Source of the DNA: a virus | Strand: one strand, 5' to 3' | DNA length: 64,000 bases | Virus record (IMG/VR): IMGVR_UViG_3300022699_000302 | Coordinates: 64,001 to 128,000 of that record | Shown here: positions 1 through 64,000 of the stretch, one piece after another | How the letters are laid out: each line of letters opens with the position of its first letter | How positions within the stretch are numbered: position 1 is the first letter of the stretch | Position numbers and translations under genes: made by a program | The notes under the pieces: model-generated | The model's database searches: none | What the model was told of the DNA's origin: nothing | What the model saw: the letters and a program-made list of their open reading frames with translations, nothing else

Positions 1-16
1 GCTCATCGGTGTCTCC

Positions 17-319
17 TTATCCAAAGTGCGCAACACGAACCAGCCATGCAGAAGCAGCCAACTCTCGTGCTCTCGAGCTGTCTGCATCGATCTCGTGGGC
101 GACTAATACGACGCTTGTGCCGCTTTTGGTCCATGTTCCGTGTGAGTTGCGAATAGAACTCCCTGATCGCCACCATGTAGTCTCGCGTTCGCTCATACCC
201 TCGAACCAGACTCGGACCGATCCAGTAGGGTGGACGAAGACCCGGAACGCCGGCATCTTCGGTTCTTTGATGTTTCGTAGTATCTGCCAACCCCGATTAT
301 CGAGATTCAGGTTTGTCAT
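17..319 (-). CDS. hypothetical protein, RGWQIL paralog family
   Basis: ORF track; start moved to MTNLNL after GGAGAGG; shares DxRGWQILxxI...FRVF with 2733..3140 and 3137..3544. Confidence 0.7.
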   Translation of the reverse strand: MTNLNLDNRGWQILRNIKEPKMPAFRVFVHPTGSVRVWFEGMSERETTWWRSGSSIRNSHGTWTKSGTSVVLVAHEIDADSSRARELAASAWLVRVAHFG

Positions 320-797
320 TCTTCCTCTCCTTTTCGAAGGATTCACGACGGATCGACGGATATTTCCCTGTTTTATGGTACACCAGATCTTTGTAGGTCA
401 GCGGTTTCAACGGCAGCGTGTCCTTGGCGTGTTGAAGGATCTCTTTATCCCAGTAGCCGTTTGAAACTTCTAAGGCACAGCAGCCGCCATGCATGTGCTC
501 GTAGAGCTGACAGTAACGGCGGTAAAGAGTTAGGGACGGGAGCTTCCAAGTGCCGTCAGGATTTTTCATCTCCCTTAGGTCTTTGAATTGGCGAGCCATT
601 TGACGGAGGTAGTCCCGTTCTTCGTTCTCGTCGTGAGCTTCTTCCCAGTACTCGTCGATCAGGAATTTATTGAGAGACTCTTGAGCCGCTGATTTCATGC
701 CTAGTACGACCCTGATAAACCTTCGAGCTTCCGTTTCTTCGTATTCCTTCTTTTTCTGCCTGTTCCTCTTTATCTTTTTTAGGACGGTGAAAAGCAT
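297..797 (-). CDS. hypothetical protein
   Basis: 166 aa ORF, GAGGAG RBS, first gene after the motif at 828. Confidence 0.75.
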   Translation of the reverse strand: MLFTVLKKIKRNRQKKKEYEETEARRFIRVVLGMKSAAQESLNKFLIDEYWEEAHDENEERDYLRQMARQFKDLREMKNPDGTWKLPSLTLYRRYCQLYEHMHGGCCALEVSNGYWDKEILQHAKDTLPLKPLTYKDLVYHKTGKYPSIRRESFEKERKNDKPESR

Positions 798-827
798 GGC
801 TACTCCTCGTTCAGTAAGGATCTATAG

Positions 828-836
828 TCTTAGGCC
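828..836 (-). promoter_or_regulatory. conserved phage promoter-like motif
   Basis: GGCCTAAGA-CTA-TAGA on the minus strand, between a terminator and the next gene. Confidence 0.7.
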
Positions 837-847
837 ACACCATAGGT

Positions 848-875
848 AAAAGAAAAGGCCCCCGGAGAGGCCTTC
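848..875 (-). terminator. intrinsic terminator
   Basis: GAAGGCCTCTCCGGGGGCCTTTTCTTTT hairpin plus U-tract. Confidence 0.7.
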
Positions 876-904
876 ACTCAGTTGGTTGCATCGGATGTGA
901 TCAA

Positions 905-1114
905 CTACTCTTCTCCCTGAGGTTGCCACATAAACCCGCAAACAGGGCAGTGCTTGAGATTATCGAGATCCCCGTTGAATTGATTATCGCACTCCGGGCA
1001 GTCTCCGTTATCGAGGCGACGCTGACGCTCTTTATACCGGGCAATGGTCTTACGTCGGCTCTCAGCGTACTTAGCGTCGATGTCATGGAGTTTCCTGGAT
1101 AGATCACTCATCAC
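905..1114 (-). CDS. small zinc-ribbon protein
   Basis: CPEC...CPVC in a 69 aa ORF. Confidence 0.7.
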   Translation of the reverse strand: MMSDLSRKLHDIDAKYAESRRKTIARYKERQRRLDNGDCPECDNQFNGDLDNLKHCPVCGFMWQPQGEE

Positions 1115-1485
1115 CTCTCCTTATACTCTTGGTCAATCTTCTTGAGCGTTTTGCCGAGCTCGTCATTCTTGGCCCGCTGCTCTTCGAAGAAAGTGTCGAT
1201 ATCGTCGATCACTCCGGACAGTGAGGTATTCTCTTCGAAGGACATGTCCATGATGCGGTTTAACAAGGCTGTAGCGGCATCGCGTTGCTCACACGCCCGA
1301 TCGGCAACAGCGTCACGGCGGGCGTACATGCGCTTGTACTCTTTGAGTTCCTTGAGAGTATCGAGCTCCCGCTTGGCGGCGTCAAGCGCACATTGGGCCC
1401 GTGTTTCCGACTTGATCACTTGCAGATCTTTCCTGAGGCTTTCGATCTCGGCCAGAGCCTCTTCTAGTGTGGTGGGGTCATCCAT
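1111..1485 (-). CDS. hypothetical coiled-coil protein
   Basis: 124 aa ORF overlapping its neighbour by 4 nt. Confidence 0.7.
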   Translation of the reverse strand: MDDPTTLEEALAEIESLRKDLQVIKSETRAQCALDAAKRELDTLKELKEYKRMYARRDAVADRACEQRDAATALLNRIMDMSFEENTSLSGVIDDIDTFFEEQRAKNDELGKTLKKIDQEYKER

Positions 1486-1805
1486 CTTTTTTCCTCTCTC
1501 TCTCCGCTCCGCCTCTTACGGAGGTTCGGTGTATCGTATCCTTCGAACTCCTCTTTCCGCTTTACCGCATAGAGACCCATGCGGTAGCCGTAAACAAAAG
1601 AGGATGCTTGGCTGAAGCTGTGGTAGGGCCCGCCGGTGCTCTCGTGGTCATCCTTTTCGTGAATCGCGGGGAAAATGATCGTGTATTTCCCGTTGGCCTG
1701 CTGCATCTTACCGCCGAGCTTTTCGATCTCGTCCTTGAGCTGGTTGGCCTTTGAGGCAACCGCCATTACATCCCGCAGTGAGTCGGGGTCAATCGTCATG
1801 TCCAT
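1464..1805 (-). CDS. hypothetical protein
   Basis: 113 aa ORF, RBS GGAGG. Confidence 0.65.
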   Translation of the reverse strand: MDMTIDPDSLRDVMAVASKANQLKDEIEKLGGKMQQANGKYTIIFPAIHEKDDHESTGGPYHSFSQASSFVYGYRMGLYAVKRKEEFEGYDTPNLRKRRSGEREEKRWMTPPH

Positions 1806-2323
1806 ACCTCCCAGGTAACTTCGTCTTTGATTTCACACCGCTTGTCGAGACCGCCGTTCCAGACACTACCCCTACCGTACCGGATATAGAGCGTGGGAAC
1901 CCATACTCCTGGTACAAGCTTTTCCCAGGCATCGATGTGTTCTTGTGCCGGGACCCCGAAGATTCGAGGCTTTTTGTGTTGATTGAACAGCGGCGGGCAT
2001 TCGGTCTGCAGCCAATCGATCGAACACCATGCCAGGGAGAACTCTCCCTCAACAGCGGAGCACTCTATGCCTTTGTGACCCCACCTGCGCCCAAGACGGA
2101 AGTAGTGTCCTCTGATGACCCTTTCTTCGTAGTCGGGTTGGTACATCGAAACGTAGATGTCAGCGTTATAGGTGTAGATTCGTTTGGGTTGCTCACACCA
2201 GATTTCGGCTTCCCGGAGGAACACAGCAGTGGCTTCTTCAATCTTGATCTGCGGAAGGTTCTCGTTGATCCAACACTGACCGTCACCGATTCGGGCGAGG
2301 GTCAGGTGTCCGTCAGCTCCCAT
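1796..2323 (-). CDS. hypothetical protein
   Basis: start reassigned to MGADGH after GGAGG. Confidence 0.65.
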   Translation of the reverse strand: MGADGHLTLARIGDGQCWINENLPQIKIEEATAVFLREAEIWCEQPKRIYTYNADIYVSMYQPDYEERVIRGHYFRLGRRWGHKGIECSAVEGEFSLAWCSIDWLQTECPPLFNQHKKPRIFGVPAQEHIDAWEKLVPGVWVPTLYIRYGRGSVWNGGLDKRCEIKDEVTWEVWT

Positions 2324-2660
2324 TATCTTCCTCCTTTGCGTGTTTGAGGTGGTTTTCGATGGTGGTGGCCAGCCCCTCACCGTTTTGGCGGAGAAGCTGC
2401 GCGGCCTGTTCCAGCAACTTCTGGGAGTACTCGCGGTCTTCACACCACGAACACTGGTGTTTGCCCGGTCGGACGACCTGCAGAGGCGCCCCGCACCCAT
2501 CACACCACGCCGGTCCATGGCCGTCGTCGCTCTGTTCGATGCGGGCGAGTTGGTCGTGGACCTCGTCGTATCGAACCCACTCGCCATTCTCGTCGGGGAC
2601 AATAGCGGAAACGGTGCTTCCCGTGCAGTTTTCTCGGATCGTTACTGTGTATCGTTTCAT
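2313..2660 (-). CDS. hypothetical protein with CxxC...CxxC zinc motif
   Basis: start MKRYTV after GAGGAG; WCDGC...CSWC. Confidence 0.65.
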   Translation of the reverse strand: MKRYTVTIRENCTGSTVSAIVPDENGEWVRYDEVHDQLARIEQSDDGHGPAWCDGCGAPLQVVRPGKHQCSWCEDREYSQKLLEQAAQLLRQNGEGLATTIENHLKHAKEEDNGS

Positions 2661-2732
2661 CCTACTCCTCCTCGTTTTTGGTTTCGTCGGATGCAGCCAA
2701 GATCTCGAGCCTGAATTGGTCATGGGTTCTCC

Positions 2733-3140
2733 CTATAAATTCGGACTTGCCGCTGCGCAGATTTCGTATAGCTTCGCGCTGAATACGCGAGAGTTGACGC
2801 GAGAGTTGACCTGATCGGTTAGGACTGCGGTAACGAATTTTTTGATGTAAGGAAGACTTGCTGAGCGATTGAGTTCGACTCCTGTGCCGTTCTTTACTCG
2901 CTCCTGTACCGACTCGAAAGTCATACCCGATTCGATATCACTGTCTAACTTGCCCTTGCTAAAGAAGAATGTGCGGCCATGCAGGGTGTTCGCGGACTCG
3001 ACCCATATGTTGACATCTCCATCGGCAAACGATCCTGGACCAAACCTGAAAACGCGGAACAGCTGAAGCGGGTTTATATGGATATCGTTGAGTATCTGCC
3101 AACCTCGTTGGTCAAGGTTTAGAAGGGATGGCGTTGTCAT
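2733..3140 (-). CDS. hypothetical protein, RGWQIL paralog family
   Basis: DQRGWQILNDI...FRVFRF...DVNIW. Confidence 0.75.
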   Translation of the reverse strand: MTTPSLLNLDQRGWQILNDIHINPLQLFRVFRFGPGSFADGDVNIWVESANTLHGRTFFFSKGKLDSDIESGMTFESVQERVKNGTGVELNRSASLPYIKKFVTAVLTDQVNSRVNSRVFSAKLYEICAAASPNL

Positions 3141-3544
3141 GACAACTCCTTTTTTGGGGGATATGCCCGGATAAGATCGTTGATTGCGTCTGCATGAGCC
3201 TCGGATCGCTTCGACAGGGACAGCTGTTCCTCTATGTGATTTGAAAGCGCTTGAAGATAAAGGCGGATCTCAGTCTCGTCGGTCAGCTCTTCGGCCTCCT
3301 GTCTAGCTAAGTAGTCCTCCATATCGTGAAGAGTGCATCCCAGGCCACCAAAGCAGCCCCTCTTCCCGAGGTTGAAAAAGAAGGTGGCTTGGCGGAGACC
3401 CAGGGGAGCTATCCAGACGTTGACATCGCCGTTGCCGACATCTTCGGTGAACCGAAAAACCCGACACTGAAGGTCGGGCTCTCTGATATCTCGTAATATT
3501 TGCCAGCCTCGGTGATCATGCCCCGGCAGTTTCTTCACAGCCAT
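3137..3544 (-). CDS. hypothetical protein, RGWQIL paralog family
   Basis: DHRGWQILRDI...RVFRF...DVNVW; start MAVKK. Confidence 0.75.
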   Translation of the reverse strand: MAVKKLPGHDHRGWQILRDIREPDLQCRVFRFTEDVGNGDVNVWIAPLGLRQATFFFNLGKRGCFGGLGCTLHDMEDYLARQEAEELTDETEIRLYLQALSNHIEEQLSLSKRSEAHADAINDLIRAYPPKKELS

Positions 3545-3777
3545 TACTCCTTCTCCTCTTCTTTTGCTTCGAGGATAGATCCTGTAAAACGAATGCCGTC
3601 CCACCCGAGATCCGAATCGATTTCGCCTCCGGTGTGCCGGTTGAATTTCCAGTCACCGCAGATGATGAGAATGTTGGTTACAGAGGTAACCTTGAGTTCT
3701 ACAGGTACACCGCCGTGTTTCCCACCTATCCATCGGGTGACGGCATCTCCTGGTCTGAGTTCTTTCAGTTCTTTCAC
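3544..3777 (-). CDS. small beta-barrel-like hypothetical protein
   Basis: 77 aa ORF, GGAGG RBS. Confidence 0.7.
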   Translation of the reverse strand: MKELKELRPGDAVTRWIGGKHGGVPVELKVTSVTNILIICGDWKFNRHTGGEIDSDLGWDGIRFTGSILEAKEEEKE

Positions 3778-3786
3778 TGCGCCTCC

Positions 3787-4110
3787 TTACCCTCCTTTAT
3801 CGATGTACTTATTTGTTTCGACGGCATGATTAGCCAGTTCGGTTAAGATATGATCGGGGAGCTCTTCATCAGGCTCTTCGTTGTAGATCAGATCTACGAA
3901 GAGATCGACGGTGTCGATATAGTCGTAGGTGCTGTCTTCGTGGTGAGACAAAACCCCGTCGAGAGCAAGACCGGCATCCCGGCACAGCCCCCAGAGTCCA
4001 GGGAAGCCGCCGAGTAACGGACCATAGTCGTCGTAGAACTTTTGGTATCGTGAATCCTGGTGGAATACTGCTGAAACAGCAGCTACCACAGTCCAGCTAT
4101 CATCGCTCAT
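3787..4110 (-). CDS. hypothetical protein
   Basis: 107 aa acidic ORF with RBS. Confidence 0.7.
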   Translation of the reverse strand: MSDDSWTVVAAVSAVFHQDSRYQKFYDDYGPLLGGFPGLWGLCRDAGLALDGVLSHHEDSTYDYIDTVDLFVDLIYNEEPDEELPDHILTELANHAVETNKYIDKGG

Positions 4111-4173
4111 GAATTCTCCTATCCGCGTATAAAAAAGAGGGCCGAAGCCTCGTACGGGAAAACCTCTCTATTG

Positions 4174-4182
4174 TCTTAGGCC
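4174..4182 (-). promoter_or_regulatory. conserved phage promoter-like motif
   Basis: GGCCTAAGA-CAA-TAGA. Confidence 0.7.
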
Positions 4183-4188
4183 GCATCC

Positions 4189-4533
4189 CTACGAATCTTC
4201 CGTAGTCTTGCTAAACCGCTGAAAGTCAGCAGATGCCTGAACTTTCTTGATGATACGCCGGATCTTGGACTTATCGGTTACCGGGTCCAATTCGGTGTAT
4301 CCGCCGACCGACGTCATTTCTTCCATGTTGATCCCGCACTTTCTAAACCCCTTGCGGACATAGTTCTTTCCCCGGTATTGGTGGTAGGTACTAGCGTTCT
4401 CTGACATGCCTTTGTGCCATACCAATAGGGCTTGATCACTCCGGAAGACCCGCCAGTTTCTCAGATCGGATAGAGTGTCGGTCTGAGTGAGGTACTTCCA
4501 GTTTCGTTCGTCGTGACCGATCCATCGCTCCAT
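4189..4533 (-). CDS. hypothetical protein, distant RGWQIL family member
   Basis: GHDERNWKYL...WRVFR...LLVW. Confidence 0.7.
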   Translation of the reverse strand: MERWIGHDERNWKYLTQTDTLSDLRNWRVFRSDQALLVWHKGMSENASTYHQYRGKNYVRKGFRKCGINMEEMTSVGGYTELDPVTDKSKIRRIIKKVQASADFQRFSKTTEDS

Positions 4534-4546
4534 AGTGGTCTCCTAT

Positions 4547-4576
4547 AAAAAAGAGGTTCCCCCGGGGGAACCTCTT
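4547..4576 (-). terminator. intrinsic terminator
   Basis: AAGAGGTTCCCC/GGGGAACCTCTT hairpin plus U-tract. Confidence 0.75.
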
Positions 4577-4582
4577 CAGGAC

Positions 4583-4954
4583 TCAGTCCTTTTTCTCTTT
4601 CTTCTTTTCTTCCTTTGCGGCCTTCAGCGTGGCGAGCCGCTCCTCCCGCTTTGCCCTGAGCGTTGAGGAGTCTTCGAACGGCTCACTGGGGAGGAGCATG
4701 ATCTCATTGACTTCGACGGCCCGACCGATGTGGCCGTTGGTCTGAACGGCTCGGATCAGGTAGTGGAGTTGCACCCCGCCGATGCAACGTTGCATCTTCT
4801 GCTCCAGCACGACGAACCTTGCTTGAGCGTCGGAGCTGAACGGAAGATCGTCCTGCTCCTCTGGTGTGCCGACCGCCCGGACGATGTCTCCAATCTCGTA
4901 TTTGAAGACATTATCCATCATTTCCATGCACGTCTTGACTGCTTCCGGTGTCAT
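4583..4954 (-). CDS. hypothetical protein
   Basis: start MTPEAV; first gene after the motif at 5038. Confidence 0.65.
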   Translation of the reverse strand: MTPEAVKTCMEMMDNVFKYEIGDIVRAVGTPEEQDDLPFSSDAQARFVVLEQKMQRCIGGVQLHYLIRAVQTNGHIGRAVEVNEIMLLPSEPFEDSSTLRAKREERLATLKAAKEEKKKEKKD

Positions 4955-5037
4955 GTATTCCTTTCGCTTGCTATGCAAATAAAGAGGGCCTCCACAACGG
5001 AAGCCCCTGATCTCTAGACAAGAATTCGGTAGCATCT

Positions 5038-5046
5038 TCTTAGGCC
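5038..5046 (-). promoter_or_regulatory. conserved phage promoter-like motif
   Basis: GGCCTAAGA at the divergent junction. Confidence 0.65.
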
Positions 5047-5099
5047 ATATTTTTGGCATAGCTATACTGGTATCAGATGTCAGGCAGAAGGCCTACCAC

Positions 5100-5639
5100 A
5101 TGCGTGTTGAATATGATAGCCGTCACTCTAGAGAAGCGGTGTTGATCGAGCGAATTCTAAAGAAGCTGGAGTGTTTAAAAGAGACCAGCTTAATTGGATA
5201 TGATTTGATCTTACAGACGCTTAGATCTCAGGGGTACCCAACGACTTATCGTCGATTGGCATTGGTATCTGATCGGCGTAGGCTTGAAGCTATTTTAGCT
5301 ATACTTGATAAGGCCATTGAAGGCGTATTGCCTGGTTTAACTTGGAAGGGGCTTATTGCCGACGGAACACCCGCTAATGGCGGTGATCCGTACATAGCTA
5401 GTGTTGGTGAGATTATTCTAGCCAACGGCACCAACCCGTTTACGATTACGCTGCCAGATCCCGCACAACCAGAGAACGAGAAGGCCCTCATTACAGTAAA
5501 ACTCGTGGCAGGTCCCGGTCCGGTTACCGTTGATGTTGACGGAGGAACTTTAGTAGACGGGGACCCCAATATCGAGCTGCAAGTCGAAGACATCACTTTC
5601 ATGTTTCACGCTGTGGACGGTATTTACCGTGTCTTATAG
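5100..5639 (+). CDS. putative virion/tail-associated protein
   Basis: 179 aa; C-terminal FTITLP...ITVK...VTVD beta module typical of fibre proteins. Confidence 0.65.
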   Translation: MRVEYDSRHSREAVLIERILKKLECLKETSLIGYDLILQTLRSQGYPTTYRRLALVSDRRRLEAILAILDKAIEGVLPGLTWKGLIADGTPANGGDPYIASVGEIILANGTNPFTITLPDPAQPENEKALITVKLVAGPGPVTVDVDGGTLVDGDPNIELQVEDITFMFHAVDGIYRVL

Positions 5640-5677
5640 GAGGCCTTGCTATTTCTCATACGCTGCCTCTTCATGTC

Positions 5678-6241
5678 TTGTGGCAAGTGCCCGTCGACGA
5701 AGTCGCAGTGTCTCCGTCTGGCGGAGAACTGGGTGACAACGGATATCGCGTGCTTGTTCGAGGGGCCGGAGCGGGTGCTTTTGTCGGTCATGATAATGAG
5801 CTAGCCACCTGGAATGACTCTAATGCTCTGTGGGAGTTTGACGCTCCCGTTTCCGGTATGGCCGTTATCGACGCAAGTACAGGAATTCTGTACACTTATA
5901 ACGGCACGACGTGGGTCATTAGCGGGGGCGGTTTTACTACCGTCAGTGAAGTGATTCTGTCTTTTCCCGACACAGTTCCCGCAGGCACGGCGATCAATAT
6001 TCAAACTGGAGTATATGGAGGCGGAGGCCCTGCTACTGTGTTCGGAGACTTGATCACACTCCCTGCAGTCGGGGCAACGTTCAAGACTGACGGCCGTGTT
6101 CAGGTACACCTGAACGGTCAGAACCTGTTCAAGGGAGACAGTATTGGCGATGAAACAGCTAACTGGGTAAGTAGTACTCAATTAGCTTTTGATGTCAAAG
6201 TGAAAAAGTTTTCTATCGTCAAAGTCGTCACGATTTCATAA
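5678..6241 (+). CDS. putative tail fibre-associated protein (DUF2793-like N-terminus)
   Basis: GAFVGHDNELATW...LYTYNGTTW; start uncertain; C-terminus shares WVSSTQLAF with the next gene. Confidence 0.6.
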   Translation: MWQVPVDEVAVSPSGGELGDNGYRVLVRGAGAGAFVGHDNELATWNDSNALWEFDAPVSGMAVIDASTGILYTYNGTTWVISGGGFTTVSEVILSFPDTVPAGTAINIQTGVYGGGGPATVFGDLITLPAVGATFKTDGRVQVHLNGQNLFKGDSIGDETANWVSSTQLAFDVKVKKFSIVKVVTIS

Positions 6242-6262
6242 TAAGACCTCAGGGGAAAGCTC

Positions 6263-7369
6263 ATGCCTAACCGGCTGACACAAGAAGAACAAATACGGAA
6301 CTCCGACGCGTATTCGGATGCCGAAACAACAGGTTCCGGGATGGAGGCCGCTGAAGACGCCTCTAATTTGCAGGCGGACCTGAACAACCTCCGCACCATG
6401 CTGCGTCGTCATGTCAATGGTGCGGGCAGTCGTAACTGGTACGACGATGTCCTCGACGGCTTTGGTCTCGACCAGATCCACGATAAAGCGCTCGTAATTC
6501 GCATGCCGTTTCGCCAGACCGGTGCGAACCCGGCTAACTTCACTCTGGCCGGCGGTCCGCTGGCTGGTGTCCTCACCCCGGCCTCACAGTACCCTGGCGG
6601 TGCAGGCACGATTGCTGTCGGCGGTGGCTCCACGGAAGATGGCGGATTCCAGGCTGCGGACGAGTCCAACTTCACCGTCGCTGGTACGCTGGGTGTGGGT
6701 CTTACAACGGTAACTGACCCGAACGGCGCGGTCCTCAACGCGGTCGATCTCATCGATGCCGCTACCAACGACGTGCCCAAGACTACTGATGATGAGATCA
6801 TCTTCGGTCTCTTGCAGGTGGTGACCGGAACGGCCGACGGCGCTGCGATCGGCGGAGCCGCGTCAGAGACTCTTCAGATCAGTTTTGTTTACCTCGATAA
6901 GGTGACTGATACGATTACGGCGACGACGCTGCCGGACGGGACGTATCACTATGCTCCGGGGCGTCTCTCGACGTTCTACTCGCTGGCACGCGGTGCCCTG
7001 CTCACGCCGGGTGGTTCAATCGCTGAAGCCGGTGGTACGGCTCCTCGTCTTCCGTTCAATGAGTTCGAGATCTCCAGCTCACCGCGTCCCGCCGCGAACG
7101 ACCCGTTCACCATCACAACCGGGACGTTCACCACTGCTGGCGCTCAGACTGCGGTGTCGAGTGACGGTACCGTGGCGCTACCGTCGAGTGGTGCCGAATT
7201 CCGGGACGACTCCCGGATCGAGGTCTACCGTAACGGTGTCTTGCAGTCCAAAGGAGCTGACGCCTCGGAGAACCGGGATGTTTACTGGGTAAGCTCGACA
7301 CAACTCGCGTTTGAGACTAAGCTCAAGTTGAACGACACGATTATGATCGTGACGCCTGAAAGCTTCTAA
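6263..7369 (+). CDS. putative virion structural protein
   Basis: 368 aa, G/T/A-rich, C-terminal VYRNG...WVSSTQLAF module. Confidence 0.7.
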   Translation: MPNRLTQEEQIRNSDAYSDAETTGSGMEAAEDASNLQADLNNLRTMLRRHVNGAGSRNWYDDVLDGFGLDQIHDKALVIRMPFRQTGANPANFTLAGGPLAGVLTPASQYPGGAGTIAVGGGSTEDGGFQAADESNFTVAGTLGVGLTTVTDPNGAVLNAVDLIDAATNDVPKTTDDEIIFGLLQVVTGTADGAAIGGAASETLQISFVYLDKVTDTITATTLPDGTYHYAPGRLSTFYSLARGALLTPGGSIAEAGGTAPRLPFNEFEISSSPRPAANDPFTITTGTFTTAGAQTAVSSDGTVALPSSGAEFRDDSRIEVYRNGVLQSKGADASENRDVYWVSSTQLAFETKLKLNDTIMIVTPESF

Positions 7370-7379
7370 GAGGTAGGCA

Positions 7380-7553
7380 ATGCCTGAACTGGCGGACGAT
7401 CAAGTACCGAAGACAGCGTGGCATCTTGGGGGTCGCGGTGAAGATGCAGTGCTTAGTCAGTATGAGCAACGTATGATTTTCGATCACTACGTGATCCCCG
7501 AGGATACGACGCTTACAGTTCACGAGAACGGGCAGTTCAGGGTGACGGCATGA
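7380..7553 (+). CDS. small hypothetical protein (not in ORF track)
   Basis: 57 aa MPELADD...FRVTA, GAGGTAGG RBS, ATGA overlap with the next gene. Confidence 0.55.
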   Translation: MPELADDQVPKTAWHLGGRGEDAVLSQYEQRMIFDHYVIPEDTTLTVHENGQFRVTA

Positions 7554-9436
7554 CCGCAGGTTACATCGACATTCAGAGTGGCTCAGAACCGAGCAATCCC
7601 CCGAGCGGATTCTTTCGTTTGTTCGGGGAAGGCGGAGCGTTCAAAGTCAAGGACGACGCGGGCGGTATCGGTGTATTGGGGTCCAGCCCTGAGCGTGTCT
7701 TCACGGTTGAGGAAAATGGTAAGGCCGATTTCGACAAGCTGGAAGACGCAATAGCGGCAGTCAACGCGTTGATGCCCGCACCGGATGCTTTTACTCCTGC
7801 CGCGATCAGAGTGTTCCCCGGAACGTATACCGTCCCGAATACGCAGGTTGTTCCCGAGGGCACGACCATTGAGGGTATCGGTTTCCCGATCATCACTACG
7901 GCAGTTACATCCAATCCGGTTTTCGAGCTAACGAATAACGCCAGTGCTTTACGCAACCTCGTTATTTTCGGAGCGTCCGGTGCAGGTGGGGTTGGTGTTC
8001 AATTCACGGGCGGCACAGGCGAGCGAGCGCAGCTAATCGGTTGTGTCATCAGCGGCAATGAGACCGGCATCGAAGTGGTCAGCCCGGATGATCTTGGGAT
8101 ACTCGCGAACTTCTTCAACATCTTCAGCAACAATACTACAGGTTTGCGGATCACTGACGGAACGTTGTTTCAGCGTGACGACACGTTTCAGGCGAACACC
8201 AGTCTTGACCTTGAGGTTCTGACAGCGGACGCTCGATTCCTGTCGGTCGGTGCCAGCTTCAGTCAGTTGACGGCGAATATTGACTCTGCCGCCACGGCTG
8301 TCGGCGCCCATATTTCCGAGGTTGACGGGGACGAGTCTTACCGGATCATGGGAGAGTTTTCGGTCGGTCATCCCGATGAGGGGCATCGAGCGGGGTTCGG
8401 TAAAGGCACTTCAAGCGCACTGAACATTACGGCACTTACGAATACCAACGGAGAGATTGGTACGTGGGCGGACATCACTACACAGCTTGAAAGCCCGCTC
8501 GGTTCCGTCGCCGCTCTGTTTCCCGGCACCGCAGCGGAAAACACGTTCTATCTCGGCCATCCTGAAAAATTCGTGGGCCTCGACAATATTGTTTCAACCG
8601 CAATGGTGCTTGGAAGTGGCGCGGTTGCCGTTGAATTTTGGAACGGTGCGGCATGGGTCGGGGTCAACCACATGTCCACTACTGCTGACGATTCTCCGCC
8701 ACAGCAGTACGCGGATGCTTTGTGGGAGCGCGTGGATGACGAGCACGTCAGATTCGACGACATGCCGGGTTGGGCACAGAAAAGCCTGAATGGGACCACG
8801 GCGTACTGGATCAGGGTCAGGATCACGTCTGCCATCACGACGGTGCCGCAAGCGCAGCACATGAAGCCGCACTTCGATTCGACCGAGATTTCGCGCACCG
8901 GTCAGGTCACGTTATTCGGAGCGGCGGAACCCAAGATTGTTCTGCCGACCAACTGGTCGAACTTCAACGACGTTCAGGGGTTCCCTGCTGGAAACGTTTT
9001 CATCGACTACAGTCCGCAGGTTTCCGTCCTAAGTCTTGACGCTGATTTCGACGACGGATCGGTCAACGCGGTCGGGACACTGATCCAGATTCCCTCGGGT
9101 CTCGACACGTCGAAACCGATTGAGCTTTCGGTGCAATGGATTCCGAAAAGTACCGGAGGTGATGTTGAGTTACAAACCGTCGAGACTTTGGTGCGTGAAG
9201 GGGATACTCTCGACGGTACACTGGCTGAAACATTCAGCAGTAAAGTCGTCACGGCTCCGGCAACAAACGTTCTCGTCACGACTACGTTCCAGTTCGACGT
9301 GTCTGAGTTGACTCCGTCGGACTTTCTGGCCATCACCTTGTTTCGTGATGCCATGGGCGGTAACGCAGACGACACTTTGTTGGGAGACGTGCATATCGTG
9401 CGTGCTTCGATAAGGGGCTTTAGGTGGCTGGCATGA
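7550..9436 (+). CDS. tail fibre/spike protein with putative beta-helix region
   Basis: 628 aa; ADFDKLEDAIAA...IRVFPGTY, typical of pectin-lyase-fold N-termini. Confidence 0.65.
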   Translation: MTAGYIDIQSGSEPSNPPSGFFRLFGEGGAFKVKDDAGGIGVLGSSPERVFTVEENGKADFDKLEDAIAAVNALMPAPDAFTPAAIRVFPGTYTVPNTQVVPEGTTIEGIGFPIITTAVTSNPVFELTNNASALRNLVIFGASGAGGVGVQFTGGTGERAQLIGCVISGNETGIEVVSPDDLGILANFFNIFSNNTTGLRITDGTLFQRDDTFQANTSLDLEVLTADARFLSVGASFSQLTANIDSAATAVGAHISEVDGDESYRIMGEFSVGHPDEGHRAGFGKGTSSALNITALTNTNGEIGTWADITTQLESPLGSVAALFPGTAAENTFYLGHPEKFVGLDNIVSTAMVLGSGAVAVEFWNGAAWVGVNHMSTTADDSPPQQYADALWERVDDEHVRFDDMPGWAQKSLNGTTAYWIRVRITSAITTVPQAQHMKPHFDSTEISRTGQVTLFGAAEPKIVLPTNWSNFNDVQGFPAGNVFIDYSPQVSVLSLDADFDDGSVNAVGTLIQIPSGLDTSKPIELSVQWIPKSTGGDVELQTVETLVREGDTLDGTLAETFSSKVVTAPATNVLVTTTFQFDVSELTPSDFLAITLFRDAMGGNADDTLLGDVHIVRASIRGFRWLA

Positions 9437-10035
9437 AATACGTTTATCTTGATGCCGACGGGTTGGTGGTTGCTACGTCGAATGTGCAGCGCGAGATCAC
9501 GTTGCCCAAGTTGGTCGAACTTGGCGTGGTTGAGCGTATTGATGGCGCACCGGATGAGGTTTCCGCTCCGGGCGATTTCGGTTCAACCTCGACGTACACC
9601 AAGGTTAAGGGCGACGGCACCAGTACTGACGACTACGAGAAGTCCGACAACCTTCAACCGATCAAAGAACGTAGGTATCGTGAAATTGACTCACGCACGT
9701 CTCAGTTGATCGCACAGGGGTTCAAGCATCAGGACAAAACATTCAGTCTGTCGGAACAGGCGCAGAACAACATGATCGGGGTTCGCACGGCTATTGCGGA
9801 TCACCGGGCCAGCGGGACACTGCCAGACTTTGAATCAGCGTTCTTTCCGATCACGTTCAACACCTTGAACGACGACGACTCAATGAAGATTATCGACTCC
9901 GACGAATACATGGCGTTCTACGACGACGCGATGAGCACGATTCGGTCACACCTCGATGGAGGCACTGCACTCAAGAAAGACATCCGTGCCGCGACTACCA
10001 AGGCAGAAGTTGACGCTGTGGTAGACAACCGATGA
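9424..10035 (+). CDS. tail fibre assembly-like protein (DUF4376-like)
   Basis: follows the fibre gene; C-terminal LKKDIRAATTKAEVDAV. Confidence 0.55.
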   Translation: MAGMKYVYLDADGLVVATSNVQREITLPKLVELGVVERIDGAPDEVSAPGDFGSTSTYTKVKGDGTSTDDYEKSDNLQPIKERRYREIDSRTSQLIAQGFKHQDKTFSLSEQAQNNMIGVRTAIADHRASGTLPDFESAFFPITFNTLNDDDSMKIIDSDEYMAFYDDAMSTIRSHLDGGTALKKDIRAATTKAEVDAVVDNR

Positions 10036-10931
10036 GGGCTTTAGTGCTTAGCGGTGGCGGTTCCAAAGGATCCTGGCAGGCCGGTGCTATTAAAGCAGTG
10101 GCCGATAGTTGTTGGGGCAAAAAAGGCTTTGATTTCATCTCAGGCACAAGCGTTGGGGCCATTAATGCTGCCGGTCTAGGCATGTTCCGAAAGGATGAGT
10201 TTCGGAGCGCAGCTATCATCCTCGAAGGGATATGGTACGACCGCTTGAAGGTGTGGCGTCTAAAATTTCCCTGGTATCTTTGCGGGTTATGGAGTCCCTC
10301 CATAGGCACGAATAAGAGACTCGAGAAGTTCATCGACAAGAAGCTTAATCTCGAGGACCTTCAGAAGAGTGATGTCGATCTTTGCTTCAGTGCAGTCGAT
10401 ATCGAGAGCGGGGAACTCAAGCGATTCACTAAAGACTCGAATGATATCAAAGCCGCCATTATGGCTAGCGCCAGCTTTCCTGTAGCCTTTCCTCTACAAG
10501 AAGTGGAACGGAGGCTTTACACCGATGGCGGTGTACGAGACATAGCGCCGTTGAAGCCGGCCATCGAGGCAGGGGCCAGTGAGATTATTGTCTTGATGAC
10601 GGAAAACCCGTTTGAGGCAGCTGAGGTAGAGCCCCCCAAGAATGCTGTGTCGATGGCTATGAGGGTGGTTAATCTACTCACCGCTGAAGTTCTGCTCAAC
10701 GATATCGAGAGATGCTACAAGATCAACGAGCAGATCATTCATCACCCCGGCAAGCGAAAGGTTCTAGTTCATACCTATTGGCCGGAAAAACCCCTGGCGG
10801 ACTCTTTGAATTTCAAGACGAAGCTCATGAGAAAGCAGATCGAGCAGGGGTACGATGAGGTCCGAAAGCAGCTCGACGACGTCTCCCCGCTGGATAAACA
10901 AAGACAAGCTAAAAGAAAAGGACTTAGTTGA
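10032..10931 (+). CDS. patatin-like phospholipase
   Basis: LVLSGGGSKG, GTSVG (GxSxG) and DGG motifs. Confidence 0.9.
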   Translation: MRALVLSGGGSKGSWQAGAIKAVADSCWGKKGFDFISGTSVGAINAAGLGMFRKDEFRSAAIILEGIWYDRLKVWRLKFPWYLCGLWSPSIGTNKRLEKFIDKKLNLEDLQKSDVDLCFSAVDIESGELKRFTKDSNDIKAAIMASASFPVAFPLQEVERRLYTDGGVRDIAPLKPAIEAGASEIIVLMTENPFEAAEVEPPKNAVSMAMRVVNLLTAEVLLNDIERCYKINEQIIHHPGKRKVLVHTYWPEKPLADSLNFKTKLMRKQIEQGYDEVRKQLDDVSPLDKQRQAKRKGLS

Positions 10932-11211
10932 CCGGCTTGTACTTGCCGGTCTTCCAGTCCTTTTCTACGTCCTCGATGAAATTCCTGAATGCGTCCATGA
11001 GGAGCATCTCTTCAACATCGCTTAGCTGAAGATCGGCGAAAGCGTCCCAGTACCCCCGCATGCATGAGTTAGCGGTAAGGTAGGTGATGAATCGCGGTTT
11101 CGGCCAGTTGGTGTGCCAGACCGCTACTCGTTCTTCGTGTCTATGGTCGGGTCTCTTGTCTTCGACCCGATAGACATACCAATCGCCGTGGGACCACCTC
11201 AGATACGGCAT
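10924..11211 (-). CDS. hypothetical protein
   Basis: 95 aa ORF with RBS. Confidence 0.65.
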   Translation of the reverse strand: MPYLRWSHGDWYVYRVEDKRPDHRHEERVAVWHTNWPKPRFITYLTANSCMRGYWDAFADLQLSDVEEMLLMDAFRNFIEDVEKDWKTGKYKPVN

Positions 11212-11254
11212 AGACCACCTCTACAATCAGTGTAGATCGGTCTTTGTTTTTAGT

Positions 11255-11638
11255 TCAGATCTTGAATCGCTGCTCCGGCGGTTTGACTTCCTCGAACTCG
11301 TCGATCAGCTCATCGATCTTTCCGATGATGACCCGAATCTCCATGTAGTGCCGGCTTTCCGGGTTGATCTCGTGGCAAAGACTCTCGAGTCTCTGGCGGG
11401 TAAACCGTAGACCTGGGATTCGGGCATGACGTTCTTCTTCGACGATCTCGCGTACACGCTTGTCATCGATAGGCAAGGCAAGATCTTTGACTGACGGTAC
11501 AGGAATTGGTTGTTCCGGCATAGGTAGGGCCTCCGGCTCTTTGTAGGGCTGACGGACATCGTGACCACAGGTCATGCAGCGGAAGGCGGTGTCCGAGTTC
11601 CAGCTTCCGCATTTAGTGCATTGGTAAATCTCAGTCAT
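11255..11638 (-). CDS. zinc-ribbon hypothetical protein
   Basis: CTKC...CMTC at the N-terminus. Confidence 0.7.
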   Translation of the reverse strand: MTEIYQCTKCGSWNSDTAFRCMTCGHDVRQPYKEPEALPMPEQPIPVPSVKDLALPIDDKRVREIVEEERHARIPGLRFTRQRLESLCHEINPESRHYMEIRVIIGKIDELIDEFEEVKPPEQRFKI

Positions 11639-11651
11639 TTTACTTCCCCCT

Positions 11652-11660
11652 ACTTAGGCC
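11652..11660 (-). promoter_or_regulatory. promoter-like motif variant
   Basis: GGCCTAAGT just upstream of 11255..11638. Confidence 0.5.
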
Positions 11661-11714
11661 GTTCTTCTCGTGCTTTTTCCAGCGCTTCCTTATTTTGGTT
11701 GCACCGGATGCAAC

Positions 11715-12095
11715 CTATTCCGCGATCGGGCCGGGACGTCCCGGACCAGTGGATTTCAAAAGTTTTTGGGCCGATCTGATGTGGGTTTCGGCCCGGACGC
11801 GCCAGTCATAGCTGGGCTCATCGACTAATGCTTCAGCCAGGGTGTCCTGCAAGGTGTCGATCATCTGGCGATAGTTGGCTTCGCGGGCCTCAATAAACTC
11901 CTTGAGAGTATCGAGGATCCGCTGATCCTCGGTCACGTAGATCAAGGCATCCTGAGTGGTTGCTAGTTCGTGATTCAGTTCCTTGATCTTCGCCAAAGCC
12001 TCTTCAGCTTCGACATAGTCCCCGTCCTTGTTTTCTTCTCTGAAGACGTAGGGACCGTTGGCGTTTTCGCCCACACTGAAAAAGTATCGGTTCAT
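11715..12095 (-). CDS. hypothetical protein
   Basis: 126 aa ORF overlapping its neighbour. Confidence 0.7.
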   Translation of the reverse strand: MNRYFFSVGENANGPYVFREENKDGDYVEAEEALAKIKELNHELATTQDALIYVTEDQRILDTLKEFIEAREANYRQMIDTLQDTLAEALVDEPSYDWRVRAETHIRSAQKLLKSTGPGRPGPIAE

Positions 12096-12757
12096 CGCTT
12101 AATCCCCCAGTAAGTGTCGGTCAACTCTCCGATCGTATCGAAAAACTCATCGTCAGTGATCTTGTCGTCGTTCATCCTTTGATTGGCTTCTACGACCTTG
12201 CGTACCGCTACAGCGAGTTCGGTGTGTTTCCGGGCTTCTTTGGCGAACTCCCTTTCGATCTCTTGGTAGACCCCGTAGATCTGGCATCCCGCAATGATGT
12301 CGGGACTATCGTGCTTATAGAAGACCTGAACATAGGGGTTGAGCCATTTAGCCGTAGTAGGGCAGTCCTGCCAAAAGACCGTGATCATGTTGCCGGCGTC
12401 GCTGAAGACCCAGCCCGGTTTCCATTCGCGTTCCGGTGCTCTCTCTATCAAGTACTTGAGAGCATCCTCTGTGTCAGGGATGGAGTCGACGCCGAGGAGA
12501 AAGAGGATGTTCTCGATACGAGTCTCCCTCGTGTCGAAATGCCGATTAGCCCAGGTCAGAAGTAAGTCGTAGGCTTCCTGTTCTGTGATCGGTGTGCCCC
12601 GAATCATCCAAGTACTGCCGCTCTTAGTTCGGAACAAGCCGGAGCGCTTCGGCATCTTGTATTTAGATCGGAGCTCCTTGTACATCATCCCCAGGTCCCT
12701 TGCCTTTGGGATCTTTTTTCCGATCTCGTCCTTTTTGTAGTTCGGCGTATGATTCAT
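12092..12757 (-). CDS. hypothetical protein
   Basis: 221 aa ORF. Confidence 0.7.
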   Translation of the reverse strand: MNHTPNYKKDEIGKKIPKARDLGMMYKELRSKYKMPKRSGLFRTKSGSTWMIRGTPITEQEAYDLLLTWANRHFDTRETRIENILFLLGVDSIPDTEDALKYLIERAPEREWKPGWVFSDAGNMITVFWQDCPTTAKWLNPYVQVFYKHDSPDIIAGCQIYGVYQEIEREFAKEARKHTELAVAVRKVVEANQRMNDDKITDDEFFDTIGELTDTYWGIKR

Positions 12758-13337
12758 GGGTCTCTCTCAATTCAGTCAATAAAGGGTCCAGTTCTTTTTT
12801 GTTAGTCTCCAGCTGTTTAACTAGTTCCCGCTCTCTGTGTCTTAGCCGTTCATAGGACTGGCGAGTGAATCGTCCTTGTTGGTGGTACTGAGTGATCTGA
12901 TTCAGGACTTTAATCAGCTCTTCCTGGAGAGTCATGTGCAGAGCAGCAGACCACACGAAATTTCGCCAGCACCTGATCTTACTTGCGGCTTCTTGGGCCA
13001 GGGTCCCGGGAGTATGCTCGCCTACGCAAACTCCGTCTTCTTCTGTTGCTCCAGGAAAAATTTCAGGATCATCTTTGTACCAAGGATACCCTAATACCGG
13101 TCCTAGCGACTGTTCAACATCGACGAGTTCTCGGTGATACGCTGTATCCAGTCGATCTGCTTCGCTCATCAGGTTTTCGATAAAGGAGGCGGATCTCTTT
13201 AGAGGATCTCGAAGATAAGGAAATTTTTTACTCAGAGAGTCTAGTATCTTGGGCAGTTCGAGATTGGACGGATCATTTCGAACGCTCTTCTTTTTCTCGT
13301 CGGTAGTCTCTGGGAATGAGGGCTTTTCGTTCGGCAT
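12663..13337 (-). CDS. hypothetical coiled-coil protein
   Basis: 224 aa ORF; WYKDDPEIFPGATEEDGVCVGEH segment. Confidence 0.65.
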   Translation of the reverse strand: MPNEKPSFPETTDEKKKSVRNDPSNLELPKILDSLSKKFPYLRDPLKRSASFIENLMSEADRLDTAYHRELVDVEQSLGPVLGYPWYKDDPEIFPGATEEDGVCVGEHTPGTLAQEAASKIRCWRNFVWSAALHMTLQEELIKVLNQITQYHQQGRFTRQSYERLRHRERELVKQLETNKKELDPLLTELRETHESYAELQKGRDRKKDPKGKGPGDDVQGAPI

Positions 13338-13800
13338 CTTCTTTCAACCTTTCTTTGATATCAGCCAAGCTTCTGAGTAATTTGAGTGTCCCTTCAGCAT
13401 GCCAGTCACGGACATCAGGAGAAGCGTATTTGAGATGATCAATGGCAGCCTCCAGCTCTTTGATATAGAGGTCACGCCACTTTATCTGCTGGCCAACAGG
13501 AGTAATAAGCAGTTCCGATACGGACTCCCAGTCGACCTCCCCTCTGGCCAGGCGTACACCACGATCGTGATTACACCGTTTATGGGTTAAGCGGATGTTC
13601 TCCAGCGTGTTATTGCCGCCGAAACTGCGGGGTAAGATATGGTCGATCGATGTGTCCTTCATCTTCATTTTCTCTCCGCAGATAGCACACCTACCGTTTT
13701 GTCGGAGGAACAGTTTCTGCTTTCGGCGCCGTGACGGCTTCTTACGTTCATTTACCATGCATTCCCCAACCCATCCCAAGGGACCAAGCTGACGATCCAC
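13273..13800 (-). CDS. HNH endonuclease
   Basis: CAIC...SIDHILPRSFGGNNTLENIRLTHKRCN; true start may be slightly downstream. Confidence 0.85.
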   Translation of the reverse strand: MDRQLGPLGWVGECMVNERKKPSRRRKQKLFLRQNGRCAICGEKMKMKDTSIDHILPRSFGGNNTLENIRLTHKRCNHDRGVRLARGEVDWESVSELLITPVGQQIKWRDLYIKELEAAIDHLKYASPDVRDWHAEGTLKLLRSLADIKERLKEDAERKALIPRDYRREKEERSK

Positions 13801-14252
13801 TGACTCCTGCCACTTGAACTCATGGGGGCTTTATTGATGTGAGAGATTAGAAAGATGTCCTCGTTCCCTGAAGGTTTTTCAACAACTTTGGTGCTTCCGG
13901 TGACTATCGAGGGGGTCGTCTCCTTGAGAATCATACGGTCGCGTACACGGTAGTCTTCTGCGAAGAGGATAAGATATGAGCGATCGCCATTGATGATCTG
14001 CTGGTACTCTTCTGACTTGATCTTAAGGACATGCTCGACGGCCTGAAAGTCTCTCACGGTTCCTGATTTATCACAAGACGCACAGACGCAGCGATTCATA
14101 CGATTCCACTCTACGTCGCCGAAATCGGAAGTGCCGTCATCGAAGACGTCGAACATTGCAGTACCCTCGATTTTAAATTGTCGGTTGTTACCGCATTTCG
14201 GACAACGAAATCCCTCCAAGCAATTCGTGTTTCTTTCGGTTGAATCATTCAT
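13752..14252 (-). CDS. hypothetical protein, zinc ribbon plus ASCH/DUF3850-like C-terminus
   Basis: CPKC..CASC; HVLKIKSEEYQQIINGDRSY...DRMILKE. Confidence 0.6.
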   Translation of the reverse strand: MNDSTERNTNCLEGFRCPKCGNNRQFKIEGTAMFDVFDDGTSDFGDVEWNRMNRCVCASCDKSGTVRDFQAVEHVLKIKSEEYQQIINGDRSYLILFAEDYRVRDRMILKETTPSIVTGSTKVVEKPSGNEDIFLISHINKAPMSSSGRSQWIVSLVPWDGLGNAW

Positions 14253-14274
14253 GTCATCTCCTGGTTTAGGGAGG

Positions 14275-14640
14275 CTAAGACGCGAAGCCTTTTTGGTAGA
14301 GCATGTGGTTCAGCCCCTTAGCTCTTAGGGCGGCCCTACATACCAGCTCTGGGGTAACTTCCGTGTTCGTGTTGTCCTGGACTGAAACGTGACGATCCTT
14401 CACAAAGACGACGTGAGCGTCGCGATAGCTATTGTGAAAAACCCGTCGGTCCCTCATTTCGAAGACGTAGCCGTCACGGCGCATCTTTTCGACAACTGAA
14501 AAAGCCGCGTCCCAGTTATCGATGTAATTTGGGACCCAGGGAATCCCTGGTTTATCCAGCTCGGTCAACTCCATTAGTTCTGTGGCTACGTAAAAGTTGA
14601 ACTGATCGCGTCGGCGTTTCTCATTCCTGTCGTCTGTCAT
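14275..14640 (-). CDS. phage ABA-sandwich-like protein
   Basis: start MTDDRN; PNYIDNWDAAFSVVEKM...PELVCRAAL. Confidence 0.6.
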   Translation of the reverse strand: MTDDRNEKRRRDQFNFYVATELMELTELDKPGIPWVPNYIDNWDAAFSVVEKMRRDGYVFEMRDRRVFHNSYRDAHVVFVKDRHVSVQDNTNTEVTPELVCRAALRAKGLNHMLYQKGFAS

Positions 14641-14845
14641 CGTCCCCTCCTTGAGGTATGCCCTCGTTCGCAAGGATGTAGGATACTGATACACAATCTC
14701 CGACCAGCCTTGTGTCGAATTGGGTTGTTTCAGCTTCGTCTTTGGCGGCGGCATCTGAGTGCGATACCCCAGTCCAGATACCTTGATCGAATCTTTCACC
14801 GGTTTCCAGGTTTTCAGCCCAGACTTGGATTGCATAGAATTTCAC
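14621..14845 (-). CDS. hypothetical protein
   Basis: 74 aa ORF with RBS. Confidence 0.6.
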   Translation of the reverse strand: MKFYAIQVWAENLETGERFDQGIWTGVSHSDAAAKDEAETTQFDTRLVGDCVSVSYILANEGIPQGGDDDRRQE

Positions 14846-14867
14846 CTCTTCTCCTTTTCGTGTAAAT

Positions 14868-14892
14868 AAAAAGACAGGCCCGGAGGCCTGTC
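14868..14892 (-). terminator. intrinsic terminator
   Basis: GACAGGCC/GGCCTGTC hairpin plus U-tract. Confidence 0.75.
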
Positions 14893-15220
14893 AGTTCTTG
14901 TAGATTTTCTCAAGATCTTCAGGAGAGAGGACATCAGGATCCTCTTTCCATTCTTCTGTACCGAAGATTCGGTACTCCGCGCAGATTTTCTTGCGGTGCT
15001 TCTCCAGCCACTCTAGCAACTGACCACAGGCCTCGACTCGTTGCTTGTAGTTCTCGAACTCTCGGAAGGTCAACCACGATCCTTCGGGATCGCCGTAGAA
15101 CCATACCCGGAGACCATCTTCGTCCACTGCTTTTATCACAGTGAACTGCGCATTCTCCGGTTCTCCTTTTGGAATGGCGGTCAACCTCCACAAGATGACC
15201 CGTAATTTCTTGATGTTCAT
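14891..15220 (-). CDS. hypothetical protein, possibly distant RGWQIL family
   Basis: start MNIKK after GGAGG; VILWRL...LRVWF. Confidence 0.65.
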   Translation of the reverse strand: MNIKKLRVILWRLTAIPKGEPENAQFTVIKAVDEDGLRVWFYGDPEGSWLTFREFENYKQRVEACGQLLEWLEKHRKKICAEYRIFGTEEWKEDPDVLSPEDLEKIYKN

Positions 15221-15249
15221 ACCAACCTCCTGGAATAGTGTCTCTACAG

Positions 15250-15258
15250 TCTTAGGCC
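15250..15258 (-). promoter_or_regulatory. conserved phage promoter-like motif
   Basis: GGCCTAAGA-CTG-TAGA. Confidence 0.7.
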
Positions 15259-15269
15259 GCATATGAACT

Positions 15270-15297
15270 AAAAAGATAGGGCCCCGAAGGGCCCTAT
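15270..15297 (-). terminator. intrinsic terminator
   Basis: ATAGGGCCC hairpin plus U-tract. Confidence 0.7.
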
Positions 15298-15298
15298 T

Positions 15299-15583
15299 CT
15301 AGTCTTTGTTCTGCTCGTACCTCTCAACTGCAGTACCAGCGGTACCGACGAGGGTACAGAGGCCCGCGATGATGGAAGCAGTCATCAGTAGAGCAAAGAC
15401 TACTTCGTGGGCGTTCTCGGCGCTCCAGCCTCCGCCTACCTGAGCGCCTTGCACCAGCCAGCCGCCGAAAAACCAAAGGGGAAAAATGCAACCGAGGCCC
15501 AGCCATCCCCCGATGGCCAGACGTAAGAAGACAGCTACGCGGCTGCGCCGCCGAAGCTGTCGAAGCTCTTCGTGCTCATTCAT
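15299..15583 (-). CDS. small membrane protein (2 TM)
   Basis: start MNEHEE; two hydrophobic segments. Confidence 0.65.
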   Translation of the reverse strand: MNEHEELRQLRRRSRVAVFLRLAIGGWLGLGCIFPLWFFGGWLVQGAQVGGGWSAENAHEVVFALLMTASIIAGLCTLVGTAGTAVERYEQNKD

Positions 15584-15659
15584 GGGTTCCTTTCTCTCAA
15601 AGTAGAACAGGCTCCCCGAGGGGGCTAGGGAGCCTGTTCTGGTGGTGAGGTGAATGGGT

Positions 15660-15890
15660 TTAGTTGACGGGTTTGTCTTTGCCCTGCAGGTAGTCGCGGT
15701 TGACCTTCCAGAACTCCGCAAACTTCTCGGAGTCCCCGATCTTTTTCCCCAGCGACAGCGTCTCGTCCGGGGTCATTTTATTGGCCTTGTCTATCGCGGC
15801 CTCTACTTGATCGGCGGATTCGGGATCACCGTCGAACTCTAGCTCAACAGTGGTTTCCTCCGCAACTACAACTTGAATCTTTATGGGCAT
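15660..15890 (-). CDS. hypothetical protein directly downstream of array 1
   Basis: start MPIKIQ after GAGGA. Confidence 0.65.
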   Translation of the reverse strand: MPIKIQVVVAEETTVELEFDGDPESADQVEAAIDKANKMTPDETLSLGKKIGDSEKFAEFWKVNRDYLQGKDKPVN

Positions 15891-15900
15891 AAGATTTCCT

Positions 15901-16517
15901 CGGTTCACTCGCGGTCGACGTTGCTGTCCGTGTGTACGGCTCACTCTGCGGCAGTGTTACAGTTGTTGACGACGATTCACTTCTACGGCACGGCGTGGCT
16001 CACCTCGTACGGTTCACTCTTTTTGTACGGAACAGTTCTACGTCCCGGTTCACTCCTAATGAAGCAGTTCCAGGTCTAGGCTCAATCCTGTGTAGTGGTA
16101 CAGTCGGTGACGACGTTTCGATCAGCGCTTGCGGTGTAATCCAGAGTTGACGGCTCATTCCGGGTGCTTGGTACATTCGGGCGGGACGATTCATTCAACG
16201 AATCGGTACAATTTCTTTCTGCGATTGCTTTTCCTCTGAGAAACAGTCAAAGCCTACGGCTCATTTCATCTAAACAAAGCTTTCGCCAATGTCGATTCAT
16301 TCTGTTCATGCGTAGCTATCTTTTGATGTGATTCATTCGAGGCAAGCGGTACAGTCTCTTATGACGAGTCATTCGACGCAAACACTACAGTCAAATATGC
16401 CGATTCATTCGTTTGTTTTGGAGCAGTTCCTCCTGCCGATTCGATTTGTTACTCCGGTACTGACGTGTGTTACGTCTCGGTCGCGCGGATCGAAACAGTT
16501 ACCTGCTTCGATTAAAG
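15901..16517 (-). repeat. TIGR-like dual-repeat array 1 (about 17 units, 36-nt period)
   Basis: 18 edge motifs (+ strand CGRYTCAYT) from 15901 to 16509, spacing mostly 36; mid-unit motif CGGTACAGT; 9+9+9+9 layout. Confidence 0.8.
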
Positions 16518-16520
16518 GTG

Positions 16521-16650
16521 ATCAGGGCGACAAGGTGGCGTAGAGATACTAGAGCTCTTCCAGTTGAGCTACGGCCGAAGCCGACGGGACTCGAACCCGC
16601 AACCTCTTCGTTATCAGCGAAATGTAATCCCTACAGGTATTCGCCCTGAT
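16521..16650 (-). ncRNA. Y RNA (YrlA-like) 1
   Basis: 10-bp terminal helix AUCAGGGCGA/UCGCCCUGAU, 3' CCUUGUC; T arm GGUUCGAGUCC, UUCG-closed acceptor-like stem, then D arm UAGCUCA..AGAGC. Confidence 0.85.
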
Positions 16651-16651
16651 T

Positions 16652-16816
16652 TTAAATCTCATCGAATTCAGTGAGTTGGTGCTGGTCACGCTCTTTCGGG
16701 CTCATATTATCCCAGCAGCTCTTACAGACCACCGGGTACCCATGAGAATCCTCAAAGCAGCTTCCGCAGCACGAGCATTGAAGGCCTTCGACGATATCGT
16801 CAGCAATCTCTCCCAT
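16652..16816 (-). CDS. small Cys-rich protein (not in ORF track)
   Basis: 54 aa MGEIADDIVEGLQCSCCGSCF..GYPVVCKSC, translated by hand. Confidence 0.7.
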   Translation of the reverse strand: MGEIADDIVEGLQCSCCGSCFEDSHGYPVVCKSCWDNMSPKERDQHQLTEFDEI

Positions 16817-16975
16817 CACTTCTTCTTTGCGTGAGATAAAAAGAAGCCACCGACAGGTCGCGTCATAAGCCTATCCCCTCTCGTCATCGGCGGATTTCCA
16901 GGGAGACGTGACTACAGGGAGCTTCGTACCCAAGATGGGCTGTCGGTGGTGCCACTCCTCAAGCGGCAAAACAGA

Positions 16976-17113
16976 GAGAGTAACTGGGGGAAGGCTACTA
17001 TTCCCGGGGAAAGGCGGTCGCGACAGGTCAAACCTTTCCGTCTTCTTGTGTGACTTCAACCCTTCGTGCATCACACTCAGACGCCCTCGTTGTTTTGAAC
17101 ACCAGTTACTCTC
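16976..17113 (-). ncRNA. unknown structured RNA D
   Basis: 12-bp perfect terminal helix GAGAGUAACUGG/CCAGUUACUCUC plus internal arms. Confidence 0.6.
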
Positions 17114-17121
17114 AAAAGGCT

Positions 17122-17230
17122 AGCAGCAGGCGCGGGTCGTCCGTCTTTCTAAAGCGCCCCCGAGCGCGGGATCTGCGCCGGCGCCGGGCCGAGGTTTAGG
17201 TGCCTCGGTAGCCACCATGTTCCTGCTGCT
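17122..17230 (-). ncRNA. unknown structured RNA C
   Basis: 9-bp terminal helix AGCAGCAGG/CCUGCUGCU; internal CCGAGG/CCUCGG hairpin. Confidence 0.6.
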
Positions 17231-17243
17231 GTAAGGAAGGTCA

Positions 17244-17371
17244 GGGAGTAGGGTGTATACTGTGCCGTTCGGACTATAATCCTACCCACCTCTCGGCTTC
17301 GACGTGTATTTCAACACGCTAGGCCAGCCACCCATCGGCTATTTGCCTCTAGGCCACACTCGCCTACTCCC
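17244..17371 (-). ncRNA. unknown structured RNA B
   Basis: 9-bp terminal helix GGGAGUAGG/CCUACUCCC; internal hairpins. Confidence 0.6.
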
Positions 17372-17381
17372 ATAAAACCAT

Positions 17382-17494
17382 GCGCGGAGAAACTACTGGC
17401 CGGCAGTGGGTCCAAACCCGAAAGCCTATCCCGACTCAGCAGGGTGTGCCATCGAAGGCAGCAGATTCCTAAAGGTCTGCCACTCTCCCCGCGC
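17382..17494 (-). ncRNA. unknown structured RNA A
   Basis: terminal helix GCGCGG(GG)AGA/UCUCCGCGC plus internal hairpins; begins about 10 nt after the promoter motif. Confidence 0.55.
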
Positions 17495-17509
17495 GAAAAG
17501 TGTCTACTG

Positions 17510-17518
17510 TCTTAGGCC
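17510..17518 (-). promoter_or_regulatory. conserved phage promoter-like motif driving the ncRNA cluster
   Basis: GGCCTAAGA-CAG-TAGA. Confidence 0.7.
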
Positions 17519-17538
17519 GAACTCGGCCGGGAAAATGG

Positions 17539-17682
17539 TGCGGTGACAAGGTGTTGGAGAGATATTTACGCGCTCTATCCACTGAGCTACCCCACCACTT
17601 AGCTATGGTGGTGGGGGTGAGGAATCGAACCTCACGACCTCGTCCTTATGATGGAATGTAATCCCTCACGGCATTCACCGCA
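17539..17682 (-). ncRNA. Y RNA (YrlA-like) 2
   Basis: UGCGGUGA/UCACCGCA helix, 3' CCUUGUC; T arm GAGGUUCGAUUCCUC, 9-bp acceptor-like stem, D arm UAGCUCAGUGGAUAGAGC in permuted order. Confidence 0.85.
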
Positions 17683-17943
17683 TTTTCGTTTCGCGTCTCA
17701 GGCACAATCGGCTGCTACGACTCGTTCTTCATGTGCGCTACAGACGATATAGGCAACTCATTCAGACACTACGAGACCGTCTAGTTTGACGATTCGCTCG
17801 GTTGGTTCGAGACGCTCTAGAGATCCAGCTCGTTCTTCATGCACGTTGTGGTCATTTGAAGTGACTCACTCATTGACTACGGAGCCTGCGTTCAGCACGG
17901 TTCATTTTGCATCGGAGGATACGGTCGTCTGTGACGATTCAAT
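17682..17943 (-). repeat. TIGR-like dual-repeat array 2 (7 units)
   Basis: edge motifs at 17682, 17718, 17754, 17790, 17826, 17862, 17898, 17935 (six 36-nt spacings, one 37). Confidence 0.7.
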
Positions 17944-17949
17944 GTTGGC

Positions 17950-18019
17950 GGACCGACAAGGTTGTGTGGAGTCACGGTTCATTTCCAGTAATGATGTAGA
18001 CCCCTACGGCATTCGGTCC
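17950..18019 (-). ncRNA. short Y RNA 3 (no tRNA-like domain)
   Basis: GGACCGA/UCGGUCC helix; shares GAAUGCCGU..AGGG..UACAU and CCUUGUC with Y RNAs 1 and 2. Confidence 0.75.
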
Positions 18020-18072
18020 ATTGGTTGCGTCGGATGAAACCAAGTTGTCAAAGAAGCCACAAGAGGGCCCGG

Positions 18073-19686
18073 TTATACCAGGCCCTTCTTGATGGCGTCA
18101 ACCCAGTGATTCGTGCCCCCTCTGTCTTCCAGGAAGGTTGAGATGGCGTCGAACACTGAGTCATTGAACCCCCCAACATTCAGAACGTCGGGACGATTCA
18201 CGACCTGTGTGGTCGGGTGGGGCTGAAGGTCGATTAAGACCAACTTGGCATCGGGTCGGTCGGCTCGCTTTTTCCACTCATCCCAGTAATACTGCAGACC
18301 AGTACGATTCTTGGTGTAGTGGCGTGCAGGATCATTGGAGAAGTCCGCCCAGGACTCCATGTCCGAGAGAATGACAACAGCATCGAGATCGAATATCTTG
18401 TTGTCGATCAAGTACTGGATCGCCGAACTACAATCAGTCCCCCCGCCGGAACGTGCCAGCTGATTTACCAGGGTAAAAATGGAGTCACGGTCGGTAACCG
18501 ACGCGAGTTTCGCTGCAGTATCAAATTGGACGACCTTTGCGTCGGGCTGGGAGTGAAGGATGCATGCTGCCATGAGCGCTGCAACCTCACAGCATCGCAC
18601 GTCCCGGGCACCGGCACGCCTCCAGCCTCCCCGGGTGGTGGCCTTACCGACTGCGAGAGCTTGCATCGAGTACGACACGTCCACGCAAACAGCTGCCTTT
18701 CCGAAACGGGGCACGTTATCGATCGAGATCTCGACCGTATCGTGCAAGGCATTTTTGATCTTGGTCGGAATGCCTTCATTGAGGTGGCGGTAGGTCTGGT
18801 AGAGCTGGTACGGGAAGATCCGCTGCTTCTTGATTTGCTCCACATCGGTCAGCTGTTCGACTGCATACTCGACGAATCCCGTATCCTTGAGCACTTCATG
18901 GCGCTCCAGGGTATTGAGGTTCATCCGAAGAGCATGAAGTCCCATCTGGTGCCCCAAGACCTTCCAGTCCCGGGTCGAGAGATCGGGGATCGAAGTCAGG
19001 AGGCGAAACTCGATGCCCTTGGGCTTGCGGTTGCGATACCCCGCCTTCCATTCCTCGAAAACCTTCGCTACTTCGGGGAGCAGCTCCTCGTTGTAGTTGC
19101 GCCCGATCAGGTATGCATACAGGTTTGAGCGGGCTTGATCCGAGGGCTTGGGATGGATCATGTGAATGATGTCAGCGATCGACGGATCGTTACCAACTGA
19201 ATCCCTGAACAGAGCGGCGGGATGACGCTTGTTCAACCAGTGCTCGATCAGCTTCTTCAGCCAGGTGCCGAAGCTTTTTCGACCGAACCGCCCCGAACGA
19301 ATGAATTGCGCGAAGTTGCGGAGCATCCTCCCGTTATCGATCACATGCGGGAATGCCTCGTTGAACTTAACACGGTCGACTCCGGTCTGACTTGCCGCGA
19401 ACGCCATGAGAGCGGCCGGCATATCCTTCATCCACGCTTTCTTGCGCGAGTACACCGCGACATCGATGACGAAGTTCGGGTCGACCTTGCGCGCAGCCTC
19501 CAGGAGGGTCTCGAGCTGCTTCTCGCCGGTGGCGTAGAACGTGTTGTAAAAAGTACCGGTACACGCGTATTGTGCCAAGAGCTCTTCCGGATCGAGCTTC
19601 ATAGCGGCGCCTCCAGCCTCGTTGACCGTATGCTTGACCTCGATCTCGTGGGCCTTGGCTGACTTGAACATTTTCTTGTTCGCCAT
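18073..19686 (-). CDS. rsr: Ro60-related TROVE/vWA RNA-binding protein
   Basis: TROVE region (VNEAGG.., FGRKSFG, ALRMNLNT, RIFPYQ) plus vWA VCVDVSYSM, GGTDC; start MANKK after AGGAG. Confidence 0.9.
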   Translation of the reverse strand: MANKKMFKSAKAHEIEVKHTVNEAGGAAMKLDPEELLAQYACTGTFYNTFYATGEKQLETLLEAARKVDPNFVIDVAVYSRKKAWMKDMPAALMAFAASQTGVDRVKFNEAFPHVIDNGRMLRNFAQFIRSGRFGRKSFGTWLKKLIEHWLNKRHPAALFRDSVGNDPSIADIIHMIHPKPSDQARSNLYAYLIGRNYNEELLPEVAKVFEEWKAGYRNRKPKGIEFRLLTSIPDLSTRDWKVLGHQMGLHALRMNLNTLERHEVLKDTGFVEYAVEQLTDVEQIKKQRIFPYQLYQTYRHLNEGIPTKIKNALHDTVEISIDNVPRFGKAAVCVDVSYSMQALAVGKATTRGGWRRAGARDVRCCEVAALMAACILHSQPDAKVVQFDTAAKLASVTDRDSIFTLVNQLARSGGGTDCSSAIQYLIDNKIFDLDAVVILSDMESWADFSNDPARHYTKNRTGLQYYWDEWKKRADRPDAKLVLIDLQPHPTTQVVNRPDVLNVGGFNDSVFDAISTFLEDRGGTNHWVDAIKKGLV

Positions 19687-19730
19687 TTGGGTCTCCTGTT
19701 CCCAACAAAAAAGAAAGCAGTATTGCTCTA

Positions 19731-19739
19731 CCTTAGGCC
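19731..19739 (-). promoter_or_regulatory. promoter-like motif upstream of ro60
   Basis: GGCCTAAGG-TAGA variant. Confidence 0.55.
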
Positions 19740-19761
19740 AGATCACCAACGAAATCTGGGT

Positions 19762-20223
19762 TCATGTCCTGAGTTTGAGCTCGACAAAAGTATGCAGATC
19801 CCACCACGGCACTAATCCCTCAGCAGACCATAACAACACGGGGAGCGGGTGCGGGTCATCGCCGTCAGCGAAATCGTCCTTTATTGCGCGGATGCCGCTA
19901 ACCTCGACAGAGTTGGTAGACATGTTTTTTGGAGGATGCCCTACGTGAAGGATGGGGGGAGATTCATTTCCGTACCTCTTGTAATAGATCAGTGAAGGAG
20001 GTTCTTTGGAAAAGCGGACTTTCCTCCAAAAGCAAGTAAACATGAATCGAAATCCCTCTGCAGCCTTCTCTTCCTGCATGTTTCGGATTTCACTTAGAGG
20101 GACTAAGCGGTCGGTTTTATTCCCGTAATAGAGCCGGATGTGCGGGCGATAGACAAGATGTTCCATCCGAGAGGCTGGTCTCTTCTTCTTCTTTAGATAC
20201 ATCTCTACTGTCGTTTCCGTCAT
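19762..20223 (-). CDS. hypothetical protein, C-terminal W...WW family
   Basis: PVLLWSAEGLVPWWD. Confidence 0.65.
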   Translation of the reverse strand: MTETTVEMYLKKKKRPASRMEHLVYRPHIRLYYGNKTDRLVPLSEIRNMQEEKAAEGFRFMFTCFWRKVRFSKEPPSLIYYKRYGNESPPILHVGHPPKNMSTNSVEVSGIRAIKDDFADGDDPHPLPVLLWSAEGLVPWWDLHTFVELKLRT

Positions 20224-20227
20224 TTCG

Positions 20228-21613
20228 TCATCTCCAGTTCCTTGCCTCCTGTGCTTCGAGATCCCACTTGCGATTCAATGCGACTTGGATACAGATCTCT
20301 TGAAAGCTGGCCGGCGTGATTTCTTGGTGGCGTTGGGCTAATTCCTTAATCTCGTCGGAATGGCCGAGGTCTCCTATGATCCGTTCAGCCATAGTCAGAC
20401 GTCCTTCATATCCAAGATTTCCGAGCTCGACTACGCGGTCGACACGTCCAGGCCGTGAACCAACTTCATCGGTGGAACCTCCGCCCAGAGCCGGATCCAA
20501 AACATCGAGGCGATTAGTAGTGATGAACAAAAGAGTGCCGTCGGTTCGGTCGACACCATCGATCAGGTTGAGGAGGCAGTCGAAAGTCACACCCTGAACG
20601 TCGTTCGGAGCTGCGATGTTCTTCCGACCTTCGAACACACCATCGATGTCCTCAATAAGGATGATGCGCCGGCGGTAGAGCTGGCATCTTAAGCTCCATG
20701 CCTTGCTCAGATACTGGTTGTCCATTGATGCCAAATCGAAGATATAGATTGGGAGGTCGAAGTTCTGACCGACAGCTCGTACAAAACTGGACTTGCCGGT
20801 ACCCGGTTTTCCGTGAAAGACGTAACCACGCCTCCAAGGGATGCTGCGCTCCTGGTACCATTCGCGATGATCCAGCCAGAATTGAATTTCTTGCAGGATA
20901 CGCTTTTGATCGGATCCCAGAATCAGAGATTTGAAGGCGTCAGATCCTTGATTCTCGCCAATATCATCCCAGTCAAATCCTAATGCCAGATTGGATCTGA
21001 GACTCATATCGGCACCGCCTGAACCGCTTCTCGCTAGAGACGGAGACTCTCCTTCGGCGGAAGCATTCTCACCTTTACGTAGATTTCCGATGACGTATTC
21101 GACGAAGAAGTCTGTCGACTCTGCCTCTTCCCTTTTCTTGCGCTCTTCTCGTTGCTTATTCAGTATCCTCAAACCTTGATTGATGAAGTGATAGTAGGGG
21201 AAGCTCCATCGGACAAAGCGGACCATCGTGGGATGTGAGATTCTCTGGCCTTCCTTTGGTTCCTCTTTTGATGGCTCAAACCAGACCGGACGAAAATTGA
21301 CCCAGAAGATGTTGGAGTGCTTGTTCAAGTTTTCGAAAGCGACATGCTGCCAATCACCTTTAGACTTGAGGAAAGCAAGGAAGGCAGTGAATGAGCGAAT
21401 ACCTAGCTTTCGGCGGCGTCCTCGGGATCCGAGATATTTCTGGATCGCCATGCTGAGCTCGTGATCATTGATTTGCTGGGGGACGACGATGAAAGAGAAC
21501 ATCTTGATCAGGAACTGACGACTCTTGTTCCATGCAGTGGCGGCATAACCAAGAACGAGAATTCCGGTTGCCCCAATGGCAGCCTCGAGACCGCCGATAG
21601 CAGGTAGTTCCAC
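20228..21613 (-). CDS. AAA+ ATPase (BCS1-like) with N-terminal TM anchor
   Basis: Walker A GKPGTGKSS, Walker B LIEDID, TTNRLDVLDPAL. Confidence 0.85.
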   Translation of the reverse strand: MELPAIGGLEAAIGATGILVLGYAATAWNKSRQFLIKMFSFIVVPQQINDHELSMAIQKYLGSRGRRRKLGIRSFTAFLAFLKSKGDWQHVAFENLNKHSNIFWVNFRPVWFEPSKEEPKEGQRISHPTMVRFVRWSFPYYHFINQGLRILNKQREERKKREEAESTDFFVEYVIGNLRKGENASAEGESPSLARSGSGGADMSLRSNLALGFDWDDIGENQGSDAFKSLILGSDQKRILQEIQFWLDHREWYQERSIPWRRGYVFHGKPGTGKSSFVRAVGQNFDLPIYIFDLASMDNQYLSKAWSLRCQLYRRRIILIEDIDGVFEGRKNIAAPNDVQGVTFDCLLNLIDGVDRTDGTLLFITTNRLDVLDPALGGGSTDEVGSRPGRVDRVVELGNLGYEGRLTMAERIIGDLGHSDEIKELAQRHQEITPASFQEICIQVALNRKWDLEAQEARNWR

Positions 21614-21615
21614 AG

Positions 21616-22056
21616 TTACTCCTTGTATGTCAGTTGTAGTTCAGAAAAACATGGGTGATTCCACCAATCTTGAGGCTGGTGACATCGGTAAAACGGATTA
21701 GCCCATATGAGGCGAGGAGAATAAGCGTAGGGAGGATTTAGAGCAAAAAGGTGGGGGATGTTTACCCCTGTCATGGTGTAAGTGGTTTCTGGCGAGAATA
21801 TGTCGTGTGCGTCGGATAGCCTTCGAGCATCTCCGGAAGCGCCAGATCCCCAAATGAAAAGAGGGGTCTTTGAGAGAATCAAAGCGTTTCCGTGGAAGGC
21901 TGTATAGATGAAGTTTAGGTCTATCCCGCCTCTCGCGGCCTTGAGCTTTGCTAGCGTAATAAGCTCCTCCAGGCAAGTCACCTTTCTCCACTTGTTCTCT
22001 TCTAGGATGTCTATCTTTAGCTTGGAAAACGCTACGGGTTCAGGTACAAAAGGCAT
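21616..22056 (-). CDS. hypothetical protein, W...WW family
   Basis: PRLIWANP...QDWWN. Confidence 0.65.
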   Translation of the reverse strand: MPFVPEPVAFSKLKIDILEENKWRKVTCLEELITLAKLKAARGGIDLNFIYTAFHGNALILSKTPLFIWGSGASGDARRLSDAHDIFSPETTYTMTGVNIPHLFALNPPYAYSPRLIWANPFYRCHQPQDWWNHPCFSELQLTYKE

Positions 22057-22085
22057 GGTCGTCGATCTTTCTGTAGTAGGAAAGG

Positions 22086-22472
22086 TTACCCCCTCACTTC
22101 CCTGTGAATTGAAGACAGAAGGGTCAAGGCGTACCCTATTTGTTTTTTCGAGCCGTTGTTCTTTTGATGATCTGAGATGCCGCGTGAGGCTTCGCCCAGG
22201 ATGTCCCCGATCTCTTGGAGACGGCCGGGGAGATCCTTGAGAAGAGACCAGTACTCACCGGCTTCTTTTTTACGTTCGTCGTGGTATGTGATCATGTTGT
22301 GGTAGAGTTGGCGGTACTCATCTCGCTCGGCTACCAAGCGAGTGATCTCGTTGGACATTTCCTGTAGGGCGACCCGCATATTAGGTCGATTTAGGATGGG
22401 GTCTTCATCATCTTCAGGTCGGTCAGTAGGCGGGCTTCCCACCACTTTCTCCTTGATCTCGGGTGAATCCAT
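22086..22472 (-). CDS. hypothetical coiled-coil protein
   Basis: 128 aa ORF. Confidence 0.65.
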   Translation of the reverse strand: MDSPEIKEKVVGSPPTDRPEDDEDPILNRPNMRVALQEMSNEITRLVAERDEYRQLYHNMITYHDERKKEAGEYWSLLKDLPGRLQEIGDILGEASRGISDHQKNNGSKKQIGYALTLLSSIHREVRG

Positions 22473-22810
22473 ATGATCTCCGGTACTTTGGGTCTGTGAA
22501 ATCTCTGTACATCAATCTTGGCCTCAAGGACTTTAACCAGCATTTCAGCGGAGTCCTCTCTGAAGAGTTTCCCGGTCTCATCGCGGTAAACTCCAAGACA
22601 TTGCCTGGGCCCAAGCAAAGGCTCGAACTTCGAGAGATAGATTCTAGTGCTCGAGTAACAGGTGTAAGCAAACAAAAAGTCGGGGTAGGTCCGGCGGATA
22701 AACTCAGCAGTGAGAGGAGTACCGCCGGGGGTTATAAGACCTAACTTGTCGAGTGAATCGCTTATCCGCAGAGGCTTAGTCTTTCCAGGATCTATCAGTC
22801 TAGGTGCCAC
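22391..22810 (-). CDS. hypothetical protein, W...WW family
   Basis: PEIIWIHPRSRRKWWE. Confidence 0.65.
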   Translation of the reverse strand: MAPRLIDPGKTKPLRISDSLDKLGLITPGGTPLTAEFIRRTYPDFLFAYTCYSSTRIYLSKFEPLLGPRQCLGVYRDETGKLFREDSAEMLVKVLEAKIDVQRFHRPKVPEIIWIHPRSRRKWWEARLLTDLKMMKTPS

Positions 22811-23165
22811 TATCGAACCTCCTTCTCGCCATCGTCATTTCCCCTAGAGTCGGCGTCTCCCACCATTTACGAGGTGTGCGGACCCAAAGAATGACAGGCT
22901 CAGGGATCGCCTTCATATTGAGGGGAAGACGAACAATGCATCGATCCGAGGAGGGAGTCGGATCCTTACATGGTTTTCCTAAGGCATCACGGCCAGCAAA
23001 GATTCTGCCTTCTTCCCGGAGTGGTTGATGTACCGCCCAGAACAGTGCCCGACCTCCGTACCCGGAATAGACGTAATTAGCTTTATCAGGAATATCATCC
23101 TGAATGAGTTCCCACTCTCTCGACGAAAACCAGAGCAGGGGGTCGTTGTGCGGTAAGTTTCTCAT
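22800..23165 (-). CDS. hypothetical protein, W...WW family
   Basis: PVILWVRTPRKWWE. Confidence 0.65.
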   Translation of the reverse strand: MRNLPHNDPLLWFSSREWELIQDDIPDKANYVYSGYGGRALFWAVHQPLREEGRIFAGRDALGKPCKDPTPSSDRCIVRLPLNMKAIPEPVILWVRTPRKWWETPTLGEMTMARRRFDSGT

Positions 23166-23176
23166 GATTCTCCAAG

Positions 23177-23207
23177 AAAAAGAAAAGGGCCCCTCCGGGG
23201 GCCCTTT
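23177..23207 (-). terminator. intrinsic terminator
   Basis: AAAGGGCCCC/GGGGCCCTTT hairpin plus U-tract. Confidence 0.75.
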
Positions 23208-23209
23208 GG

Positions 23210-23845
23210 TTATGCTTGGTTGTCGTTTTTCAGGCCGAGATCCCGAAGCCGCTTACGGTTGAGCTGAATCTTTCGTTCTCGAACTTCGATGAAACTCTGT
23301 TCGTAAACTGGATCCCAAGCCTTCTGCTTCACAATGACAGTTTCGTACCAGAAGCCGTTGACCTTCTTGTAGGTCCGGCCACCCAGTTTGAACTCGTTGC
23401 GTCGTTTGGCGTCGCGGTGCCGACGAATCCGCTGGCGACGCCACTTGCTGTGAGTGTTGTGATCGCAACGGAGAATCCCGTCACTGTCTACATACAAGTC
23501 TTTCCACCGCCAGGGCCTGTCGTGAAGTTCTCCCGTCGTGTCAACGGCACTGAGGATGTGTTCGCGGAGATGCCAGCCATCCACGGACCGGGCATCAGCG
23601 TGTTCACAGATCTCGGACCAAACATCATTCCAGGGTCGGCCGACATTCTTGTACAGAAAACCGTACATCGGTGCCAGCCGATCATTGAAGGACTTTGTTC
23701 GACGAGTCCTCATGGGCTCGCGTGCGGGAAGGTCCTCCATATCCTCACACTTCGTGTTGATGCGGAATGTTGCGCGTCTCTTGAGGCCCCACTCGTCGTA
23801 ACGGCGGGTGCATTCAATGATAACGCGTTTCATGTCCTTTCGCAT
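23210..23845 (-). CDS. basic hypothetical protein
   Basis: 211 aa; GRPWNDVWSEIC...LYVDSDGILR. Confidence 0.75.
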   Translation of the reverse strand: MRKDMKRVIIECTRRYDEWGLKRRATFRINTKCEDMEDLPAREPMRTRRTKSFNDRLAPMYGFLYKNVGRPWNDVWSEICEHADARSVDGWHLREHILSAVDTTGELHDRPWRWKDLYVDSDGILRCDHNTHSKWRRQRIRRHRDAKRRNEFKLGGRTYKKVNGFWYETVIVKQKAWDPVYEQSFIEVRERKIQLNRKRLRDLGLKNDNQA

Positions 23846-23982
23846 GACACAACTCCTTTAGACCATCTAAATAGGTCTCATGTCGGGCCTCCTTCCTTAG
23901 TGACTGGAGAACCGGCAGGACGCACTCTGCCGGTCCCCATCGTCGTTGCTTCTCTTAGTTGCCGCTCACAGGTGCGTCAGCG

Positions 23983-24540
23983 CTAACATCCTGCTCGAAC
24001 ACTCGATACTGCCTCCATCAGGAACTTCAGGGTGTCAATAGGATCCCTGGGCTCAGGTTCCCATGGTAAGAACTGATTCTCTTCTCGCGACCAGTGATAT
24101 CTCTTCATCTGGTCTTTGTTGATTTCTTCCGGAATATCGTCCTCGTTGCTGAAGATCATCAATTTGCCGTCGAAAGTCCTGAGTACCCAAAGCCAGGCCG
24201 AAGGAACGTAGGTCCAGTACCCCTTGAGAACGAGAGCCCACTCCTTCATCTCGAGGAAGCAGTAGTACCACCACTTGAACCAGCACTTGATGTGCTTGGG
24301 CTTAGCAACAAATGCGGCGATCAGATGGATCATCCTCGGAACGCGAGGGTATTGCATGCGCTCGCTCAACAAATGGATGCTGGGAGCGCACATCAACCCA
24401 AAGCCGGCCCGGTGTTCATTGTCACGACCGTAGAGCTCAACACCCTCTTTGTTTCGATGGAAGTACATCCCCAGAGGGTAAGGATGTTCGCTGTCATCCC
24501 ATTCGATAACCAGGGCCTTATCTATCGATCCGCTATCCAT
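23983..24540 (-). CDS. hypothetical protein
   Basis: start reassigned to MDSGSI after AAGGA. Confidence 0.65.
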   Translation of the reverse strand: MDSGSIDKALVIEWDDSEHPYPLGMYFHRNKEGVELYGRDNEHRAGFGLMCAPSIHLLSERMQYPRVPRMIHLIAAFVAKPKHIKCWFKWWYYCFLEMKEWALVLKGYWTYVPSAWLWVLRTFDGKLMIFSNEDDIPEEINKDQMKRYHWSREENQFLPWEPEPRDPIDTLKFLMEAVSSVRAGC

Positions 24541-24737
24541 CGTTTGTCCTTTGAGTGAGTGAGTAGAAAGCAAAGACAGGCAACGACGGCGGGCCCCTAC
24601 AGCGAAAGGAGAGGAGCAGGGGCCCCCGCCGCCTGTACACGCCCGGTCACTCCGGACGTAACACTGTCCCATCTCTACGCTCACCAAGATTAATGATAAG
24701 CCGGCCGAGTAACGACTCTAGAGAAGGGGCATCATGG

Positions 24738-24746
24738 TCTTAGGCC
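24738..24746 (-). promoter_or_regulatory. conserved phage promoter-like motif
   Basis: GGCCTAAGA directly after a terminator. Confidence 0.65.
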
Positions 24747-24780
24747 AAAAAGAAAGGGCTCCTTAGGAGGAGCCCTTCTT
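24747..24780 (-). terminator. intrinsic terminator after glnS
   Basis: AAGGGCTCCT/AGGAGCCCTT hairpin plus U-tract. Confidence 0.75.
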
Positions 24781-26364
24781 TTGTTTCTTCTTCCACGGAT
24801 CTTTCAGTGGCACAACTTCGACTAAGTCGATACGGGTACCTACGATACAGACTTTGTAGTATCCTTTTCGCATGAGCTGCACGATCTGCCCGTGTTGGAG
24901 GTCAAGAGGCTCCATAAAGGCTATTGGGAGCTCTTTCATGCTGTCCTCATTGAACTCTCCGTTTTCGTCGAACAGGGGACCCAACTGGTAGATGTTGACC
25001 GGTCGAGCTCCTACGGAGACCCAATGGATCGTGCCTTTGACTTTTTCTTCCGGAAGGAGCTCACACTCGATACCGGTTAGATCCTCGTCCACCTGGAACG
25101 GTCCTACGTGCTTCAGGATACCGGCACCCTTGATCCGGACCTTACCTCCAGGCTTCAACCGTTTGAACTTCGGTGGCGGGTCCCCGGAGAAGTCATCCTT
25201 CTCGATCATGATGAAGTTGTCAACGAGAACCTTCCGAGTCCCGGCTTCGGGATCTTCGGGGTTGTTCTCGATCTCGACATACTCGCCGGCGGGCGATGAC
25301 AGATTGGAGATCCGAACCGATAACGGGTCGAAGACGCACATCACTCGCTGGGATGTCTTGTTGTAGCGGTCCCGGGCGATGTTCTCGAGCTTGTTCGGTG
25401 CGATCACCGAGTGGGTCTTGGACACCCCGATCTCTTCACAGAAGTCCTGGAGCATCTCGGGGGTATACCCCCGATTGCGGAGACCACGGAGAGTAGGCAT
25501 GCGGGGATCGTCCCATCCGTCGACCCTCTTGTCGTAGACCAGTTTACGGAGCTTGCGCTTTGAAAGCACCACTCCATCGACTTCGCATCTTGCGAATTCA
25601 CGCTGTTTTGGGAGGTAGTGGGTGTCGTAAACGGCATCATCGAATTCGGCGTGTTTGAGGAACCAGTTGTAGAGTTGGCGGTGCTCTTCGAATTCGAGAG
25701 TGCAGAGTGAGTGGGTGATCCTCTCGAGATAATCGACCAGAGGATGGCTGAAGTCGTAGCTGGGGTAGATGCAGTACTCAGCGCCGGTGCGGTGGTGAGG
25801 AGTGTAGATGATGCGGTACATCACAGGATCCCGCATCAGAGCACTGGGGTGCTTCCAGTCGATCTTGGCCCTGAGGGTGCACTCACCACCCTTGTAGATC
25901 CCCTTGAACATGTTGTCCCAACGGGCCAGGTTCTCAGAGATCGTGCGGTCGCGATAAGGGCTGGGCTTGAGCTCCTTGTTCGAGTCGCGGTAGTCGGCAG
26001 CATCTCGCGGCGAGAGATCACAGACATAAGCATCACCGCACTCCACCATCTTTCGAGCAACAGTTAGGAGATCCGGAAAGTAGTCCGAGGTGTAGGTGAC
26101 CTCGGGTTTGAATCGTAGTAGCCACGACAGATCTTCAATGATGGCCTTCTCATAGATCGGGGATTCGGTCAAAGGGTTGGTATCATCGAATCTGAGGTGG
26201 CATTTGCCCATGTACTGGGCGGCGATGCCGAAGTTGAGACACGCTGCTTTAGCATGCCCTAGATGCAGGTATCCGTTGGGTTCTGGCGGGAACCGAGTTC
26301 GCACCTCGGAGTACCGCCTTTCTTCGAGGTCCTTATCGATCTCGAGGGTGATGAAGTTCTTCAT
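24763..26364 (-). CDS. glnS: glutaminyl-tRNA synthetase
   Basis: RTRFPPEPNGYLHLGHAK (HIGH), RFDDTNP, VLSKRKL, GWDDPRMPT, KVKGTIHWVS. Confidence 0.93.
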   Translation of the reverse strand: MKNFITLEIDKDLEERRYSEVRTRFPPEPNGYLHLGHAKAACLNFGIAAQYMGKCHLRFDDTNPLTESPIYEKAIIEDLSWLLRFKPEVTYTSDYFPDLLTVARKMVECGDAYVCDLSPRDAADYRDSNKELKPSPYRDRTISENLARWDNMFKGIYKGGECTLRAKIDWKHPSALMRDPVMYRIIYTPHHRTGAEYCIYPSYDFSHPLVDYLERITHSLCTLEFEEHRQLYNWFLKHAEFDDAVYDTHYLPKQREFARCEVDGVVLSKRKLRKLVYDKRVDGWDDPRMPTLRGLRNRGYTPEMLQDFCEEIGVSKTHSVIAPNKLENIARDRYNKTSQRVMCVFDPLSVRISNLSSPAGEYVEIENNPEDPEAGTRKVLVDNFIMIEKDDFSGDPPPKFKRLKPGGKVRIKGAGILKHVGPFQVDEDLTGIECELLPEEKVKGTIHWVSVGARPVNIYQLGPLFDENGEFNEDSMKELPIAFMEPLDLQHGQIVQLMRKGYYKVCIVGTRIDLVEVVPLKDPWKKKQKKGSS

Positions 26365-26587
26365 TTTTCTCCTTTTGCTGAAGTAACGAGGAGGGGATCC
26401 TTGCGCGTTGGGAATGTAAGACGCATCTCCCTCCGTACTGCAGGTCGTTTCTGATTATTTGGACTTGAAGAGCGGGCTTTGTCTTGCTTTTCACGTCTTC
26501 TTCGATAAACCTGAGTTCTACCTCCAGCGACTCGAGAGCATCTCTGATCATTTCCTCAACTATCTGCTCTACATCCATAGGATCCAT
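26333..26587 (-). CDS. hypothetical protein
   Basis: 84 aa; first gene after the motif at 26601. Confidence 0.65.
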   Translation of the reverse strand: MDPMDVEQIVEEMIRDALESLEVELRFIEEDVKSKTKPALQVQIIRNDLQYGGRCVLHSQRARIPSSLLQQKEKNEELHHPRDR

Positions 26588-26600
26588 TTTGTCCTCCTTG

Positions 26601-26609
26601 TCTTAGGCC
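26601..26609 (-). promoter_or_regulatory. conserved phage promoter-like motif
   Basis: GGCCTAAGA upstream of the glnS operon. Confidence 0.65.
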
Positions 26610-26647
26610 GTGTTGAGACTAAAAGAAGGGGCCCTGGGGCCCCGTTC

Positions 26648-27136
26648 TTACTTCTTCAGACGGACGTGAATACGAGGCTGTCCGCCCCTGGTTACGACCC
26701 CGCCGCAGGCGCGGTATGCCCTCAGGGAGAGCTTGGAGGTAACACACGTCCCGAACTTGTTCATGATTGCCCGTCGACAGTCGGCGTGACTGTACGCGGG
26801 CTTCTCGCGCCGGAGTTTGGCGATGTGTTTCAGCTTCTTCATCGTCGCTTTCGATCGACCTTCCAGCCTCATCTCTTCGATAAAGCTAGCCCACCCCTCC
26901 TCATCGAAGGGCGGCTCATTGCCGGGCTCGAACAATTCCTTGGGTTCGTGCGACTTCTCTTCCTCGGGTTCGTGATCGATACCGGAAGACTCTGAGTCCA
27001 GATTCAGGCTGTCGAGAAGCGACCGTTTTTCGAGCTCGTCCCGCTCTTTGACCGCTTCCCGATATGCCTTGGCGGCACGCTGAAGATGTTCTCCGGCACG
27101 CCGCACCTTTTCATTTGCTTCGTTTAGCTTGCTCAA
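26648..27136 (-). CDS. hypothetical protein
   Basis: 162 aa, TTG start with AGGAGG. Confidence 0.7.
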   Translation of the reverse strand: MSKLNEANEKVRRAGEHLQRAAKAYREAVKERDELEKRSLLDSLNLDSESSGIDHEPEEEKSHEPKELFEPGNEPPFDEEGWASFIEEMRLEGRSKATMKKLKHIAKLRREKPAYSHADCRRAIMNKFGTCVTSKLSLRAYRACGGVVTRGGQPRIHVRLKK

Positions 27137-27170
27137 GCTAACCTCCTTTCGGTTTCAAAATCCTCTATAT

Positions 27171-27179
27171 TCTTAGGCC
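27171..27179 (-). promoter_or_regulatory. conserved phage promoter-like motif
   Basis: GGCCTAAGA-ATA-TAGA. Confidence 0.7.
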
Positions 27180-27249
27180 ACATCTGAGATAAAAAGAAAA
27201 GACCGCTGGATCAGCGGTCCTCTCTTCTCTGCTCTAGTAGCTGGTTATT

Positions 27250-28125
27250 CTACGGGTGGAAGACGTCTTCCTTCAACAACTCGTGCGCGTGCTCTTCGCG
27301 GAGCTTCTCGAGTTGGATGTAGTTATCGCACCCCAGCTTCTTCAGATATTTCAGCGTGACTTTCTGTTTGTCATGGGGTGACTGGGCTTTGTTGAGCTGC
27401 CGGCGGTAGCTCGCCTTGTTCCCTGCCCCCGTGAGACTTCGGTATACCAGAATCTGTTTTTCTGTCATGTCGTCCATACTGATTTCCTCGCCTTCCTCGT
27501 TTTCGTAAATATCGACAAACAAGCCGCCGGCAAAACCCAGAACCCACATCGGACAACTGTCCCGATATGTAACTTCATCAAAAAGAACAAGATCGGCAAA
27601 AACTTGCTCGATCCTGTCCCGGGTCCAATCCCTCGGCTTTTTGTCGGTGTTCCCTTTTCCCTCCAGGCACCACAACGATCCCGGCATAAGACGGACCGTC
27701 AGGGTCAACCAAACCACACAATCCTCGGCTAGAGACGGGTAGAGGACATTCTCTAGCCAGGTATGCAGCACGGGAGTGTATGCATTACATGTGTCGAGAT
27801 TGACAAAGTCAAAGCTCCGACCCCCTAGATCAGAAGGCCGAAGGGTCTCGAGTCGGTCGATGAAAAGTTCGTAGCTACCGGGGTAATTTCGGTAGTACTC
27901 ATCAATAGCTGTTGCGATCTCGATGTCGCGCTCGACCAACACGAAGTTGGTCTTGTCGTCGAAACAGCCGTTGATGAATCCTTGTTGGAGATCCAGCAGT
28001 TCTGCTCCCGGCAATAAGAGCACTTCCCTGAATGCCCCTGTGGGTGGAGCGGTATAGATACGATCTCGGACCAGGCCTTTTTGCGGTCGGTCCCTAGAGA
28101 ATGTATCTGGTATGATCTTTGGCAT
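27250..28125 (-). CDS. putative SAM-dependent methyltransferase-fold protein
   Basis: VLLLPG...FVLVERD...FDFVNLDTC Rossmann-like motifs. Confidence 0.55.
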   Translation of the reverse strand: MPKIIPDTFSRDRPQKGLVRDRIYTAPPTGAFREVLLLPGAELLDLQQGFINGCFDDKTNFVLVERDIEIATAIDEYYRNYPGSYELFIDRLETLRPSDLGGRSFDFVNLDTCNAYTPVLHTWLENVLYPSLAEDCVVWLTLTVRLMPGSLWCLEGKGNTDKKPRDWTRDRIEQVFADLVLFDEVTYRDSCPMWVLGFAGGLFVDIYENEEGEEISMDDMTEKQILVYRSLTGAGNKASYRRQLNKAQSPHDKQKVTLKYLKKLGCDNYIQLEKLREEHAHELLKEDVFHP

Positions 28126-28139
28126 ACGCTCCCCTTAGT

Positions 28140-28634
28140 TTATATGGTTTGAGCTGCGGCACAATTGGCTTTCTTGGTTACGTGCTTGTAGGAGTGGCCA
28201 TTGACGATCTTCACCGTCCGTTGGTAGCCCAAGCCGAAGAACCGAGAAATTTCGGTAACCAGCCAATCATGTTCCCACCGAAGATCTCGAAGACGTCGGA
28301 CACAGTCGTCCGGTAAGAGTAGGGAGCTATTCGCTATTGCGGGCTCCCAGTCTTCAGGAATCTCTTCGGTTTCCTGCATTTTCTTGACGCGTTCCCTCCT
28401 TTGCTTATTGGCCTTAAGGACGACGTCTTTGAGCCCTATGGGCGGGGGTTTCAGCCAGTGATCCGGGGTGTCTGCTTTCACCCACTTGAACATCTTGTTG
28501 TTGACGATCAAGCAGACATTGCTGCTGGGCATCCCTAGTTTTCGCGCGATCCAGGCTTGGCTCTTTCCCTCGGCATGCCACTTCCGGATCTTCTTTATTG
28601 TTCCTGCTGTGTTCTTTCGTTTGCCCACAGGCAC
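28140..28634 (-). CDS. double helix-turn-helix DNA-binding protein
   Basis: GKSQAWIARKLGMPSSNVCLIVNNK and a second HTH ending IVNGHSYKHV. Confidence 0.7.
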   Translation of the reverse strand: MPVGKRKNTAGTIKKIRKWHAEGKSQAWIARKLGMPSSNVCLIVNNKMFKWVKADTPDHWLKPPPIGLKDVVLKANKQRRERVKKMQETEEIPEDWEPAIANSSLLLPDDCVRRLRDLRWEHDWLVTEISRFFGLGYQRTVKIVNGHSYKHVTKKANCAAAQTI

Positions 28635-28645
28635 AGTTGTCCTCC

Positions 28646-29203
28646 CTATAGATGTTTGACGAGTTCCGCTCCTTTCTTCACAGCGTCCAGGAGCATACGA
28701 GTATCCGCGAGTGCGCGATGGGGGTTGTCTTGCGGGTCCCCAATTCCAGTCATGTCAAGGAAGAGGCTGGTGTCCCATCCGCAGTAGTGGAAGGGCCACT
28801 TTTTGCCAGCAATCCTGAACAGCTTCTTGGTGAGCTGATATTCGAATTGGATGTTGTCTGAGATTAAGATCCACTTCTTGTTGTGATCCGGATCGATATC
28901 CCTAAGTCGACTCATCAGCTCTCGAACCACAGCTAAGCCGTGACGAGATTTCCTGAAGTACTCAGAGGGGGTAATCTGGTGGAATTCAAAGGCTTTCTGG
29001 TACGGCTCTTTCCAGACCTCTTCACCGCTTTCAATTGTTTGGGTCAGGTCATGCCACAGGATCATGTCTTCGAATTCAAAAAGCTCATGGAGCCTGTTAT
29101 CGGTCGCGATCACTCCTATTTCGATCGGAAAATGATCCGCAGCAGGAACACCAGTGGTCTCGTAATCACAGAACACGAGAAGAACGTTGTCGGCGATGGG
29201 CAT
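28646..29203 (-). CDS. DEDDh 3'-5' exonuclease (DnaQ/oligoribonuclease-like)
   Basis: FCDYETTG, IEIG, HRALAD. Confidence 0.85.
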   Translation of the reverse strand: MPIADNVLLVFCDYETTGVPAADHFPIEIGVIATDNRLHELFEFEDMILWHDLTQTIESGEEVWKEPYQKAFEFHQITPSEYFRKSRHGLAVVRELMSRLRDIDPDHNKKWILISDNIQFEYQLTKKLFRIAGKKWPFHYCGWDTSLFLDMTGIGDPQDNPHRALADTRMLLDAVKKGAELVKHL

Positions 29204-29233
29204 GAATTCTCCAGTGCATACGAAGGTCTATGG

Positions 29234-29242
29234 TCTTAGGCC
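29234..29242 (-). promoter_or_regulatory. conserved phage promoter-like motif
   Basis: GGCCTAAGA-CCA-TAGA. Confidence 0.7.
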
Positions 29243-29250
29243 ACAGATCT

Positions 29251-29280
29251 AAAAGAAAAGGGGCCCGAAGGCCCCCTTTT
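29251..29280 (-). terminator. intrinsic terminator
   Basis: GC-rich hairpin around a TTCG loop (minus strand) plus U-tract. Confidence 0.7.
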
Positions 29281-29544
29281 TTACTTCGAAAGAGTCAGGC
29301 GTGCGTGAGGAAGATTCTGGAAGATCTCATTGCGGAGGTCTTCCACCCCTGACAGGGCCGAAGCTAACTTTCGCGCCCGATCGACGGAGTCGTCGGGCTC
29401 ACGGCCGGCAATAGCGCCAGCCTCCTCTTCGACATCGAGTAGGTCGTTGATCGCTCCTACCGCTTTTTGTTCGAGTTTACGGAGTGCGTCCTCCGTGATA
29501 TGCGGTGAGGGAAGGTCTTTCACCCCTGTTGATCCTTCAGTCAT
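29281..29544 (-). CDS. hypothetical protein
   Basis: 87 aa, GGAGG RBS. Confidence 0.7.
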   Translation of the reverse strand: MTEGSTGVKDLPSPHITEDALRKLEQKAVGAINDLLDVEEEAGAIAGREPDDSVDRARKLASALSGVEDLRNEIFQNLPHARLTLSK

Positions 29545-29553
29545 ACCACCTCC

Positions 29554-30051
29554 TTACTTGGTTGCATCGGACGAAACCAAGACTGAGTAGTGATCCCAGT
29601 CGATCTTCTTTAGGGGATCGCCGTAATGCCGATGCATGAAATCATCAGCGATCTCCAGTTTCTGACGGGCTGTAGCACTGACCAACCACCAACCAAAAGT
29701 CAGGGTCTTGGGACACTGGTTGGCCATGGTGTTGAGGAACAGGTCGTAGTCGCCTTTCATGTAGAGGAACTCTGAAACACACGACCAGAGCTGGTCATCA
29801 CCTTCATCCCAGTTCCACCGAGGATCTTTTCCTCCCCAGGCGTTGGGTAGTGGGACTAGGCGTCCTTTTCGGTAAAACCGTCCTTGATCCTTTTCCAGAT
29901 CGTGTCGAGCTACTTCTAGCCAGGTATCCAGGTCCCGGCATTTGTACCCGATTTCTGTCCCTCCACATCTGATTCCCCAGGTTGCGAGGCCTAAATGGAG
30001 TGCGAGACGTGTGTCTACGTCGAACTCGGCGTAGACGGGGATGTCTGACAT
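29554..30051 (-). CDS. hypothetical protein
   Basis: start MSDIPV after AGGAG. Confidence 0.65.
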   Translation of the reverse strand: MSDIPVYAEFDVDTRLALHLGLATWGIRCGGTEIGYKCRDLDTWLEVARHDLEKDQGRFYRKGRLVPLPNAWGGKDPRWNWDEGDDQLWSCVSEFLYMKGDYDLFLNTMANQCPKTLTFGWWLVSATARQKLEIADDFMHRHYGDPLKKIDWDHYSVLVSSDATK

Positions 30052-30398
30052 GTAAGCTCCTGTTGAGATTGATTCCATAGCTTTTCCAGGTGTTCCTGCA
30101 TCTCTCGATACTCGTAAGTCCCGGGAGGATACCACGAGTCCATGTAGTCAAGGAACTTCTTCAGGAATTTTTCTGCTCGGTACCATGCAGACGCGATTGC
30201 GTACTGCTGGTCGGTCCATCGCCCCTTTCCAAAAATTTTGATGCCAACTGAATAAAGATGAGCCAAGGTGTTTTCTGCGTGAGCCGCTCTCACGATCAAT
30301 GGCCCAGCGGATTTCCGGGGATCAGGGTCTAGCCCCTCGTCCATGATCGTACGAAGAGCGCCGATGTCCCGGAGAGCTGCTCGAATGCGTTCTTCCAT
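30015..30398 (-). CDS. hypothetical protein
   Basis: 127 aa; first gene after the motif at 30429. Confidence 0.65.
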   Translation of the reverse strand: MEERIRAALRDIGALRTIMDEGLDPDPRKSAGPLIVRAAHAENTLAHLYSVGIKIFGKGRWTDQQYAIASAWYRAEKFLKKFLDYMDSWYPPGTYEYREMQEHLEKLWNQSQQELTCQTSPSTPSST

Positions 30399-30428
30399 AG
30401 GAACACCCTCAAAAAGTTCTCACTACAT

Positions 30429-30437
30429 TCTTAGGCC
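30429..30437 (-). promoter_or_regulatory. conserved phage promoter-like motif
   Basis: GGCCTAAGA-ATG-TAGT. Confidence 0.65.
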
Positions 30438-30469
30438 ACGAGAATGTACTCTTTACGGACGAGTTCATC

Positions 30470-31177
30470 ATGGCAAAGAAAAAGAAATGGCCGCCCAACG
30501 AAGAGGCGTTGTGCTCGGTTCTGATCGATTGGCTGGAAGAAGAAGGATGGGACGTCTACCAGGAGGTAAGTTTTCACTCCTGGGTAGCAGACATTGTTGC
30601 GGTTCGACGAAAGATTATTTGGGTCATTGAAGCCAAGACCGGGTATAACATGACCGTCATGGAGCAGGCCCACAGGTGGCTGAGTTACGCACATCTGGTC
30701 TCAGTCGCTACTCCCGATATCAAGAAGCGTAAAGGCCACTTCATGGCTGATTCGATCCTGCGATACTACGGTATCGGCCGGCTTGTCGTTCCCGCCCCTA
30801 TCAACTTTCGAGGCCGGAATGAGATCGTAGTCCGGCAGGGAATCTACCCGAAGTACAATCGAAAGAGAGGGATGTTGAAAAAGTCAGCTCAGCGTCTTCT
30901 CGATACCCTCAGGCCTGAACATAAGACCTGGGCGAAAGCAGGGAGCCAGCACGGCAAGCGGGTTACAGCTTTTGGCCTGACCCGCGATAAGGTCCAGAAG
31001 ATCGTGAAAGAAAATCCGGGAATCACTCTTCACGACTTGATCAATAAAATAGATCATCACTATTCCTCAGATTCTGGAGCACGTCGTTACATCGCGTTAT
31101 ACGTCACCACTGGCGTAATCGGCGGCGTTCGCATCGATCGTGAGGGGAGGCGGTTGCGTTTCTACCCGGAGGGCTAG
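30470..31177 (+). CDS. PD-(D/E)xK nuclease-like protein with C-terminal HTH
   Basis: VYQEV...ADIVAV...WVIEAK. Confidence 0.65.
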   Translation: MAKKKKWPPNEEALCSVLIDWLEEEGWDVYQEVSFHSWVADIVAVRRKIIWVIEAKTGYNMTVMEQAHRWLSYAHLVSVATPDIKKRKGHFMADSILRYYGIGRLVVPAPINFRGRNEIVVRQGIYPKYNRKRGMLKKSAQRLLDTLRPEHKTWAKAGSQHGKRVTAFGLTRDKVQKIVKENPGITLHDLINKIDHHYSSDSGARRYIALYVTTGVIGGVRIDREGRRLRFYPEG

Positions 31178-31179
31178 CA

Positions 31180-31458
31180 ATGGCAAAACTGACGGCTGTG
31201 TGGAAGAGGTCTTGGAAGGCGATCGATAAGATCTGCCGGCGCAATAGAGATCACCTAAAAACTGAACTTGAGCTCGACGAGAAGGATCGCGAGGTCCTAT
31301 CGGAAGCCTTAATGGCAGCGGCGTATTGCATGATCAATGCGCCGAATAATCACATTTCTGTAGGATATGAACACGAACGAAATACGGCTCCTGCTGTGGT
31401 GTTGAGGATCAACGTTGACGGTGTTGGGGTCATCGGTATTGGGAGGAAGTCGGTATGA
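31180..31458 (+). CDS. hypothetical protein
   Basis: 92 aa ORF in operon. Confidence 0.65.
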   Translation: MAKLTAVWKRSWKAIDKICRRNRDHLKTELELDEKDREVLSEALMAAAYCMINAPNNHISVGYEHERNTAPAVVLRINVDGVGVIGIGRKSV

Positions 31459-31871
31459 TCGATCATGAATTCAAGCAGTTGACTAAAAAGATCACGAAGT
31501 ACCCGAACCGGAAGGTCATGTTCGCTGACGAGCAGAAGATGCTTCTGACCGTGATGGAGTGGCTGTTCCGTAAGCGGCATTCCCCGGCAGACGAGTACGA
31601 GGATGCTCTTTTCAAAAAGGCTATGGAAGCGACGTCTAACGTGGCGAATTTCATGGCATTGAATAATCGCTGGTTCGAGGACCAAATGAACGTGTTCGTC
31701 CAGACCGGGAACATCCCCGCGCATAAGTGGGACGCGATTCAGGATCGGGCGGCGGAGAAAGAAGACTACAGCGATGTACCGTCTATCGCGAAGGATATGG
31801 GGATCTGGGACGCTAGTGGCGAGGCCAACACGAATACTATCTCTGGACAGATGGACGGACACAATGCCTAA
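31455..31871 (+). CDS. hypothetical protein
   Basis: 138 aa ORF in operon. Confidence 0.65.
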   Translation: MIDHEFKQLTKKITKYPNRKVMFADEQKMLLTVMEWLFRKRHSPADEYEDALFKKAMEATSNVANFMALNNRWFEDQMNVFVQTGNIPAHKWDAIQDRAAEKEDYSDVPSIAKDMGIWDASGEANTNTISGQMDGHNA

Positions 31872-32256
31872 AAAACGACCCATGCTAGTTGCTGTAGACT
31901 TCGACGGGACGATCGTTAAACATGCCTTTCCCGAGATTGGTGAGCCTCTCCCCGATGCTTTTAGGGTTCTGAAGAGGATTAACCGTGCTGGTCACCACAT
32001 CATTCTCTGGACCTGCAGAGAAGACGATTCCGGGAAGGAACGGAAGCATTATCTCGAGAAGGCGGTAGAGTTCCTTAAGGAAAACGGTGTCGGTCTTCGT
32101 AGTGTCAACGAGAATCTGCAGGAAGACGATTTTCGTGAGCCGCCGGCGAAGTCTCGTAAAGTGTTCGCCAATGTCTACATCGACGATCGTAACTTCGGCG
32201 GATTCCCTGGCTGGAAAGAAGTCGAGAAATGGATGGAAAAGGAGGGATGGCTGTAA
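31864..32256 (+). CDS. HAD-superfamily phosphatase
   Basis: VAVDFDGTIV, LWTCR, YIDDRN; start MPKKRP. Confidence 0.85.
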   Translation: MPKKRPMLVAVDFDGTIVKHAFPEIGEPLPDAFRVLKRINRAGHHIILWTCREDDSGKERKHYLEKAVEFLKENGVGLRSVNENLQEDDFREPPAKSRKVFANVYIDDRNFGGFPGWKEVEKWMEKEGWL

Positions 32257-32438
32257 TGTACTTTCATACGTACATCCACAACATCGAAGACTACAATGTT
32301 GATCTTGACGACGCAGTGAAAGCATATGTCCGGAATCGTTGTCCCGATACTGTTCGTGGAGTCCAGGAAGCATTGAGCAACCTGAAAACGGCTATCGCCG
32401 GACTCGAAGAATGGCTGGAGGAGCATCAGAGCGAATGA
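32256..32438 (+). CDS. hypothetical protein
   Basis: start MYFHTY overlapping the previous stop. Confidence 0.55.
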   Translation: MYFHTYIHNIEDYNVDLDDAVKAYVRNRCPDTVRGVQEALSNLKTAIAGLEEWLEEHQSE

Positions 32439-32445
32439 GGTAGTA

Positions 32446-32820
32446 ATGACAGAACGTTGGTCTCGCGACAAACTGATCTGGATTCTGCGCACGATTCACT
32501 GTATCAATCAAGGGCATTACGAGGACCTGAACGACCGGCAGCGAAAAACTGTAGATCTTGATGTTCATAAGTTGATCGAGCAGTACGACATCATCCGTAA
32601 AGACTATGAAGTGGCCTGCGCACTCATCATCGGCGCTTACCGAGTCAACCAGGTTATTGCTGATGCCTTGGAACAACTAGTTGATGCCAAGGATCACAAA
32701 GATACGTTCGGGAAGACACCGGTATACGAAGAGAAGCGTGTTGCGGCCTGGAAAGCGGCCCGGCACGCTCTTCGTGTTCAGCGAGGGGAGATAATGGTTG
32801 ATGGAGAAGAAATCGGATAA
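32446..32820 (+). CDS. hypothetical protein
   Basis: 124 aa, GAGG RBS. Confidence 0.65.
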   Translation: MTERWSRDKLIWILRTIHCINQGHYEDLNDRQRKTVDLDVHKLIEQYDIIRKDYEVACALIIGAYRVNQVIADALEQLVDAKDHKDTFGKTPVYEEKRVAAWKAARHALRVQRGEIMVDGEEIG

Positions 32821-32965
32821 TTTTGGTTCGGAACGATGCCCGTATTGTGGTCACAATACTCGGTTGATATGGGTGCACGGGCATGCTCAGTGCTCTATAT
32901 GTGGGGTAAACACTCATCCGTGCTGTAGTGGAGAGACTGTTAGATGCCTACTAGATATGCCGTAA
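32801..32965 (+). CDS. small zinc-ribbon protein (not in ORF track)
   Basis: 54 aa: RCPYCG...HAQCSICG...PCCSG. Confidence 0.6.
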   Translation: MEKKSDNFGSERCPYCGHNTRLIWVHGHAQCSICGVNTHPCCSGETVRCLLDMP

Positions 32966-32985
32966 AGATCTTCTGCGACTCTCTT

Positions 32986-33019
32986 GAAACCCGCTTAGTC
33001 AGCGGGTTTCTTCTTTTTT
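32986..33019 (+). terminator. intrinsic terminator
   Basis: GAAACCCGCT/AGCGGGTTTC plus T-tract. Confidence 0.75.
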
Positions 33020-33081
33020 AGCTCTATTCTGTTCTTGGGCCGGACGACTGGCTGGCCTGATTTGTTTACAGGAGCCTCGCT

Positions 33082-33354
33082 ATGCTTCTACCTGAAGCCA
33101 CAGTCGAACAAATTGCTGATGAGCTGGATCGTCGATCCACTATCTCTTTTGTCCTTGCGTACAGGGACCTGGAGACCGGTGTTATTCGCATGCGAGCTCA
33201 TGGCGACTCCGGCGAATCATTAGTCCTTACTGGCGAACTCCTAGAGTTCATTGAGGAGAACGTGAATGGCGAACTCGAAGACCAAAAAGAACGATTCCGG
33301 GAAATCAAGGAAAAGTACGAGGAAGAAGGCGAGGAAGAAGAGCCAGAAGACTAA
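33082..33354 (+). CDS. acidic hypothetical protein
   Basis: 90 aa, AGGAG RBS. Confidence 0.65.
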   Translation: MLLPEATVEQIADELDRRSTISFVLAYRDLETGVIRMRAHGDSGESLVLTGELLEFIEENVNGELEDQKERFREIKEKYEEEGEEEEPED

Positions 33355-33622
33355 GTCAAAGATCGATCTACGTGAGTGGGGAAAGAAAGCAACCAAGGAT
33401 AAGAAGGGTCGCCGGCGTCAGAGCGAGACGTTGAACTACCCCGAAGTCTGTGCCGCCATCGAAGAGGTATTGACGATGATGTCGCACGGTGAGATCTCGA
33501 TTGCAGCTAATCAGCTACACGAGATGTTGGTTGAAGAGTACGACTACCCCCTCACTGAAGCGGCGATGATGAACTACATCTACGCCCATCACAAGGAGCT
33601 GTGGGACCGACGCAATGGCTAA
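33266..33622 (+). CDS. hypothetical HTH-like protein
   Basis: 118 aa preceding the phosphoesterase; start uncertain. Confidence 0.55.
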   Translation: MANSKTKKNDSGKSRKSTRKKARKKSQKTKSKIDLREWGKKATKDKKGRRRQSETLNYPEVCAAIEEVLTMMSHGEISIAANQLHEMLVEEYDYPLTEAAMMNYIYAHHKELWDRRNG

Positions 33623-34781
33623 AAAGAAGAGGCAATCTAAAGGATTATCCAAGGCTGAGCTAGAGAGACTCGAGAAGGCAAAAGCAAAGGCACGAGAGAA
33701 GGCGAAAGAAAAAGACGCAGAGGCCCATGAAGCCCGCGAGGAGCTCAGACTCCGACGAGCCCATCGCAAGCAGCAGAACCAACTCAACGAGCATCGTAAA
33801 CGAGAGCGTAAGCATCTCGATGAGATTGAAAGACTGGAGTCGCTGCTTCAGGTGGCCTTGGATATGAGAGATGACGCCGAAGAATGGCGTCCGATCAAGA
33901 TAAAGACTAAAGAGAAAGGGACGGCACGAGAAGGAACAGCCGTTGTCTTGTTTAGCGATATCCACCCTGAAGAGATCGTGAAACCAGAGACGGTAGCAGG
34001 GCTCAATGAATTCAATCCAGATATCGCCGAAGAAAGGATCCACAGCCTTATAGAGGGCATCCGATGGAATCTCGAGACGGTTCGTCATAACAAGGGAAAA
34101 GCAGGCTACCGTGTTCGCGACTTGATGTTGTGTCTGCTGGGCGATCTAATCTCGAATACTATTCATGCCGACCTCAGTGAGTCCAATGCTTTAGGGCCGG
34201 CTGATGCAGTGAACTTCGTATTCGACCTTATCCAAACAGTGATCGACGCGCTGCTTGAAGACCCATACCTTGAGAACATCATTATCCCGTGTGTCATGGG
34301 CAATCACGATCGGATGACCAAGCGCAACCGACATCAGACCAAAGCCCAGACATCTCTTGCCACAATTATCTATGCTAATCTTCGCCGGCTCTATCGGGAC
34401 GAAGACCGGGTGACCTTTGACATTGCTCGGGGAAATCTTCTTTATGTCGACGTCTACGGCAAGATGATCCGAAACACTCACGGAGACGATATCCGGTATA
34501 ATGGTGGTGTGGGCGGCCTTACTATCCCGATGCGTAAAGCGCTTGATAGCTGGGATCGCTCGGTGTCAGCAGCAATCACAAACTGCGGTCACTGGCACCA
34601 GGTAATGGATGGAAAGGACTTCTGTGTCAACGGAAGCATCATTGGATACGGCCCTTTTGCTCAAGCGATTAAGGCACGATTTGAACCTGCTGCTCAGGTG
34701 TTCTATCTTATCGACCCTGATCGAGGTAAGAGATTCTTTACACCGATCCAAGTGCAGGACTGTCCGGGACACTGGAGTTAG
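33615..34781 (+). CDS. calcineurin-like metallophosphoesterase
   Basis: FSDIH, LGDLI, GNHDR, THGD, GHWH motifs. Confidence 0.85.
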   Translation: MAKKKRQSKGLSKAELERLEKAKAKAREKAKEKDAEAHEAREELRLRRAHRKQQNQLNEHRKRERKHLDEIERLESLLQVALDMRDDAEEWRPIKIKTKEKGTAREGTAVVLFSDIHPEEIVKPETVAGLNEFNPDIAEERIHSLIEGIRWNLETVRHNKGKAGYRVRDLMLCLLGDLISNTIHADLSESNALGPADAVNFVFDLIQTVIDALLEDPYLENIIIPCVMGNHDRMTKRNRHQTKAQTSLATIIYANLRRLYRDEDRVTFDIARGNLLYVDVYGKMIRNTHGDDIRYNGGVGGLTIPMRKALDSWDRSVSAAITNCGHWHQVMDGKDFCVNGSIIGYGPFAQAIKARFEPAAQVFYLIDPDRGKRFFTPIQVQDCPGHWS

Positions 34782-34798
34782 TCAGCTCTAGGAACGGA

Positions 34799-35056
34799 AT
34801 GTACTACTTGGTCACCGTCTACATGTATGACAACGATAACGAGACCTGGGGGGCTGGTAGTCGTGTTGAGGAGGCAGCTAGTGCTGAAGCCGCAAAAGCA
34901 ATCGTATCGGCATCTTTTCGAGATGCAGCTGACTCGCTAGACATTGACATAACGTCGGTTACGGCGAGAAAGCTGACAGAAGCGGAGACTGAGACTTATA
35001 TCAGGAAGTATAAGCCGCCCCCGGAAGACGACAGCGATTGGAATTTTTTCGACTAA
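34799..35056 (+). CDS. hypothetical protein
   Basis: 85 aa ORF. Confidence 0.6.
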   Translation: MYYLVTVYMYDNDNETWGAGSRVEEAASAEAAKAIVSASFRDAADSLDIDITSVTARKLTEAETETYIRKYKPPPEDDSDWNFFD

Positions 35057-35088
35057 AAAAGAAGGACCCATCGGGGTCCTTCTCTCTT
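35055..35088. terminator. bidirectional terminator at convergent junction
   Basis: AGAAGGACCC/GGGTCCTTCT hairpin with A- and T-rich flanks. Confidence 0.7.
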
Positions 35089-35360
35089 TACTTCTCTTTG
35101 AAGTCAGTGGCATCGAAGCTGAAGGACGTTGTTTCTACCTCGTCCCCCTCTGCAACCACCTCAGCCTCGTCGACGCTGTCGAGCGAGTCATCGTAGAGAT
35201 AGGGTAAGTCGGGCAACCCTCCTATCTCAAACTCCTTCTCGATGAACTGAGCAGCTTGTTCAGCGTTGTAAGCCTTCACCGGGATACGGAAACATACCCG
35301 GAAATCTGCCCAGACTTCAAAGATCTTCTCTTCTTGACGGGTCCCATTTTCCTGTCCCAT
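35088..35360 (-). CDS. hypothetical protein
   Basis: start MGQENG. Confidence 0.6.
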   Translation of the reverse strand: MGQENGTRQEEKIFEVWADFRVCFRIPVKAYNAEQAAQFIEKEFEIGGLPDLPYLYDDSLDSVDEAEVVAEGDEVETTSFSFDATDFKEK

Positions 35361-35652
35361 CTCGTCTCCCTGGCAACTGGGAGTTGTACGGAGCGTACGG
35401 GTAAGGCGTATGGTCGTCATCTTTGAGATTATCGCACTGACGGAATCCCAGAAAGTCAAAGACTCCCTGGATCGCGTGAGACAATATCATTGCGACGATG
35501 TAGATTGGAATGAAGGGGAATAGCACAGACAGGATCATGAGATCACTGGTTGAGTCCTCGTCTCCCCGTAGAAAGATAAGGAGTATGAGCGTAATCAAAA
35601 TCCCTGTGCTGTACCCCAACACGAGTTCAGGAGTGAGTAAGAGATCTGGCAT
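35317..35652 (-). CDS. membrane protein (2 TM)
   Basis: two hydrophobic segments. Confidence 0.65.
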   Translation of the reverse strand: MPDLLLTPELVLGYSTGILITLILLIFLRGDEDSTSDLMILSVLFPFIPIYIVAMILSHAIQGVFDFLGFRQCDNLKDDDHTPYPYAPYNSQLPGRRDGTGKWDPSRREDL

Positions 35653-35882
35653 TAGTCCACCTCGATGCCGTTCTCTATCAGTTTAGCTTTACGCGCCTCT
35701 CTTTCGGCCTCGAGTTCCTCAACCAAGTCCGACCAGTCTTGTTCTCGCTCTAAACTTTTATTCAGCATATCCAAGACTGTGTTGGCCCGACGGTTCCACC
35801 AGAAAGTGGCAATGCCGGCACCGATCAGGAGAGCGGTCATGTACGAGCTGATAACGAGCAGAGCTACAATCGGGTCACTCAT
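35652..35882 (-). CDS. single-TM protein
   Basis: N-terminal hydrophobic helix plus coiled coil. Confidence 0.65.
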   Translation of the reverse strand: MSDPIVALLVISSYMTALLIGAGIATFWWNRRANTVLDMLNKSLEREQDWSDLVEELEAEREARKAKLIENGIEVD

Positions 35883-35891
35883 GATTTATCC

Positions 35892-45317: not shown

Positions 45318-45529
45318 TGAGGCCAGAAACAGTTTTCCAACTAGTCAAGCACGGCCTTACCGCATTGAAGGTGCCGAAACCGGTAAGCCCTAAGCGCGTA
45401 TCGTCTGCTGTCCAGGATGTCCCATCGGTAACCGGCAATAAGACTACGGCGACCACTACTAAGTTGCAGACCACCAAGGGCTCACCGAAAAACCCCGGGA
45501 AGATGATCCTTCCTAAGGCGAACAAATAA
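45317..45529 (+). CDS. small basic protein
   Basis: 70 aa ORF in operon. Confidence 0.55.
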   Translation: MRPETVFQLVKHGLTALKVPKPVSPKRVSSAVQDVPSVTGNKTTATTTKLQTTKGSPKNPGKMILPKANK

Positions 45530-45542
45530 CCAGGAGAACAAG

Positions 45543-45854
45543 ATGAAAAAGTTGATGATTTTGACGATTGTGATGATTGCAGGCGTTAGCTTCACCGGTT
45601 GTAGCATGTGTCAAATCAACGAGGATTTGGCACAAGATGCTGTGGACACCTCGAAGCAGTCTCAAGCAGATATTGAGCTCGTAACTGGATGGTTAGACCA
45701 GACTCTGGAGGGGGACACCAGCTGGAATGAAGACGAGGACGGCCAGCCGATTTGGGAAGCTGAGCGCGACTCGATAAAGCTTAACTCGAAAGCCAATGTT
45801 GCGGCCTGCGAAGAGCTCCTGGCTAACGCTAAAGCTGCCAACAAAGACGACTAA
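45543..45854 (+). CDS. lipoprotein
   Basis: signal peptide with lipobox FTGC; AGGAG RBS. Confidence 0.75.
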   Translation: MKKLMILTIVMIAGVSFTGCSMCQINEDLAQDAVDTSKQSQADIELVTGWLDQTLEGDTSWNEDEDGQPIWEAERDSIKLNSKANVAACEELLANAKAANKDD

Positions 45855-45889
45855 TTGGTTGCATCGGATGCAGCCAACAAGGAGAAGTA

Positions 45890-46528
45890 ATGAGTGATCT
45901 CAAACCATTTGAAGACATCCTTGATAAGATTATCTCGGATGGTGAGGATGAGTTGAAGGACGCGGCCAAGGAAGTTCTTAAAATCGGTCGTGGTGCTTTC
46001 CAGGACTTCCTGAACGACATCAAGGATGACCTGACATCTGAGGATGCTAAGCGGTTGGCCGAACTCTATGCCGAGGCAGAGGCTAAGATTCTTGCCTACA
46101 ACTCGACCTCGGCTCGTCGTGTGATGAAGCGCCTCAATCTGATCTCGCGGACCTTTTACAACATCAATCGTAGTCAGAACGCAAAACGTGCCATCATCTC
46201 ATGGCGCCAAGCTCTCCGCATCCTGACCTCGCTGGTATCACGTCTTGGGTCTATCGGGGCGGAGGCGCTTAGCGGCCTTGCTGGTGAAGCCGTTAAGGCC
46301 GGATCTGATCTTGTCGACGAGGTCGCCGGCGAAGCCGAGAAAGCATTGTCTTCAAAGAAGACAAAAAAGGTCAAAAAGAAAAAGTCCCAGAAGAAAAAGA
46401 AGAAAAAGAAGAAGACCACTAGCACCACTACGAAGAAAATCGTCGAGGACGATGACGGAAAAGACGGTCCTATCACTGATGATCTGGTTATCGAGGACGA
46501 CGAGAGCGGTGACAAGGAGAGTAGCTAA
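45890..46528 (+). CDS. helical protein with poly-Lys tail
   Basis: 212 aa; KKTKKVKKKKSQKKKKKKKK. Confidence 0.7.
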   Translation: MSDLKPFEDILDKIISDGEDELKDAAKEVLKIGRGAFQDFLNDIKDDLTSEDAKRLAELYAEAEAKILAYNSTSARRVMKRLNLISRTFYNINRSQNAKRAIISWRQALRILTSLVSRLGSIGAEALSGLAGEAVKAGSDLVDEVAGEAEKALSSKKTKKVKKKKSQKKKKKKKKTTSTTTKKIVEDDDGKDGPITDDLVIEDDESGDKESS

Positions 46529-46878
46529 TGAGTTCTGAAAAACCATTCTACAAGTCGCTGAAGTTTTGGTACTCAGTTGGTGGTGTGTGCGCTGTTGTGG
46601 TCGGTCACTTCCTTGGACTATCGGTCTATGAATTGATGCTGATCGCCGGTATTGCTGTGTCTTTGGTTGGCGGCCAGGCTTCGTCGGACTTTAAGAAGCA
46701 CGCTACAGCCATCGAGAAAGAGGCTCGTGAGCGTGAGATGGTAATGTCTCTAATCACGAGTCAGACGGGAGATCCTGTTACCATGCAGGACCTGAGTCCT
46801 GAAACTGCGAAGAAGATTCGCGAGTTCGTCGATGAGCTCAAGGGGTTGAATACCGTAATTTCCGATGAGGAGGACTAG
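46528..46878 (+). CDS. putative holin
   Basis: KPFYKSLKFW followed by two TM helices and a charged tail. Confidence 0.55.
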   Translation: MSSEKPFYKSLKFWYSVGGVCAVVVGHFLGLSVYELMLIAGIAVSLVGGQASSDFKKHATAIEKEAREREMVMSLITSQTGDPVTMQDLSPETAKKIREFVDELKGLNTVISDEED

Positions 46879-46880
46879 AC

Positions 46881-47084
46881 ATGGCGTCCGGACGCTTCAG
46901 GCAAAAGAACTTGGCCGAGGTATACGGCTTACCTCCGATGACTCCCATTCCGAAGTGGTTACAGAAAGAGGAGATCGAGAAAGCCGCTGCTCTGATCCGT
47001 GATAATCCTGACATGTCCTTCGACGATGCAATTTGTTATGTTCTGAAGGAACAAGTCGGGAAGGCTAAACGTGTCTCTGCCTAG
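46881..47084 (+). CDS. hypothetical protein
   Basis: 67 aa, GAGGAGG RBS. Confidence 0.6.
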   Translation: MASGRFRQKNLAEVYGLPPMTPIPKWLQKEEIEKAAALIRDNPDMSFDDAICYVLKEQVGKAKRVSA

Positions 47085-49017
47085 CACAACAGCCCTACGA
47101 GAAGCACTCAATGCCGTTGTAGACCCCAGTACGGACTGCGACGGCATTGTTGGTCCCGCTTTGCGCGTGGTAGGTATTCTGTTTTCGATGGAAGCGTCAT
47201 CGTCTCGATCACAGAACGAGTTGGCCGAGTTCATTGACGACACTAAATCCTCGATTGAGAATCTTAGTGAGAATCAGGACCTGAGAGAGCAGCTGTTCGG
47301 AGAGTTTGAGAAGCTTAATGCTCTGGACGAGGCGTATTCGAACCAGTCGATCCAATCAATTTTAGGGAGTAGCGACCCGTACTCACAGGCCGGTGTCTCG
47401 CCAGACTCGCTTTTGGTGAATCAGCAGACCGGTGGATTCGGGCTATTCGATCAGTCCTCGCTAATCAACAACCAGTTTTCTGACTTTACGTTGACCGGGT
47501 CACAGATTGATGCCCCCTCTGGGGGTACCGACTGTTCTGATCTCCTGGCCGGATCGTTTGGTAGTCCGACAGCGGCGGAGCTACCTACGACTACACGATC
47601 GTTTCGACGGGCTGCTTCCAGTTTGGCCGGGATCGGCATGTCGATAACCCAGAATCCGGGTCGGTTGCTTAGTTCTTCCATTACCGCAATGTCGACTTTG
47701 TTGACTACGCTGGGGCAGCGAAGAGCGACACTCGAGAACTGCAAAACACAGATATCCAATATTCGTGACCTGCTCGAACAACTCGACAGCAACGACTATG
47801 TAGTTCGAGTGAACCAGGTCATAACAGGAGCCAAGGTATACGTCACACAAGCAATTGAAGCTATTGAGCAGATTGTAGATGAGCTCACAGCGTCTGGAGA
47901 TGTCAATGAAGACCGGAAAGACGAACTGAAAGAGTTTCTTCTCGAGGCTCGCCGAGAACTGGATACTCCGCCTGTCCCCGCTGCAAACAACTTCTTTGTC
48001 TATCAAGCAGTATCTGCTCTTTTGGTGGTCCTGAACCAACTTGTCGAGTACCTGAAAAACCAGAACAATGCTGCAGTGCCGGTTATAACGAATCTAACGG
48101 AATTCCGTGCGTCCCTTGAGTCAAACATTACTGTCTCAAATCATTTCGGGTCGATGTTCTCGATTCTTCGGTGCCGGCTGCAAAAGCTTTCTGCTCAGAT
48201 GACGAGAGTTATTCAGAAGAGCAACCCCGTCATTGCGCATCTCAAGATGCAGGAGTGGAGGATTCTTCTGGAAGTTTATCGCAAGATGGTTGATCTAGCT
48301 GCGAAAGATCCGGCACCCCAGCTGGTTGGAGAATTTACTTCTTCATTCGGGGAGTCCCTTGGCGAATTCGAGGACAGTCTCTCCAGCCTAGCACCTGATT
48401 TTTCAGAAGAAGAGATTGACCAATCTCCCAGCAAGATCCGGGCTTTTATGGACGCGGCTCAGACAAAGCTAAAGACGGATCTGGATCAGTCAGTCATTGA
48501 CGCTTTAGCTGGAGATGCGATCGAGCAGATCGATAAGGACTTGGAAAATAGCACGATTATCGAGAACTTGATGGACGAGTTTATCGACAGTAATCCATCC
48601 CAACAGAAGGCTGCTGAAGCACTTAGTGTCGTTCTCGCATCTTCTGTTGAGCTCTTCCCTCTGTCTGACGCGTTGAGCCAGGGAGACTGGAAACAGTTTT
48701 TCACAGCAGATCCCCAAGACTTGGCGATTGAAGCTGTGACTGCTCGTCTGCTCGAGGCAGCGGCGAATTGTCGATGTGGTAGCCAGACGGATGCTGCAGC
48801 ACAGTCTGTGGCTCGCCGGCTTCGTCGAGAGGCCGATCGCCGCATCCAACAGGACCGGCTGAATCAACTTGATGAGCGGTATGTCTCCTCAACGAGCTCG
48901 GAAGTCACGAGGAGCGCTATACTGGAAATACGGGTGTTGAAGCAGAGATTGAGGTCTTTGCGAGCCCTGTTCCAGTCACCATGTTTTGGTGTGACGGAAC
49001 AAGTAACGCTTTTCTAG
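47071..49017 (+). CDS. large helical virion-associated protein
   Basis: 648 aa ORF upstream of the baseplate genes. Confidence 0.7.
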   Translation: MSLPSTTALREALNAVVDPSTDCDGIVGPALRVVGILFSMEASSSRSQNELAEFIDDTKSSIENLSENQDLREQLFGEFEKLNALDEAYSNQSIQSILGSSDPYSQAGVSPDSLLVNQQTGGFGLFDQSSLINNQFSDFTLTGSQIDAPSGGTDCSDLLAGSFGSPTAAELPTTTRSFRRAASSLAGIGMSITQNPGRLLSSSITAMSTLLTTLGQRRATLENCKTQISNIRDLLEQLDSNDYVVRVNQVITGAKVYVTQAIEAIEQIVDELTASGDVNEDRKDELKEFLLEARRELDTPPVPAANNFFVYQAVSALLVVLNQLVEYLKNQNNAAVPVITNLTEFRASLESNITVSNHFGSMFSILRCRLQKLSAQMTRVIQKSNPVIAHLKMQEWRILLEVYRKMVDLAAKDPAPQLVGEFTSSFGESLGEFEDSLSSLAPDFSEEEIDQSPSKIRAFMDAAQTKLKTDLDQSVIDALAGDAIEQIDKDLENSTIIENLMDEFIDSNPSQQKAAEALSVVLASSVELFPLSDALSQGDWKQFFTADPQDLAIEAVTARLLEAAANCRCGSQTDAAAQSVARRLRREADRRIQQDRLNQLDERYVSSTSSEVTRSAILEIRVLKQRLRSLRALFQSPCFGVTEQVTLF

Positions 49018-49024
49018 GTGCGTC

Positions 49025-49471
49025 ATGGCGTTTGACCTGCGCATTGTTAATCCCGCTAAAAGCGGGGACCCGCTGGAAGTTGGTCCCCGGGACGGGATTC
49101 TTTTGCCTCAGTTGATTGCTGATTGTGCGGCGCGTTTGGTAGAGGGAACCGAGAAGCTAGTCCAGCAGATAACACTAGAGATTCTCAATGATCCCCTTCC
49201 CGACGGAACAGGGTCTGGCCTCGCATCCGCCCTAAAAGCCGCACCTCCGGATGAAAGTGAGGCACGTCGTATCGCATCTGCAGGTGTTCGCCGGGTCAAG
49301 TCGAATATCTTAGCTCAGCAGCAAAACCTGCAGAATGGGGTCGATGAATCTGAGTTGTTACTAGATCTGCGTCTTCTCAGCTTTTCTATTAGCAGTAACT
49401 CGTTTGATCTCCGATTGGAGGTGGTGACGGTAGATGGGCGTGTGACGACTGAGATCGTCGAGGTAACGTAA
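49025..49471 (+). CDS. baseplate wedge protein (gp25/GPW-like)
   Basis: GTEKLVQQITLEIL..P...G.GL...ELLLDLRLLS; position before baseplate J. Confidence 0.6.
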   Translation: MAFDLRIVNPAKSGDPLEVGPRDGILLPQLIADCAARLVEGTEKLVQQITLEILNDPLPDGTGSGLASALKAAPPDESEARRIASAGVRRVKSNILAQQQNLQNGVDESELLLDLRLLSFSISSNSFDLRLEVVTVDGRVTTEIVEVT

Positions 49472-49719
49472 TGAGCTTCATCGATCAAGCAGTTGAGAAG
49501 CTTAGCGAGATACTCGGCGATCGAATCTCAGATCGTGACAACTTTGGTACTGGTGATTTATCTGCGTATGAATCAAAGAGTTATATCGGTATGCTCACTC
49601 CGTCGAGTGGTCCCCGGGAAAAGCTAGAAGAGATGTTGGCTCGTCACAAACGAATGAAGCCTTCAGGTGAGCGTGATCCCGCGACCACTTATGAGAACTT
49701 GAAGGATGAGGAAGAGTAA
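49471..49719 (+). CDS. hypothetical protein
   Basis: 82 aa in operon. Confidence 0.6.
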   Translation: MSFIDQAVEKLSEILGDRISDRDNFGTGDLSAYESKSYIGMLTPSSGPREKLEEMLARHKRMKPSGERDPATTYENLKDEEE

Positions 49720-49891
49720 GAGATGGCTGTCACGGGTTCTATGTTTTTTAGGATTCCATGTCTGGCTATACCAGCAATTCAATACGATGAGCTGTGTAGA
49801 ATGCGGAGCTATAGCTAGATTGAACTACTTCGGTGAAATAGTATCTGTCAGGCCGAAGAGAAGAGGTCAGGATGAGCGAGAAGACATCTAG
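49706..49891 (+). CDS. small Cys/His protein
   Basis: LCFLGFHVW...CVECG. Confidence 0.5.
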   Translation: MRKSKRWLSRVLCFLGFHVWLYQQFNTMSCVECGAIARLNYFGEIVSVRPKRRGQDEREDI

Positions 49892-50444
49892 GAGTATCCC
49901 TCCTCACGTCGAAAAGATGATCGAGGAGCTTCAGGGAGGCCCGCAGGTTCAGCAGCACAAAGGGCTTCCGATGGGGGCACTGCGTCAGCTCCTGCGTATT
50001 CTCGGAATTCCTCTTGATCAGTTCCTGGACGATAACGGCAAGTCTCCGCATGACGAAGGTGATGAGACCACAATGAGCGATACAGCCCCAGAAGACCCTT
50101 ATTACCCCGTGTCCAGCGGGAATGACGAACAGTATTCAGCCACAGGTATTGATCCTCTTGCCAAGGGAGCGTCTGAGTACAAGCTCGAGCCTAAGAAGCC
50201 GAAAGGTAAGAAAGCGGAACCGGTGGCTCCCAGCAGCCTGTTGAAGAACGCAGACCAAATTCTTTTATCCCATTTCTTCGGCGGCGTTCTCGATGGCTTT
50301 TCGAAACACGGCTGGTACCCTGAAGTGGATCCGAACTTCCTTTTTGACTCTCTGGTCAATCACGCCGATGATGCAGTGGGATGCACGGAGAAAGAGATAC
50401 AGGAAGTCAAAATCGCCTTTGTGAAGAGTTGGAATCAGGAGTAA
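49872..50444 (+). CDS. hypothetical protein
   Basis: 190 aa ORF. Confidence 0.65.
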   Translation: MSEKTSRSIPPHVEKMIEELQGGPQVQQHKGLPMGALRQLLRILGIPLDQFLDDNGKSPHDEGDETTMSDTAPEDPYYPVSSGNDEQYSATGIDPLAKGASEYKLEPKKPKGKKAEPVAPSSLLKNADQILLSHFFGGVLDGFSKHGWYPEVDPNFLFDSLVNHADDAVGCTEKEIQEVKIAFVKSWNQE

Positions 50445-50447
50445 TGA

Positions 50448-52490
50448 ATGGCTGAGCTTCAAGTCTTTGAAGATCGGTTCAACCTCCCGATTGCGCCGTT
50501 CATTACGCAGATCCTGCGTGAGCGATTTCCTGATCTAGACTTCAGGAAAGGATCTGCTCTGTACCGTGCTGTGGTTGTTCCGGTTTCGGTGATCTTTCAG
50601 CCGTTCCGGGATCGGCTCTCGATTCTGCGGCGTAACCAGTCTCTTCGCTTCTATCAGTACATGCGACCGAGTGAGCTCGACAAGCTCGTCGCCAACTTCT
50701 TTATTTCTCGCCAACCGGCTTCCACAGCAGGAGGTACGGCGAGGGTTTATTTCGCTCAGCCCGACAATCGTACGGTTCCTGGTAATGCGGTATTTTCAAC
50801 AGCAGACGGACTGCAGTTCCGTCCGGTTACTGCGATCGCAGTGACCTCGGCAGAGATGAGCCTGAACCAGGAAGATGGGCTGTTCTTCGTAGATATCCCG
50901 GTCGTCGCTTTGGCTCCCGGCGAAGACTACGAGATTGAGGCGGAGTCTTTATCGACGGTCTCTAATGTTCCCAACGCGATTCGAGTAACAAATCGAGCAG
51001 CTTTTACCGGCGGTAGGGATGAAGAGAGTAATGTTGCTCTGGTCAATCGTACTAAAGACAGCCTGGCTACTCGTACGATCACCAGCCGCAATGCTATTAT
51101 CGCCACGCTGAATGAGAATTTCCCTGGTGTGATCATCTCTCAGGAGGTCATTGGCTACGGCGATTCCGAGATGACCCGAGACACCATCAAAGCTTTTGCC
51201 AGTTATGACGAGCTCTTTGGCACCTCGTATTGCCGGAAATTCAATGTCGCCTATGATCCCGAGACTCGTCAGATCTATACCGGGTCAGGCGCCCCTCCCT
51301 CTGGATATGTTCAGCGAGGGGCCGTTGTCGATGTGTCGAACTCATACGGAGAGCCCACTCCGAGCGGAGGAGAGCCTTATTTCTGGTACGAATTAGAAGT
51401 AGAGAGGGACGGCGAGATTGTCGTGCTGACAATTCAGCGCGGGGACACGATCAAACTTGTAACCGGCGATGCTGACGAAGGTCAGTACATCATTGATGAC
51501 ATCATCTACTCCGAGCCGTTCTCTACGGTGACCCCTCCGCCGGCCCCCGACCGTAATGAGGCAACTCACATCTTGATCCTCGGTGAATCTCTGACCGCAC
51601 CGCAAGGTCCTGGTGCCTTTGATCCCAGCCCCGGTAATGACGATCTAACCGAGTATTCCTATACGATTCAGACCGGCGTTCGGACTAGTGAGTTCCACAT
51701 CGGAGGTAAAGCTGATGTGTACATCCATACCACAGGAGTACTAGAAGACGAGATTTTGATCAGCGAGCTCTATGTCGATCCTAATGCGTTGGCGCCTAAT
51801 TTTTTCGACATTCCGGTGAGCTCGACACCGATCGATGTTCCGGTCGGGCCTCCTGGTGTGGCCCTCTACGAGAATGGTAAAGCGTTTTTGCTGCCGGTGA
51901 TCAATATCGTCAGGATCGAGCAGGTCGACCCATCTAATTCGGATCTGATCGTCAAGACGCTGGAACCCGAGACCGAGTACAAGTTGATCTACAACGATGT
52001 CGACTCGAGGTTTACTCCTAACGAGGACGCATTCATCCGCTTCATCGACAGCGACCCCGCAGGAGCTAATTTCGCTAATGCTCGTATGCGGGTGGTCTAT
52101 CAAACCAACACAGACATCGAGACTCTACAAGAATTCGTGAATCAGTCAGTGATCAAGGACACAACCAAAGACGTCCTGATTAGAGCGGCTCAGCAGGTTC
52201 AGCTCGACATTGAGTTGGCCTTTAGAGGGGACGCTACTCAGACAGCTGCTACTCGAGTCCTTGAGAATTACATCGAAGGGATCCCGCAAGGCGGTGAGGC
52301 CAACGTTAACGATATCGTTGCCGTCATGAATCTTTTCGGCGTAAATGATATTGAAATGCCCGTTACTTTGCGTAAGACTGTGTTCAATGCCGATGGTTCA
52401 ATCTCTACCGAGGAATCGACTGATCGACTCGAGGTCAATGAACTTCAGCGATTCATCCCGGTAGATGAGTTGTCGGTTACCAAACTCTAA
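50448..52490 (+). CDS. baseplate J-like wedge protein
   Basis: AGGTARVYF, FRPVT..., VTNRAAFTGGRDEESN..LV.R. Confidence 0.85.
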   Translation: MAELQVFEDRFNLPIAPFITQILRERFPDLDFRKGSALYRAVVVPVSVIFQPFRDRLSILRRNQSLRFYQYMRPSELDKLVANFFISRQPASTAGGTARVYFAQPDNRTVPGNAVFSTADGLQFRPVTAIAVTSAEMSLNQEDGLFFVDIPVVALAPGEDYEIEAESLSTVSNVPNAIRVTNRAAFTGGRDEESNVALVNRTKDSLATRTITSRNAIIATLNENFPGVIISQEVIGYGDSEMTRDTIKAFASYDELFGTSYCRKFNVAYDPETRQIYTGSGAPPSGYVQRGAVVDVSNSYGEPTPSGGEPYFWYELEVERDGEIVVLTIQRGDTIKLVTGDADEGQYIIDDIIYSEPFSTVTPPPAPDRNEATHILILGESLTAPQGPGAFDPSPGNDDLTEYSYTIQTGVRTSEFHIGGKADVYIHTTGVLEDEILISELYVDPNALAPNFFDIPVSSTPIDVPVGPPGVALYENGKAFLLPVINIVRIEQVDPSNSDLIVKTLEPETEYKLIYNDVDSRFTPNEDAFIRFIDSDPAGANFANARMRVVYQTNTDIETLQEFVNQSVIKDTTKDVLIRAAQQVQLDIELAFRGDATQTAATRVLENYIEGIPQGGEANVNDIVAVMNLFGVNDIEMPVTLRKTVFNADGSISTEESTDRLEVNELQRFIPVDELSVTKL

Positions 52491-52499
52491 GGAGAATGC

Positions 52500-53231
52500 A
52501 TGTCGAAGTCTTACGCACAGGATTACACAGACGGGGGAGCCGCCAAGTCGTCAAACAAGAAGTCACGAAAGGATCTTCTTCCTTCCTACGTCAACGGAGG
52601 AGGGAAGTATGGGTCTGCTGAAGAGGAGCAGGCACCAGCTCGTTTCAAATCGATGGCGGAACAGACCGGAACCGATTCACCCTGGGAGAAGGACGTCGCT
52701 TACGACTCCGGGGCTGAGCAAGTCCCGTCCGAGCTTCCTAATGCTCACCTCGGCGAGAAGGAAGGCGAGATCCAGCCTCCGGGCTGGCAGCCCTATTCGT
52801 TCCTTCGCCAGAAGATCGAGGAGTTTCTCAACAATCCCAAGATCGAGCAGTTCGCCCAGATCAATCGACGAATTCATTTTGAGCAAACTGATATCCCGTC
52901 GATTCGTATTGCGGAAGCCAAGGCAGCTTTCGTCAAGCCTGACATCATTTTTGGCACAGAGATGGAGAAATCTCAGACGAAGATGATTATTAAGTTTGCC
53001 AAACCGTCCCCCGACACTACGCTGGAAGGTTTGGAGCGTATCCTTCAGACTCTTTTCAATTGGGACAAGGGGCGCGAGAAAGAGCCGGAGAACAGCTCAA
53101 CTTTCAACACGAAGAGAGAGAAGGGGATGGGGAATAACGCTCCGCCGGTTGATCCCCTGAACTATCAGCAACATCTCTATGTATTCGGGGCATTTGACAG
53201 ACCGGGTGAGGTTGTGGTAGCCTTCTCGTAG
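52500..53231 (+). CDS. hypothetical protein
   Basis: 243 aa, AGGAG RBS. Confidence 0.7.
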   Translation: MSKSYAQDYTDGGAAKSSNKKSRKDLLPSYVNGGGKYGSAEEEQAPARFKSMAEQTGTDSPWEKDVAYDSGAEQVPSELPNAHLGEKEGEIQPPGWQPYSFLRQKIEEFLNNPKIEQFAQINRRIHFEQTDIPSIRIAEAKAAFVKPDIIFGTEMEKSQTKMIIKFAKPSPDTTLEGLERILQTLFNWDKGREKEPENSSTFNTKREKGMGNNAPPVDPLNYQQHLYVFGAFDRPGEVVVAFS

Positions 53232-53301
53232 TATGCAGGTGCAGTTCTGTTCTTTGCCATGAGGGGGTCCCACGGGACCCCCTTCCTCGTATAATGATCG
53301 C

Positions 53302-55185
53302 ATGCCGAGACGTGGTCACATCGTTACTCCCGCCCAAGGCTGGTACTACCCCGAAGGGTATGAGGGGTCGTTAACTGGAGTTCTTCCCGAGCGACTCCAG
53401 GAAGTTGGGCCTTGCGGTCGGGGCGTTACTCCGCTTTCTCCTAATGACTTCAGTCCGGAATCCTTGATCCAGGTAATGGGTACGTTCTTCCGTGATCTGC
53501 CTCAAGCAGATGAAGAGGTTCTGCGCTCGTTACTCGAATCAATGATTCACGGGGCTACGCATGAGTACGTCCAGTTCGATCAGATCAATGATTCGAAAGA
53601 CGTGAACACTGTTCCTACTTTTGTTAGGAAGTTGTGGCTTCAGCGCGATCTGACTGATGGTAGGTATCTCGGAACACCGCACGCCCACCTCGATTTCGAG
53701 TATATAGCAGCTGGTGGCGAAACCTCGGTTGCGCTTCCGGCCGGCCAGTATCTTGCCGAAGGCTTCTATTTGCTTTATCTCGATCGTATCGGAGTCGATC
53801 CGGAAGCATCTGGAATTACCGTCGGCCAAGGAGCATTTAGCTCCGAGATTCAATTCACCACGCCTCTGGCCCCGAACACTGTCGTACGGCTACACTCGTT
53901 GAAACGAGGCACGCAGCCTTCGTTTACCGCGAGTGGGAATGACACTGTATTCAATTTTTCGCCGGCGGTGGATGTCGTTTCAGCTAAAGTCTTCATCAAC
54001 AACATCAATCTCGAAGAAGGCGTGGGCTGGGTTCTCAGAAGTCGTGAATTGGTGTTCACTGGAGGGTTAATAGGTAATGAGGTCATACGGGTGCAAGTCG
54101 GGGATCAGGTCCATACCGTATTGGGCACGGCGGGGCAAACCCGCGTCGCGTTGCCGTTCACTGTTGAAGATCCAGAGGCAGCGATTGTCACGATGGACAG
54201 GATCGACCTCCGGACAGGATGGGTCCTCGAACCGACAAGGCTAATTTTCTCAAACCCTCTCAGGAGCGGGTATACCGTTAGGGTTGAGGGGCCAGTGGTA
54301 GCCGCACACAACCATCAGTCCTACTCCGAAGAGACAACCGCCCTGAAACATACATTCGAGCTCCCCTCAGGGTTCGAGTTCGATATCAATGATGATAAGA
54401 CCTATAACACTGAACGCCCGATCTACATCTGGGTGGACCGTCAGCTCTTACAGACATCCGAGTACACATTTTTGTCTCGGTCCAAGGTCAAACTGAATGC
54501 GCCAATCCCTGCCAACAGTTTATTCGAGGCGAAGTGGGTTACCCGGAGTGATAGCGCACTGCACGGTCACCCGAATCTTCGAGAGACTCTTTCGGGGTCG
54601 AAGAACACCTTCAACCCCCCTGAAGAGATTCAGACCGATCGACCCGAGTATGTAGAGGTCGACGGCCTTCTAATGACTGAAGGTCTCGACTATGTCGTGA
54701 CTGGAGCCGGCACTGCAATCAAGTTTACGTCGAATCTCGGTGCTACCTCGAAGGTAGTGATCTACGGTCAAGCCAACTCGTACCTCTGGGAATTCGACTC
54801 GAACACAGGATCGCCCTGGGACTACGAGATCGTTGATATGGAGACGATCCAGAACGGCATCGATCATCCCAGCTTCGTGGCAGAGAAAGATGTCGACTGG
54901 TCGATCCCGGAACGAGGCATTCTTCGTACCAACTTCTTAATCCAGGATGGTTGGCTGAAAAATGCCGATGTTGATGAGGAGACGGCTTACAACAACTTCG
55001 GCATCCTTCTGGATTTCCAGGAAGATACCACTGCTGAATACGTAGCCCTTGTGCGGGCTTTGATGGCCGCGTATCTTGCTGGACCGAAATATTTCGTCAA
55101 AGAGAACTTCGCCCGTATTGTGCTGGGATCACCTTTTTCGGCAAAACCCGGCAAAGTCAAGTCGATTGAACTGGTGACCACCTAA
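53302..55185 (+). CDS. putative baseplate/tail structural protein
   Basis: 627 aa; repeated beta modules such as VEVDGLLMTEGLDYVV. Confidence 0.7.
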   Translation: MPRRGHIVTPAQGWYYPEGYEGSLTGVLPERLQEVGPCGRGVTPLSPNDFSPESLIQVMGTFFRDLPQADEEVLRSLLESMIHGATHEYVQFDQINDSKDVNTVPTFVRKLWLQRDLTDGRYLGTPHAHLDFEYIAAGGETSVALPAGQYLAEGFYLLYLDRIGVDPEASGITVGQGAFSSEIQFTTPLAPNTVVRLHSLKRGTQPSFTASGNDTVFNFSPAVDVVSAKVFINNINLEEGVGWVLRSRELVFTGGLIGNEVIRVQVGDQVHTVLGTAGQTRVALPFTVEDPEAAIVTMDRIDLRTGWVLEPTRLIFSNPLRSGYTVRVEGPVVAAHNHQSYSEETTALKHTFELPSGFEFDINDDKTYNTERPIYIWVDRQLLQTSEYTFLSRSKVKLNAPIPANSLFEAKWVTRSDSALHGHPNLRETLSGSKNTFNPPEEIQTDRPEYVEVDGLLMTEGLDYVVTGAGTAIKFTSNLGATSKVVIYGQANSYLWEFDSNTGSPWDYEIVDMETIQNGIDHPSFVAEKDVDWSIPERGILRTNFLIQDGWLKNADVDEETAYNNFGILLDFQEDTTAEYVALVRALMAAYLAGPKYFVKENFARIVLGSPFSAKPGKVKSIELVTT

Positions 55186-56444
55186 TGCCTGACCAGTACA
55201 AGATCATAATCGAAAACGCTGACGGAACCGAGTCGGAGTACCTGGTTCGGTCCGACCTCCCTCTTGGGGTTACAGCGGGTCAAGCTGTTGACAAGTTCAA
55301 ATCCTTGCTGGCCGGGGTCGATGTCTACGACGACGTCATCACGCCGAATTGGTATACCGAGTTTATCTGCTTTATCTGGGCTATTGCTCGTCTGAATCCT
55401 AAGTGGGAAGTCGGCCGTTTGCTTGGTGCCGGCATCACCACGTCGAAAGTCATGGTGGGCCATGGTTCAGTTGAGTCTGAGCTGCGAGGTGGCGCCCAGA
55501 TCGATCTTAGAGCGGCAGGGCCTGGTTCATCTGTTACGGTGAAGGGGTCGGTATTCACTTATAACGCGAATCCCACAACTCTGGCTCAATGGAGAACAGG
55601 GGAACAACTGGCGTTTGCAATCGAGGAATCGTTTCCTGATCTGCAAGCCATCTACCGCAACGGATTCTTGTTCCTCTATACACGAAGCTTTGGATTTACG
55701 AACCCTACTCTTCTGGCCGGCAGTTACACCGTAGCATCCACAGGGCTCGCCGGATTTACCCGTCTTGGCGGCGATGCCTTGATTCCTGCAGGACAATTCA
55801 ACATCGAAGCGTCACCGTCAGCACCACAGGCCTGGGCAGGAGCTCAGATCAAGATTACGATTGGAACAGCTTTCTTCCCGGATTACGAGTCGTTGCGGAA
55901 GAACGATACTATCAGGTTCCAGCTGTCCGGTGTTGACTATGAGACCAAGATCAGCCGGGTCGAGGTATCACTGCCGGCGATCGATATCTATCTTGATCTG
56001 ACCAATGATTTCCACGATCACGGCGTCGGACCCCTGGCCCACCCCATTGCATCCACGCTTCTCGATGAAGTCGAGATCACCTATCGCCGGCTCCCTCAAC
56101 TTGATGATAATCCTCTGTTCTTCATGGATGAGCCAATTAAGGAGCAGACCGACCGGTTTATCCAGGAGATCTACGATTACCTCAAGAATAACACCTTCGG
56201 AGTCAAGGTCGACTCGAATTGGCTGAAGGATCAGGAAAGGATCGATCAGTTAGTGCGGTTCCTCGATCGCGTGAGAGCTGTCGAGACCAACTGGATCATG
56301 TGCTCCGACCTCGAGGGAGTCGATGAGCTCGGGGTTCCTTTCTTTGTCGAGACAACACCGTCGTCGGGCGGCTCGTTCTTCGACACGCTTCCCGCGTACC
56401 TGATCGTCGATCAGACCTACCTCGATCAGCACTATTTGAGCTAA
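55185..56444 (+). CDS. putative baseplate structural protein
   Basis: 419 aa following baseplate genes. Confidence 0.65.
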   Translation: MPDQYKIIIENADGTESEYLVRSDLPLGVTAGQAVDKFKSLLAGVDVYDDVITPNWYTEFICFIWAIARLNPKWEVGRLLGAGITTSKVMVGHGSVESELRGGAQIDLRAAGPGSSVTVKGSVFTYNANPTTLAQWRTGEQLAFAIEESFPDLQAIYRNGFLFLYTRSFGFTNPTLLAGSYTVASTGLAGFTRLGGDALIPAGQFNIEASPSAPQAWAGAQIKITIGTAFFPDYESLRKNDTIRFQLSGVDYETKISRVEVSLPAIDIYLDLTNDFHDHGVGPLAHPIASTLLDEVEITYRRLPQLDDNPLFFMDEPIKEQTDRFIQEIYDYLKNNTFGVKVDSNWLKDQERIDQLVRFLDRVRAVETNWIMCSDLEGVDELGVPFFVETTPSSGGSFFDTLPAYLIVDQTYLDQHYLS

Positions 56445-56498
56445 AAAAGAAAGACTCCTAAAAAAGTTGGCTGCATTGGATGCAACCAACTTTTGTGA

Positions 56499-56969
56499 TT
56501 ATGGAAGGGGTGGGGACCTTCCCCACCCCTCGGCCTCCATGGACTTCTGGACCTGGTTTTTCTTTACCGCCATGAAGGCCCATGATGTGACGGTGGTGGA
56601 GACGCAGAACATGATGAATCCTGCTACTAGCAGGAATCCTGCTCCTGCCTCCAACCATGCCGTGAGAAGGATCGACCCCAGAAAAGGCAGGCCGAAGATT
56701 AATGCCGCAAGGATAGCGCCGTCGAAGGCGCTGGGTTCGATGCGACGGTTATACTCGTCCCACCATTTCTTGGGGGTGATCCCGTCTCCGGGTTTTGACT
56801 CGAGCAACCCTGTCATTTTCTTCATCAGGGCTGCACCGAATCGATTCGCCTCAGCTTTGAAGCTGGGCTTTTTCTTCCCTTTCTTCTTCTTTTTCTTGGG
56901 TCGGGGCTCGGGCTCGGGGACGATACTCCCGTAGCCGTATGGGGTCCGACCCTTCATCGTCTTCTCCAT
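56499..56969 (-). CDS. membrane protein (2 TM)
   Basis: start MEKTMK; two TM helices. Confidence 0.65.
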   Translation of the reverse strand: MEKTMKGRTPYGYGSIVPEPEPRPKKKKKKGKKKPSFKAEANRFGAALMKKMTGLLESKPGDGITPKKWWDEYNRRIEPSAFDGAILAALIFGLPFLGSILLTAWLEAGAGFLLVAGFIMFCVSTTVTSWAFMAVKKNQVQKSMEAEGWGRSPPLP

Positions 56970-57636
56970 CGTCCTGCCCTCCGATGTAACGACTGGCAAT
57001 CGTGAAGACAACTGCGATCACCAGAAGGATCAGTACCGGAATCAATGCCCACGATTTTCCCAATGCTCCGGCACAACCATTGGAATCGTCGTCTCCTCCG
57101 CCTCCTCCGCTAGAGGAAGAGCCGTTGGTGCCCCATCCACGTACACCGGTGTAACCCGATGGGTGGATGATCAGAGTGTAGGTCCTGACCTCAGATGCTT
57201 CTGAGGCCCCGGCTCCGACCGCGACGGTGTCGTACCAAAACCATTCAACCTCAAAGGTGTATGCGCCTTCGGTTCCTGGTTGGGGTACACCTCCTACCGC
57301 CCCGGTTTGGTAGGGGTGATGGAGGTTGTTCGGTCCGCTGGGCGGGGGCGGATAGTTGGGATTGTCGTAAGGGGATGGTGGGTCGAGAGTGAGGCCTGAG
57401 GGTTGGGGGGATATCCACGTCGCAATCGCCCGGGAGAAATGCATGTTCCCCATGTACGTGGCTTGATACTGCTCGTCGACGGTGAACTGGTAGTTCCCGC
57501 GCATGGCGGAGTTGGTTACGTTGACCTCCGCGTGGATCTCGGATCCATCGGCGGGACCGAAGTCGGGCTTGTACTGGGTCTGTGCCGAGACCGCCCCGGC
57601 GAACAGCAGTAGTGTCACAAGTGTAAGGTATTTCAT
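56851..57636 (-). CDS. secreted protein with Gly-rich/Cys C-terminal sorting-like signal
   Basis: signal peptide ..AVSA|Q; SSSSGGGGGDDDSNGC followed by a TM helix. Confidence 0.7.
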   Translation of the reverse strand: MKYLTLVTLLLFAGAVSAQTQYKPDFGPADGSEIHAEVNVTNSAMRGNYQFTVDEQYQATYMGNMHFSRAIATWISPQPSGLTLDPPSPYDNPNYPPPPSGPNNLHHPYQTGAVGGVPQPGTEGAYTFEVEWFWYDTVAVGAGASEASEVRTYTLIIHPSGYTGVRGWGTNGSSSSGGGGGDDDSNGCAGALGKSWALIPVLILLVIAVVFTIASRYIGGQDDGEDDEGSDPIRLREYRPRARAPTQEKEEEREEKAQLQS

Positions 57637-57700
57637 GGCACCTCCTGGACTTGTAAGTGTTTGGGTTTGCAGAGGAGATACAACTATATCTCCTCTATAG

Positions 57701-57709
57701 TCTTAGGCC
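57701..57709 (-). promoter_or_regulatory. conserved phage promoter-like motif
   Basis: GGCCTAAGA-CTA-TAGAG. Confidence 0.7.
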
Positions 57710-57750
57710 GAAATCGGAGGCTGGTTTTTGCAGTAAAAAAGAGGGGCCCC

Positions 57751-57972
57751 TTAGGCCCCTTGATACCACATCAGCAGAGCCATAGCTCCTGCTAAGTAGC
57801 CGTGCAAGCCGAGAAGCACAAACACGAAACAGAGGACCCCGCCGAGAGTTGTCGGCTGGACCCGATTCTCCAGGCCGAGATGGTCGGCTAGGGCTTGTCC
57901 GCAGTCACCGTCGTACTCAACTTCAATCAGGTACGGCAGGTACCACGCGCGGATTCGACGTAGCCACTTCAT
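57751..57972 (-). CDS. small membrane protein
   Basis: 73 aa, C-terminal hydrophobic. Confidence 0.6.
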   Translation of the reverse strand: MKWLRRIRAWYLPYLIEVEYDGDCGQALADHLGLENRVQPTTLGGVLCFVFVLLGLHGYLAGAMALLMWYQGA

Positions 57973-58280
57973 GCTCCCTCCTTTGGCCGGCCGATTTTTC
58001 CGATCAGCTTCAGTTTTTCTTTGGATTCAAAATTGCGCCATTCCGAGCTATGGATCTCGAGGCGCGTCAAAGACTGCATGTCGTAGATTACAATGGAGTC
58101 GCCAACATAGACCGGACCTCGCTCGATCAGAACAAGCTGAGGACAGATTAAACGGCGCCACCAAGGTCCCCGTGAATAGACCTCGCAGGTCCGGGGGAGA
58201 CCTGCAGACTCAAGTGTGATCTCTACGGTCAATATCCCCCCTCCTTCTAAAATTTGCGTTCCTCGGGATGAGGTGTTCAC
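57969..58280 (-). CDS. hypothetical protein
   Basis: 103 aa after the motif at 58298. Confidence 0.55.
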   Translation of the reverse strand: MNTSSRGTQILEGGGILTVEITLESAGLPRTCEVYSRGPWWRRLICPQLVLIERGPVYVGDSIVIYDMQSLTRLEIHSSEWRNFESKEKLKLIGKIGRPKEGA

Positions 58281-58297
58281 GCTGTAATCTTCTACTG

Positions 58298-58306
58298 TCT
58301 TAGGCC
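58298..58306 (-). promoter_or_regulatory. conserved phage promoter-like motif
   Basis: GGCCTAAGA-CAG-TAGA. Confidence 0.7.
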
Positions 58307-58317
58307 GAACTTTTTGT

Positions 58318-58638
58318 CTATTCTCGTTTCAGCATTCCTCTCTGTTTGAGCCAATGAAAGATCGGTTCTGGGCGGTCTTCGTCTTTGTCCGCAGCTTCGC
58401 ATGCCAAGTCCCAGTCGTTGAATCGATGGATCCAGGTCTCGCAGTCCTGACAGTAGAATCCGTTGCTCCCTCCGATAGCGAAGTCATCTTGGCTCAGTGC
58501 TACCTCTGCATCCATACCGTCATGCAAGAGAACTTCACAGGCGATGTCAGCGTTGTAGCTTTCCATAAGATCCTTACCGCCACATTTCGGGCAGACGAAA
58601 GCTATTTCGTAGTTACAGTAGTCTTTGATTTTGGACAT
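58318..58638 (-). CDS. zinc-ribbon hypothetical protein
   Basis: start MSKIKD; CPKC..CQDC. Confidence 0.65.
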   Translation of the reverse strand: MSKIKDYCNYEIAFVCPKCGGKDLMESYNADIACEVLLHDGMDAEVALSQDDFAIGGSNGFYCQDCETWIHRFNDWDLACEAADKDEDRPEPIFHWLKQRGMLKRE

Positions 58639-58653
58639 GTTTCCTCGTTTCGT

Positions 58654-58687
58654 AAAAAGAAAGCAGGGGTCCCGAAGGACCCCTGCT
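58654..58687 (-). terminator. terminator after the tRNA cluster
   Basis: AGCAGGGGTCC/GGACCCCTGCT hairpin plus U-tract. Confidence 0.8.
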
Positions 58688-58695
58688 AACAATGA

Positions 58696-58786
58696 TGGCA
58701 CAGCGGGGAGGACTCGAACCTCCAACCTTCCTACTAAGCGGACGGGCCCGCTTTTCAGATGCTCTACGCAATTGAGCTACCGCTGT
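58696..58786 (-). tRNA. tRNA-like RNA with anticodon loop replaced by a hairpin (no readable anticodon)
   Basis: acceptor ACAGCGG/CCGCUGU, GCCA end, D arm GCUC..GAGC, T arm GGAGGUUCGAGUCCUCC; 21-nt anticodon region AAGCGG-GCCCGU-CCGCUU. Confidence 0.75.
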
Positions 58787-58787
58787 G

Positions 58788-58863
58788 TGGTGCAGGGAGA
58801 AGGACTCGAACCTTCATTTCCGAGCTTAAGAGCTCGGGTCCTAACCAATTGGATGATCCCTGC
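58788..58863 (-). tRNA. tRNA, Lys(CUU)-like, with non-canonical anticodon loop
   Basis: GCAGGGA/UCCCUGC, ACCA end; arm CCGAGC-UCUUAA-GCUCGG gives a 6-nt (or 8-nt) loop. Confidence 0.75.
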
Positions 58864-58864
58864 T

Positions 58865-58942
58865 TGGCGGTCCCGGCGGGATTCGAACCCACACCCTCCT
58901 GAGTTTAGAGCCCAGGCGCGCTGCCAGTCGCGCTTCGGGACC
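58865..58942 (-). tRNA. amber suppressor tRNA (anticodon CUA)
   Basis: GGUCCCG/CGGGACC, GCCA end; 6-bp anticodon stem CCUGGG/CUCAGG, loop CU-CUA-AA; canonical D-loop GG and T-loop UUCGAAU. Confidence 0.85.
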
Positions 58943-58947
58943 GTGGT

Positions 58948-59337
58948 TTACGCAGCCTTCGCCGCCTCCTTTCGACTGAATTCCTTCAACGCCAGAGGAA
59001 GCGAAGACAAAAGTTTCGCGGTGTCTTCCCCAGGTTCGACAGCGACAGCCGTCAGCTCATTAGCCCAATCCGGCTCAAGCCACTTCGAGTGTCGGATACC
59101 CTGGGTCTGCAAGACATGACACAACAGATCCAGCGCCTGCTTGTGCTTCACAGAGAGCAAGCAGAGAAACTGGCTGTCGCGATGCCACGCAGTGGCTATG
59201 TCAGAGTTTTCGAAAGTGAATTGAGCGAGGGCGTGAGCAGACTGGGTTGCCTGCTGTCCAGGGCTGAGGTCCCTGCGAGTGACGATGTAGAGTTTATCAC
59301 CCGTTTGGTACTTCGGTTCTTCCTACGTGAAATCCAT
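58948..59337 (-). CDS. PTH2-like peptidyl-tRNA hydrolase with in-frame TAG at 59323..59325
   Basis: GGAGG-AAATG-ATG GAT TTC ACG TAG GAA...; then KLYIVTRRDLSPGQQATQSAHAL...EPDWANELTAVA...LPLAL. Confidence 0.75.
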
Positions 59338-59392
59338 CATTTCCTCCGTGGTTAGTTCGGGTATACCCGATGATGAAAAGGCCTGTCAACAC

Positions 59393-59400
59393 TTTAGGCC
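59393..59400 (-). promoter_or_regulatory. promoter-like motif variant upstream of the pth/tRNA operon
   Basis: GGCCTAAA. Confidence 0.5.
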
Positions 59401-59488
59401 GAAAAACTCGAAAAAGGAGGAGGTAGGAGGGGACTCCGGGGTTACGGGAAGTCCCCTCCCCAGCTAGCCAGAAAGGGGGCGAAAGGGA

Positions 59489-60253
59489 TTAGCTGTTTTC
59501 CTCACTGCTCTTGGATGATTTGGCCGAGTCGGGGCCTGTATCCCCGGTCTCGCTCGGGGTGACCGCGTTTTCGAATTTCTCGAGAGCGTCTTTATCGACT
59601 TTCGTGCCGGCCTCGAGGTAGTCAGCTGCGTTCGAAGCAATGAGGTTGCTCTTCAGCAGTCGTTTCTGCGGTCCGCCGGCGTTGGCGTAATTCACGACCG
59701 ACTTACCGAACGCATCCATAGTGCCCTTGACGTTCTTCGATTGGAGGTGGGCTACGTTGCCTCTGCTGAGACCAAGTCCTTTTGATTCGTCCCAGGTCGA
59801 GATGTCAGAGCCCAGGAATGCGATCGACCAGTTCTCGTCGCTCTCACGGTCCTCGATCATCTTTTTGATGACAGCGGGATCCTTGATCTCTTGGGAACTG
59901 TTTTCTTGCCCATCAGTCATGACAGCGATGATGGATGTGGCCTCACCGAGCTTGTACTTCTTCGCCGCTTCTTCGGTGGTGGTGATGGCCCGGTGGACTG
60001 CGTCGAGCAGAGCCGTCGATCCTCGCGTGGTGTAGTTCTCCATGTTGAGGTCGGCTGCACTACGGATCGGCTGATCTTTGACCAGCTCGATGTACTCGTT
60101 ATCGAAAAGGATGATCGTGAGACGAACATCTTTGTCCTGAGCCTCTTTTTCGAGGCTGGACTTGAAAGCGTTGACCGACTCGATCACGTCCATACGTTGG
60201 GGCTCCATAGAGCCGGAGCGGTCGACCACAAGTGTGACGTATAATCTTTCCAT
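59489..60253 (-). CDS. von Willebrand factor A domain protein
   Basis: MIDAS VVDRSGSM, GSTALLDA, MTDGQENSS. Confidence 0.85.
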   Translation of the reverse strand: MERLYVTLVVDRSGSMEPQRMDVIESVNAFKSSLEKEAQDKDVRLTIILFDNEYIELVKDQPIRSAADLNMENYTTRGSTALLDAVHRAITTTEEAAKKYKLGEATSIIAVMTDGQENSSQEIKDPAVIKKMIEDRESDENWSIAFLGSDISTWDESKGLGLSRGNVAHLQSKNVKGTMDAFGKSVVNYANAGGPQKRLLKSNLIASNAADYLEAGTKVDKDALEKFENAVTPSETGDTGPDSAKSSKSSEENS

Positions 60254-60436
60254 GCGTATCTCCTGAATCAGACCAAGCCCTTAGCGGTAGAGGATACCGC
60301 ATTCGGGCTTGAATTTGGGGATTGGGAATGAACGATTGTTCATAACCAGTATAGAAGAGGGAAGGCGGGCGAGGTGGTAGTGGAATCCCGCCTTCCCCCA
60401 TTGGCCTCGCTGGGCGCGTACTCTACGAAACCTAAG

Positions 60437-60727
60437 TTACTTCACAACAGAAAATTCGGGTGCCGGAGTTCTTTTTATCTTGAGCCCAGACATGACTGAC
60501 CCGTAGTTCCAGATACGCCGGAGATTGGTCGGGTCAAGAGCCGCTCTTTTGCTTCTTCGCCACAGAAACCTGATGAAACGCGGGGCTAGTCGTCCCCAGG
60601 CCCGGAGGCCGATAGCCATGGACTCCGGGAGAACGGAAGCGACAGCACGATTGATTGGCGGAATAGCAAGAGCGGCAGCAACTACCACCGACACGAACGC
60701 TACAATACTCAACATGGGATCCCTCAT
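60437..60727 (-). CDS. small membrane protein
   Basis: N-terminal hydrophobic helix; follows a terminator-like hairpin. Confidence 0.55.
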   Translation of the reverse strand: MRDPMLSIVAFVSVVVAAALAIPPINRAVASVLPESMAIGLRAWGRLAPRFIRFLWRRSKRAALDPTNLRRIWNYGSVMSGLKIKRTPAPEFSVVK

Positions 60728-60840
60728 TTCGTAGAATAAAAAAGTGGAGAGAGGCCCCAGCGGGCGGGCAGGAGGACCTCTCTCCGAGAGCTTTCGCTCT
60801 CATGGAGCCGTCTGTACCGTGAAAACGACTCTCATCAATC

Positions 60841-60849
60841 TCTTAGGCC
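60841..60849 (-). promoter_or_regulatory. conserved phage promoter-like motif
   Basis: GGCCTAAGA at the divergent junction. Confidence 0.6.
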
Positions 60850-60921
60850 GAAAGTCTAGCCTATTTTGGTTGAGGAACTAAACTGATGTCTCGCCTACAC
60901 TGATCGTCAGGAGACATCTTT

Positions 60922-62496
60922 ATGGACCAGGTGTTTTTTACCCAGTACGAAGTCGTTGACTACAACGACATGAACCGGCTGCATCAATCTCCCCAGGACT
61001 ATCTGGAGAGCGTGGTCGAGGCCTTCATCAATGACACTGGTGGAGATGCCTTATTCGGTACCGCTGGGTTCTCCTCAGCAATCATCGCTGGACCTCAGAT
61101 CGAGATTTCAGTCAATGCTCAGAGCTACGCAGCAGCCTCGCGTATCGGGCGTGTCCCCGGCACGGTATCGGCTCATTCGTCTTCAGCGCCGGCGGACACC
61201 CAAAGGTTCTATATCTATCTCGATGTAGTTGAAACAGAGATCACCGACACACGAGATATCGCTAACCCTACCACAGGTATCCGTACCCCAACATCTGTAG
61301 TTGTTCGGAAGGAAATCTCGCATAACGTTGTAGTTGTGGAGGTTGATCAAGGCGACCCCGAAGCACCTCCCACGATCGGCTCGATTGGAGCCGGTGTTGA
61401 GCGGTTGGGCTATATCAAATTGGGGTACGTTGATTACAACGAAGTCGGGGCGTCGAATACTGATGTCTTCAACTCAGCCGGGATATTCTCGACGCCGGGT
61501 GCCGTTGCTTTTGATGATCTGTCCGATGTCTCTGCCGCCGCTCCTTCTACTGGGGATCTGGCTCAATTCGGTGGATCTGACTGGGCTAACGTCACGGTTC
61601 TTGATGCGATAGGCGAAGCCCTGAAGCAGGTCAACGATTTTCGTTTGTCGCCCGGCTTCAATACCCAGGTTCCTGCCGAGACTGGGACGTCAAACGCGGT
61701 TTACATGGTGCCGTACAAGGGCGACACGATCGCGTTGTATGACGGCACCAAATACGTTCTGGTCAGAGAATCCAACTTCGCGACGATAAGCCTGGCCGGT
61801 CATACGGCCGATATCCCTGTGGATGTATTTGCCTACATCGACGGGGGCGGAAATCTGGCTATGGAGCTGCAGGACTGGGCGTCAGCCATTGCTCGCAGCG
61901 TAGGCCTCGCTTTGACTGACGGAGTCTTCACTAAGTCTGGGGATCAAACCCGCAGGTACATTGGAACGTTCGTTCCAGACAGCGCTACCTCGTTGGATTA
62001 CGACTTCAACCGGAAGACCATCTACAACTACTACAATCGTATCCAGGTAAGAGCTCTAGTTACACATTCAAGTCTTTCTTACCTTATTCCTGACACTGGT
62101 GGGTCTTATCGACAAGTCAATGCCGATCCGAACAACAAAATCGAGATGATCATTGGGATCGATGAAGACATTATCGAGCTCTGGGGCCAGATGACGTTCA
62201 TCATGAGCGACAACGGGGGAGCTGGATCTGCTTCAGGGTCTATAGGAATTGGGTTCGAGTCCACTACTGTCAGCGATGCGTGGGCTTCCAATTTTGTTCA
62301 GGTGGTCAACGGAGCGAATTTCCAGAATATAGGGTTCATTGCCCGGACAGAGTATACGGGGAGAATCTCTGAAGGATTCCGGGTGTTCAACTGGCTTGAA
62401 CAGGCCTCTCTGTCTGGAGGCGGCACTGTGAATGCTTTTGCTGGGGGCGGTGCCACAAAAACTCCTATGGCTTTTACCGCTACACTTCTGATGTAA
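60922..62496 (+). CDS. putative tail fibre/virion protein
   Basis: 524 aa; DDLSDVSAAAPSTGDLAQF repeat-type segment; RRYIGT..R.IYNYYNR. Confidence 0.7.
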   Translation: MDQVFFTQYEVVDYNDMNRLHQSPQDYLESVVEAFINDTGGDALFGTAGFSSAIIAGPQIEISVNAQSYAAASRIGRVPGTVSAHSSSAPADTQRFYIYLDVVETEITDTRDIANPTTGIRTPTSVVVRKEISHNVVVVEVDQGDPEAPPTIGSIGAGVERLGYIKLGYVDYNEVGASNTDVFNSAGIFSTPGAVAFDDLSDVSAAAPSTGDLAQFGGSDWANVTVLDAIGEALKQVNDFRLSPGFNTQVPAETGTSNAVYMVPYKGDTIALYDGTKYVLVRESNFATISLAGHTADIPVDVFAYIDGGGNLAMELQDWASAIARSVGLALTDGVFTKSGDQTRRYIGTFVPDSATSLDYDFNRKTIYNYYNRIQVRALVTHSSLSYLIPDTGGSYRQVNADPNNKIEMIIGIDEDIIELWGQMTFIMSDNGGAGSASGSIGIGFESTTVSDAWASNFVQVVNGANFQNIGFIARTEYTGRISEGFRVFNWLEQASLSGGGTVNAFAGGGATKTPMAFTATLLM

Positions 62497-62503
62497 GGAA
62501 CCT

Positions 62504-63121
62504 GTGGCTAATAAAGAGCTTATATCCATTCCGGGATTCGAGGCCTCTGGCGAAATCCTTCTGACTTACCACGATGCTGATACTGGCGAGGTGGCAGCAG
62601 AGGAACTGCGTAATAACCTAGTGGTTGATGACGCGTTTAAGATCATCCCGGCGGTTCTCGGTCGCGACACCAACAAGCAGATCGAGTTCATCTCGATCGG
62701 GACCGGCGGTGACTACGCGGTTCAGCCTGTTGGCCCCCCGGTCGACACCGGTACCCGCAATCCGCCGGACGTGACTGACATTGGGAACCGGGTTGAAATT
62801 TTTCGGGCTCCGATTCGTGCTGTAGATCTCCCCGCTTTGAACGCAGTAAAGTTCCTTGCTGTGCTTGAATCGGGTGATGCCAACTCCTCGAATATCGACG
62901 AATTTGCCCTTCTCAGCAGCGATGGAACCTGTTTTTCCCATGAAGTAAATGAGGAAAACCCTGTTGCCCCGAATCGAGCGATCAAGTTCACGAAGAACAG
63001 TGGATTGATCGTCGTGGTTCAGTGGACTATCAGCTTCTTCCGTTGCTCGGGGTCGGCTACACCTATCATGGTCAGCGGAAGTGGAGGCTCTACTGTAACG
63101 ATTTCACCGCCGATTCCGTAA
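62504..63121 (+). CDS. tail-collar/baseplate fibre-attachment-like protein
   Basis: NNLVVD..., FISIGTGG, EFALLS, KNSGLIVVVQWTI. Confidence 0.65.
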   Translation: MANKELISIPGFEASGEILLTYHDADTGEVAAEELRNNLVVDDAFKIIPAVLGRDTNKQIEFISIGTGGDYAVQPVGPPVDTGTRNPPDVTDIGNRVEIFRAPIRAVDLPALNAVKFLAVLESGDANSSNIDEFALLSSDGTCFSHEVNEENPVAPNRAIKFTKNSGLIVVVQWTISFFRCSGSATPIMVSGSGGSTVTISPPIP

Positions 63122-63123
63122 CC

Positions 63124-63702
63124 ATGCCTGATATTACAACATCAAGTCTTCCCCTCGGATATGTAGGCCTCTCCTACAGTCAGACTATTTCTGCCATTAA
63201 AGTGGTGGGAATTGATGTGCTACGGGACTCCAGTTCTATTTCTGACGGAGGAACAGACTCAACCGGAGATCACCCCGATATCAACCCTTTCACTCTTCTC
63301 TATTCTTTAGCGTCGGATAGCGAAGACGATCTCGAGATCTTTTCGGTTACTATTTCTGGAGAAGTTAACTGCCTGACGTCCATTACAACCAATCCTAGCG
63401 GATCTGTAATCGATCCTGGTAGTAATGTAAATCTTGAGATCGAGGTAACTTCGATAACTCCCGGGCCGTTTTCTTTTATCCTCACCATTAATAGCGATGC
63501 AGATGGTGCTGAAGCGTCTTATACGATAACTGTTACTGGAGTGTGGATTGAGATCGATTTTTACGGGATCCTGGACGGAGGTTCTGTTGGAAGCAGACCT
63601 GCTCAAGAGGCCGTAGACGCATTACAGGAAGAAGGAAGTATCGGGCTCCGCGATGCTAACGAAGCAGTTGGTGACGTAATCGAGGGCGGGAGTGTTTCGT
63701 AA
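63124..63702 (+). CDS. Ig-like domain virion protein
   Basis: start MPDITTSSLP; GYVGLSYSQTI and FSFILTINSD..SYTITVTG. Confidence 0.6.
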   Translation: MPDITTSSLPLGYVGLSYSQTISAIKVVGIDVLRDSSSISDGGTDSTGDHPDINPFTLLYSLASDSEDDLEIFSVTISGEVNCLTSITTNPSGSVIDPGSNVNLEIEVTSITPGPFSFILTINSDADGAEASYTITVTGVWIEIDFYGILDGGSVGSRPAQEAVDALQEEGSIGLRDANEAVGDVIEGGSVS

Positions 63703-63926
63703 TGACGGTTTCTTGGAAACAAAATCCCTCTATTCTGGTAACTAACGTTGGATCCGGTTCTAGAGGTGCTAACGATCCGGTCTTAGCGGTGATCAGCGAA
63801 GGTGGTCATGTCGGGTCACGAGATGTGTTTTTGTCGTCTGATGAAATCGAGGCAGAGGGCTCTGTCGGCAGCAGAGACGCAGTTATCGTCTCAGAAGTTG
63901 TAGTACCCGGCGGAAGCGTAACCTAA
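63702..63926 (+). CDS. small virion-associated protein
   Basis: EGGxVGSRD repeats shared with the previous gene. Confidence 0.55.
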   Translation: MTVSWKQNPSILVTNVGSGSRGANDPVLAVISEGGHVGSRDVFLSSDEIEAEGSVGSRDAVIVSEVVVPGGSVT

Positions 63927-64000
63927 GGAACAAGAATGAGTCTTACTGCGTTAGCGCACACTTTTCATACAACGGCCCACCCATCCGCGAACAATATCGA

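What the first reader, a model, noticed from the sequence alone, without database searches (positions are those of the whole stretch)
15660..19749. Ro60-Y RNA locus interleaved with TIGR-like guide arrays: a candidate new RNA-guided system layout
Seen: on the minus strand the order is promoter motif, ro60, Y RNA 3, array 2, Y RNA 2, promoter motif, four unknown structured RNAs, a small Cys protein, Y RNA 1, array 1, then a small gene. Each array begins within about 4-7 nt of a Y RNA 3' end. Known: Ro60/Rsr binds Y RNAs, which can tether it to PNPase; TIGR arrays are processed into 36-nt guides for Nop-domain Tas proteins and normally lie near tas genes. I know of no report of the two systems coupled. 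Inference: the Y RNAs may act as leaders or processing signals for guide precursors, or Ro60 may stabilise the guides; the only Tas-like gene in the window (39577..40632) would act in trans.
Basis: partly seen in the sequence, partly recalled or inferred. Interest (0 to 1): 0.95.

Follow-up and report, generated by a model that had tools for sequence, protein, structure and literature searches.

The report
TIGR guide arrays inside Ro60–Y RNA operon
A complete 194-kb soil phage has placed two guide-RNA arrays of the recently described TIGR-Tas system directly against the small Y RNAs of its Ro60 RNA-quality-control gene, 22 kb from the Tas protein that should use the guides; the layout is real and unreported, but comparison with other phages does not show that the two systems work together.

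Summary
On the minus strand lie a Ro60 gene, three Y RNAs (two tRNA-like YrlA-type, one minimal) and two degenerate 36-nt dual-repeat arrays. Each array starts exactly 5 nt after a Y RNA. Array 2 fills the whole gap between two Y RNAs. The 351-aa gene at 39577-40632 is a true nuclease-less Tas protein. About 70 of 80 viral homologues sit beside 36-nt arrays whose repeats resemble the window's.

Neither array has room for its own promoter, and the phage's recurrent promoter motif lies only upstream of each block. I therefore read the locus as two composite non-coding RNA operons whose precursors yield Y RNAs and tigRNAs, with TasA acting in trans.

Functional coupling to Ro60 is unproven:
- 0 of 128 array or Tas loci carry a Y RNA or Ro60.
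- The nearest relative has a different layout just after ro60.
- Another phage has a similar remote array with no Y RNA.
- TIGR arrays mature in E. coli without Ro60.

In favour, one unrelated jumbo-phage lineage puts its main array 2.8 kb downstream of ro60 and a Y-RNA cluster.

Earlier notes of this scan report remote TIGR arrays in several other phages, so the split layout itself is not new here. Verdict: new variant of a known kind, interest 0.6.

The parts
19731..19739 (-). Phage promoter-like motif (GGCCTAAGG variant) about 45 nt upstream of the ro60 ATG
   Evidence: The motif GGCCTAAGA/G occurs 29 times in the genome, 26 on the minus strand. It typically lies after terminators and 30-50 nt before an RBS and ATG.
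18073..19686 (-). ro60 (TROVE + vWA), 537 aa
   Evidence: Pfam vWA_Ro60 3e-11 and TROVE 4.7e-6. PDB Rsr 2nvo 3.2e-16. 41.5% identical to the Myxococcus phage Mx1 TROVE protein. The gene call P0121 is 537 aa.
18021..18043 (-). 23-bp palindrome TTGGTTTCATCCGACGCAACCAA, ending 1 nt before Y RNA 3
   Evidence: About 11 intergenic copies of this palindrome occur in the genome. The stretch is nearly invariant in relative L007, while the Y RNA after it differs.
17950..18019 (-). Y RNA 3: minimal Y RNA, Ro60-binding stem only, no tRNA-like module
   Evidence: Descriptor hit with a perfect 7-bp terminal stem plus the GAAUGCCGUAGGG and CCUUGUC motifs shared with Y1 and Y2. Fold -22 kcal/mol, z -1.8. No Rfam hit. 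Its loop carries the 10-mer AAATGAACCG, identical to an array-2 edge repeat.
17682..17944 (-). TIGR-like array 2: 7 units plus a terminal 3'-degenerate edge repeat, filling the gap between Y3 and Y2
   Evidence: A weight matrix trained on array 1 hits 17944, 17907, 17799, 17763 and 17727 in phase. Edge and loop repeats are listed.
17540..17681 (-). Y RNA 2: YrlA-type with T-arm and D-arm-like module
   Evidence: Rfam YrlA 44.6 bits, E 9.7e-8, below GA 69. Descriptor hit. Fold z -3.8.
17510..17518 (-). Second promoter-like motif GGCCTAAGA (followed by CAGTAGAC), about 15 nt before the first closed-stem RNA
16976..17494 (-). Four back-to-back closed-stem RNAs of unknown class (17494-17382, 17371-17244, 17230-17122, 17113-16976)
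   Evidence: Terminal helices of 9-12 bp; z-scores -1.97, -3.64, -1.64 and -3.06. No Rfam family. A fifth candidate at 16965-16847 is not supported (z -0.5).
16652..16819 (-). Small Cys-rich ORF (55 aa, CxxC...CxxC)
   Evidence: ORF list. No Pfam hit. One 55%-identical homologue, in an unrelated context.
16524..16647 (-). Y RNA 1: YrlA-type with tRNA-like module
   Evidence: Rfam YrlA 56.1 bits, E 4.5e-11, below GA 69. Descriptor hit.
15901..16518 (-). TIGR-like array 1: 18 edge repeats, about 17 units of 32-37 nt. R1 is GAATGAATCG or GAGTGAACCG; R2 is GACTGTACCG; spacers are 8 nt.
   Evidence: Unit tables. Up to 14 conserved columns of 36, against a genome mean of 1.2.
15660..15890 (-). Small gene (76 aa) starting 10 nt after the last edge repeat, followed by a hairpin at 15639-15605
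   Evidence: Read from the sequence: AGGA, 6 nt, then ATG. No Pfam hit.
39577..40632 (-). tasA-like gene (351 aa, all-helical, no nuclease domain), 22 kb from the arrays
   Evidence: phmmer to PDB TasH 21kl E 6.8e-6 and TasR 9mty E 8.9e-5. AF2 pLDDT 90.9. The top 10 Foldseek hits are all TasH or TasR, probability 1.0. 1716 homologues. About 70 of 80 viral homologues sit next to a 36-nt array.

Best explanation
The locus consists of two composite non-coding RNA operons of an Mx1-like 194-kb phage.

Transcription unit 1 runs: promoter motif at 19739, ro60, a palindromic hairpin, Y RNA 3, array 2, Y RNA 2.

Transcription unit 2 runs: promoter motif at 17518, four closed-stem RNAs, a small Cys protein, Y RNA 1, array 1, a small gene.

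The two arrays are genuine, somewhat degenerate dual-repeat TIGR arrays. They have 10-nt pseudo-symmetric repeats of the form GAnTGnAnCG and 8-nt spacers.

How it most likely works:
- The arrays are transcribed as parts of the same precursors as the Y RNAs. This is inferred from the 0-5 nt junctions and the absence of a promoter or terminator between them.
- The precursors are cut up by host RNases. Ro60 keeps the Y RNAs. The TasA protein encoded 22 kb away binds the 36-nt units and uses them as guides, probably for DNA binding or repression, since it has no nuclease domain.
- The structured Y RNAs set the 5' end of both arrays and the 3' end of array 2, replacing the promoter and terminator that usually flank such arrays.
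- No direct action of Ro60 on the guides is required.

Shown: the anatomy, the Tas family membership and the repeat kinship with arrays beside Tas homologues. Inferred: co-transcription, action in trans and processing.
For: TIGR grammar of the arrays:
- 36-nt period, two alternating 10-nt repeats and 8-nt spacers.
- The first repeat is 5'-degenerate and, in array 2, the last repeat is 3'-degenerate, as described for TIGR arrays.
- Both repeats share GAnTGnAnCG. Relatives share GAnnGAnnCA in both repeats, so the last base co-varies between the two repeats.

The Tas gene is real and cognate in kind:
- Searches place it in the Tas family.
- About 70 of 80 viral homologues have adjacent 36-nt arrays with R1 GAACGAGTCA, close to the window's GAATGAATCG and GAACGAGTCG.
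- It is the only such gene in the genome, and no array lies beside it.

Co-transcription:
- Junctions are 5, 5 and 0 nt.
- No sigma-70-like promoter or terminator was found on the minus strand inside 15.7-19.8 kb.
- The phage promoter motif is present only at 19739 and 17518.
- Arrays, Y RNAs and ro60 all lie on the same strand.

Precedents:
- M. smegmatis YrlA and YrlB are processed from a single precursor (PMC4201824).
- Arrays remote from tas occur elsewhere: in G011 the array lies 10 kb from tas and has R1 GAATGAATCA. Earlier notes of this scan report more.
Against: - There are no expression data, so the promoter motif and co-transcription are inferences from sequence.
- The arrays are degenerate (10-14 conserved columns against 15-25 in relatives) and unit lengths vary from 32 to 37 nt, so some units may be dead.
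- A terminator lies between the upstream promoter motif and the tas ATG, so the timing of tas expression is unknown.
- No target for any spacer pair was found in the phage's own genome above control level.
Confidence: 0.6

Rival explanations
1. There is true functional coupling. The Y RNAs flanking the arrays recruit Ro60 in cis, and through it a host 3'-5' exonuclease such as PNPase. This trims, phases or protects the pre-tigRNA, so Ro60 and Y RNA act as an accessory maturation or stabilisation module for this TIGR-Tas system.
For: - The linker is the same 5 nt at both Y-RNA-to-array junctions, and array 2 is bracketed exactly by two Y RNAs.
- The RNase that matures tigRNAs is unknown, and no accessory RNA has been found (PMC12045711).
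- Phage Ro60 with Y-like RNAs binds and modulates host PNPase, an enzyme used in crRNA trimming (PMC12135203).
- In an unrelated AT-rich jumbo-phage lineage (L134), the main array lies 2.8 kb downstream of ro60 and at least 12 Y-like RNAs.
- 0 of 50 other long-Ro60 viral records carry this Tas family, so both long-Ro60 lineages seen here to carry TIGR arrays place them next to the Y cluster.
- A clade of 58-96 kb Tas phages also keeps a short TROVE protein with a Y RNA.
Against: - TIGR arrays from distant organisms are processed precisely in E. coli, which lacks Ro60 (PMC12045711).
- 0 of 80 Tas loci and 0 of 48 similar-repeat loci have a Y RNA or Ro60 within about 10 kb.
- In L134 a terminator and about 100 nt separate the Y cluster from the array.
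- In the TROVE-bearing Tas clade the two modules lie 7-36 kb apart, and the clade counts as one lineage.
- The nearest relative's layout after ro60 differs.
- Clustering of RNA genes in phage genomes could explain the proximity.
Confidence: 0.2
2. The arrays are decaying relics or passengers. They were inserted into the Y RNA operon by recombination and no longer yield functional guides.
For: - Repeat conservation is lower than in relatives, and unit lengths are irregular at 32, 35 and 37 nt.
- The closest relative seems to lack array 2 at the same place.
- No self-targets were found.
Against: - The tas gene is intact and models confidently.
- The key box positions (G1, A2, T4, G5, C9) are kept in most of the 25 units, in both repeats.
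- Canonical arrays of relatives also show phase slips and degenerate end units.
- Published surveys say TIGR arrays generally lack strong sequence conservation (abstract).
Confidence: 0.1
3. The 36-nt periodic stretches are not guide arrays but DNA-level arrays of binding sites, or chance periodicity in non-coding DNA.
For: No direct RNA evidence is available.
Against: - The repeats match those of arrays flanking Tas homologues in dozens of phages.
- They occur as two independent arrays on one strand.
- The weight matrix gives only scattered single hits in the rest of the 194-kb genome on both strands. The best of these, at genome 154598, lies in an open reading frame.
Confidence: 0.03

Closest known systems
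Dual-repeat TIGR-TasA systems (e.g. FpTIGR/FpTasA of Flavonifractor plautii; Faure et al. 2025, PMC12045711; Xu et al. 2026 preprint 10.64898/2026.09.09.750476)
   Same: - 36-nt units built of two alternating, mutually similar roughly 10-nt repeats and two short spacers.
- Truncated edge repeats at the array ends.
- A nuclease-less, all-helical Nop/IS110-like Tas protein.
- A phage host.
   Different: - The arrays lie 22 kb from tas, not beside it.
- They have no promoter or terminator of their own.
- They are embedded between Y RNAs in operons headed by ro60 and by unknown structured RNAs.
- The repeats are more degenerate, and the closing base of both repeats is G rather than A.
Bacterial and phage Ro60 (Rsr)-Y RNA modules (YrlA/YrlB; Chen et al. 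2014, PMC4201824; Thermus phage phiLo Ro60, PMC12135203)
   Same: - A TROVE+vWA protein with several Y RNAs encoded next to it on the same strand.
- At least one Y RNA with a tRNA-like module, plus a shorter one without.
- Y RNAs of M. smegmatis are processed from a common precursor.
   Different: - Guide-RNA arrays are interleaved with the Y RNAs.
- Four further closed-stem RNAs share the operon.
- The Y RNAs score below Rfam's YrlA gathering threshold.
Dicistronic tRNA-snoRNA and polycistronic snoRNA genes of plants (cited in PMC12045711, refs 65-67)
   Same: A box C/D-type guide RNA is co-transcribed with a tRNA-shaped RNA, whose processing frees the guide precursor.
   Different: Those genes are eukaryotic, processed by RNase Z, and hold single snoRNAs rather than tandem 36-nt arrays. 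Here the tRNA-like fold is internal to a Y RNA, and the analogy is untested.
Remote ('orphan') TIGR arrays in jumbo phages noted earlier in this scan (e1-5339242, e1-5659526, e1-5676550) and G011 found here
   Same: A real dual-repeat array encoded tens of kb from the only tas gene. G011's edge repeat, GAATGAATCA, nearly equals the window's.
   Different: Those arrays have their own flanks. Only the L134-like lineage (e1-5339242/-251) also lies near ro60 and Y RNAs, and none abuts a Y RNA.

Membership tests
Dual-repeat TIGR array | Tandem units of about 36 nt repeated at least 5 times | tested here: met
   Array 1 has 17 units (mostly 36 nt, range 32-37). Array 2 has 7 units.
Dual-repeat TIGR array | Two distinct alternating 8-12-nt repeats separated by 8-12-nt variable spacers | tested here: met
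   R1 is GAATGAATCG-like, then 8 nt, then R2 GACTGTACCG-like, then 8 nt.
Dual-repeat TIGR array | Edge and loop repeats share box-like end motifs that co-vary, giving pseudo-symmetry for a Tas dimer | tested here: met
   Both repeats fit GAnTGnAnCG. In relatives both fit GAnnGAnnCA, so the last base changes in both repeats together.
Dual-repeat TIGR array | [quoted passage not shown] | tested here: met
   The first repeats, CCTTTAATCG and CATTGAATCG, keep only the 3' half. The last repeat of array 2, AAACGAAAAT, keeps only the 5' half. Array 1 ends with a full repeat.
Dual-repeat TIGR array | Located directly upstream or downstream of a tas gene, usually followed by a terminator | tested here: not met
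   The tas gene is 22 kb away and has no array beside it. The arrays end at Y RNA 2 and at a gene's ribosome-binding site.
Dual-repeat TIGR array | Transcribed and processed into 36-nt tigRNAs bound by Tas | not testable with these tools
   Needs small-RNA sequencing or pull-down.
Tas protein (TasA type) | Nop/IS110-C-terminal-like RNA-binding fold shared with solved TasH and TasR | tested here: met
   The AF2 model has pLDDT 90.9. Foldseek ranks 1-10 are all TasH or TasR (E 3.9e-6 to 9e-4, probability 1.0), followed by the IS621 recombinase. phmmer gives TasH 6.8e-6. Pfam Transposase_20 hits at 1.4e-5. Pfam Nop itself gives no hit.
Tas protein (TasA type) | No HNH or RuvC nuclease domain | tested here: met
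   The protein is 351 aa and all-helical, with no other Pfam domain.
Tas protein (TasA type) | Family members are encoded next to TIGR arrays | tested here: met
   About 70 of 80 IMG/VR loci with homologues have an array of 36 nt or close to it, with at least 14 conserved columns, at or near tas.
Ro60/Rsr (TROVE) | TROVE (HEAT-repeat ring) plus a C-terminal vWA domain | tested here: met
   Both Pfam domains score above their cut-offs. The alignment to Rsr 2nvo covers residues 35-469.
Y RNA (YrlA type, RF02553) | Score at or above Rfam's gathering threshold (69 bits) | tested here: not met
   56.1 and 44.6 bits (E 4.5e-11 and 9.7e-8). Y RNA 3 gives no hit.
Y RNA (YrlA type, RF02553) | Terminal Ro60-binding helix with a conserved CGAA-type bulge motif, maintained by compensatory changes | tested here: met
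   The three 7-bp stems, AGGGCGA/TCGCCCT, GCGGTGA/TCACCGC and GGACCGA/TCGGTCC, differ in sequence but are fully complementary. Each is followed by (C/U)GAAU(G/A)CC and preceded by CCUUG.
Y RNA (YrlA type, RF02553) | Internal tRNA-like module (T-arm, D-arm-like) | tested here: met
   Present in Y1 and Y2: GGTTCGAnTCC and GTAGCTCA..GG.AGAGC align to the model. Absent in Y3, which is a minimal, YrlB-like form.
Y RNA (YrlA type, RF02553) | Encoded next to a Ro60 gene; bound by Ro60 | tested here: inconclusive
   Adjacency is met: the Y RNAs lie 53 nt to 1.4 kb downstream on the same strand. Binding cannot be tested here.

The most novel reading that the evidence does not exclude
Y RNAs built into the same precursor as the guide arrays tether Ro60, and through it a host exonuclease such as PNPase, to the pre-tigRNA. 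This would be the first accessory ribonucleoprotein for TIGR guide maturation or protection, and a first defined substrate class for a phage Ro60.
Probability: 0.15. Interest if true: 0.85.

Novelty: new variant of a known kind. Interest (0 to 1): 0.6.

Why it matters
Two questions are open in the literature read here. One is which RNase and which signals mature TIGR guide RNAs. The other is what phage Ro60-Y RNA modules are for.

This locus puts the two side by side in one precursor, so one small-RNA experiment with a few deletions could test a link.

It also shows that TIGR arrays can be expressed without a promoter or terminator of their own and far from tas. Surveys that look only around tas genes (20,096 tas loci but 6,685 arrays found) would miss such arrays.

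Tried and rejected
- Close relatives in IMG/VR by Ro60 peptide patterns: none found.
- Myxococcus phage Mx1, the nearest named phage: tRNAs lie near its ro60, but there is no YrlA hit and no array.
- Retrieving the array region of the 83-86% relative (Logan SRR17165164): only 2.4- and 3.2-kb contigs were reachable. A search with the small Cys protein gave one unrelated 944-bp contig.
- Spacer targets in the phage's own genome, testing both strand geometries and 0-2 bp gaps: 8 near-matches against 2-11 in re-paired controls, so no signal. The host is unknown, and 16-nt words are too short for database-wide searches.
- Control for genome-level co-occurrence of Ro60 and Tas: only 18 records were searchable, about 14 of them without Tas, and all were negative. 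This is too few to conclude anything.
- L105's 36-nt signal is a collagen-like coding repeat.
- The isolated weight-matrix hit at genome 154598 lies in an open frame.
- HGTV-1's Ro60 locus has no array.
- G014 and G030, which carry both Tas and TROVE, have no 36-nt array anywhere.
- The resemblance of the Y RNA 5' strand (GAAUGCC) to the edge repeat (GAAUGAAUCG) was rejected as evidence of common origin. Arrays in phages without Y RNAs carry the same repeat.
- I built no custom covariance model for Y RNAs. The stem descriptor missed the short-TROVE clade's Y RNAs that Rfam found, so the negative Y RNA result in Tas loci rests mainly on the absence of Ro60 by tblastn.

Full report
**Context.** The window is bases 64001-128000 of a complete 194,114-bp viral record with direct terminal repeats. 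Its Ro60 is 41.5% identical to that of Myxococcus phage Mx1, the nearest named phage.

**Checking the observation**

The ORF 18073-19749(-) carries the TROVE and Ro60-vWA domains. It aligns to D. radiodurans Rsr at E 3.2e-16. The collection's gene call is 537 aa, which puts the start at ATG 19686.

Rfam's YrlA model matches 16521-16647 and 17537-17681 on the minus strand. The E-values are 4.5e-11 and 9.7e-8, but both scores fall below the curated threshold.

I wrote a simple descriptor: a 7-bp terminal stem around A-(A/T)-T-(G/A)-C-C ... CTTG. It finds exactly three elements in the whole genome, against 0.2 expected in shuffles. They are the two YrlA hits and a 70-nt minimal Y RNA at 18019-17950. 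The three stems differ in sequence but stay fully complementary.

Printing the minus strand in rows of 36 shows two periodic arrays.
- Array 1 (16518-15901) has 18 edge repeats.
- A weight matrix trained on array 1 re-finds array 2 (17944-17682) in phase. It finds only scattered single hits in the rest of the genome.

With the correct register each unit is a 10-nt repeat, an 8-nt spacer, a second 10-nt repeat and an 8-nt spacer. The two repeats resemble each other (GAnTGnAnCG).

Both arrays begin 5 nt after a Y RNA stem. Array 2 ends with a 3'-degenerate repeat that touches the first base of Y RNA 2.

**The Tas gene**

The 351-aa product of 39577-40632(-) hits the IS110 C-terminal Pfam family. 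It also hits solved TasH and TasR sequences.

An AlphaFold model built on 38 homologues has pLDDT 90.9. Its ten best PDB matches are all TasH or TasR cryo-EM structures, followed by the IS621 bridge recombinase. It has no nuclease domain, so it is TasA-like.

It is the only such gene in the genome. Its flanks hold a small gene and a terminator, not an array.

The family has 1716 detectable members. In 80 IMG/VR loci with homologues, about 70 have a strongly periodic array of 36 nt or close to it right beside the gene. The repeats there, GAACGAGTCA and GAGAGAACCA, are close to the window's. Array 2 even contains GAACGAGTCG.

In relatives both repeats end in A; in the window both mostly end in G. 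This is the edge/loop covariation described by Faure et al.. Hence the arrays are TIGR arrays by grammar and by kinship, served in trans.

**Transcription units**

A motif GGCCTAAGA, usually followed by nnnTAGAG, occurs 29 times in the genome, 26 on the coding (minus) strand. It typically lies just after terminators and 30-50 nt ahead of a ribosome-binding site, so I read it as the phage's own promoter.

Copies lie at 19739 (before ro60) and 17518 (before the four closed-stem RNAs). None lies before either array. The generic scan finds no sigma-70-like promoter or terminator on the minus strand inside the locus.

With junctions of 0-5 nt there is no room for a promoter unless it lies inside a Y RNA. 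Co-transcription of Y RNAs and arrays is therefore the natural reading.

A 23-bp palindrome that recurs about 11 times in the genome ends 1 nt before Y RNA 3. It is almost invariant in the closest relative. It may be an operator or a processing hairpin between the ro60 mRNA and the RNA block.

**Is the adjacency conserved?**

Evidence against conservation:
- The 83%-identical relative (Logan contig L007) keeps the ro60 end and the palindrome. It then has a tRNA-like Y RNA followed by a second Y RNA, not the minimal Y RNA plus array. The contig ends 217 nt after ro60.
- A 46% relative (L008) has four Y RNAs and no array.
- None of the 80 Tas loci has a credible Y RNA or a Ro60 gene within about 10 kb. 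The same holds for the 48 loci found with a two-repeat DNA pattern.
- G011, a 141-kb phage, has an array with almost the window's edge repeat 10 kb from its tas, again without a Y RNA.

Evidence for an association:
- Among 80 viral Ro60 loci, many have one to seven Y RNAs, but only L134 has a true array. L134 is a 165-kb fragment of an AT-rich jumbo phage.
- In L134, ro60 is followed by at least 12 Y-like RNAs and tRNAs, then a terminator, then the array about 2.8 kb from ro60.
- No Tas of this family is found in that fragment.
I did not verify this.
- None of 50 other long-Ro60 viral records has this Tas family. So both long-Ro60 lineages in which I found TIGR arrays have the main array next to the Y RNA cluster and away from tas.
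- Five of 50 Tas-bearing viral genomes encode a short TROVE+vWA protein with a YrlA-like RNA just upstream. However, they form one clade, the modules lie 7-36 kb apart, and two of them have no array at all.

**Weighing**

The sequence shows a physical fusion of two RNA systems into common precursors. What it does not show is dependence.
- TIGR arrays are processed correctly in E. coli, which has no Ro60, and Tas itself is required for processing (PMC12045711).
- Y RNAs of M. smegmatis are cut from a shared precursor (PMC4201824).
- Phage Ro60 with Y-like RNAs can bind and damp host PNPase, an enzyme used for crRNA trimming (PMC12135203).

A Ro60/Y RNA contribution to guide trimming or protection is therefore plausible but unsupported. 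I give it about 0.2, and 0.6 to the plain composite-operon reading.

**Novelty**

The two TIGR papers read here never mention Ro60 or Y RNA, nor tRNA in connection with arrays. The large survey looked only around tas genes.

Remote arrays have been noted repeatedly in this scan, so the new element is the embedding of arrays between Y RNAs. I class the finding as a new variant of a known kind.

Noticed in passing
window 19739, 17518, 15258, 39575, 41036 and 24 other sites in G000: A phage-specific promoter-like motif, GGCCTAAGA-nnn-TAGAG, with a T7-like CTATAGAG core. It has 29 copies, 26 on the minus strand, mostly just after terminators. This suggests a dedicated phage RNA polymerase or sigma factor.
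   Followed up: partly
window 18021-18043 and about 10 other intergenic sites in G000 (e.g. window 45855, 56467): A 23-bp palindrome, TTGGYTKCATCSRATGCARCCAA. It often lies directly upstream of the promoter motif or of an RBS and ATG. It could be an operator of a dimeric regulator or an RNA processing hairpin.
   Followed up: partly
window 16976-17494 (-): Four tandem 109-138-nt RNAs, each closed by a 9-12 bp helix with 3-4 internal hairpins (z -1.6 to -3.6). No Rfam family matches them. A similar closed-stem element may follow the Y RNAs in L008 (11385-11560).
   Followed up: partly
window 58699-58942 (-): Three clustered tRNA genes. ARAGORN calls only two of them: one with a CUA anticodon (amber-suppressor-like, labelled tRNA-Pyl) and one with a four-base anticodon (ctta). 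This hints at stop-codon or frameshift suppression in this phage.
   Followed up: no
L134 9700-12260 (IMGVR_UViG_3300030508_000013): An AT-rich jumbo phage encodes at least 12 consecutive Y-RNA-like elements plus tRNAs downstream of ro60. This is an unusually large Y RNA battery. It is followed by a terminator and a long TIGR array.
   Followed up: partly
L225-L229 (G014, G023, G030, G033, G045): A clade of 58-96 kb Tas-encoding phages carries short (381-486 aa) TROVE+vWA proteins, each with a YrlA-like RNA just upstream. G014 and G030 have a Tas gene but no detectable 36-nt array anywhere in the complete genome.
   Followed up: partly
L238 14277-16350 (G011, 141-kb DTR phage): A TIGR array whose edge repeat (GAATGAATCA) nearly equals the window's lies about 10 kb from its tas gene. 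This is another split TIGR-Tas layout.
   Followed up: partly
window 17974-17983 (-), inside Y RNA 3: The loop of the minimal Y RNA contains AAATGAACCG, identical to the edge repeat at 17907. It lies 40 nt upstream of the first array unit. It may be a relic of recombination between an array and a Y RNA, or a Tas half-site.
   Followed up: no

Follow-up and report, generated by a model that had tools for sequence, protein, structure and literature searches.

The closest described counterparts of the locus presented here are the dual-repeat TIGR-TasA systems (Faure et al., 2025, PMC12045711; Xu et al., 2026, preprint 10.64898/2026.09.09.750476), whose TasA proteins have been published as RNA-guided repressors (10.64898/2026.09.09.750476). 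The phage genome under study is complete, with 194,114 bp and 52% GC; the window analyzed in detail is a stretch of 64,000 nt (positions 64,001 to 128,000 of IMG/VR record IMGVR_UViG_3300022699_000302), and its numbering is used for all features of this phage. The array layout in this phage matches that of the TIGR-TasA systems, and both have box C/D-like motifs on the two repeats, a truncated first edge repeat, and a phage-borne, nuclease-less Nop-domain TasA with a coiled coil and a C-terminal Tyr/His loop. In contrast to these systems, the arrays of this phage are located 21–24 kb from the tas gene, are split in two, and lie flush with Y RNAs in a Ro60 locus; further differences are the small ORF that follows the array, the unusually degenerate repeats, and the absence of a ParB-like partner beside tasA.

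The TIGR-TasH system of Salicola phage CGphi29 (PDB 9W03, 21KL; PMC13421893) resembles the present one in its 10-nt repeats, its 8+8-nt spacers (16 nt in total), and a Nop domain with a Y289/H296-type dyad; CGphi29 TasH is also the best structural match to the phage TasA, at a sequence identity of only ~16–17% over the fold. However, CGphi29 TasH carries an N-terminal HNH nuclease, cuts DNA, and is encoded next to its array, whereas the TasA of this phage is without a nuclease domain. The surrounding RNA genes have their counterparts in bacterial Rsr (Ro60)-YrlA/YrlB loci (RF02553) and in Ro60-encoding actinophages, where the Ro60 gene is likewise followed by Y RNAs that combine a Ro-binding stem with a tRNA-like domain (here below the gathering score of the Rfam model); yet interleaving with guide arrays was seen only here and in one close relative, and in none of 80 other viral Ro60 loci examined. 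Finally, orphan or distal CRISPR arrays that act in trans offer a parallel in that the array is separated from the effector gene and the repeat type fits the effector family, although RNA architecture, protein family and targeting are different (here two short spacers, both DNA strands, and no PAM).

Structure of TIGR Array 1

The stretch at 15901–16518 (minus strand) is a real dual-repeat TIGR-type array of 17 units of ~36 nt, closed by a terminal edge repeat at 15901–15910. A period-36 array had been proposed at this position in a sequence-only reading of the window, and the periodicity is borne out by comparison with 2000 shuffled controls: at lag 36, the match fraction across 15901–16518 was 0.397 against a shuffle mean of 0.255 (z 8.0), and lags 18, 54, and 72 gave z values of 7.5, 5.6, and 5.5, respectively. 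A lag-36 scan of all 194,114 bp of the genome produced a sole other peak, a period-3 acidic coding stretch. Information content by alignment column delimits the units; columns 1–10 and 19–28 are conserved and columns 11–18 and 29–36 are variable, so that a unit, read on the minus strand, begins with an edge repeat of 10 nt and continues with spacer A (8 nt), the loop repeat (10 nt), and spacer B (8 nt). The second motif that had been reported 18 nt after the edge motif was recovered, and the earlier estimate of ~9-nt spacers is replaced by 10-nt repeats and 8-nt spacers. Edge and loop repeats (consensus GAATGAATCG and GACTGTACCG, respectively) both follow the pattern G-A-x-x-G-x-x-x-C-G(A), in which xG resembles box D and YCG resembles box C; such motifs border every spacer, although six units have one broken box.

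The repeats are not uniform. A strict degenerate edge motif occurs 12 times in array 1, four times in a second array near 17862–17975, and 16 times in the remaining ~63 kb of the window; 12 of the 18 edge positions listed previously fit the strict motif, and the other six are degenerate copies. A fully canonical build is seen in approximately 10 of the 17 units, and six are affected by a damaged box or by a spacer of irregular length, one spacer being only 4 nt long; of the guides counted before as up to 17, perhaps 10–11 look intact. Unit lengths are mostly 36 nt (12 units), with two units each of 37 and 35 nt and one of 32 nt; these irregular spacings, which had been noted as frame-breaking, were confirmed and imply that no reading frame is kept, and none of the ORFs of the region is a long one spanning the array. 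The first edge repeat (16509–16518) is truncated at its 5′ end with the 3′ half left, as it is in a related phage described below. At its other end the array closes with a full edge repeat, followed by a 76-aa ORF and, 260 nt beyond the array, by a hairpin. The assignment to dual-repeat TIGR arrays, which the sequence-only reading had put forward, gains support from the agreement of the layout with published arrays, from the TasA encoded in the same phage, and from the same build of the arrays in relatives.

The Ro60-Y RNA Locus and Array 2

On the minus strand, the first half of the locus runs from a promoter-like motif (19739–19732) through ro60, a hairpin, a mini Y RNA candidate, and array 2 to Y RNA 2; the second half continues with another promoter-like motif (17518–17511), ~860 nt, Y RNA 1, array 1, the 76-aa ORF, and a strong hairpin. 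The Ro60/Rsr-like protein (537 aa; 18073–19686, minus strand) contains the Pfam domains TROVE and vWA_Ro60 and has thousands of homologs, the best bacterial ones from Acidobacteriota and Myxococcota MAGs; its closest phage counterpart is that of Myxococcus phage Mx1 (41.5% identity), which is encoded in a tRNA island of a phage that has no TasA. Two YrlA-like Y RNAs matched Rfam model RF02553 over its full length, Y RNA 1 (16521–16647, minus strand) with 56.1 bits and E 3.3e-11, and Y RNA 2 (17537–17681, minus strand) with 44.6 bits and E 7e-8, both scores being below the gathering score of 69. A candidate for a third, stem-only mini Y RNA (17950–18019, minus strand) lies between the Ro60 gene and array 2; its predicted fold has −23.5 kcal/mol (z −1.9), and it is similar to the Ro-binding stem in its internal loop and its terminal stem of 7 bp, while Rfam yielded no match at 17950–18019. 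At the position of the mini form, the related phage carries a YrlA-like RNA. A search for the 3′ strand motif of the Y RNA in JGI metagenome contigs returned seven matches in unrelated coding DNA, which were discarded as chance.

Array 2 (17692–17944, minus strand) comprises seven units that share the 10/8/10/8 build but are more degenerate; it is located downstream of the Ro60 gene between two Y RNAs, and runs to ~10 nt from the 5′ end of Y RNA 2. Array 1 is placed even closer to its neighbor, starting 3 nt past the 3′ end of Y RNA 1, for which an orthologue exists at the same place in the related phage. The small acidic ORF (76 aa; 15660–15890, minus strand) comes directly after array 1, and its counterpart after the array of the related phage is 76% identical. 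The GC-rich hairpin that follows (15607–15640), read from the sequence and not called by a terminator scan, is a possible end of the transcript.

The promoter-like motif GGCCTAAG at 17511–17518 (minus strand), with a conserved downstream TAGA, is one of 20 copies in the window, where 2.6 would be expected; 19 copies lie on the minus strand and precede genes. Nearly all are found 20–60 nt ahead of start codons, often just past T-runs, with TAGA following ~6 nt later, and include the sites 17511–17518, 19732–19739, 39568–39575, and 41029–41036. GGCCTAAG is probably a phage-specific promoter, and the copy at 17511–17518 is the likely start of a transcript carrying Y RNA 1 and array 1. Between this motif and Y RNA 1, the ~860 nt at 16650–17510 (minus strand) contain no convincing long ORF, only a Cys-rich ORF of 55 aa (16652–16819) and another of 67 aa; parts of the region are 80–89% identical in the related phage, whose contig opens with a tRNA match (L211:1–60). 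This region suggests the presence of more structured RNAs.

Near the Ro60 genes of other phages, period-36 signals were traced to a hexamer satellite and to coding 18-nt repeats and were rejected as TIGR arrays. In two loci (L156:15003–16764 and L161:11130–12430), long repeats with an 18-nt period are located a few kb from Ro60; they look like repeats rich in Gly, Ser, and Tyr that are coded on the opposite strand, mimic the lag-18/36 signal, and represent a class of false positives for TIGR scans.

A Nuclease-Less TasA

Sequence and fold matches together establish the 351-aa product of 39577–40632 (minus strand) as a nuclease-less, Nop-domain TIGR-associated protein, TasA. The earlier reading had envisaged a TasA-like protein as partner of the array; such a protein is indeed encoded in the same phage, but its gene is found ~23 kb from array 1 and not nearby, with both arrays at a distance of 21–24 kb and on the same strand as tasA, as the orientation of the repeats indicates. 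By sequence, the protein matched the solved TasH structure (E 6.8e-6) and also TasR (9MTY); a profile of 41 TasA homologs aligned with TasR 9MTY across the Nop domain including the C-terminal loop (E 4.5e-22). The AF2 model has a pLDDT of 91, and all ten Foldseek matches in the PDB below E 1e-3 were TasH or TasR TIGR complexes with a probability of 1.00. Pfam returned a weak IS110 C-terminal match alone and no nuclease family; a six-frame search of the whole phage with the Pfam Nop model (PF01798) had no match, since Tas proteins are too divergent for this model. Ahead of the region aligned to TasR residue 123 there are only ~40 residues, partly disordered and then helical; without any HNH- or RuvC-like sequence before the coiled coil, the protein is a TasA.

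Tyr322 and His331 of TasA align with Y289 and H296 of SpTasH, the published processing dyad for pre-tigRNA (PMC13421893). The Tyr322 column is Y, F, or W in all 41 relatives, and His331 is invariant (41/41); by this alignment, TasA keeps the predicted Tyr/His pre-tigRNA processing dyad of dual-repeat systems. The flanks of tasA contain a terminator-like hairpin, ribosome-binding sites, and neighboring ORFs only; neither an array nor an adjoining ParB-like partner was found there. Single-protein scans of viral contigs with TasA and with Ro60 identified no close relatives, and tblastn of TasA against a phage collection gave no match. The opposite strand encodes, immediately upstream of the tasA cassette, a 796-aa protein (41066–43456, plus strand) in which a LigD-type 3′-phosphoesterase domain is joined to an ATP-dependent DNA ligase with its OB domain.

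Spacer Evolution in a Related Phage

A related phage was recovered from one Logan sample (SRR17165164); its TasA, Ro60, and small ORF are 86, 83, and 76% identical, respectively, to those of the present phage. Its tasA is flanked directly by ORFs, and its array region has the order Cys-rich ORF, YrlA-like RNA (53.6 bits), array of ~14 units, and small ORF; the repeats have the same shape as those of array 1, and the junction of Y RNA and array is kept, including the truncated first edge repeat. The split organization, with arrays away from tasA and flush with Y RNAs in the Ro60 locus, is thus conserved in the related phage.

The two arrays are collinear unit for unit, except that the related phage has no counterparts of units 1–3 and 13 of array 1. 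Identity between them averages 70% in the edge repeats, 64% in the loop repeats, and 60% in the spacers, yet among the 26 aligned spacers six are identical, compared to none among 28 repeats. Units 8 and 14 account for two identical spacers each, and units 9 and 16 for one each (spacer A); for unit 14, the match is 16 of 16 positions in the spacers and 12 of 20 in the repeats. The variance of spacer identity exceeded that of all 5000 permutations, whereas the variance of repeat identity was ordinary (p 0.79). Spacer identity is bimodal, with the other spacers at the random level and the 36-nt register still kept across 13 aligned units. In this single genome pair, the pattern suggests purifying selection on particular guides together with in-place replacement of others.

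Arrays of Related TasA Proteins

The TasA clade was compared across 80 viral loci with TasA relatives at 36–46% identity. An array with a period of ~36 is located within 500 nt of tas in 70 of these 80 loci, and within 2 kb in 74; at locus L023, the array adjoins tas only across the ends of a circularly permuted record. A metagenomic relative (L002) also has a short array just past tas. The arrays of 20 relatives have the same 10/8/10/8 build, 8-nt spacers, and repeat shape. Local lag-36 identity ranges from ~0.4 to 0.57 in this phage, compared to 0.55–0.72 in the relatives, and marks the repeats here as the more degenerate ones.

Two complete genomes depart from the adjacent arrangement. In one (G001), strong period-36 arrays at 74256–76588 are 10–12 kb from tas (86538–87485); in the other (G028), a strong period-36 array at 25792–26217 is 22.5 kb from tas (2266–3255). 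Neither genome has an array beside tas, and neither has a Y RNA near its remote arrays. With these two additional genomes, detached TIGR arrays are a recurrent phenomenon; they are a minority arrangement, yet not unique to this phage, and adjacency to tas reflects how arrays were searched for rather than mechanism. A search of viral contigs with the degenerate array pattern found nothing.

Target Searches

A target whose top strand consists of spacer A and then spacer B in reverse complement is in keeping with the 8-nt 3′ overhangs that have been published, and agrees with the joining rule that had been suggested for this array. Self-targets were searched in the 194-kb genome with both spacer orders; no match had one mismatch or fewer, and counts at two to three mismatches equaled those of the controls. 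Allowing gaps of 0–3 nt, targets in 2.1 Mb of retrieved loci amounted to one match, at chance level, and searches of GTDB genomes with the conserved guides likewise gave chance-level results only. The 16-mer of unit 14 had at least 120 exact matches in GTDB, against a random expectation of ~280 (a rough estimate, 2 × 596 Gb / 4^16). A cluster of these matches in Rhodobacterales was rejected as a single conserved site in one gene, and the other conserved guides did not rise above control level in those genomes. A Blastocatellia MAG with exact sites for units 14 and 9 was also treated as a chance find (rough p ~0.05 before multiple testing), since its GC content is 42% compared to 52% in the phage, both sites are coding, and controls match as often.

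tRNA-Related Genes in the Window

Two adjacent tRNA genes are located at 58788–58942 (minus strand); one has a CTA (amber-reading) anticodon and was called Pyl by ARAGORN, and the second was called with a four-base anticodon loop. Genome-wide recoding of TAG was rejected, as this codon is the stop of 90 among 287 long ORFs. A full-length class I Glu/Gln-tRNA synthetase with the catalytic and both anticodon-binding domains (24763–26364, minus strand; E 4e-90) may be connected with the suppressor tRNA.

Function of the Arrays

In our assessment, arrays 1 and 2 are, with good probability, dual-repeat TIGR arrays that supply guides in trans to the TasA encoded 21–24 kb away in the same phage. Minus-strand transcription from the motif at 17518–17511 would proceed through the ~860-nt RNA, Y RNA 1, array 1, and the small ORF; TasA dimers would bind the box D/box C-like pairs of edge and loop repeats and cut inside the edge repeats via Tyr322 and His331, yielding 36-nt tigRNAs with 8+8-nt spacers. 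The resulting RNP would bind a 16-bp DNA site, spacer A pairing with one strand and spacer B with the adjacent stretch of the other strand; because TasA is without a nuclease, the expected effect is a block of transcription or of other DNA transactions and not a cut. RNA-guided DNA binding and repression are the likely function of TasA, by homology to characterized TasA proteins, and family resemblance points to arrays and TasA as a putative cognate pair across 23 kb; we infer the corresponding steps of transcription, processing, DNA binding, and repression in this phage. Features that count against a guide-array function are the ORF that follows array 1 in place of an immediate terminator, the repeats that are more degenerate than in relatives, the six or so damaged units, and the lack of targets above chance in the genome of the phage itself.

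The position of the arrays raises the question of whether TIGR arrays and Ro60-Y RNA could form one co-transcribed, co-processed RNA system, coupled and not merely adjacent, which we regard as improbable. In such a system, the Y RNAs would punctuate the precursor, and their tRNA-like domain and Ro60-binding stem would define the pre-tigRNA ends through RNase P/Z-type or Ro60/exonuclease processing; alternatively, a Y RNA would stabilize or load the RNA, with the distant TasA dicing it. The tight spacing at both junctions (array 1 starting 3 nt past Y RNA 1, array 2 ending ~10 nt before Y RNA 2) is consistent with coupling, as is the retention of the Y RNA-array junction with its truncated edge repeat in the related phage, although that phage is so close that shared synteny is expected anyway. 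Similarly, Ro60 and YrlA-like RNA are present in six of 31 complete phage genomes encoding this TasA clade, but the other phages among them have their arrays next to tas, at 7–23 kb from Ro60; conversely, this TasA is found in none of 47 other Ro60-carrying viral records, and a true TIGR array within 10 kb in none of 80 Ro60 loci. The remote arrays of the two other phages do without a nearby Y RNA, and TasA retains its own predicted processing dyad, which further argues against coupling. The co-occurrence of Ro60 and TasA may be lineage-specific, and the simplest reading of the locus is a non-coding-RNA island into which the arrays moved. A YrlA-like RNA directly upstream of Ro60 was observed in genomes G005, G026, G032, G035, and G047 (loci L086, L098, and L100–L102). 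If true, coupling would connect Ro60-Y RNA with Nop-type guide RNPs, two RNP systems between which no link has been made before; the flush Y RNA-array junctions in a Ro60 locus provide a testable idea on how the precursor is made.

The degenerate repeats of array 1, its six damaged units, and a spacer cut to 4 nt, together with the still weaker array 2 and the target searches that found none, could also be attributed to a decaying relic that moved away from tasA and no longer yields working guides. This explanation appears less probable still; tasA is intact, with conserved predicted catalytic and family-invariant residues, and six spacers are identical between the two phages though the flanking repeats have diverged to ~67% identity, with the 36-nt register maintained through 13 aligned units. 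A chance or coding repeat (a repetitive protein or a satellite) without guide function, a possibility brought up by the satellite and coding repeats behind some period-36/18 signals near other phage Ro60 genes, can be practically dismissed, as units of 32, 35, and 37 nt break every frame, no long ORF is present, conserved blocks alternate with non-repeating 8-mers, and lag-3 identity is low.

Implications for TIGR-Tas Systems

The comparison of the two phages is a rare look at the evolution of TIGR spacers, with a bearing on natural targets and on spacer acquisition. TIGR-Tas systems were described only in 2025, and the cataloging of their arrays has to date centered on the surroundings of tas genes; whether arrayless Tas genes draw on guides from another place was a question that the 2026 survey did not settle. 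With the arrays of this TasA at a distance of over 20 kb, and with remote arrays in two further phages, scanning of whole genomes may resolve some of the “arrayless” systems.

What the first reader, a model, noticed from the sequence alone, without database searches (positions are those of the whole stretch)
16976..17494. Four back-to-back closed-stem RNAs of unknown class
Seen: four adjacent 109-138 nt segments, each closed by a long terminal helix: 17382..17494 (GCGCGG..AGA), 17244..17371 (GGGAGUAGG, 9 bp), 17122..17230 (AGCAGCAGG, 9 bp) and 16976..17113 (GAGAGUAACUGG, 12 bp). They are separated by only 8-13 nt and each has internal hairpins. They start about 10 nt after the promoter motif at 17510. 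They share no sequence with each other and lack tRNA, Y RNA, SRP or hammerhead signatures. Inference: a polycistronic cluster of small ncRNAs (decoys, Ro60 cargo or sponges); 16865..16975 may hold a fifth.
Basis: seen in the sequence. Interest (0 to 1): 0.75.

Follow-up and report, generated by a model that had tools for sequence, protein, structure and literature searches.

The report
Five unknown structured RNAs beside phage Ro60
A 194-kb phage has a 670-base stretch, running from a promoter-like motif to a terminator-like tail next to its Ro60 gene and Y RNAs, that encodes five unrelated compact RNAs of no known family; three are kept almost unchanged in the only known relative, so they are probably functional, but what they do is unknown.

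Summary
Each is closed by a 9-12 bp helix made from its own two ends, and U-rich linkers of 7-13 nt separate them. No shuffle (0 of 250) and no other stretch of this genome (0 of 409) shows even two such domains.

A motif that recurs 30 times in the phage (core GGCCTAAG) lies just upstream. A tail typical of this phage's terminators follows domain 5. Rfam has no family for any domain, they have no paralogues, and no reading frame spans them.

Only one relative exists in the databases searched: two short contigs from one sequencing run. It keeps domains 2, 3 and 5 at 86-93% identity, whereas silent sites in the Ro60 gene are 49% identical. It has four compensatory pair changes. It lacks domain 4 exactly at that domain's borders, and a tRNA abuts domain 2.

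I read this as a real operon of independent stable RNAs inside a Ro60 / Y RNA / TIGR "RNA island". They fail the sequence tests for Y RNA membership. A role with Ro60 is inference only.

The scan had noted this same stretch in an overlapping window of the same genome, but not on other DNA.

The parts
17500..17519 (-). Promoter-like motif (T, 2 nt, GGCCTAAGA, then a conserved T-purine-purine-A-G block) directly upstream of M1
   Evidence: 30 copies of the 8-mer core in the genome against 5.9 expected, mostly 35-55 nt before an RBS and start codon. A copy lies before rsr at 19737, and it is kept before rsr in relative L004.
17382..17494 (-). M1, 113 nt, 11-bp closing helix (two G-U pairs), three internal hairpins
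   Evidence: Fold. The minus strand folds 10 kcal/mol better than the plus strand. No homologue is available: the relative's contig starts inside a tRNA that occupies the slot next to M2.
17372..17381 (-). Linker 1, U-rich, 10 nt
17244..17371 (-). M2, 128 nt, 9-bp closing helix extended by a second coaxial stem, several internal hairpins
   Evidence: z = -3.64. It is 93% identical in L015:68-194, with a 43-nt invariant block. There is 1 compensatory and 3 one-sided pair changes and none broken. L015 folds to the same closing helix on its own.
17231..17243 (-). Linker 2, pyrimidine-rich, 13 nt
   Evidence: 12 of 13 positions are kept in L015.
17122..17230 (-). M3, 109 nt, 9-bp closing helix, invariant 6-bp hairpin with an 8-nt loop, second hairpin with covariation
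   Evidence: 88-92% identical in L015:208-317. Hairpin 17184-17164 has two compensatory pair changes, G-C to C-G and C-G to U-A. The 3' third varies, and the single-sequence fold of that part is not supported.
17114..17121 (-). Linker 3, ends in UUUU
16976..17113 (-). M4, 138 nt, 12-bp closing helix; absent from the relative
   Evidence: z = -3.06, with 0 of 200 shuffles as stable. It is an exact presence/absence difference of about 145 nt against L015, with TTTTG on both sides. It is single-copy in the genome.
16950..16968 (-). hp0, small 8-bp hairpin between M4 and M5
   Evidence: Kept in L015, with a G-U to G-C change.
16847..16949 (-). M5, 103 nt, invariant 10-bp closing helix over a long irregular stem
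   Evidence: 86-88% identical in L015. There is 1 compensatory and 5 one-sided pair changes and none broken in the consensus fold. Its closing helix resembles the Ro-binding stem of the phage's short Y RNA, but without the internal loop (reading).
16833..16846 (-). U-rich tail after the M5 closing helix; terminator-like
   Evidence: It has the same tail style as the terminators that precede many promoter motifs in this genome, and shares a 12-mer with the one at 27177. It is kept in L015.
17537..17681 (-). Context: YrlA-type Y RNA 1, directly upstream
   Evidence: Rfam RF02553, 44.6 bits, E = 3.9e-8, below the gathering score of 69.
16521..16647 (-). Context: YrlA-type Y RNA 2, downstream of the small Cys-rich ORF
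   Evidence: RF02553, 56.1 bits, E = 1.8e-11. 96% identical in L015 over aligned positions.
18073..19686 (-). Context: Ro60/Rsr gene
   Evidence: Pfam vWA_Ro60 at 3e-11 and TROVE at 4.7e-6. 41.5% identical to the Myxococcus phage Mx1 TROVE protein.

Best explanation
This is a dedicated non-coding RNA operon inside the phage's Ro60 / Y RNA / TIGR-array 'RNA island'. Transcription probably starts at the phage-specific promoter-like motif at 17519-17500. It runs through five unrelated RNA genes, M1 to M5, and ends at least partly at the M5 closing helix and its U-rich tail.

Each RNA folds on its own. Each locks its 5' and 3' ends into a 9-12 bp helix, as stable RNAs such as tRNA, 5S rRNA and Y RNAs do.

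Shown here:
- The tandem closed-domain architecture is far beyond chance.
- M2, M3 and M5 are under strong purifying selection, with structure-preserving changes.
- The modules are separable units. M4 is present or absent exactly at its borders, and a tRNA abuts M2 in the relative.

Inferred:
- The precursor is cut in the U-rich linkers into separate RNAs of about 100-140 nt.
- Their invariant loops are binding sites for proteins or other RNAs, acting in trans.
- Given the location, and a Y-RNA-like overall shape (terminal stem plus U-rich 3' tail), the most likely partner is the phage Ro60 particle, either as non-canonical partners or as clients. Otherwise each module may be a decoy for a different host RNA-binding protein.
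For: - Architecture: 4-5 closed domains at the locus. Shuffles gave 248/250 with none and 2 with one. Other genome stretches gave 405/409 with none and 4 with one.
- Transcription unit: a recurrent promoter-like motif just upstream, kept before rsr in the relative, and a terminator-style tail after M5.
- Not coding: the longest stop-free run is 84 codons, and the indels against the relative are 1 nt long.
- Selection: M2 is 93%, M3 88-92% and M5 86-88% identical. Third positions of conserved four-fold-type codons in rsr are 49% identical, and rsr overall is 78% at the nucleotide level.
- Structure: compensatory changes number 1 in M2, 2 in M3 and 1 in M5, plus about 9 one-sided changes that keep pairing. 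The relative's sequences fold independently to the same closing helices.
- Strand: the minus strand folds at -257 kcal/mol and the plus strand at -237.
- Modularity: the M4 difference and the tRNA next to M2.
- Context: Ro60, two YrlA RNAs and one short Y RNA lie on the same strand.
Against: - There is no transcript data, so processing into separate RNAs is unproven.
- Only two genomes exist, so covariation cannot be tested statistically. Measured against folds of the window sequence alone, the substitutions break fewer pairs than random placement only marginally (10 against 14.3 expected, P = 0.05). M3 taken alone shows no such support.
- No Y RNA motif is present and the YrlA model does not match, so the Ro60 link rests on position alone.
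- The M5 'terminator' is a long-range helix rather than a compact hairpin. No promoter motif follows it before 15256. The unit may therefore read through into the Cys ORF, YrlA-2 and the TIGR array.
Confidence: 0.55

Rival explanations
1. They are true Y RNAs. Each terminal stem would be a divergent Ro60-binding site and each interior a different effector-tethering module, giving this phage eight Y RNAs.
For: They lie within 1.2 kb of rsr, between canonical Y RNAs. Like Y RNAs, each has a terminal stem formed by its 5' and 3' ends, followed by a U-rich tail. Both strands of the M5 closing helix resemble the stem of the phage's short Y RNA. Chen et al. 2014 (PMC4201824) report Ro60-bound RNAs that escaped sequence searches.
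Against: The defining 5' motif GNCGAAN0-1G is absent from all five terminal stems. The near-match in M2 is not kept in L015. Rfam YrlA gives no match at E up to 5. The M5 model does not hit any Y RNA. The stems are perfect helices and lack the bulge or internal loop of Ro sites.
Confidence: 0.15
2. They are decoys or sponges unrelated to Ro60. Each module would mimic a ligand of a different host RNA-binding protein, nuclease or defence sensor, and their position among the RNA genes would be only a matter of shared expression.
For: The five folds are unrelated to one another. Long invariant loop-containing blocks, 43 nt in M2 and 35 nt in M3, suggest sequence-specific recognition. Module content differs between two close phages, as expected for arms-race cargo. 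In other phages, YrlA RNAs sit in tRNA arrays that also hold unknown structured RNAs.
Against: I found no resemblance to any known host RNA: Rfam, 80 bacterial rsr loci and a scan of genome contigs. The host is unknown.
Confidence: 0.2
3. They act in cis. The five domains would be a structured leader or processing scaffold for the downstream Cys-rich ORF, YrlA-2 and TIGR array 1, or together one large multi-domain RNA, rather than separate RNAs.
For: No copy of the promoter motif lies between the M5 tail and 15256. The downstream genes may therefore depend on read-through from the promoter before M1. The order M5, tail, then Cys ORF is kept in the relative.
Against: A whole domain (M4) can be absent, and a tRNA can replace the neighbour of M2, without change to the rest. 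This argues for independent units. In the global fold the domains do not pair with each other. Five different conserved folds are unusual for a leader.
Confidence: 0.08
4. They are DNA-level elements or chance. The helices would be terminal inverted repeats of small mobile elements, or mere terminators, with no RNA function.
For: M4 has 12-bp inverted ends and TTTTG on both sides where the relative has an empty site. This pattern looks like a small transposon insertion.
Against: Every module is single-copy in the phage. Every linker carries a U-run, so recombination between linkers explains the M4 difference equally well. G-U pairs favour one strand as RNA. Interiors, not just ends, are conserved far above the neutral level. 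Only M5 is followed by a full terminator tail.
Confidence: 0.02

Closest known systems
Bacterial and phage Y RNAs, YrlA type (Rfam RF02553; Chen et al. 2014, PMC4201824)
   Same: Encoded beside rsr/Ro60 on the same strand. About 100-140 nt. The 5' and 3' ends pair into a terminal stem around a structured interior. Several different RNAs occur per locus and are processed from longer precursors.
   Different: No GNCGAAN0-1G motif, no bulged Ro-type helix, no T-arm or D-arm module and no match to the YrlA model. Ro60 binding is untested.
Yrl1 and Yrl2 of Thermus phage phiLo (NAR 2025, PMC12135203)
   Same: Phage-encoded small RNAs next to a phage Ro60 gene. In that work they were found by position, structure and a CGAA motif.
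   Different: Those RNAs carry the CGAA motif and were shown to bind Ro60 and host PNPase. A CGAAG pentamer occurs in M2, M4 and M5, but it is internal and is not kept in the relative.
tRNA / ncRNA islands of large phages
   Same: Runs of tightly spaced, co-oriented small RNA genes with short linkers. YrlA RNAs sit inside such arrays in other phages. In the relative, a tRNA-Gly abuts M2 with a 4-7 nt gap. Unknown structured RNAs also occur in those arrays.
   Different: M1-M5 are not tRNA-like by ARAGORN or by the tRNA model. This phage has only three tRNAs, all elsewhere in the genome.

Membership tests
Y RNA (YrlA type, RF02553) | Encoded close to an rsr/Ro60 gene | tested here: met
   rsr lies at 18073-19686 on the same strand, 0.6-1.2 kb upstream.
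Y RNA (YrlA type, RF02553) | GNCGAAN0-1G motif near the 5' end, within the terminal stem (Chen et al. 2014) | tested here: not met
   Absent from the 5' strands of M1, M3 and M4. M2 has a one-mismatch version that is not kept in L015. M5 has two mismatches. The three canonical Y RNAs of the locus were found with the related GAAU(A/G)CC ... CUUGUC pair.
Y RNA (YrlA type, RF02553) | Match to the family covariance model, including the tRNA-like T and D arms | tested here: not met
   With E up to 5, only 17537-17681 and 16521-16647 match; nothing matches in 16847-17494.
Y RNA (YrlA type, RF02553) | Binds Ro60 and depends on it for stability | not testable with these tools
   Needs pull-down or gel-shift experiments.
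tRNA | Cloverleaf with T-loop and anticodon arm, detected by ARAGORN or RF00005 | tested here: not met
   No hit in the region.
Any curated Rfam family (riboswitches, ribozymes, 5S, SRP, 6S, tmRNA, RNase P, ROOL/GOLLD and others) | Covariance-model match | tested here: not met
   No match in the window at gathering thresholds or at E up to 5, nor at E up to 1 in the relative.
Miniature inverted-repeat mobile element | Terminal inverted repeats, flanking duplication and multiple copies | tested here: not met
   Inverted ends are present, and M4 has TTTTG on both sides. Every module is single-copy in the genome. No copy turned up in the other phage records searched.
Intrinsic terminator | Compact G+C-rich hairpin followed directly by a U-run | tested here: inconclusive
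   The consensus scan finds none on the minus strand here. Only M5 is followed by the phage's typical tail, and its 'stem' closes a 103-nt domain.

The most novel reading that the evidence does not exclude
M1-M5 are a new class of Ro60-associated RNAs. They would be phage-made partners or clients that use a plain terminal helix and U-tail instead of the Y RNA motif. Each interior would recruit or trap a different host factor, so the phage Ro60 particle would be reprogrammed by a swappable cassette of RNA modules.
Probability: 0.25. Interest if true: 0.8.

Novelty: new variant of a known kind. Interest (0 to 1): 0.58.

Why it matters
What phage and bacterial Ro60 proteins act on is largely unknown beyond Y RNAs. 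This locus offers five conserved, compact RNAs of no known family, with their own promoter-like motif, wedged between Y RNAs and TIGR guide arrays. They are concrete candidates for Ro60 partners, clients or decoys, and can be synthesised and tested directly with binding assays, pull-downs and structure probing. The exact gain or loss of one module between two close phages suggests an exchangeable RNA cargo. Large phages may also carry more unclassified structured RNAs in their tRNA / Y RNA islands than current family libraries capture.

Tried and rejected
**Searches for more relatives (all empty)**
- The Ro60 protein and the neighbouring AAA ATPase in IMG/VR.
- Blastn against GenBank phages.
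- Exact-word scans from M2 and M3 in IMG/VR and in genome contigs.
- An 18-mer from M2 in metagenome contigs gave 34 hits.
- Homologues of the Cys-rich ORF led to a non-syntenic 944-nt contig.
- A translated spurious ORF across M4 hit only low-complexity proteins.
- BLAST of the whole cluster against nine other phage records, including Myxococcus phage Mx1, found nothing.
- Covariance models of M2 and M5 found only the window and L015. They were searched across the phage's own genome, other YrlA-bearing phages and 80 bacterial rsr loci.

**Ideas rejected**
- Paralogy among the modules.
- Protein coding.
- A mobile-element origin, because the modules are single-copy.
- RtcB in the phage: no match.
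- A T7-type RNA polymerase gene that might explain the promoter-like motif: no match, but the control genomes gave no match either, so this is uninformative.
- The CGAAG pentamer in M2, M4 and M5 as a Ro60 motif, because it is not kept in the relative.

Full report
**Setting**

The window is part of a complete 194,114-bp phage genome with direct terminal repeats, taken from IMG/VR. Everything relevant lies on the minus strand. A 537-aa Ro60/Rsr protein is encoded at 18073-19686 (Pfam vWA_Ro60 and TROVE). Its closest named relative is the TROVE protein of Myxococcus phage Mx1, at 41.5% identity.

About 2.2 kb of almost gene-free DNA lies downstream of rsr. Rfam finds two YrlA-type Y RNAs there, at 17537-17681 (44.6 bits) and 16521-16647 (56.1 bits). 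Both fall below the curated cut-off of 69 bits but have E-values of 4e-8 and 2e-11. A search for the shared stem motif finds a third, short Y RNA at about 18019-17945.

Earlier notes of this scan place TIGR-type 36-nt guide arrays at 15901-16517 and about 17682-17940. I checked these only in part. There is a 36-nt period at 16333-16411. A 351-aa ORF at 39577-40632 has a weak hit to the IS110-type C-terminal domain. The finding sits between the two YrlA RNAs.

**The observation**

The fifth candidate is real. A small hairpin at 16968-16950 is followed by a 103-nt domain at 16949-16847, closed by a 10-bp helix and followed by a U-rich tail.

Thermodynamic z-scores are modest, and the whole stretch is not unusually stable. 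The arrangement is what stands out. I counted exterior domains of 90-150 nt closed by at least 9 contiguous pairs:
- The locus has four by this strict count. M2 escapes it only because the global fold adds outer pairs.
- Of 250 dinucleotide shuffles, 248 had none and 2 had one.
- Of 409 other stretches of the same genome, 405 had none and 4 had one.

The modules share no sequence with each other or with the rest of the genome. No Rfam family matches, even at E up to 5. No frame is open for more than 84 codons.

**A transcription unit**

The core GGCCTAAG occurs 30 times against 5.9 expected, and flanking positions are conserved too. Most copies lie 35-55 nt before a ribosome-binding site and start codon, and many sit right after a C/U-rich terminator tail.

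One copy lies at 17519-17500, a few bases before M1. Another precedes rsr at 19737, and that copy is kept before rsr in the relative. After M5 comes a tail of the same style as those terminators, and it shares a 12-mer with the one at 27177.

So M1-M5 look like one unit that runs from a promoter-like motif to a terminator-like tail. No further copy of the motif occurs before 15256. Read-through into the Cys-rich ORF, YrlA-2 and array 1 is therefore possible. Every linker contains a U-run.

**The one relative**

Among 5.8 billion protein clusters, only one Ro60 is close, at 83% identity. It comes from sequencing run SRR17165164, and its contig (L004) ends 217 nt after rsr. A homologue of the 76-aa gene beyond array 1 led to a second contig from the same run, L015. 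L015 covers, in order:
- the 3' part of a tRNA-Gly (confirmed at 41.7 bits);
- M2, M3, hp0 and M5;
- the Cys ORF;
- YrlA-2;
- an array and the 76-aa gene.

Three results follow.

1. *Selection.* M2 is 93%, M3 88-92% and hp0+M5 86-88% identical. That is as high as second codon positions (90-94%) and close to YrlA-2 (96% over aligned positions). Third positions of conserved four-fold-type codons in rsr are only 49% identical. These RNAs are under strong purifying selection. Their indels are single bases, which excludes coding.

2. *Structure.* The closing helices are invariant except for the outermost pair of M3. The changes in pairs are:
   - M2 has 1 compensatory and 3 one-sided changes, with none broken.
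   - M5 has 1 compensatory and 5 one-sided changes, with none broken.
   - One M3 hairpin has two compensatory changes.

   The relative's sequences fold on their own to the same closing helices, with z from -2.0 to -3.2. A stricter test used folds of the window sequence alone and placed the substitutions at random. It gives only marginal support (10 broken pairs against 14.3 expected, P = 0.05). M2 supports the fold (P = 0.03), while M3 shows no support (6 broken against 5.4 expected). With two sequences, no more can be said.

3. *Modularity.* M4 and its linker are missing from L015 exactly at the module's borders, with TTTTG on both sides. The slot next to M2, which M1 fills in the window, holds a tRNA in L015. 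The units defined by the closing helices are therefore also the units of gain and loss.

**What they are not**

They are not Y RNAs by sequence. The 5' motif GNCGAAN0-1G (PMC4201824) is absent from the terminal stems. The YrlA model does not match, and a model of M5 does not hit any Y RNA. On both strands, the M5 closing helix resembles the stem of the short Y RNA, but it is a perfect helix without the internal loop. This is a lead, not a test.

They are not tRNAs. They are not multi-copy mobile elements. Most of the stretch favours the minus strand as RNA (-257 against -237 kcal/mol).

I found no homologue anywhere else. This covers GenBank phages, IMG/VR, genome contigs, nine other phage records and 80 bacterial rsr loci. 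In other phages, YrlA RNAs lie inside large tRNA arrays that also contain unclassified structured RNAs. The island in this window looks like a version of such an array with few tRNAs: the phage has only three, all unusual and all located elsewhere.

**Interpretation**

I consider it well supported that these are real, selected, independently folding RNA genes in one operon. How they work is inference.

Ends locked in a long helix followed by a U-rich tail are the hallmark of stable, exonuclease-resistant RNAs. That is also the general shape of the RNAs that Ro60 binds. Long invariant blocks that include loops point to specific recognition by proteins or other RNAs.

My best guess is that they are cut apart in the linkers and act in trans. 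I cannot decide between a role with the phage Ro60 particle and a role as independent decoys. A cis-acting leader role is less likely, because whole modules can be lost. The literature search found no paper that links TIGR systems with Ro60.

Noticed in passing
whole genome; window 17516, 19737, 15256 and others (minus strand): A phage-specific promoter-like motif (T, 2 nt, GGCCTAAGA, 2-3 nt, T-purine-purine-A-G). The core occurs 30 times against 5.9 expected, mostly 35-55 nt before an RBS and start codon, and often directly after a C/U-rich terminator tail. No T7-type RNA polymerase was detected, but that search was uninformative.
   Followed up: partly
window 58699-58942 (-) and 24763-26364 (-): The phage's only three tRNAs are all unusual: a CUA (amber-reading) tRNA, one with an 8-nt anticodon loop (CUUA), and one with a 27-nt insert in the anticodon region. 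The phage also encodes a class I Glu/Gln-type aminoacyl-tRNA synthetase. Together these hint at stop-codon or quadruplet decoding.
   Followed up: no
window 17945-18019 (-) versus L004:2990-3180: The first RNA after rsr is a short Y RNA without a tRNA-like part in the window, but a full YrlA with T and D arms in the relative, although the two Ro60 proteins are 83% identical. The Y RNA set turns over quickly.
   Followed up: partly
window 16581-16600 (-) versus L015:700-725: The acceptor-like stem-loop of YrlA-2 is 12 nt longer in the relative. The rest of the RNA is 96% identical.
   Followed up: no
window 16652-16819 (-): A 55-aa Cys-rich (zinc-ribbon-like) ORF lies between M5 and YrlA-2 and is kept in the relative (69% aa identity). 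Its only other homologue lies in a different gene context (L006).
   Followed up: partly
L011:10292-10437; L011:10607-10756 and L007:9302-9457: Other YrlA-bearing phages carry unclassified structured RNAs inside their tRNA arrays. One is a 146-nt gap with a domain closed by a 7-bp helix. Another is a roughly 150-nt element shared by two phages.
   Followed up: no
window 39577-40632 (-): A 351-aa ORF with a weak hit to the IS110-family C-terminal domain (Transposase_20).
   Followed up: no
L005:6573-7238: A more distant Ro60 contig (46% identity) has two short Y RNAs, two YrlA RNAs and a further 220 nt of structured non-coding sequence after rsr. It ends in the same C/U-rich terminator tail style.
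   Followed up: partly

Follow-up and report, generated by a model that had tools for sequence, protein, structure and literature searches.

A probable dual-repeat TIGR array between two Y RNAs of a phage rsr locus, 21.6 kb from the genome's single nuclease-free Tas gene

[quoted passage not shown] 2025, PMC12045711). Among the described systems, FpTIGR/FpTasA of Flavonifractor plautii (PMC12045711) resembles the one reported here in having a Tas protein without a nuclease, truncated first and last edges, an unstructured precursor and carriage by a tailed phage. SpTIGR-TasH of Salicola phage CGphi29 (PDB 9W03 and 21KL; PMC13421893) is likewise phage-borne and has 8-nt spacers that give a 16-bp target, but SpTasH has an N-terminal HNH nuclease and cuts DNA, whereas the protein here has no nuclease domain and is only about 16% identical to it. 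Precursor processing in dual-repeat systems is done by the Tas protein itself, through a Tyr/His pair of its C-terminal loop (Y289/H296 in SpTasH; PMC13421893), and nuclease-free TasA binds DNA and represses transcription in a guide-dependent manner in reporter assays (preprint 10.64898/2026.09.09.750476).

In bacterial and phage rsr loci, rsr has at least one Y RNA after it (Chen et al. 2014, PMC4201824), and the phage locus described here follows that plan, with Y RNAs after rsr, some of which have a tRNA-like module. It differs from the rsr regions of its relatives (contigs L075 and L074, and Myxococcus phage Mx1), where rsr is accompanied by Y RNAs or tRNAs and by no array. It also departs from the FpTIGR and other TasA-type systems (PMC12045711) in that its two arrays lie 21.6–24.7 kb from tas rather than beside it, sit inside the rsr/Y RNA operon and abut Y RNAs, and in that array 2 is followed by no terminator and has repeats ending in CG more often than in CCA. 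The TIGR-Tas system itself is already known; the unusual points are the remoteness of tas from the arrays and the Y RNA flanks.

Anatomy of the array and its Y RNA flanks

The window, that is, the whole 64,000-nt stretch of DNA that was analysed, comprises bases 64001–128000 of a 194-kb virus record with terminal repeats. Its relevant features, in window coordinates, are:

39577–40632 (genome 103577–104632), minus strand: tasA, 351 aa, the sole gene for a Tas (Nop-domain) protein in the 194-kb genome
18073–19686, minus strand: rsr (Ro60 orthologue), 537 aa in the protein collection; the open reading frame list extends its start to a TTG at 19749
18046–18092, minus strand: terminator-like hairpin after rsr, read by eye from sequence and alignment and not flagged by the consensus scan
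17950–18019, minus strand: small Y RNA of 70 nt, the Ro-binding stem alone without a tRNA-like module
17682–17949, read on the minus strand: array 2, seven full 36/37-nt units and a truncated eighth (terminal degenerate edge 17691–17682)
17537–17681, minus strand: YrlA-type Y RNA, tRNA-like, matching RF02553 over the full model length (44.6 bits, E = 1.1e–7; below the gathering score of 69)
17510–17518, minus strand: promoter-like motif GGCCTAAGA, separating the array 2/YrlA block from the ncRNA block downstream
16521–16647, minus strand: YrlA-type Y RNA (RF02553, 56.1 bits, E = 4.9e–11), directly 5' of array 1
15901–16522, minus strand: array 1, whose roughly 18 units share the grammar of array 2

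We infer the minus strand for array 2 from the flanking genes, since those of the region run on it, and from the orientation of the motifs and the orthologous loci. The original prediction had listed edge motifs as they read on the plus strand, at 17718, 17754, 17790, 17826, 17862, 17898 and 17935, a degenerate copy at 17682, and a spacing of 36 nt with one exception of 37; every one of these motifs is present, and the spacing held when the edge coordinates were re-read. The minus-strand starts of the edges are 17944, 17907, 17871, 17835, 17799, 17763 and 17727, with the degenerate last edge at 17691, giving one spacing of 37 followed by six of 36, in a phase kept over eight edges.

Each unit consists of an edge of 10 nt, spacer A of 8 nt, a loop of 10 nt and spacer B of 8–9 nt. 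Edge and loop (of the types GAATGAATCG and GACTGTACCG, respectively, in the array units on the minus strand) are related 10-nt boxes placed 18 nt apart, and the 8-nt segments between them are mutually unrelated. The first edge of array 2 lacks its 5' GA and the last its 3' CG. A2, G5 and A6 occur in all seven edges, G10 in six and C9 in five; all seven loops have G1 and C9, and six have G5. Positions 4–5 of the edge are UG in four cases and CG in three, and the repeats mostly end in CG; edge bases vary in these same respects in the tas-adjacent array of an orthologous locus (L059). The near-duplicate spacers that had been noticed in array 2 do exist, in the form of a 13-nt stretch on the minus strand before the edges at 17835 and 17727; it is a junction, composed of the last 6 nt of spacer B and the first 7 nt of the next edge.

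Array 2 fills the gap between its two Y RNAs, as had been claimed: it begins about 5 nt from the 3' end of the small Y RNA and runs directly into the 5' end of the YrlA-type Y RNA, which starts exactly where the array ends. The consensus scan found no terminator after array 2, the YrlA-type Y RNA coming next instead. The tandem units of about 36 nt and the alternating edge and loop repeats with two variable spacers are those of a TIGR array; nothing Tas-like adjoins array 2, however, tas being 21.6 kb away. As RNA, the arrays fold less well than their shuffles (z of +1.25 and +1.52). The stem-loop type of TIGR was ruled out, since RNA folding gave no hairpin per unit.

At gathering thresholds Rfam returned only tRNAs, and the Y RNAs were seen at relaxed thresholds. 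The small Y RNA has no Rfam match; it folds at –22 kcal/mol (z = –1.9) and has 5' and 3' stem motifs in common with both YrlA copies. Its loop contains an edge-like motif (17984–17975, minus strand), 40 nt upstream of the first edge of array 2, and in the homologue of this RNA in the relative L074 a tRNA-like module stands at the place of that motif. Upstream, the rsr product matches Pfam vWA_Ro60 (3e–11) and TROVE (4.7e–6) and has 2430 homologues, its best named relative being the TROVE protein of Myxococcus phage Mx1 (41.5% identity). Array 2 and both its Y RNA flanks lie downstream of rsr. Between the hairpin after rsr and the first Y RNA is a 35-nt linker (18020–18060, minus strand), which contains TTGACA; it is nearly identical in L074 (2975–3010), a relative whose silent sites are saturated, and possible roles for it are as a promoter of the Y RNA/array transcript or as a signal for processing it.

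The motif GGCCTAAGA is probably a phage-specific promoter element. It has 15 copies in the window (828–60849), all on the minus strand, against 0.48 expected, and these stand ahead of genes or ncRNA blocks (e.g., 17510–17518, 15250–15258, 39567–39575 and 41028–41036); of two copies near tasA, one stands before its upstream neighbour gene and one after its stop codon. Past the copy that follows the array 2/YrlA block, about 650 nt of non-coding sequence (16850–17500, minus strand), matched by no Rfam family, extend to an open reading frame for a Cys-rich protein of 55 aa. Much of this block is kept in the relative L076 (1–440), where a normal-looking tRNA stands at its upstream end. The 55-aa frame (16652–16819, minus strand), with two zinc-ribbon-like Cys pairs, lies between the ncRNA block and the next YrlA and is also kept in L076 (469–633). 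Elsewhere in the window there are three tandem tRNAs (58699–58942, minus strand), among which ARAGORN reported one with anticodon CTA (labelled Pyl, of the amber-suppressor type) and another whose four-base anticodon loop reads ctta; these hint at stop-codon or frameshift suppression by the phage.

Kinship with array 1 and a distant tasA gene

Array 1 begins at the 3' end of the YrlA-type Y RNA at 16521–16647 and ends at the ribosome-binding site of a gene starting at 15890; UGUACCA or UGUACCG is the minus-strand reading of several of its loops. A profile of 36 columns was built from 15 of its units and run over the whole window on both strands. Units of array 2 scored 18.6, 16.8, 16.3, 11.9, 10.8 and 8.8, all in phase, with the unit at 17835 below 6; the best score outside both arrays was 10.6, and the three highest scores outside array 1 fell in array 2. 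The units of array 1 themselves score 14–32 bits with this profile. Summed over its seven-unit chain, array 2 reached +87.3 bits, whereas none of 385,018 other starts in the genome of 194 kb rose above –25.0, and 2000 dinucleotide shuffles of the region gave a mean of –69.5 (sd 10.2) and a maximum of –26.1. Array 2 thus stands far above shuffled sequence rather than level with it, the profile singles it out genome-wide, and the grammar of edge, 8 nt, loop and 8 nt is common to both; array 1 and array 2 are therefore elements of one kind, which bears out the earlier claim that they belong to one system. The genome-wide scan found no third array. A lone unit-like match outside the window (genome 154567–154602, minus strand, 21 bits) falls within an open reading frame and was put down to chance.

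The Pfam Nop model had no match in the whole 194-kb genome, and the Tas gene was found by an all-against-all comparison of open reading frames between array-bearing viral loci and the genome, which gave one common protein (L011 7849–8844, L059 8931–9887 and genome 103577–104632). Its gene, tasA, shares its strand with both arrays, at a distance of 21.6 kb from array 2 and of about 23 kb from array 1, and the family HMM found no second copy in the genome. As a single sequence against PDB, TasA matched TasH (6.8e–6) and the TasR structure 9MTY (8.9e–5); a 30-sequence family profile matched 9MTY residues 117–322 at 5.6e–23, TasH at 8.3e–12 and IS621 at 1e–5. The Pfam match was to Transposase_20, the IS110 C-terminal domain (1.4e–5). 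The family has more than 2000 cluster representatives, mostly of 320–400 aa. An AlphaFold model of TasA is all-helical (pLDDT 88.8), and with it the first ten Foldseek ranks in PDB were all TasH or TasR at probability 1.00, the best match being SpTasH (E = 3e–6). These matches place TasA in the Tas family, whose members join a coiled coil to an RNA-binding domain of Nop type akin to the IS110 C-terminal domain. No nuclease Pfam domain was found in TasA, and it aligns to TasR from residue 117 on, past the RuvC domain of TasR. That is, the phage protein is a nuclease-free Tas of the TasA type, and it is the probable partner of both arrays. In GenBank phages, tblastn with TasA gave no match, nor did blastn with the array locus.

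Near its C terminus TasA has a putative counterpart of the Tyr/His pair of SpTasH. H331 is present in 30 of the 30 family members, position 322 is Tyr in 22 and Phe in seven, and the pair Y322–H331 stands seven residues apart in 20 of the 30, so that most of the family shares the spacing of SpTasH in its C-terminal loop (PMC13421893). The C-terminal 82 residues alone had no match in PDB. Because direct alignment of the Tyr/His stretch to SpTasH gave no result, Y322/H331 stays a candidate processing dyad.

Constraint and unit turnover among relatives

Fragments of a close relative (L072, L074 and L076) came from one metagenome, SRR17165164, and are 86% identical in TasA (L072), 83% in Rsr (L074) and 76% in the gene after array 1 (L076). 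Fourfold-degenerate sites were identical to the relative at 33–49% in rsr and tasA, and at 63% of 24 sites in a 76-aa gene. Array 1 is alignable in L076, where its junction with YrlA is kept. Among 11 paired units, spacer A was identical at 8/8 positions in four and all 16 spacer bases in one; spacers of other units were unrelated, and one 32-nt unit and several 5' units of array 1 seen in the window are absent from L076. Positions 1, 2, 5, 6, 9 and 10 of the edge were kept in 9–11 of the 11 pairs, against 3–5 for positions 3, 4, 7 and 8. To judge from these alignments, the pattern of array 1 is that of a used guide array with turnover of units. The gain and loss of whole units, together with guides kept perfectly despite saturated silent sites, argues for real, conserved targets.

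This evidence of constraint comes from array 1, and array 2 is judged by the positions constrained there. The original prediction took array 2 to be the more diverged and the older of the two. Its profile scores are indeed lower, but the differences fall mostly at the free positions 3, 4, 7 and 8, and the constrained edge positions (1, 2, 5, 6, 9 and 10) are as intact as in array 1. Since the lower scores come from positions that are free between relatives, repeat divergence gives no age for array 2, and the label of an older array finds no support.

The same comparison bears on the alternative that array 2 is a decaying, disused TIGR copy, still recognizable but without working guides, which we regard as improbable. 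It draws on the lower per-unit scores (8.8–18.6 against 14–32 bits, with the unit at 17835 below 6), on the one loop without G5, and on L074, where no array lies between the first two Y RNAs. Set against these are the intactness of array 2 at the positions kept between relatives, the fact that its lower scores fall at positions varying freely in functional arrays, and the 36/37-nt phase held over all eight edges; moreover, boxes kept amid unrelated spacers are not what uniform decay would produce. L074 is nearly identical from the rsr stop to the end of the 35-nt linker; its first Y RNA is of the YrlA type (130 nt), and the first two Y RNAs stand 11 nt apart. Because no units lie between those two RNAs, array 2 at 17682–17949 is lineage-specific, either gained here or lost in the L074 lineage.

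The same edge recurs in arrays of more distant loci. A tas orthologue is followed directly downstream by an array with a GAATGA-type edge in L011 and its twin L073 (orthologues of 38–46% identity) and in L059, where the array has about 28 units; no YrlA match was found in these contigs. A scan of viral contigs for three phased edge motifs returned 68 loci, mostly coding repeats of Pro/Asp/Glu type, and true arrays with variable spacers occurred only in L011, L031, L035/L042, L057 and L059. Those of L031 (about 9585–10130), L057 (about 9645–9900) and L042/L035 (about 150–330) are dual-repeat arrays with the same GARTGARYCG edge, and no Tas homologue was found near them in the 2–12 kb of contig present. 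The L057 array ends at the start codon of a gene for an SNF2-type helicase, like array 1 in ending at a gene start. In another phage contig, L075, whose Rsr is 46% identical, rsr is followed by a tandem of four Y RNAs (10940–11390), of which two are small and two of YrlA type; no TIGR units were found near rsr either there or in the Mx1 rsr region. One search of viral contigs for Rsr-related loci returned nothing.

Competing readings, proposed action and significance

Array 2 combines its tandem-unit grammar and its kinship with array 1 with a single nuclease-less Tas 21.6 kb away, whose orthologues elsewhere directly adjoin arrays with the same edge motif. The best explanation, to which we assign a probability of roughly 0.8 (TasA-guided action included), is that it is a dual-repeat array of a TIGR-Tas system.

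A reading in which the repeats instead serve the Ro60/Y RNA machinery, as an unstructured 3' tail or a sponge RNA that Rsr or a Y RNA-tethered partner would bind or take in by threading, is a good deal less probable than that of a disused copy. Ro60 takes single-stranded RNA ends, the array RNA is less structured than its shuffles, both arrays begin within a few nt of a Y RNA 3' end, the far end of array 2 meets the 5' end of another Y RNA, and L076 retains the junction of YrlA with array 1. Nonetheless, the same repeat grammar is found beside tas orthologues in contigs without a YrlA match, and the other Rsr phages (L075 and Mx1) lack such units near rsr. Variable spacers between conserved boxes are the behaviour of a guide array and not of a sponge, and we found no literature that names tigRNA together with Y RNA or Ro60. 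To our knowledge, Y RNA loci with interspersed guide arrays have not been described.

Lower still we place a role of the repeats as DNA, as iterons or centromere-like protein sites for replication, partition or packaging. The direct repeats in one orientation, with an 18-bp half period and about 16 boxes in array 2 (about 36 in array 1), would suit such sites, but the boxes are a Tas-type motif that co-occurs with Tas orthologues elsewhere, the arrays fit exactly into the spaces that separate RNA genes on the transcribed strand, and no replication or partition gene was seen beside them. That the 36-nt period is a protein-coding repeat of 12 residues is hardly credible: 36 is divisible by 3 and most same-pattern matches in viral contigs are coding Pro/Asp/Glu repeats, but the 37-nt unit breaks the frame, no minus-strand open reading frame of at least 40 aa spans array 2, the sole overlapping one is on the plus strand (83 aa from a TTG start, 17786–18037, running into the small Y RNA), and the array 2 spacers are unrelated to one another.

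With array 2 taken as a TIGR array, its action may be outlined as follows. A minus-strand transcript would take in both the array and its Y RNA flanks, arising either at an element of the conserved linker that precedes the small Y RNA or as read-through out of rsr. This precursor would be bound by dimers of TasA, which would cut within the edge repeats by means of the C-terminal Tyr/His pair (candidates Y322 and the invariant H331), presumably releasing seven 36-nt tigRNAs. These would most likely guide the nuclease-free TasA to bind DNA, the 8 + 8-nt spacers of array 2 specifying seven 16-bp sites. Since TasA has no nuclease, it would block rather than cut, hindering transcription or replication of the target in a host or a competing element. 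We searched the phage's own genome for array 2 target sites with at most one mismatch, in either order of the half-sites, and found none; fetched loci totalling 0.7 Mb likewise had no exact array target site, whether a 1-nt gap was allowed or not.

We read the embedding of the arrays among Y RNAs as a shared expression unit, in which the flanks most likely give expression and defined precursor ends rather than a separate mechanism. The plant dicistronic tRNA-snoRNA genes cited in PMC12045711 are a suggestive parallel: there a guide of the box C/D type is co-transcribed with a tRNA-shaped RNA, and processing of the tRNA part can define the ends of the guide precursor. Those genes are eukaryotic, carry a single guide and serve RNA methylation, and the analogy to an array and its Y RNAs is purely our own inference. 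We hold it doubtful, if somewhat less so than disuse of the array, that the juxtaposition is functional, with the guide arrays expressed within one polycistronic Y RNA/tigRNA precursor. The Y RNAs would then set the precursor ends, stabilize the precursor or pass it to TasA; being tRNA-like, Y RNAs are possible substrates of RNase P/Z, and they would be Rsr-bound.

TIGR-Tas was described only in 2025. Here a complete phage genome has its one TasA, which is free of nuclease domains, at a great distance from both arrays, which lie within an rsr/Y RNA locus, and surveys confined to the surroundings of tas would miss arrays like these. The Y RNA flanks offer a testable idea of how array precursors are expressed and trimmed. 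If true, the coupling of Y RNAs and arrays would be the first link of Ro60/Y RNA ribonucleoproteins to an RNA-guided DNA-targeting system.

Follow-up and report, generated by a model that had tools for sequence, protein, structure and literature searches.

Here we describe a phage gene for a PTH2-family peptidyl-tRNA hydrolase that is interrupted in frame, a few codons after its start, by an amber codon, and that lies directly upstream of a tRNA gene with the matching anticodon CUA. Synthesis of the hydrolase is probably gated by this tRNA, the phage's own suppressor, which would read the UAG. The same arrangement recurs in dozens of viral lineages, and the phage studied here uses TAG as an ordinary stop in the rest of its genome. 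The gene was found in a window of 64,000 nucleotides, the whole stretch of DNA that was analysed, which corresponds to bases 64001-128000 of a virus record; this record is complete, 194,114 bp long, and has direct terminal repeats.

Organization of the operon

The features of the operon are collected in Table 1; all of them are on the minus strand of the window, as established by reading the letters and by tRNA scans. The hydrolase gene, tRNA(CUA), and two aberrant tRNA-like RNAs are best explained as a self-contained transcription unit, from promoter through terminator. An earlier sequence-only reading of the window had reported the GGAGG, the ATG ATG GAT TTC ACG TAG, and the open frame behind it, and all of these could be located; its tRNA(CUA), placed just past the hydrolase stop, was recovered by both ARAGORN and Infernal. 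The same reading had remarked that a list of open reading frames contains only the last 70 aa of the protein and that no in-frame ATG lies between the TAG and the conserved core. Both remarks hold: ATG, GTG, and TTG are all absent from that interval, and the first canonical start, a TTG at 59160, yields the 70-aa ORF.

Table 1. Features of the hydrolase-tRNA operon, in coordinates of the window.
Feature	Position	Strand	Details
Promoter-like box	59360..59389	-	TTGACA (59389-59384), 18-nt spacer, TATACC (59365-59360)
Shine-Dalgarno GGAGG	59343..59347	-	5 nt before second ATG
Leader ATG ATG GAT TTC ACG	59326..59340	-	ATGs at 59340-59338 and 59337-59335
In-frame amber TAG	59323..59325	-	Codon 5 from second ATG; next base G
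PTH2-family hydrolase body	58948..59322	-	124 codons plus TAA (58950-58948)
Spacer ACCAC	58947-58943	-	5 nt between hydrolase TAA and tRNA(CUA)
Amber-suppressor tRNA (predicted)	58865..58942	-	Anticodon CUA at 58908-58906; ARAGORN, Infernal (48.7 bits), fold
Second tRNA gene, 8-nt anticodon loop CUCUUAAG	58788..58863	-	Infernal (45.7 bits), ARAGORN, fold
Third tRNA-like gene, elongated anticodon arm	58696..58786	-	Infernal (46.2 bits), fold
Intrinsic terminator, end of unit	58652..58687	-	11-bp GC-rich stem, 4-nt loop, T-tract; z = -5.7

A strict sigma-70 scan rejects the promoter-like box, owing to the C at position 6 of the -10 element (TATACC). In an alignment of four related phages, TTGAC(A/G)-N17/18-GGGTATACCC is nevertheless invariant, whereas the flanking intergenic DNA is variable; because the box stays fixed amid changing sequence, the conserved TTGAC/TATACC footprint appears to mark a real promoter in spite of the failed consensus scan. 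An ACGGAGG is likewise invariant in the alignment of the four close relatives. The relatives' ATG AAR TTC ACG aligns with the second of the two ATGs, so translation likely starts there, which would place the peptide M-D-F-T ahead of the stop. Folding revealed no mRNA structure around the UAG (z = +0.6).

The hydrolase

The frame that follows the TAG matches the Pfam family PF01981 (PTH2) with 32.2 bits (gathering cut-off, 23; E=1.3e-7), an alignment that covers residues 10-100 of the frame and positions 2-102 of the 115 in the profile. A profile of the family, searched against the PDB, finds the Pth2 structure 2zv3 at E=2e-10. Additionally, the AlphaFold2 model of the hydrolase has a pLDDT of 94.8, and Foldseek ranks 1-13 for it are all Pth2 or Bit1 structures (probability 1.0, TM 0.5-0.77). 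Profile and model together confirm that the predicted protein has the Pth2 alpha/beta fold and belongs to the PTH2 family—the complete PTH2-like domain that had been proposed from the letters.

The body is intact, and Q27, H30, and T91 are invariant in the phage PTH2 family. The phage protein shares its fold, the Q..HA motif, and the acid/Thr motif with Pth2 (PF01981; PDB 2zv3, 3erj, 1q7s, 1xty); however, canonical Pth2 has the Asp of RDAG and a full GKGK loop, whereas the phage subfamily has a Glu (Glu83, aligned with that Asp) and a loop shortened to P-G-x-Q, without Lys. The catalytic residues of characterised Pth2 are the Lys of the GKGK loop and the Asp and Thr of the D-A-G..T segment. 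Given these two changes in the phage subfamily, the substrate may differ from that of canonical Pth2, though the enzyme presumably hydrolyses peptidyl-tRNA. PTH2 genes have already been reported in large and jumbo phages, where they were viewed as ribosome-rescue factors (Iyer et al. 2021, PMC7824862); on phage PTH2 that paper mentions no amber codon or partner tRNA.

The suppressor tRNA and two aberrant tRNA-like RNAs

The operon's tRNA(CUA) is predicted to be a functional amber suppressor. It has a cloverleaf with U33, the CUA anticodon in a 7-nt loop (CUCUAAA), a purine at position 37, a canonical T-loop GGUUCGAAUCC, and an encoded CCA; its oddities are a 6-bp anticodon stem and the A8/G14 combination. 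The tRNA(CUA) genes of related loci are diverse in sequence but still form the cloverleaf, and 11 of its 19 pairs show compensatory changes.

The second tRNA, which ARAGORN labels 'Lys|Stop (ctta)', also encodes its CCA, and an exact search for its odd anticodon arm returned no match. In the third, CCA is again encoded and the acceptor, D, and T arms are normal; the anticodon arm has become an interrupted hairpin of ~31 nt, and ARAGORN detects the gene only under relaxed intron settings. Three relatives (L108, L109, and L111) carry tRNA-like counterparts with an inserted anticodon arm directly after the PTH2 stop. According to Infernal, the three tRNA genes of the operon are the only ones in the 194-kb genome, besides one marginal extra match in an RNA locus; no tmRNA was found in the genome either. 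This is thus a phage without any ordinary tRNA, equipped with one amber suppressor and two aberrant RNAs.

Conservation of the early amber codon

Four close relatives with 73-79% protein identity are present on metagenome contigs, one of them 195.5 kb long. In all four the start ATG AAR TTC ACG TAG G is invariant, and the codons after the TAG differ. Two further relatives, at ~45% identity, begin with ATG ACN CAC ACC TAG GGC and have a tRNA(CUA) downstream. Close relatives were absent from the viral contigs and the phage collection when these were queried with the hydrolase protein or its VWA neighbour.

More distant homologues are common—297 IMG/VR contigs encode one. Among the best 80 of these 297, 77 have an ATG, 1-7 sense codons, and a TAG at the start of the gene (65 distinct loci among those gated), so the sense codon in relatives that the sequence-only reading had named as grounds for rejection is contradicted both here and in the four close relatives. 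The early TAG and the linked tRNA(CUA) (see below) thus form the conserved pair for which that reading had proposed to align homologues. No gated locus has a canonical start between the TAG and the conserved core. The leader peptides are unconserved (MK, MT, MS, MSL, MCL, MKDT, and others), and inside the gene body TAG makes up only 3 of 7,746 codons. As a control, we looked for a comparable start-TAG-like pattern in 854 other frames of at least 100 codons from the same loci and found it in 20, with TAG as the stop in 11; the stop bounding the control frames was TAA in 53% and TAG in 21%. The difference between 77/80 homologous loci, which are phylogenetically non-independent counts, and 20/854 other frames excludes chance as the source of the early-TAG pattern. 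In prokaryotes, 185,579 species genomes gave a single match; it lies on a MAG contig, is gated, and has a tRNA(CUA).

The Shine-Dalgarno sequence gives a further indication of where ribosomes would start. A GGAG-type sequence is recognisable in 15 distant loci, 4-7 nt before the leader ATG at any leader length; because it is fixed to the leader ATG and leaders run to 1-7 codons, it can be up to ~30 nt away from the codon after the TAG.

Cultured phages carry the same module. A relative is encoded in 237 records of a public phage collection, most of which (206) are Mycobacterium phages, and the start-TAG was found in Bxz1, Catera, ScoobyDoobyDoo, Serratia phage BF, and Xanthomonas phage Xoo-sp13, with a tRNA(CUA) nearby in all but Xoo-sp13. 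Catera and Bxz1 read TTGACA-18-TAC(C/T)GT-gaaggc-ATG TAG GTG, followed by tRNA(CUA) 250-300 nt downstream; ScoobyDoobyDoo, which belongs to a different genus, has GTG TAG GTG after a similar box and a 'tRNA-Pyl(cta)' 180 nt downstream. The spacing suggests that the mycobacteriophage gene is expressed from a leaderless transcript that begins with the first start codon. Serratia phage BF and eight relatives share GAGGA-N6/7-ATG NNN CAY/CAA TAG AAT/ATT, in which the leader varies and the TAG is fixed; most of this group have a tRNA(CUA) ~3 kb downstream, which the BF record lists as tRNA-Sup. In Xoo-sp13, AGGAG-N8-ATG AAG AAG TAG AAC precedes an HD-domain-PTH2 fusion.

Sequence context downstream of the amber codon

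The base after the TAG is strongly biased: in the 65 distinct loci it is A in 49, G in 14, C in 2, and never T, so that a purine follows in 63/65 (p=1e-12 against the first codon positions of the gene bodies). Bossi in 1983, and Miller and Albertini in the same year, reportedly found amber suppression to be favoured by a purine on the 3' side, A above all. In 37/65 loci the next codon is ATT, which goes beyond the usage of isoleucine codons; here ATT outnumbers the other Ile codons by 37:3, compared with 369:268 across the gene body.

The preference for ATT may be read in another way, since ATT is a near-cognate start codon. The leader could be a mini-ORF, after which ribosomes re-initiate at the adjacent codon, or the hydrolase could start directly at a non-canonical codon, with no suppression in either case. 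The mycobacteriophages would suit such a scheme well: in Bxz1, Catera, and ScoobyDoobyDoo the TAG is followed by a GTG, which is itself preceded, at a distance of 6-7 nt, by a purine-rich stretch. Phage IF3 genes, found in 7 neighbouring loci, point the same way. However, the next codon is GAA in the phage studied here, GGC or GGG in its close relatives, and AAT in the BF group, and 24/65 loci have a codon there that does not initiate (GTA, GTT, ACA, AAA, AAC, and others). Re-initiation also offers no reason why the stop should be TAG in AT-rich genomes dominated by TAA, nor why a tRNA(CUA) should travel with the gene. We therefore regard it as unlikely.

Linkage to suppressor tRNAs

A tRNA(CUA) is found within the fetched flanks of 56 of the 65 distinct loci, always on the same strand; it follows the hydrolase in 47 and precedes it in 9, the median distance is 705 nt, and in 12 loci the two are no more than 100 nt apart. 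Five of the 9 loci that have none are truncated. The hydrolase gene often sits among tRNA genes, and 65 of the 203 tRNAs in the loci have the anticodon CUA.

This company bears on the idea that read-through merely attenuates a potentially harmful esterase and that the tRNA is linked to it only incidentally, as a member of a tRNA cluster. Suppression is usually partial, as an attenuator would demand, and the gene is indeed common among tRNA genes; nonetheless, a weak Shine-Dalgarno sequence or start codon would serve equally well, and both the enrichment of CUA and the fact that the phage's sole tRNAs are in this operon argue for a dedicated pair. Simple attenuation is, in our view, quite improbable.

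Ungated homologues help to separate the enzyme from its gate. Four of them (L009, L057, L073, and L103) still lie beside suppressor tRNAs, UUA types included, so the gate is not obligatory. The enzyme seems to work together with suppressor tRNAs generally, and the gate to be a layer added to that partnership. Stop type and anticodon show no clean co-variation in the sample; the subgroup linked to tRNA(UUA) is either ungated or gated by TAG. No protein qualifies as a universal third partner, as IF3, tmRNA, an MVP/SPFH protein, and homing endonucleases occur only sporadically (tmRNA in 2 of 18 loci scanned). The neighbouring tmRNA and IF3 genes, together with the published rescue-factor view, fit a role in the maintenance of translation.

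The genetic code of the phage

If the phage had reassigned TAG to glutamine (code 15), the early TAG would be an ordinary Gln codon and nothing would be gated. Some homologues lend colour to this: three distant ones (L003, L032, and L038) have a second, internal TAG at alignment columns of the E/Q/K type, and many database homologues show a Q exactly at the TAG position. Those three phages are probably recoded, and the Q in the database proteins may simply come from code-15 gene calls. A local ORF-coverage test for recoding of the 80 loci is uninformative in AT-rich tRNA regions.

The phage studied here, in contrast, gives every sign of a standard code, as judged from how TAG, TAA, and TGA compare in their use as stops, in ORF coverage, and in the frames joined across them. 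Among its 212 ORFs of at least 100 aa under code 11, TAG ends 63, TAA 100, and TGA 49; code 11 ORFs cover 89-92% of the genome, and frames joined across a stop show no excess of TAG (70 via TAG vs 60 via TAA). Thus no signal of genome-wide recoding was seen in the whole 194 kb, and back-up stops are not enriched after TAG-terminated genes. Compared with code-15 phages, genes are not fragmented under code 11, which already leaves little room for a clear rise in coding density when TAG is read as sense, and TAG is not rare as a terminator; only the phage-encoded tRNA(CUA) is shared. The sequence-only reading, which took TAG for an ordinary stop elsewhere, was right on this point, with 92% coverage under code 11. 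Catera is likewise unrecoded; TAG ends 16 of 51 long ORFs in its first 50 kb. Moreover, a TAG that is N-terminal in 77/80 loci and almost absent from the rest of the gene reflects positional selection and not codon usage, and we consider an ordinary glutamine codon very unlikely.

The genome yielded no convincing second gene in which a start behind a ribosome-binding site is followed by an early TAG and then by a long frame devoid of starts. Two other early-amber candidates in uncovered DNA were rejected, one or the other because it falls in an RNA locus or has no Shine-Dalgarno sequence, and an ORF-poor stretch at 15.7-18.0 kb of the window, considered as a set of recoded genes, is an RNA locus instead.

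Finally, a dead gene or a miscalled base—a single in-frame stop near the start might suggest a nonsense mutation or an assembly error, and sequencing error was one of the refutations foreseen by the sequence-only reading—is hardly credible, because four independent metagenomic relatives have the very same TAG with substitutions all around it, and because the TAG recurs in dozens of lineages and heads a body with invariant family residues and a confident fold.

A proposed mechanism

From the sequence evidence we infer that the UAG is read through, and that the operon's tRNA(CUA) is what reads it. Ribosomes would initiate at the ATG proximal to the Shine-Dalgarno sequence and reach the UAG at codon 5, where RF1 would free a tetrapeptide unless the phage tRNA(CUA) decodes the codon. 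The tRNA itself would be cut from the shared transcript and charged by a host synthetase. Since tRNA and mRNA are on one transcript, no hydrolase would be made before the tRNA is excised and charged and decodes the UAG, so that both the timing and the amount of the enzyme would be coupled to suppressor activity. The gate may serve to match the capacity for recycling or rescue to the level of suppression, or to let the enzyme act on the suppressor itself.

The dependence on read-through that the sequence-only reading had inferred is strongly favoured, on comparative grounds, by the conserved TAG, the placement of the Shine-Dalgarno sequence, the 3' purine, the linked tRNA, and the existence of carriers with a standard code. 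Its further suggestion of a switch that senses the integrity of the tRNA pool and makes a rescue enzyme on demand is not supported as it stands: the gate would open with a working suppressor, not with failing tRNAs.

A strong suppressor would extend the 30% of phage proteins whose genes end in TAG, and read-through must therefore be weak, timed, or dependent on context. The literature on minigenes and peptidyl-tRNA drop-off shows that ribosomes terminate slowly when the nascent chain is very short. An early UAG may for this reason be a privileged site for a weak suppressor, at which read-through could occur while normal gene ends are largely spared; this would reconcile the presence of a suppressor with the use of TAG as a stop.

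Relation to known systems

Recoded phages in which TAG encodes Gln (code 15; crAss-like, Lak, and others) carry suppressor tRNAs (Borges et al., 10.1101/2021.08.26.457843; PMC10879173), and suppressor tRNAs of recoded phages were thus already known (PMC13037316); neither 10.1101/2021.08.26.457843 nor PMC10879173 mentions a hydrolase. Those phages share with the present one a phage-encoded tRNA(CUA), a blocking in-frame TAG, and the idea of recoding as a timer of expression. The phage described here differs from them in having a standard code, with TAG as the stop of 30% of its genes, and in placing the TAG in one non-structural, translation-related gene, within the first few codons and beside the tRNA. 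Neither a full-text literature search nor the papers on phage PTH2 and on recoded phages cited here gave a published description of an amber-gated hydrolase gene paired with a suppressor tRNA. What is new here is that stop-codon recoding as a regulator has been shrunk to one gene and one tRNA in phages with a standard code.

Several better-known arrangements resemble parts of this one. In pylT/UAG, with the methylamine methyltransferase genes, and in selC/UGA, a special tRNA is paired with clients that contain an in-frame stop, as in the present operon; in contrast to both, nothing in the operon points to an mRNA recoding element, to a dedicated synthetase, or to a special amino acid, and its UAG region is unstructured. 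The lambda bar minigenes are free-standing ORFs of ATG, 1-3 codons, and a stop, which generate peptidyl-tRNA and are toxic in pth-defective hosts. They too tie a very short ORF to a peptidyl-tRNA hydrolase, the host Pth, and we note this as a lead; the mini-ORF of the phage differs in being in frame with the hydrolase and in ending with UAG.

A further parallel is prfB, the gene for RF2, in which an early in-frame UGA is passed by a +1 frameshift and the product acts on that very stop. Both genes encode a translation factor behind an early in-frame stop, and in both, synthesis would be set by the competition of termination with an alternative decoding event; here, however, the escape would be by a suppressor tRNA and not by a frameshift, and feedback of the hydrolase on the UAG is speculative. 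By this analogy, the Pth2-like enzyme and the suppressor tRNA could form a portable feedback circuit, in which the UAG reports on suppression and the enzyme acts on the suppressor or its by-products. It might hydrolyse peptidyl-tRNA(CUA) or N-blocked aminoacyl-tRNA(CUA), or clear the stalls that arise from drop-off and read-through. We offer such a circuit as a tentative and rather doubtful proposal. Were it true, it would allow a standard-code phage to carry a suppressor safely, and the cassette would be a starter kit for full TAG recoding.

The suppressor tRNAs of standard-code phages have been puzzling, and the hydrolase provides them with a concrete client gene. The pair would be a natural and widespread two-part translational lock—an amber codon and its own tRNA—of the kind that synthetic biology has built by hand, and the module may be an evolutionary stepping stone to the reassignment of stop codons.

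Consequences for annotation

An early TAG is expected to make gene callers miss or truncate genes of this type, and the cultured carriers expose systematic annotation errors. The BF gene is missing from its GenBank annotation; in the mycobacteriophages the annotated hydrolase begins only with the GTG behind the TAG, and the Xoo-sp13 fusion is given a later ATG as its start. The partner tRNA(CUA) has fared similarly: Catera's is entered as tRNA-Arg, that of ScoobyDoobyDoo as tRNA-Pyl, and that of Bxz1 as a 'tRNA-like product'.

tRNA-like Genes of the Pth2 Operon

Across the whole 194-kb phage genome (G000), ordinary tRNA genes and tmRNA are both absent. Apart from one marginal match, tRNA-like genes are confined to the three of the Pth2 operon. 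Two of the three are aberrant. The second gene has an 8-nt anticodon loop; the 18 nt of its anticodon arm form a perfect palindrome, for which a 7-bp stem closed by a 4-nt loop is an alternative fold. This tRNA could decode as an ochre-type or quadruplet (UAAG) tRNA, represent a Lys(CUU) variant, or act as a decoy. Loops of 8 nt also occur in L101, a locus where an ungated Pth2-like gene (one lacking the early in-frame TAG, or gate) is adjoined by two tRNAs, both with UUCA in the loop.

The third gene belongs to a type in which the acceptor, D, and T arms are normal and CCA is encoded, with approximately 27–45 nt substituting for the anticodon arm. Three related phages (L108, L109, and L111) have a counterpart directly 3' of the stop codon of Pth2. 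Such a long-arm gene may contain a small intron or encode a non-decoding tRNA mimic.

Coordinates of the tRNA-like genes and of features near Pth2-like genes
Feature	Source	Position	Strand	Remark
tRNA gene, 8-nt anticodon loop CUCUUAAG	window	58788-58863	(-)	ARAGORN label 'Lys|Stop (ctta)'
tRNA-like gene, replaced anticodon arm	window	58696-58786	(-)	Infernal only
Counterpart of 58696-58786	L108	3370-3460		alignment A4
Counterpart of 58696-58786	L109	3380-3479		alignment A4
Counterpart of 58696-58786	L111	2017-2116		alignment A4
Marginal tRNA-like match	G000	80581-80636		inside Y RNA locus
VWA-domain gene, upstream	window	59489-60253	(-)	
GC-rich inverted repeat, then T-rich run	window	59425-59470	(-)	between VWA-domain gene and Pth2 promoter box
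Homing-endonuclease-like gene, early TAG	L006	1718-2449		
Homing-endonuclease-like gene, early TAG	L013	3255-3992		
Homing-endonuclease-like gene, early TAG	L019	1939-2688		
Homing-endonuclease-like gene, early TAG	L081	3190-3975		
IF3/tmRNA neighbour	L033	7152-7688		
IF3/tmRNA neighbour	L041	1188-1535		
IF3/tmRNA neighbour	L005	1039-1392		

Codon Context of the Gate

The gate UAG is followed by ATT in 37 of the 65 distinct gated loci among the best 80 of 297 IMG/VR relatives (L002–L081). At this position ATT outnumbers the other Ile codons 37:3, against a ratio of 369:268 within the body of the gene (p = 3e-6)—codon counts that indicate selection at the nucleotide level. Such selection could favour an optimal context for suppression or preserve a near-cognate codon as a fall-back start.

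A frame anomaly was observed in L097, which comes from a phage of 165 kb related to Serratia phage BF: at 3964-4010, AGGAG-ATG and ten codons lead to CAG TAG G, from which point the Pth2 frame runs in the +1 frame. No tRNA(CUA) was found within 4 kb of this Pth2 frame. Either an indel in the assembly or prfB-like +1 frameshifting at the stop would account for the frame change.

Neighbours of Pth2-like Genes

In the window, the inverted repeat with its T-rich run looks like the VWA gene's terminator, so that the Pth2–tRNA unit appears transcriptionally separate. Just upstream of the Pth2-like gene in four loci (L006, L013, L019, and L081) lie homing-endonuclease-like genes (HNH/NUMOD3; DUF723 and PvuRts1I-like domains in one) that begin with ATG, a few codons, and TAG; given this early TAG, the same suppressor may gate a second gene class in some phages. 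Some gated Pth2-like genes also have a phage-encoded IF3 gene (7 loci) or a tmRNA gene (2 of 18 loci scanned) within a few kb, which suggests a larger translation-maintenance neighbourhood.

In a Pth2-like subgroup (L009, L099, and L103), the partner tRNA(CUA) is replaced by tRNA(UUA), an ochre-type suppressor. The L099 gene starts ATG AAT GAG TAG, with another ATG two codons further on; those of L009 and L103 are ungated.

Public Annotations

The module has been missed in the public annotations of four cultured phages (KY630187.1, NC_008207.1, AY129337.1, and MN047793.1), and the Pth2-like gene is unannotated in the Serratia phage BF record. The tRNA(CUA) is labelled tRNA-Arg in Catera and 'tRNA-like product' in Bxz1. 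Annotated starts fall beyond the TAG in mycobacteriophage Pth genes, at the GTG immediately 3' of it; for the Xoo-sp13 HD-Pth2 fusion, a later ATG is the annotated start.
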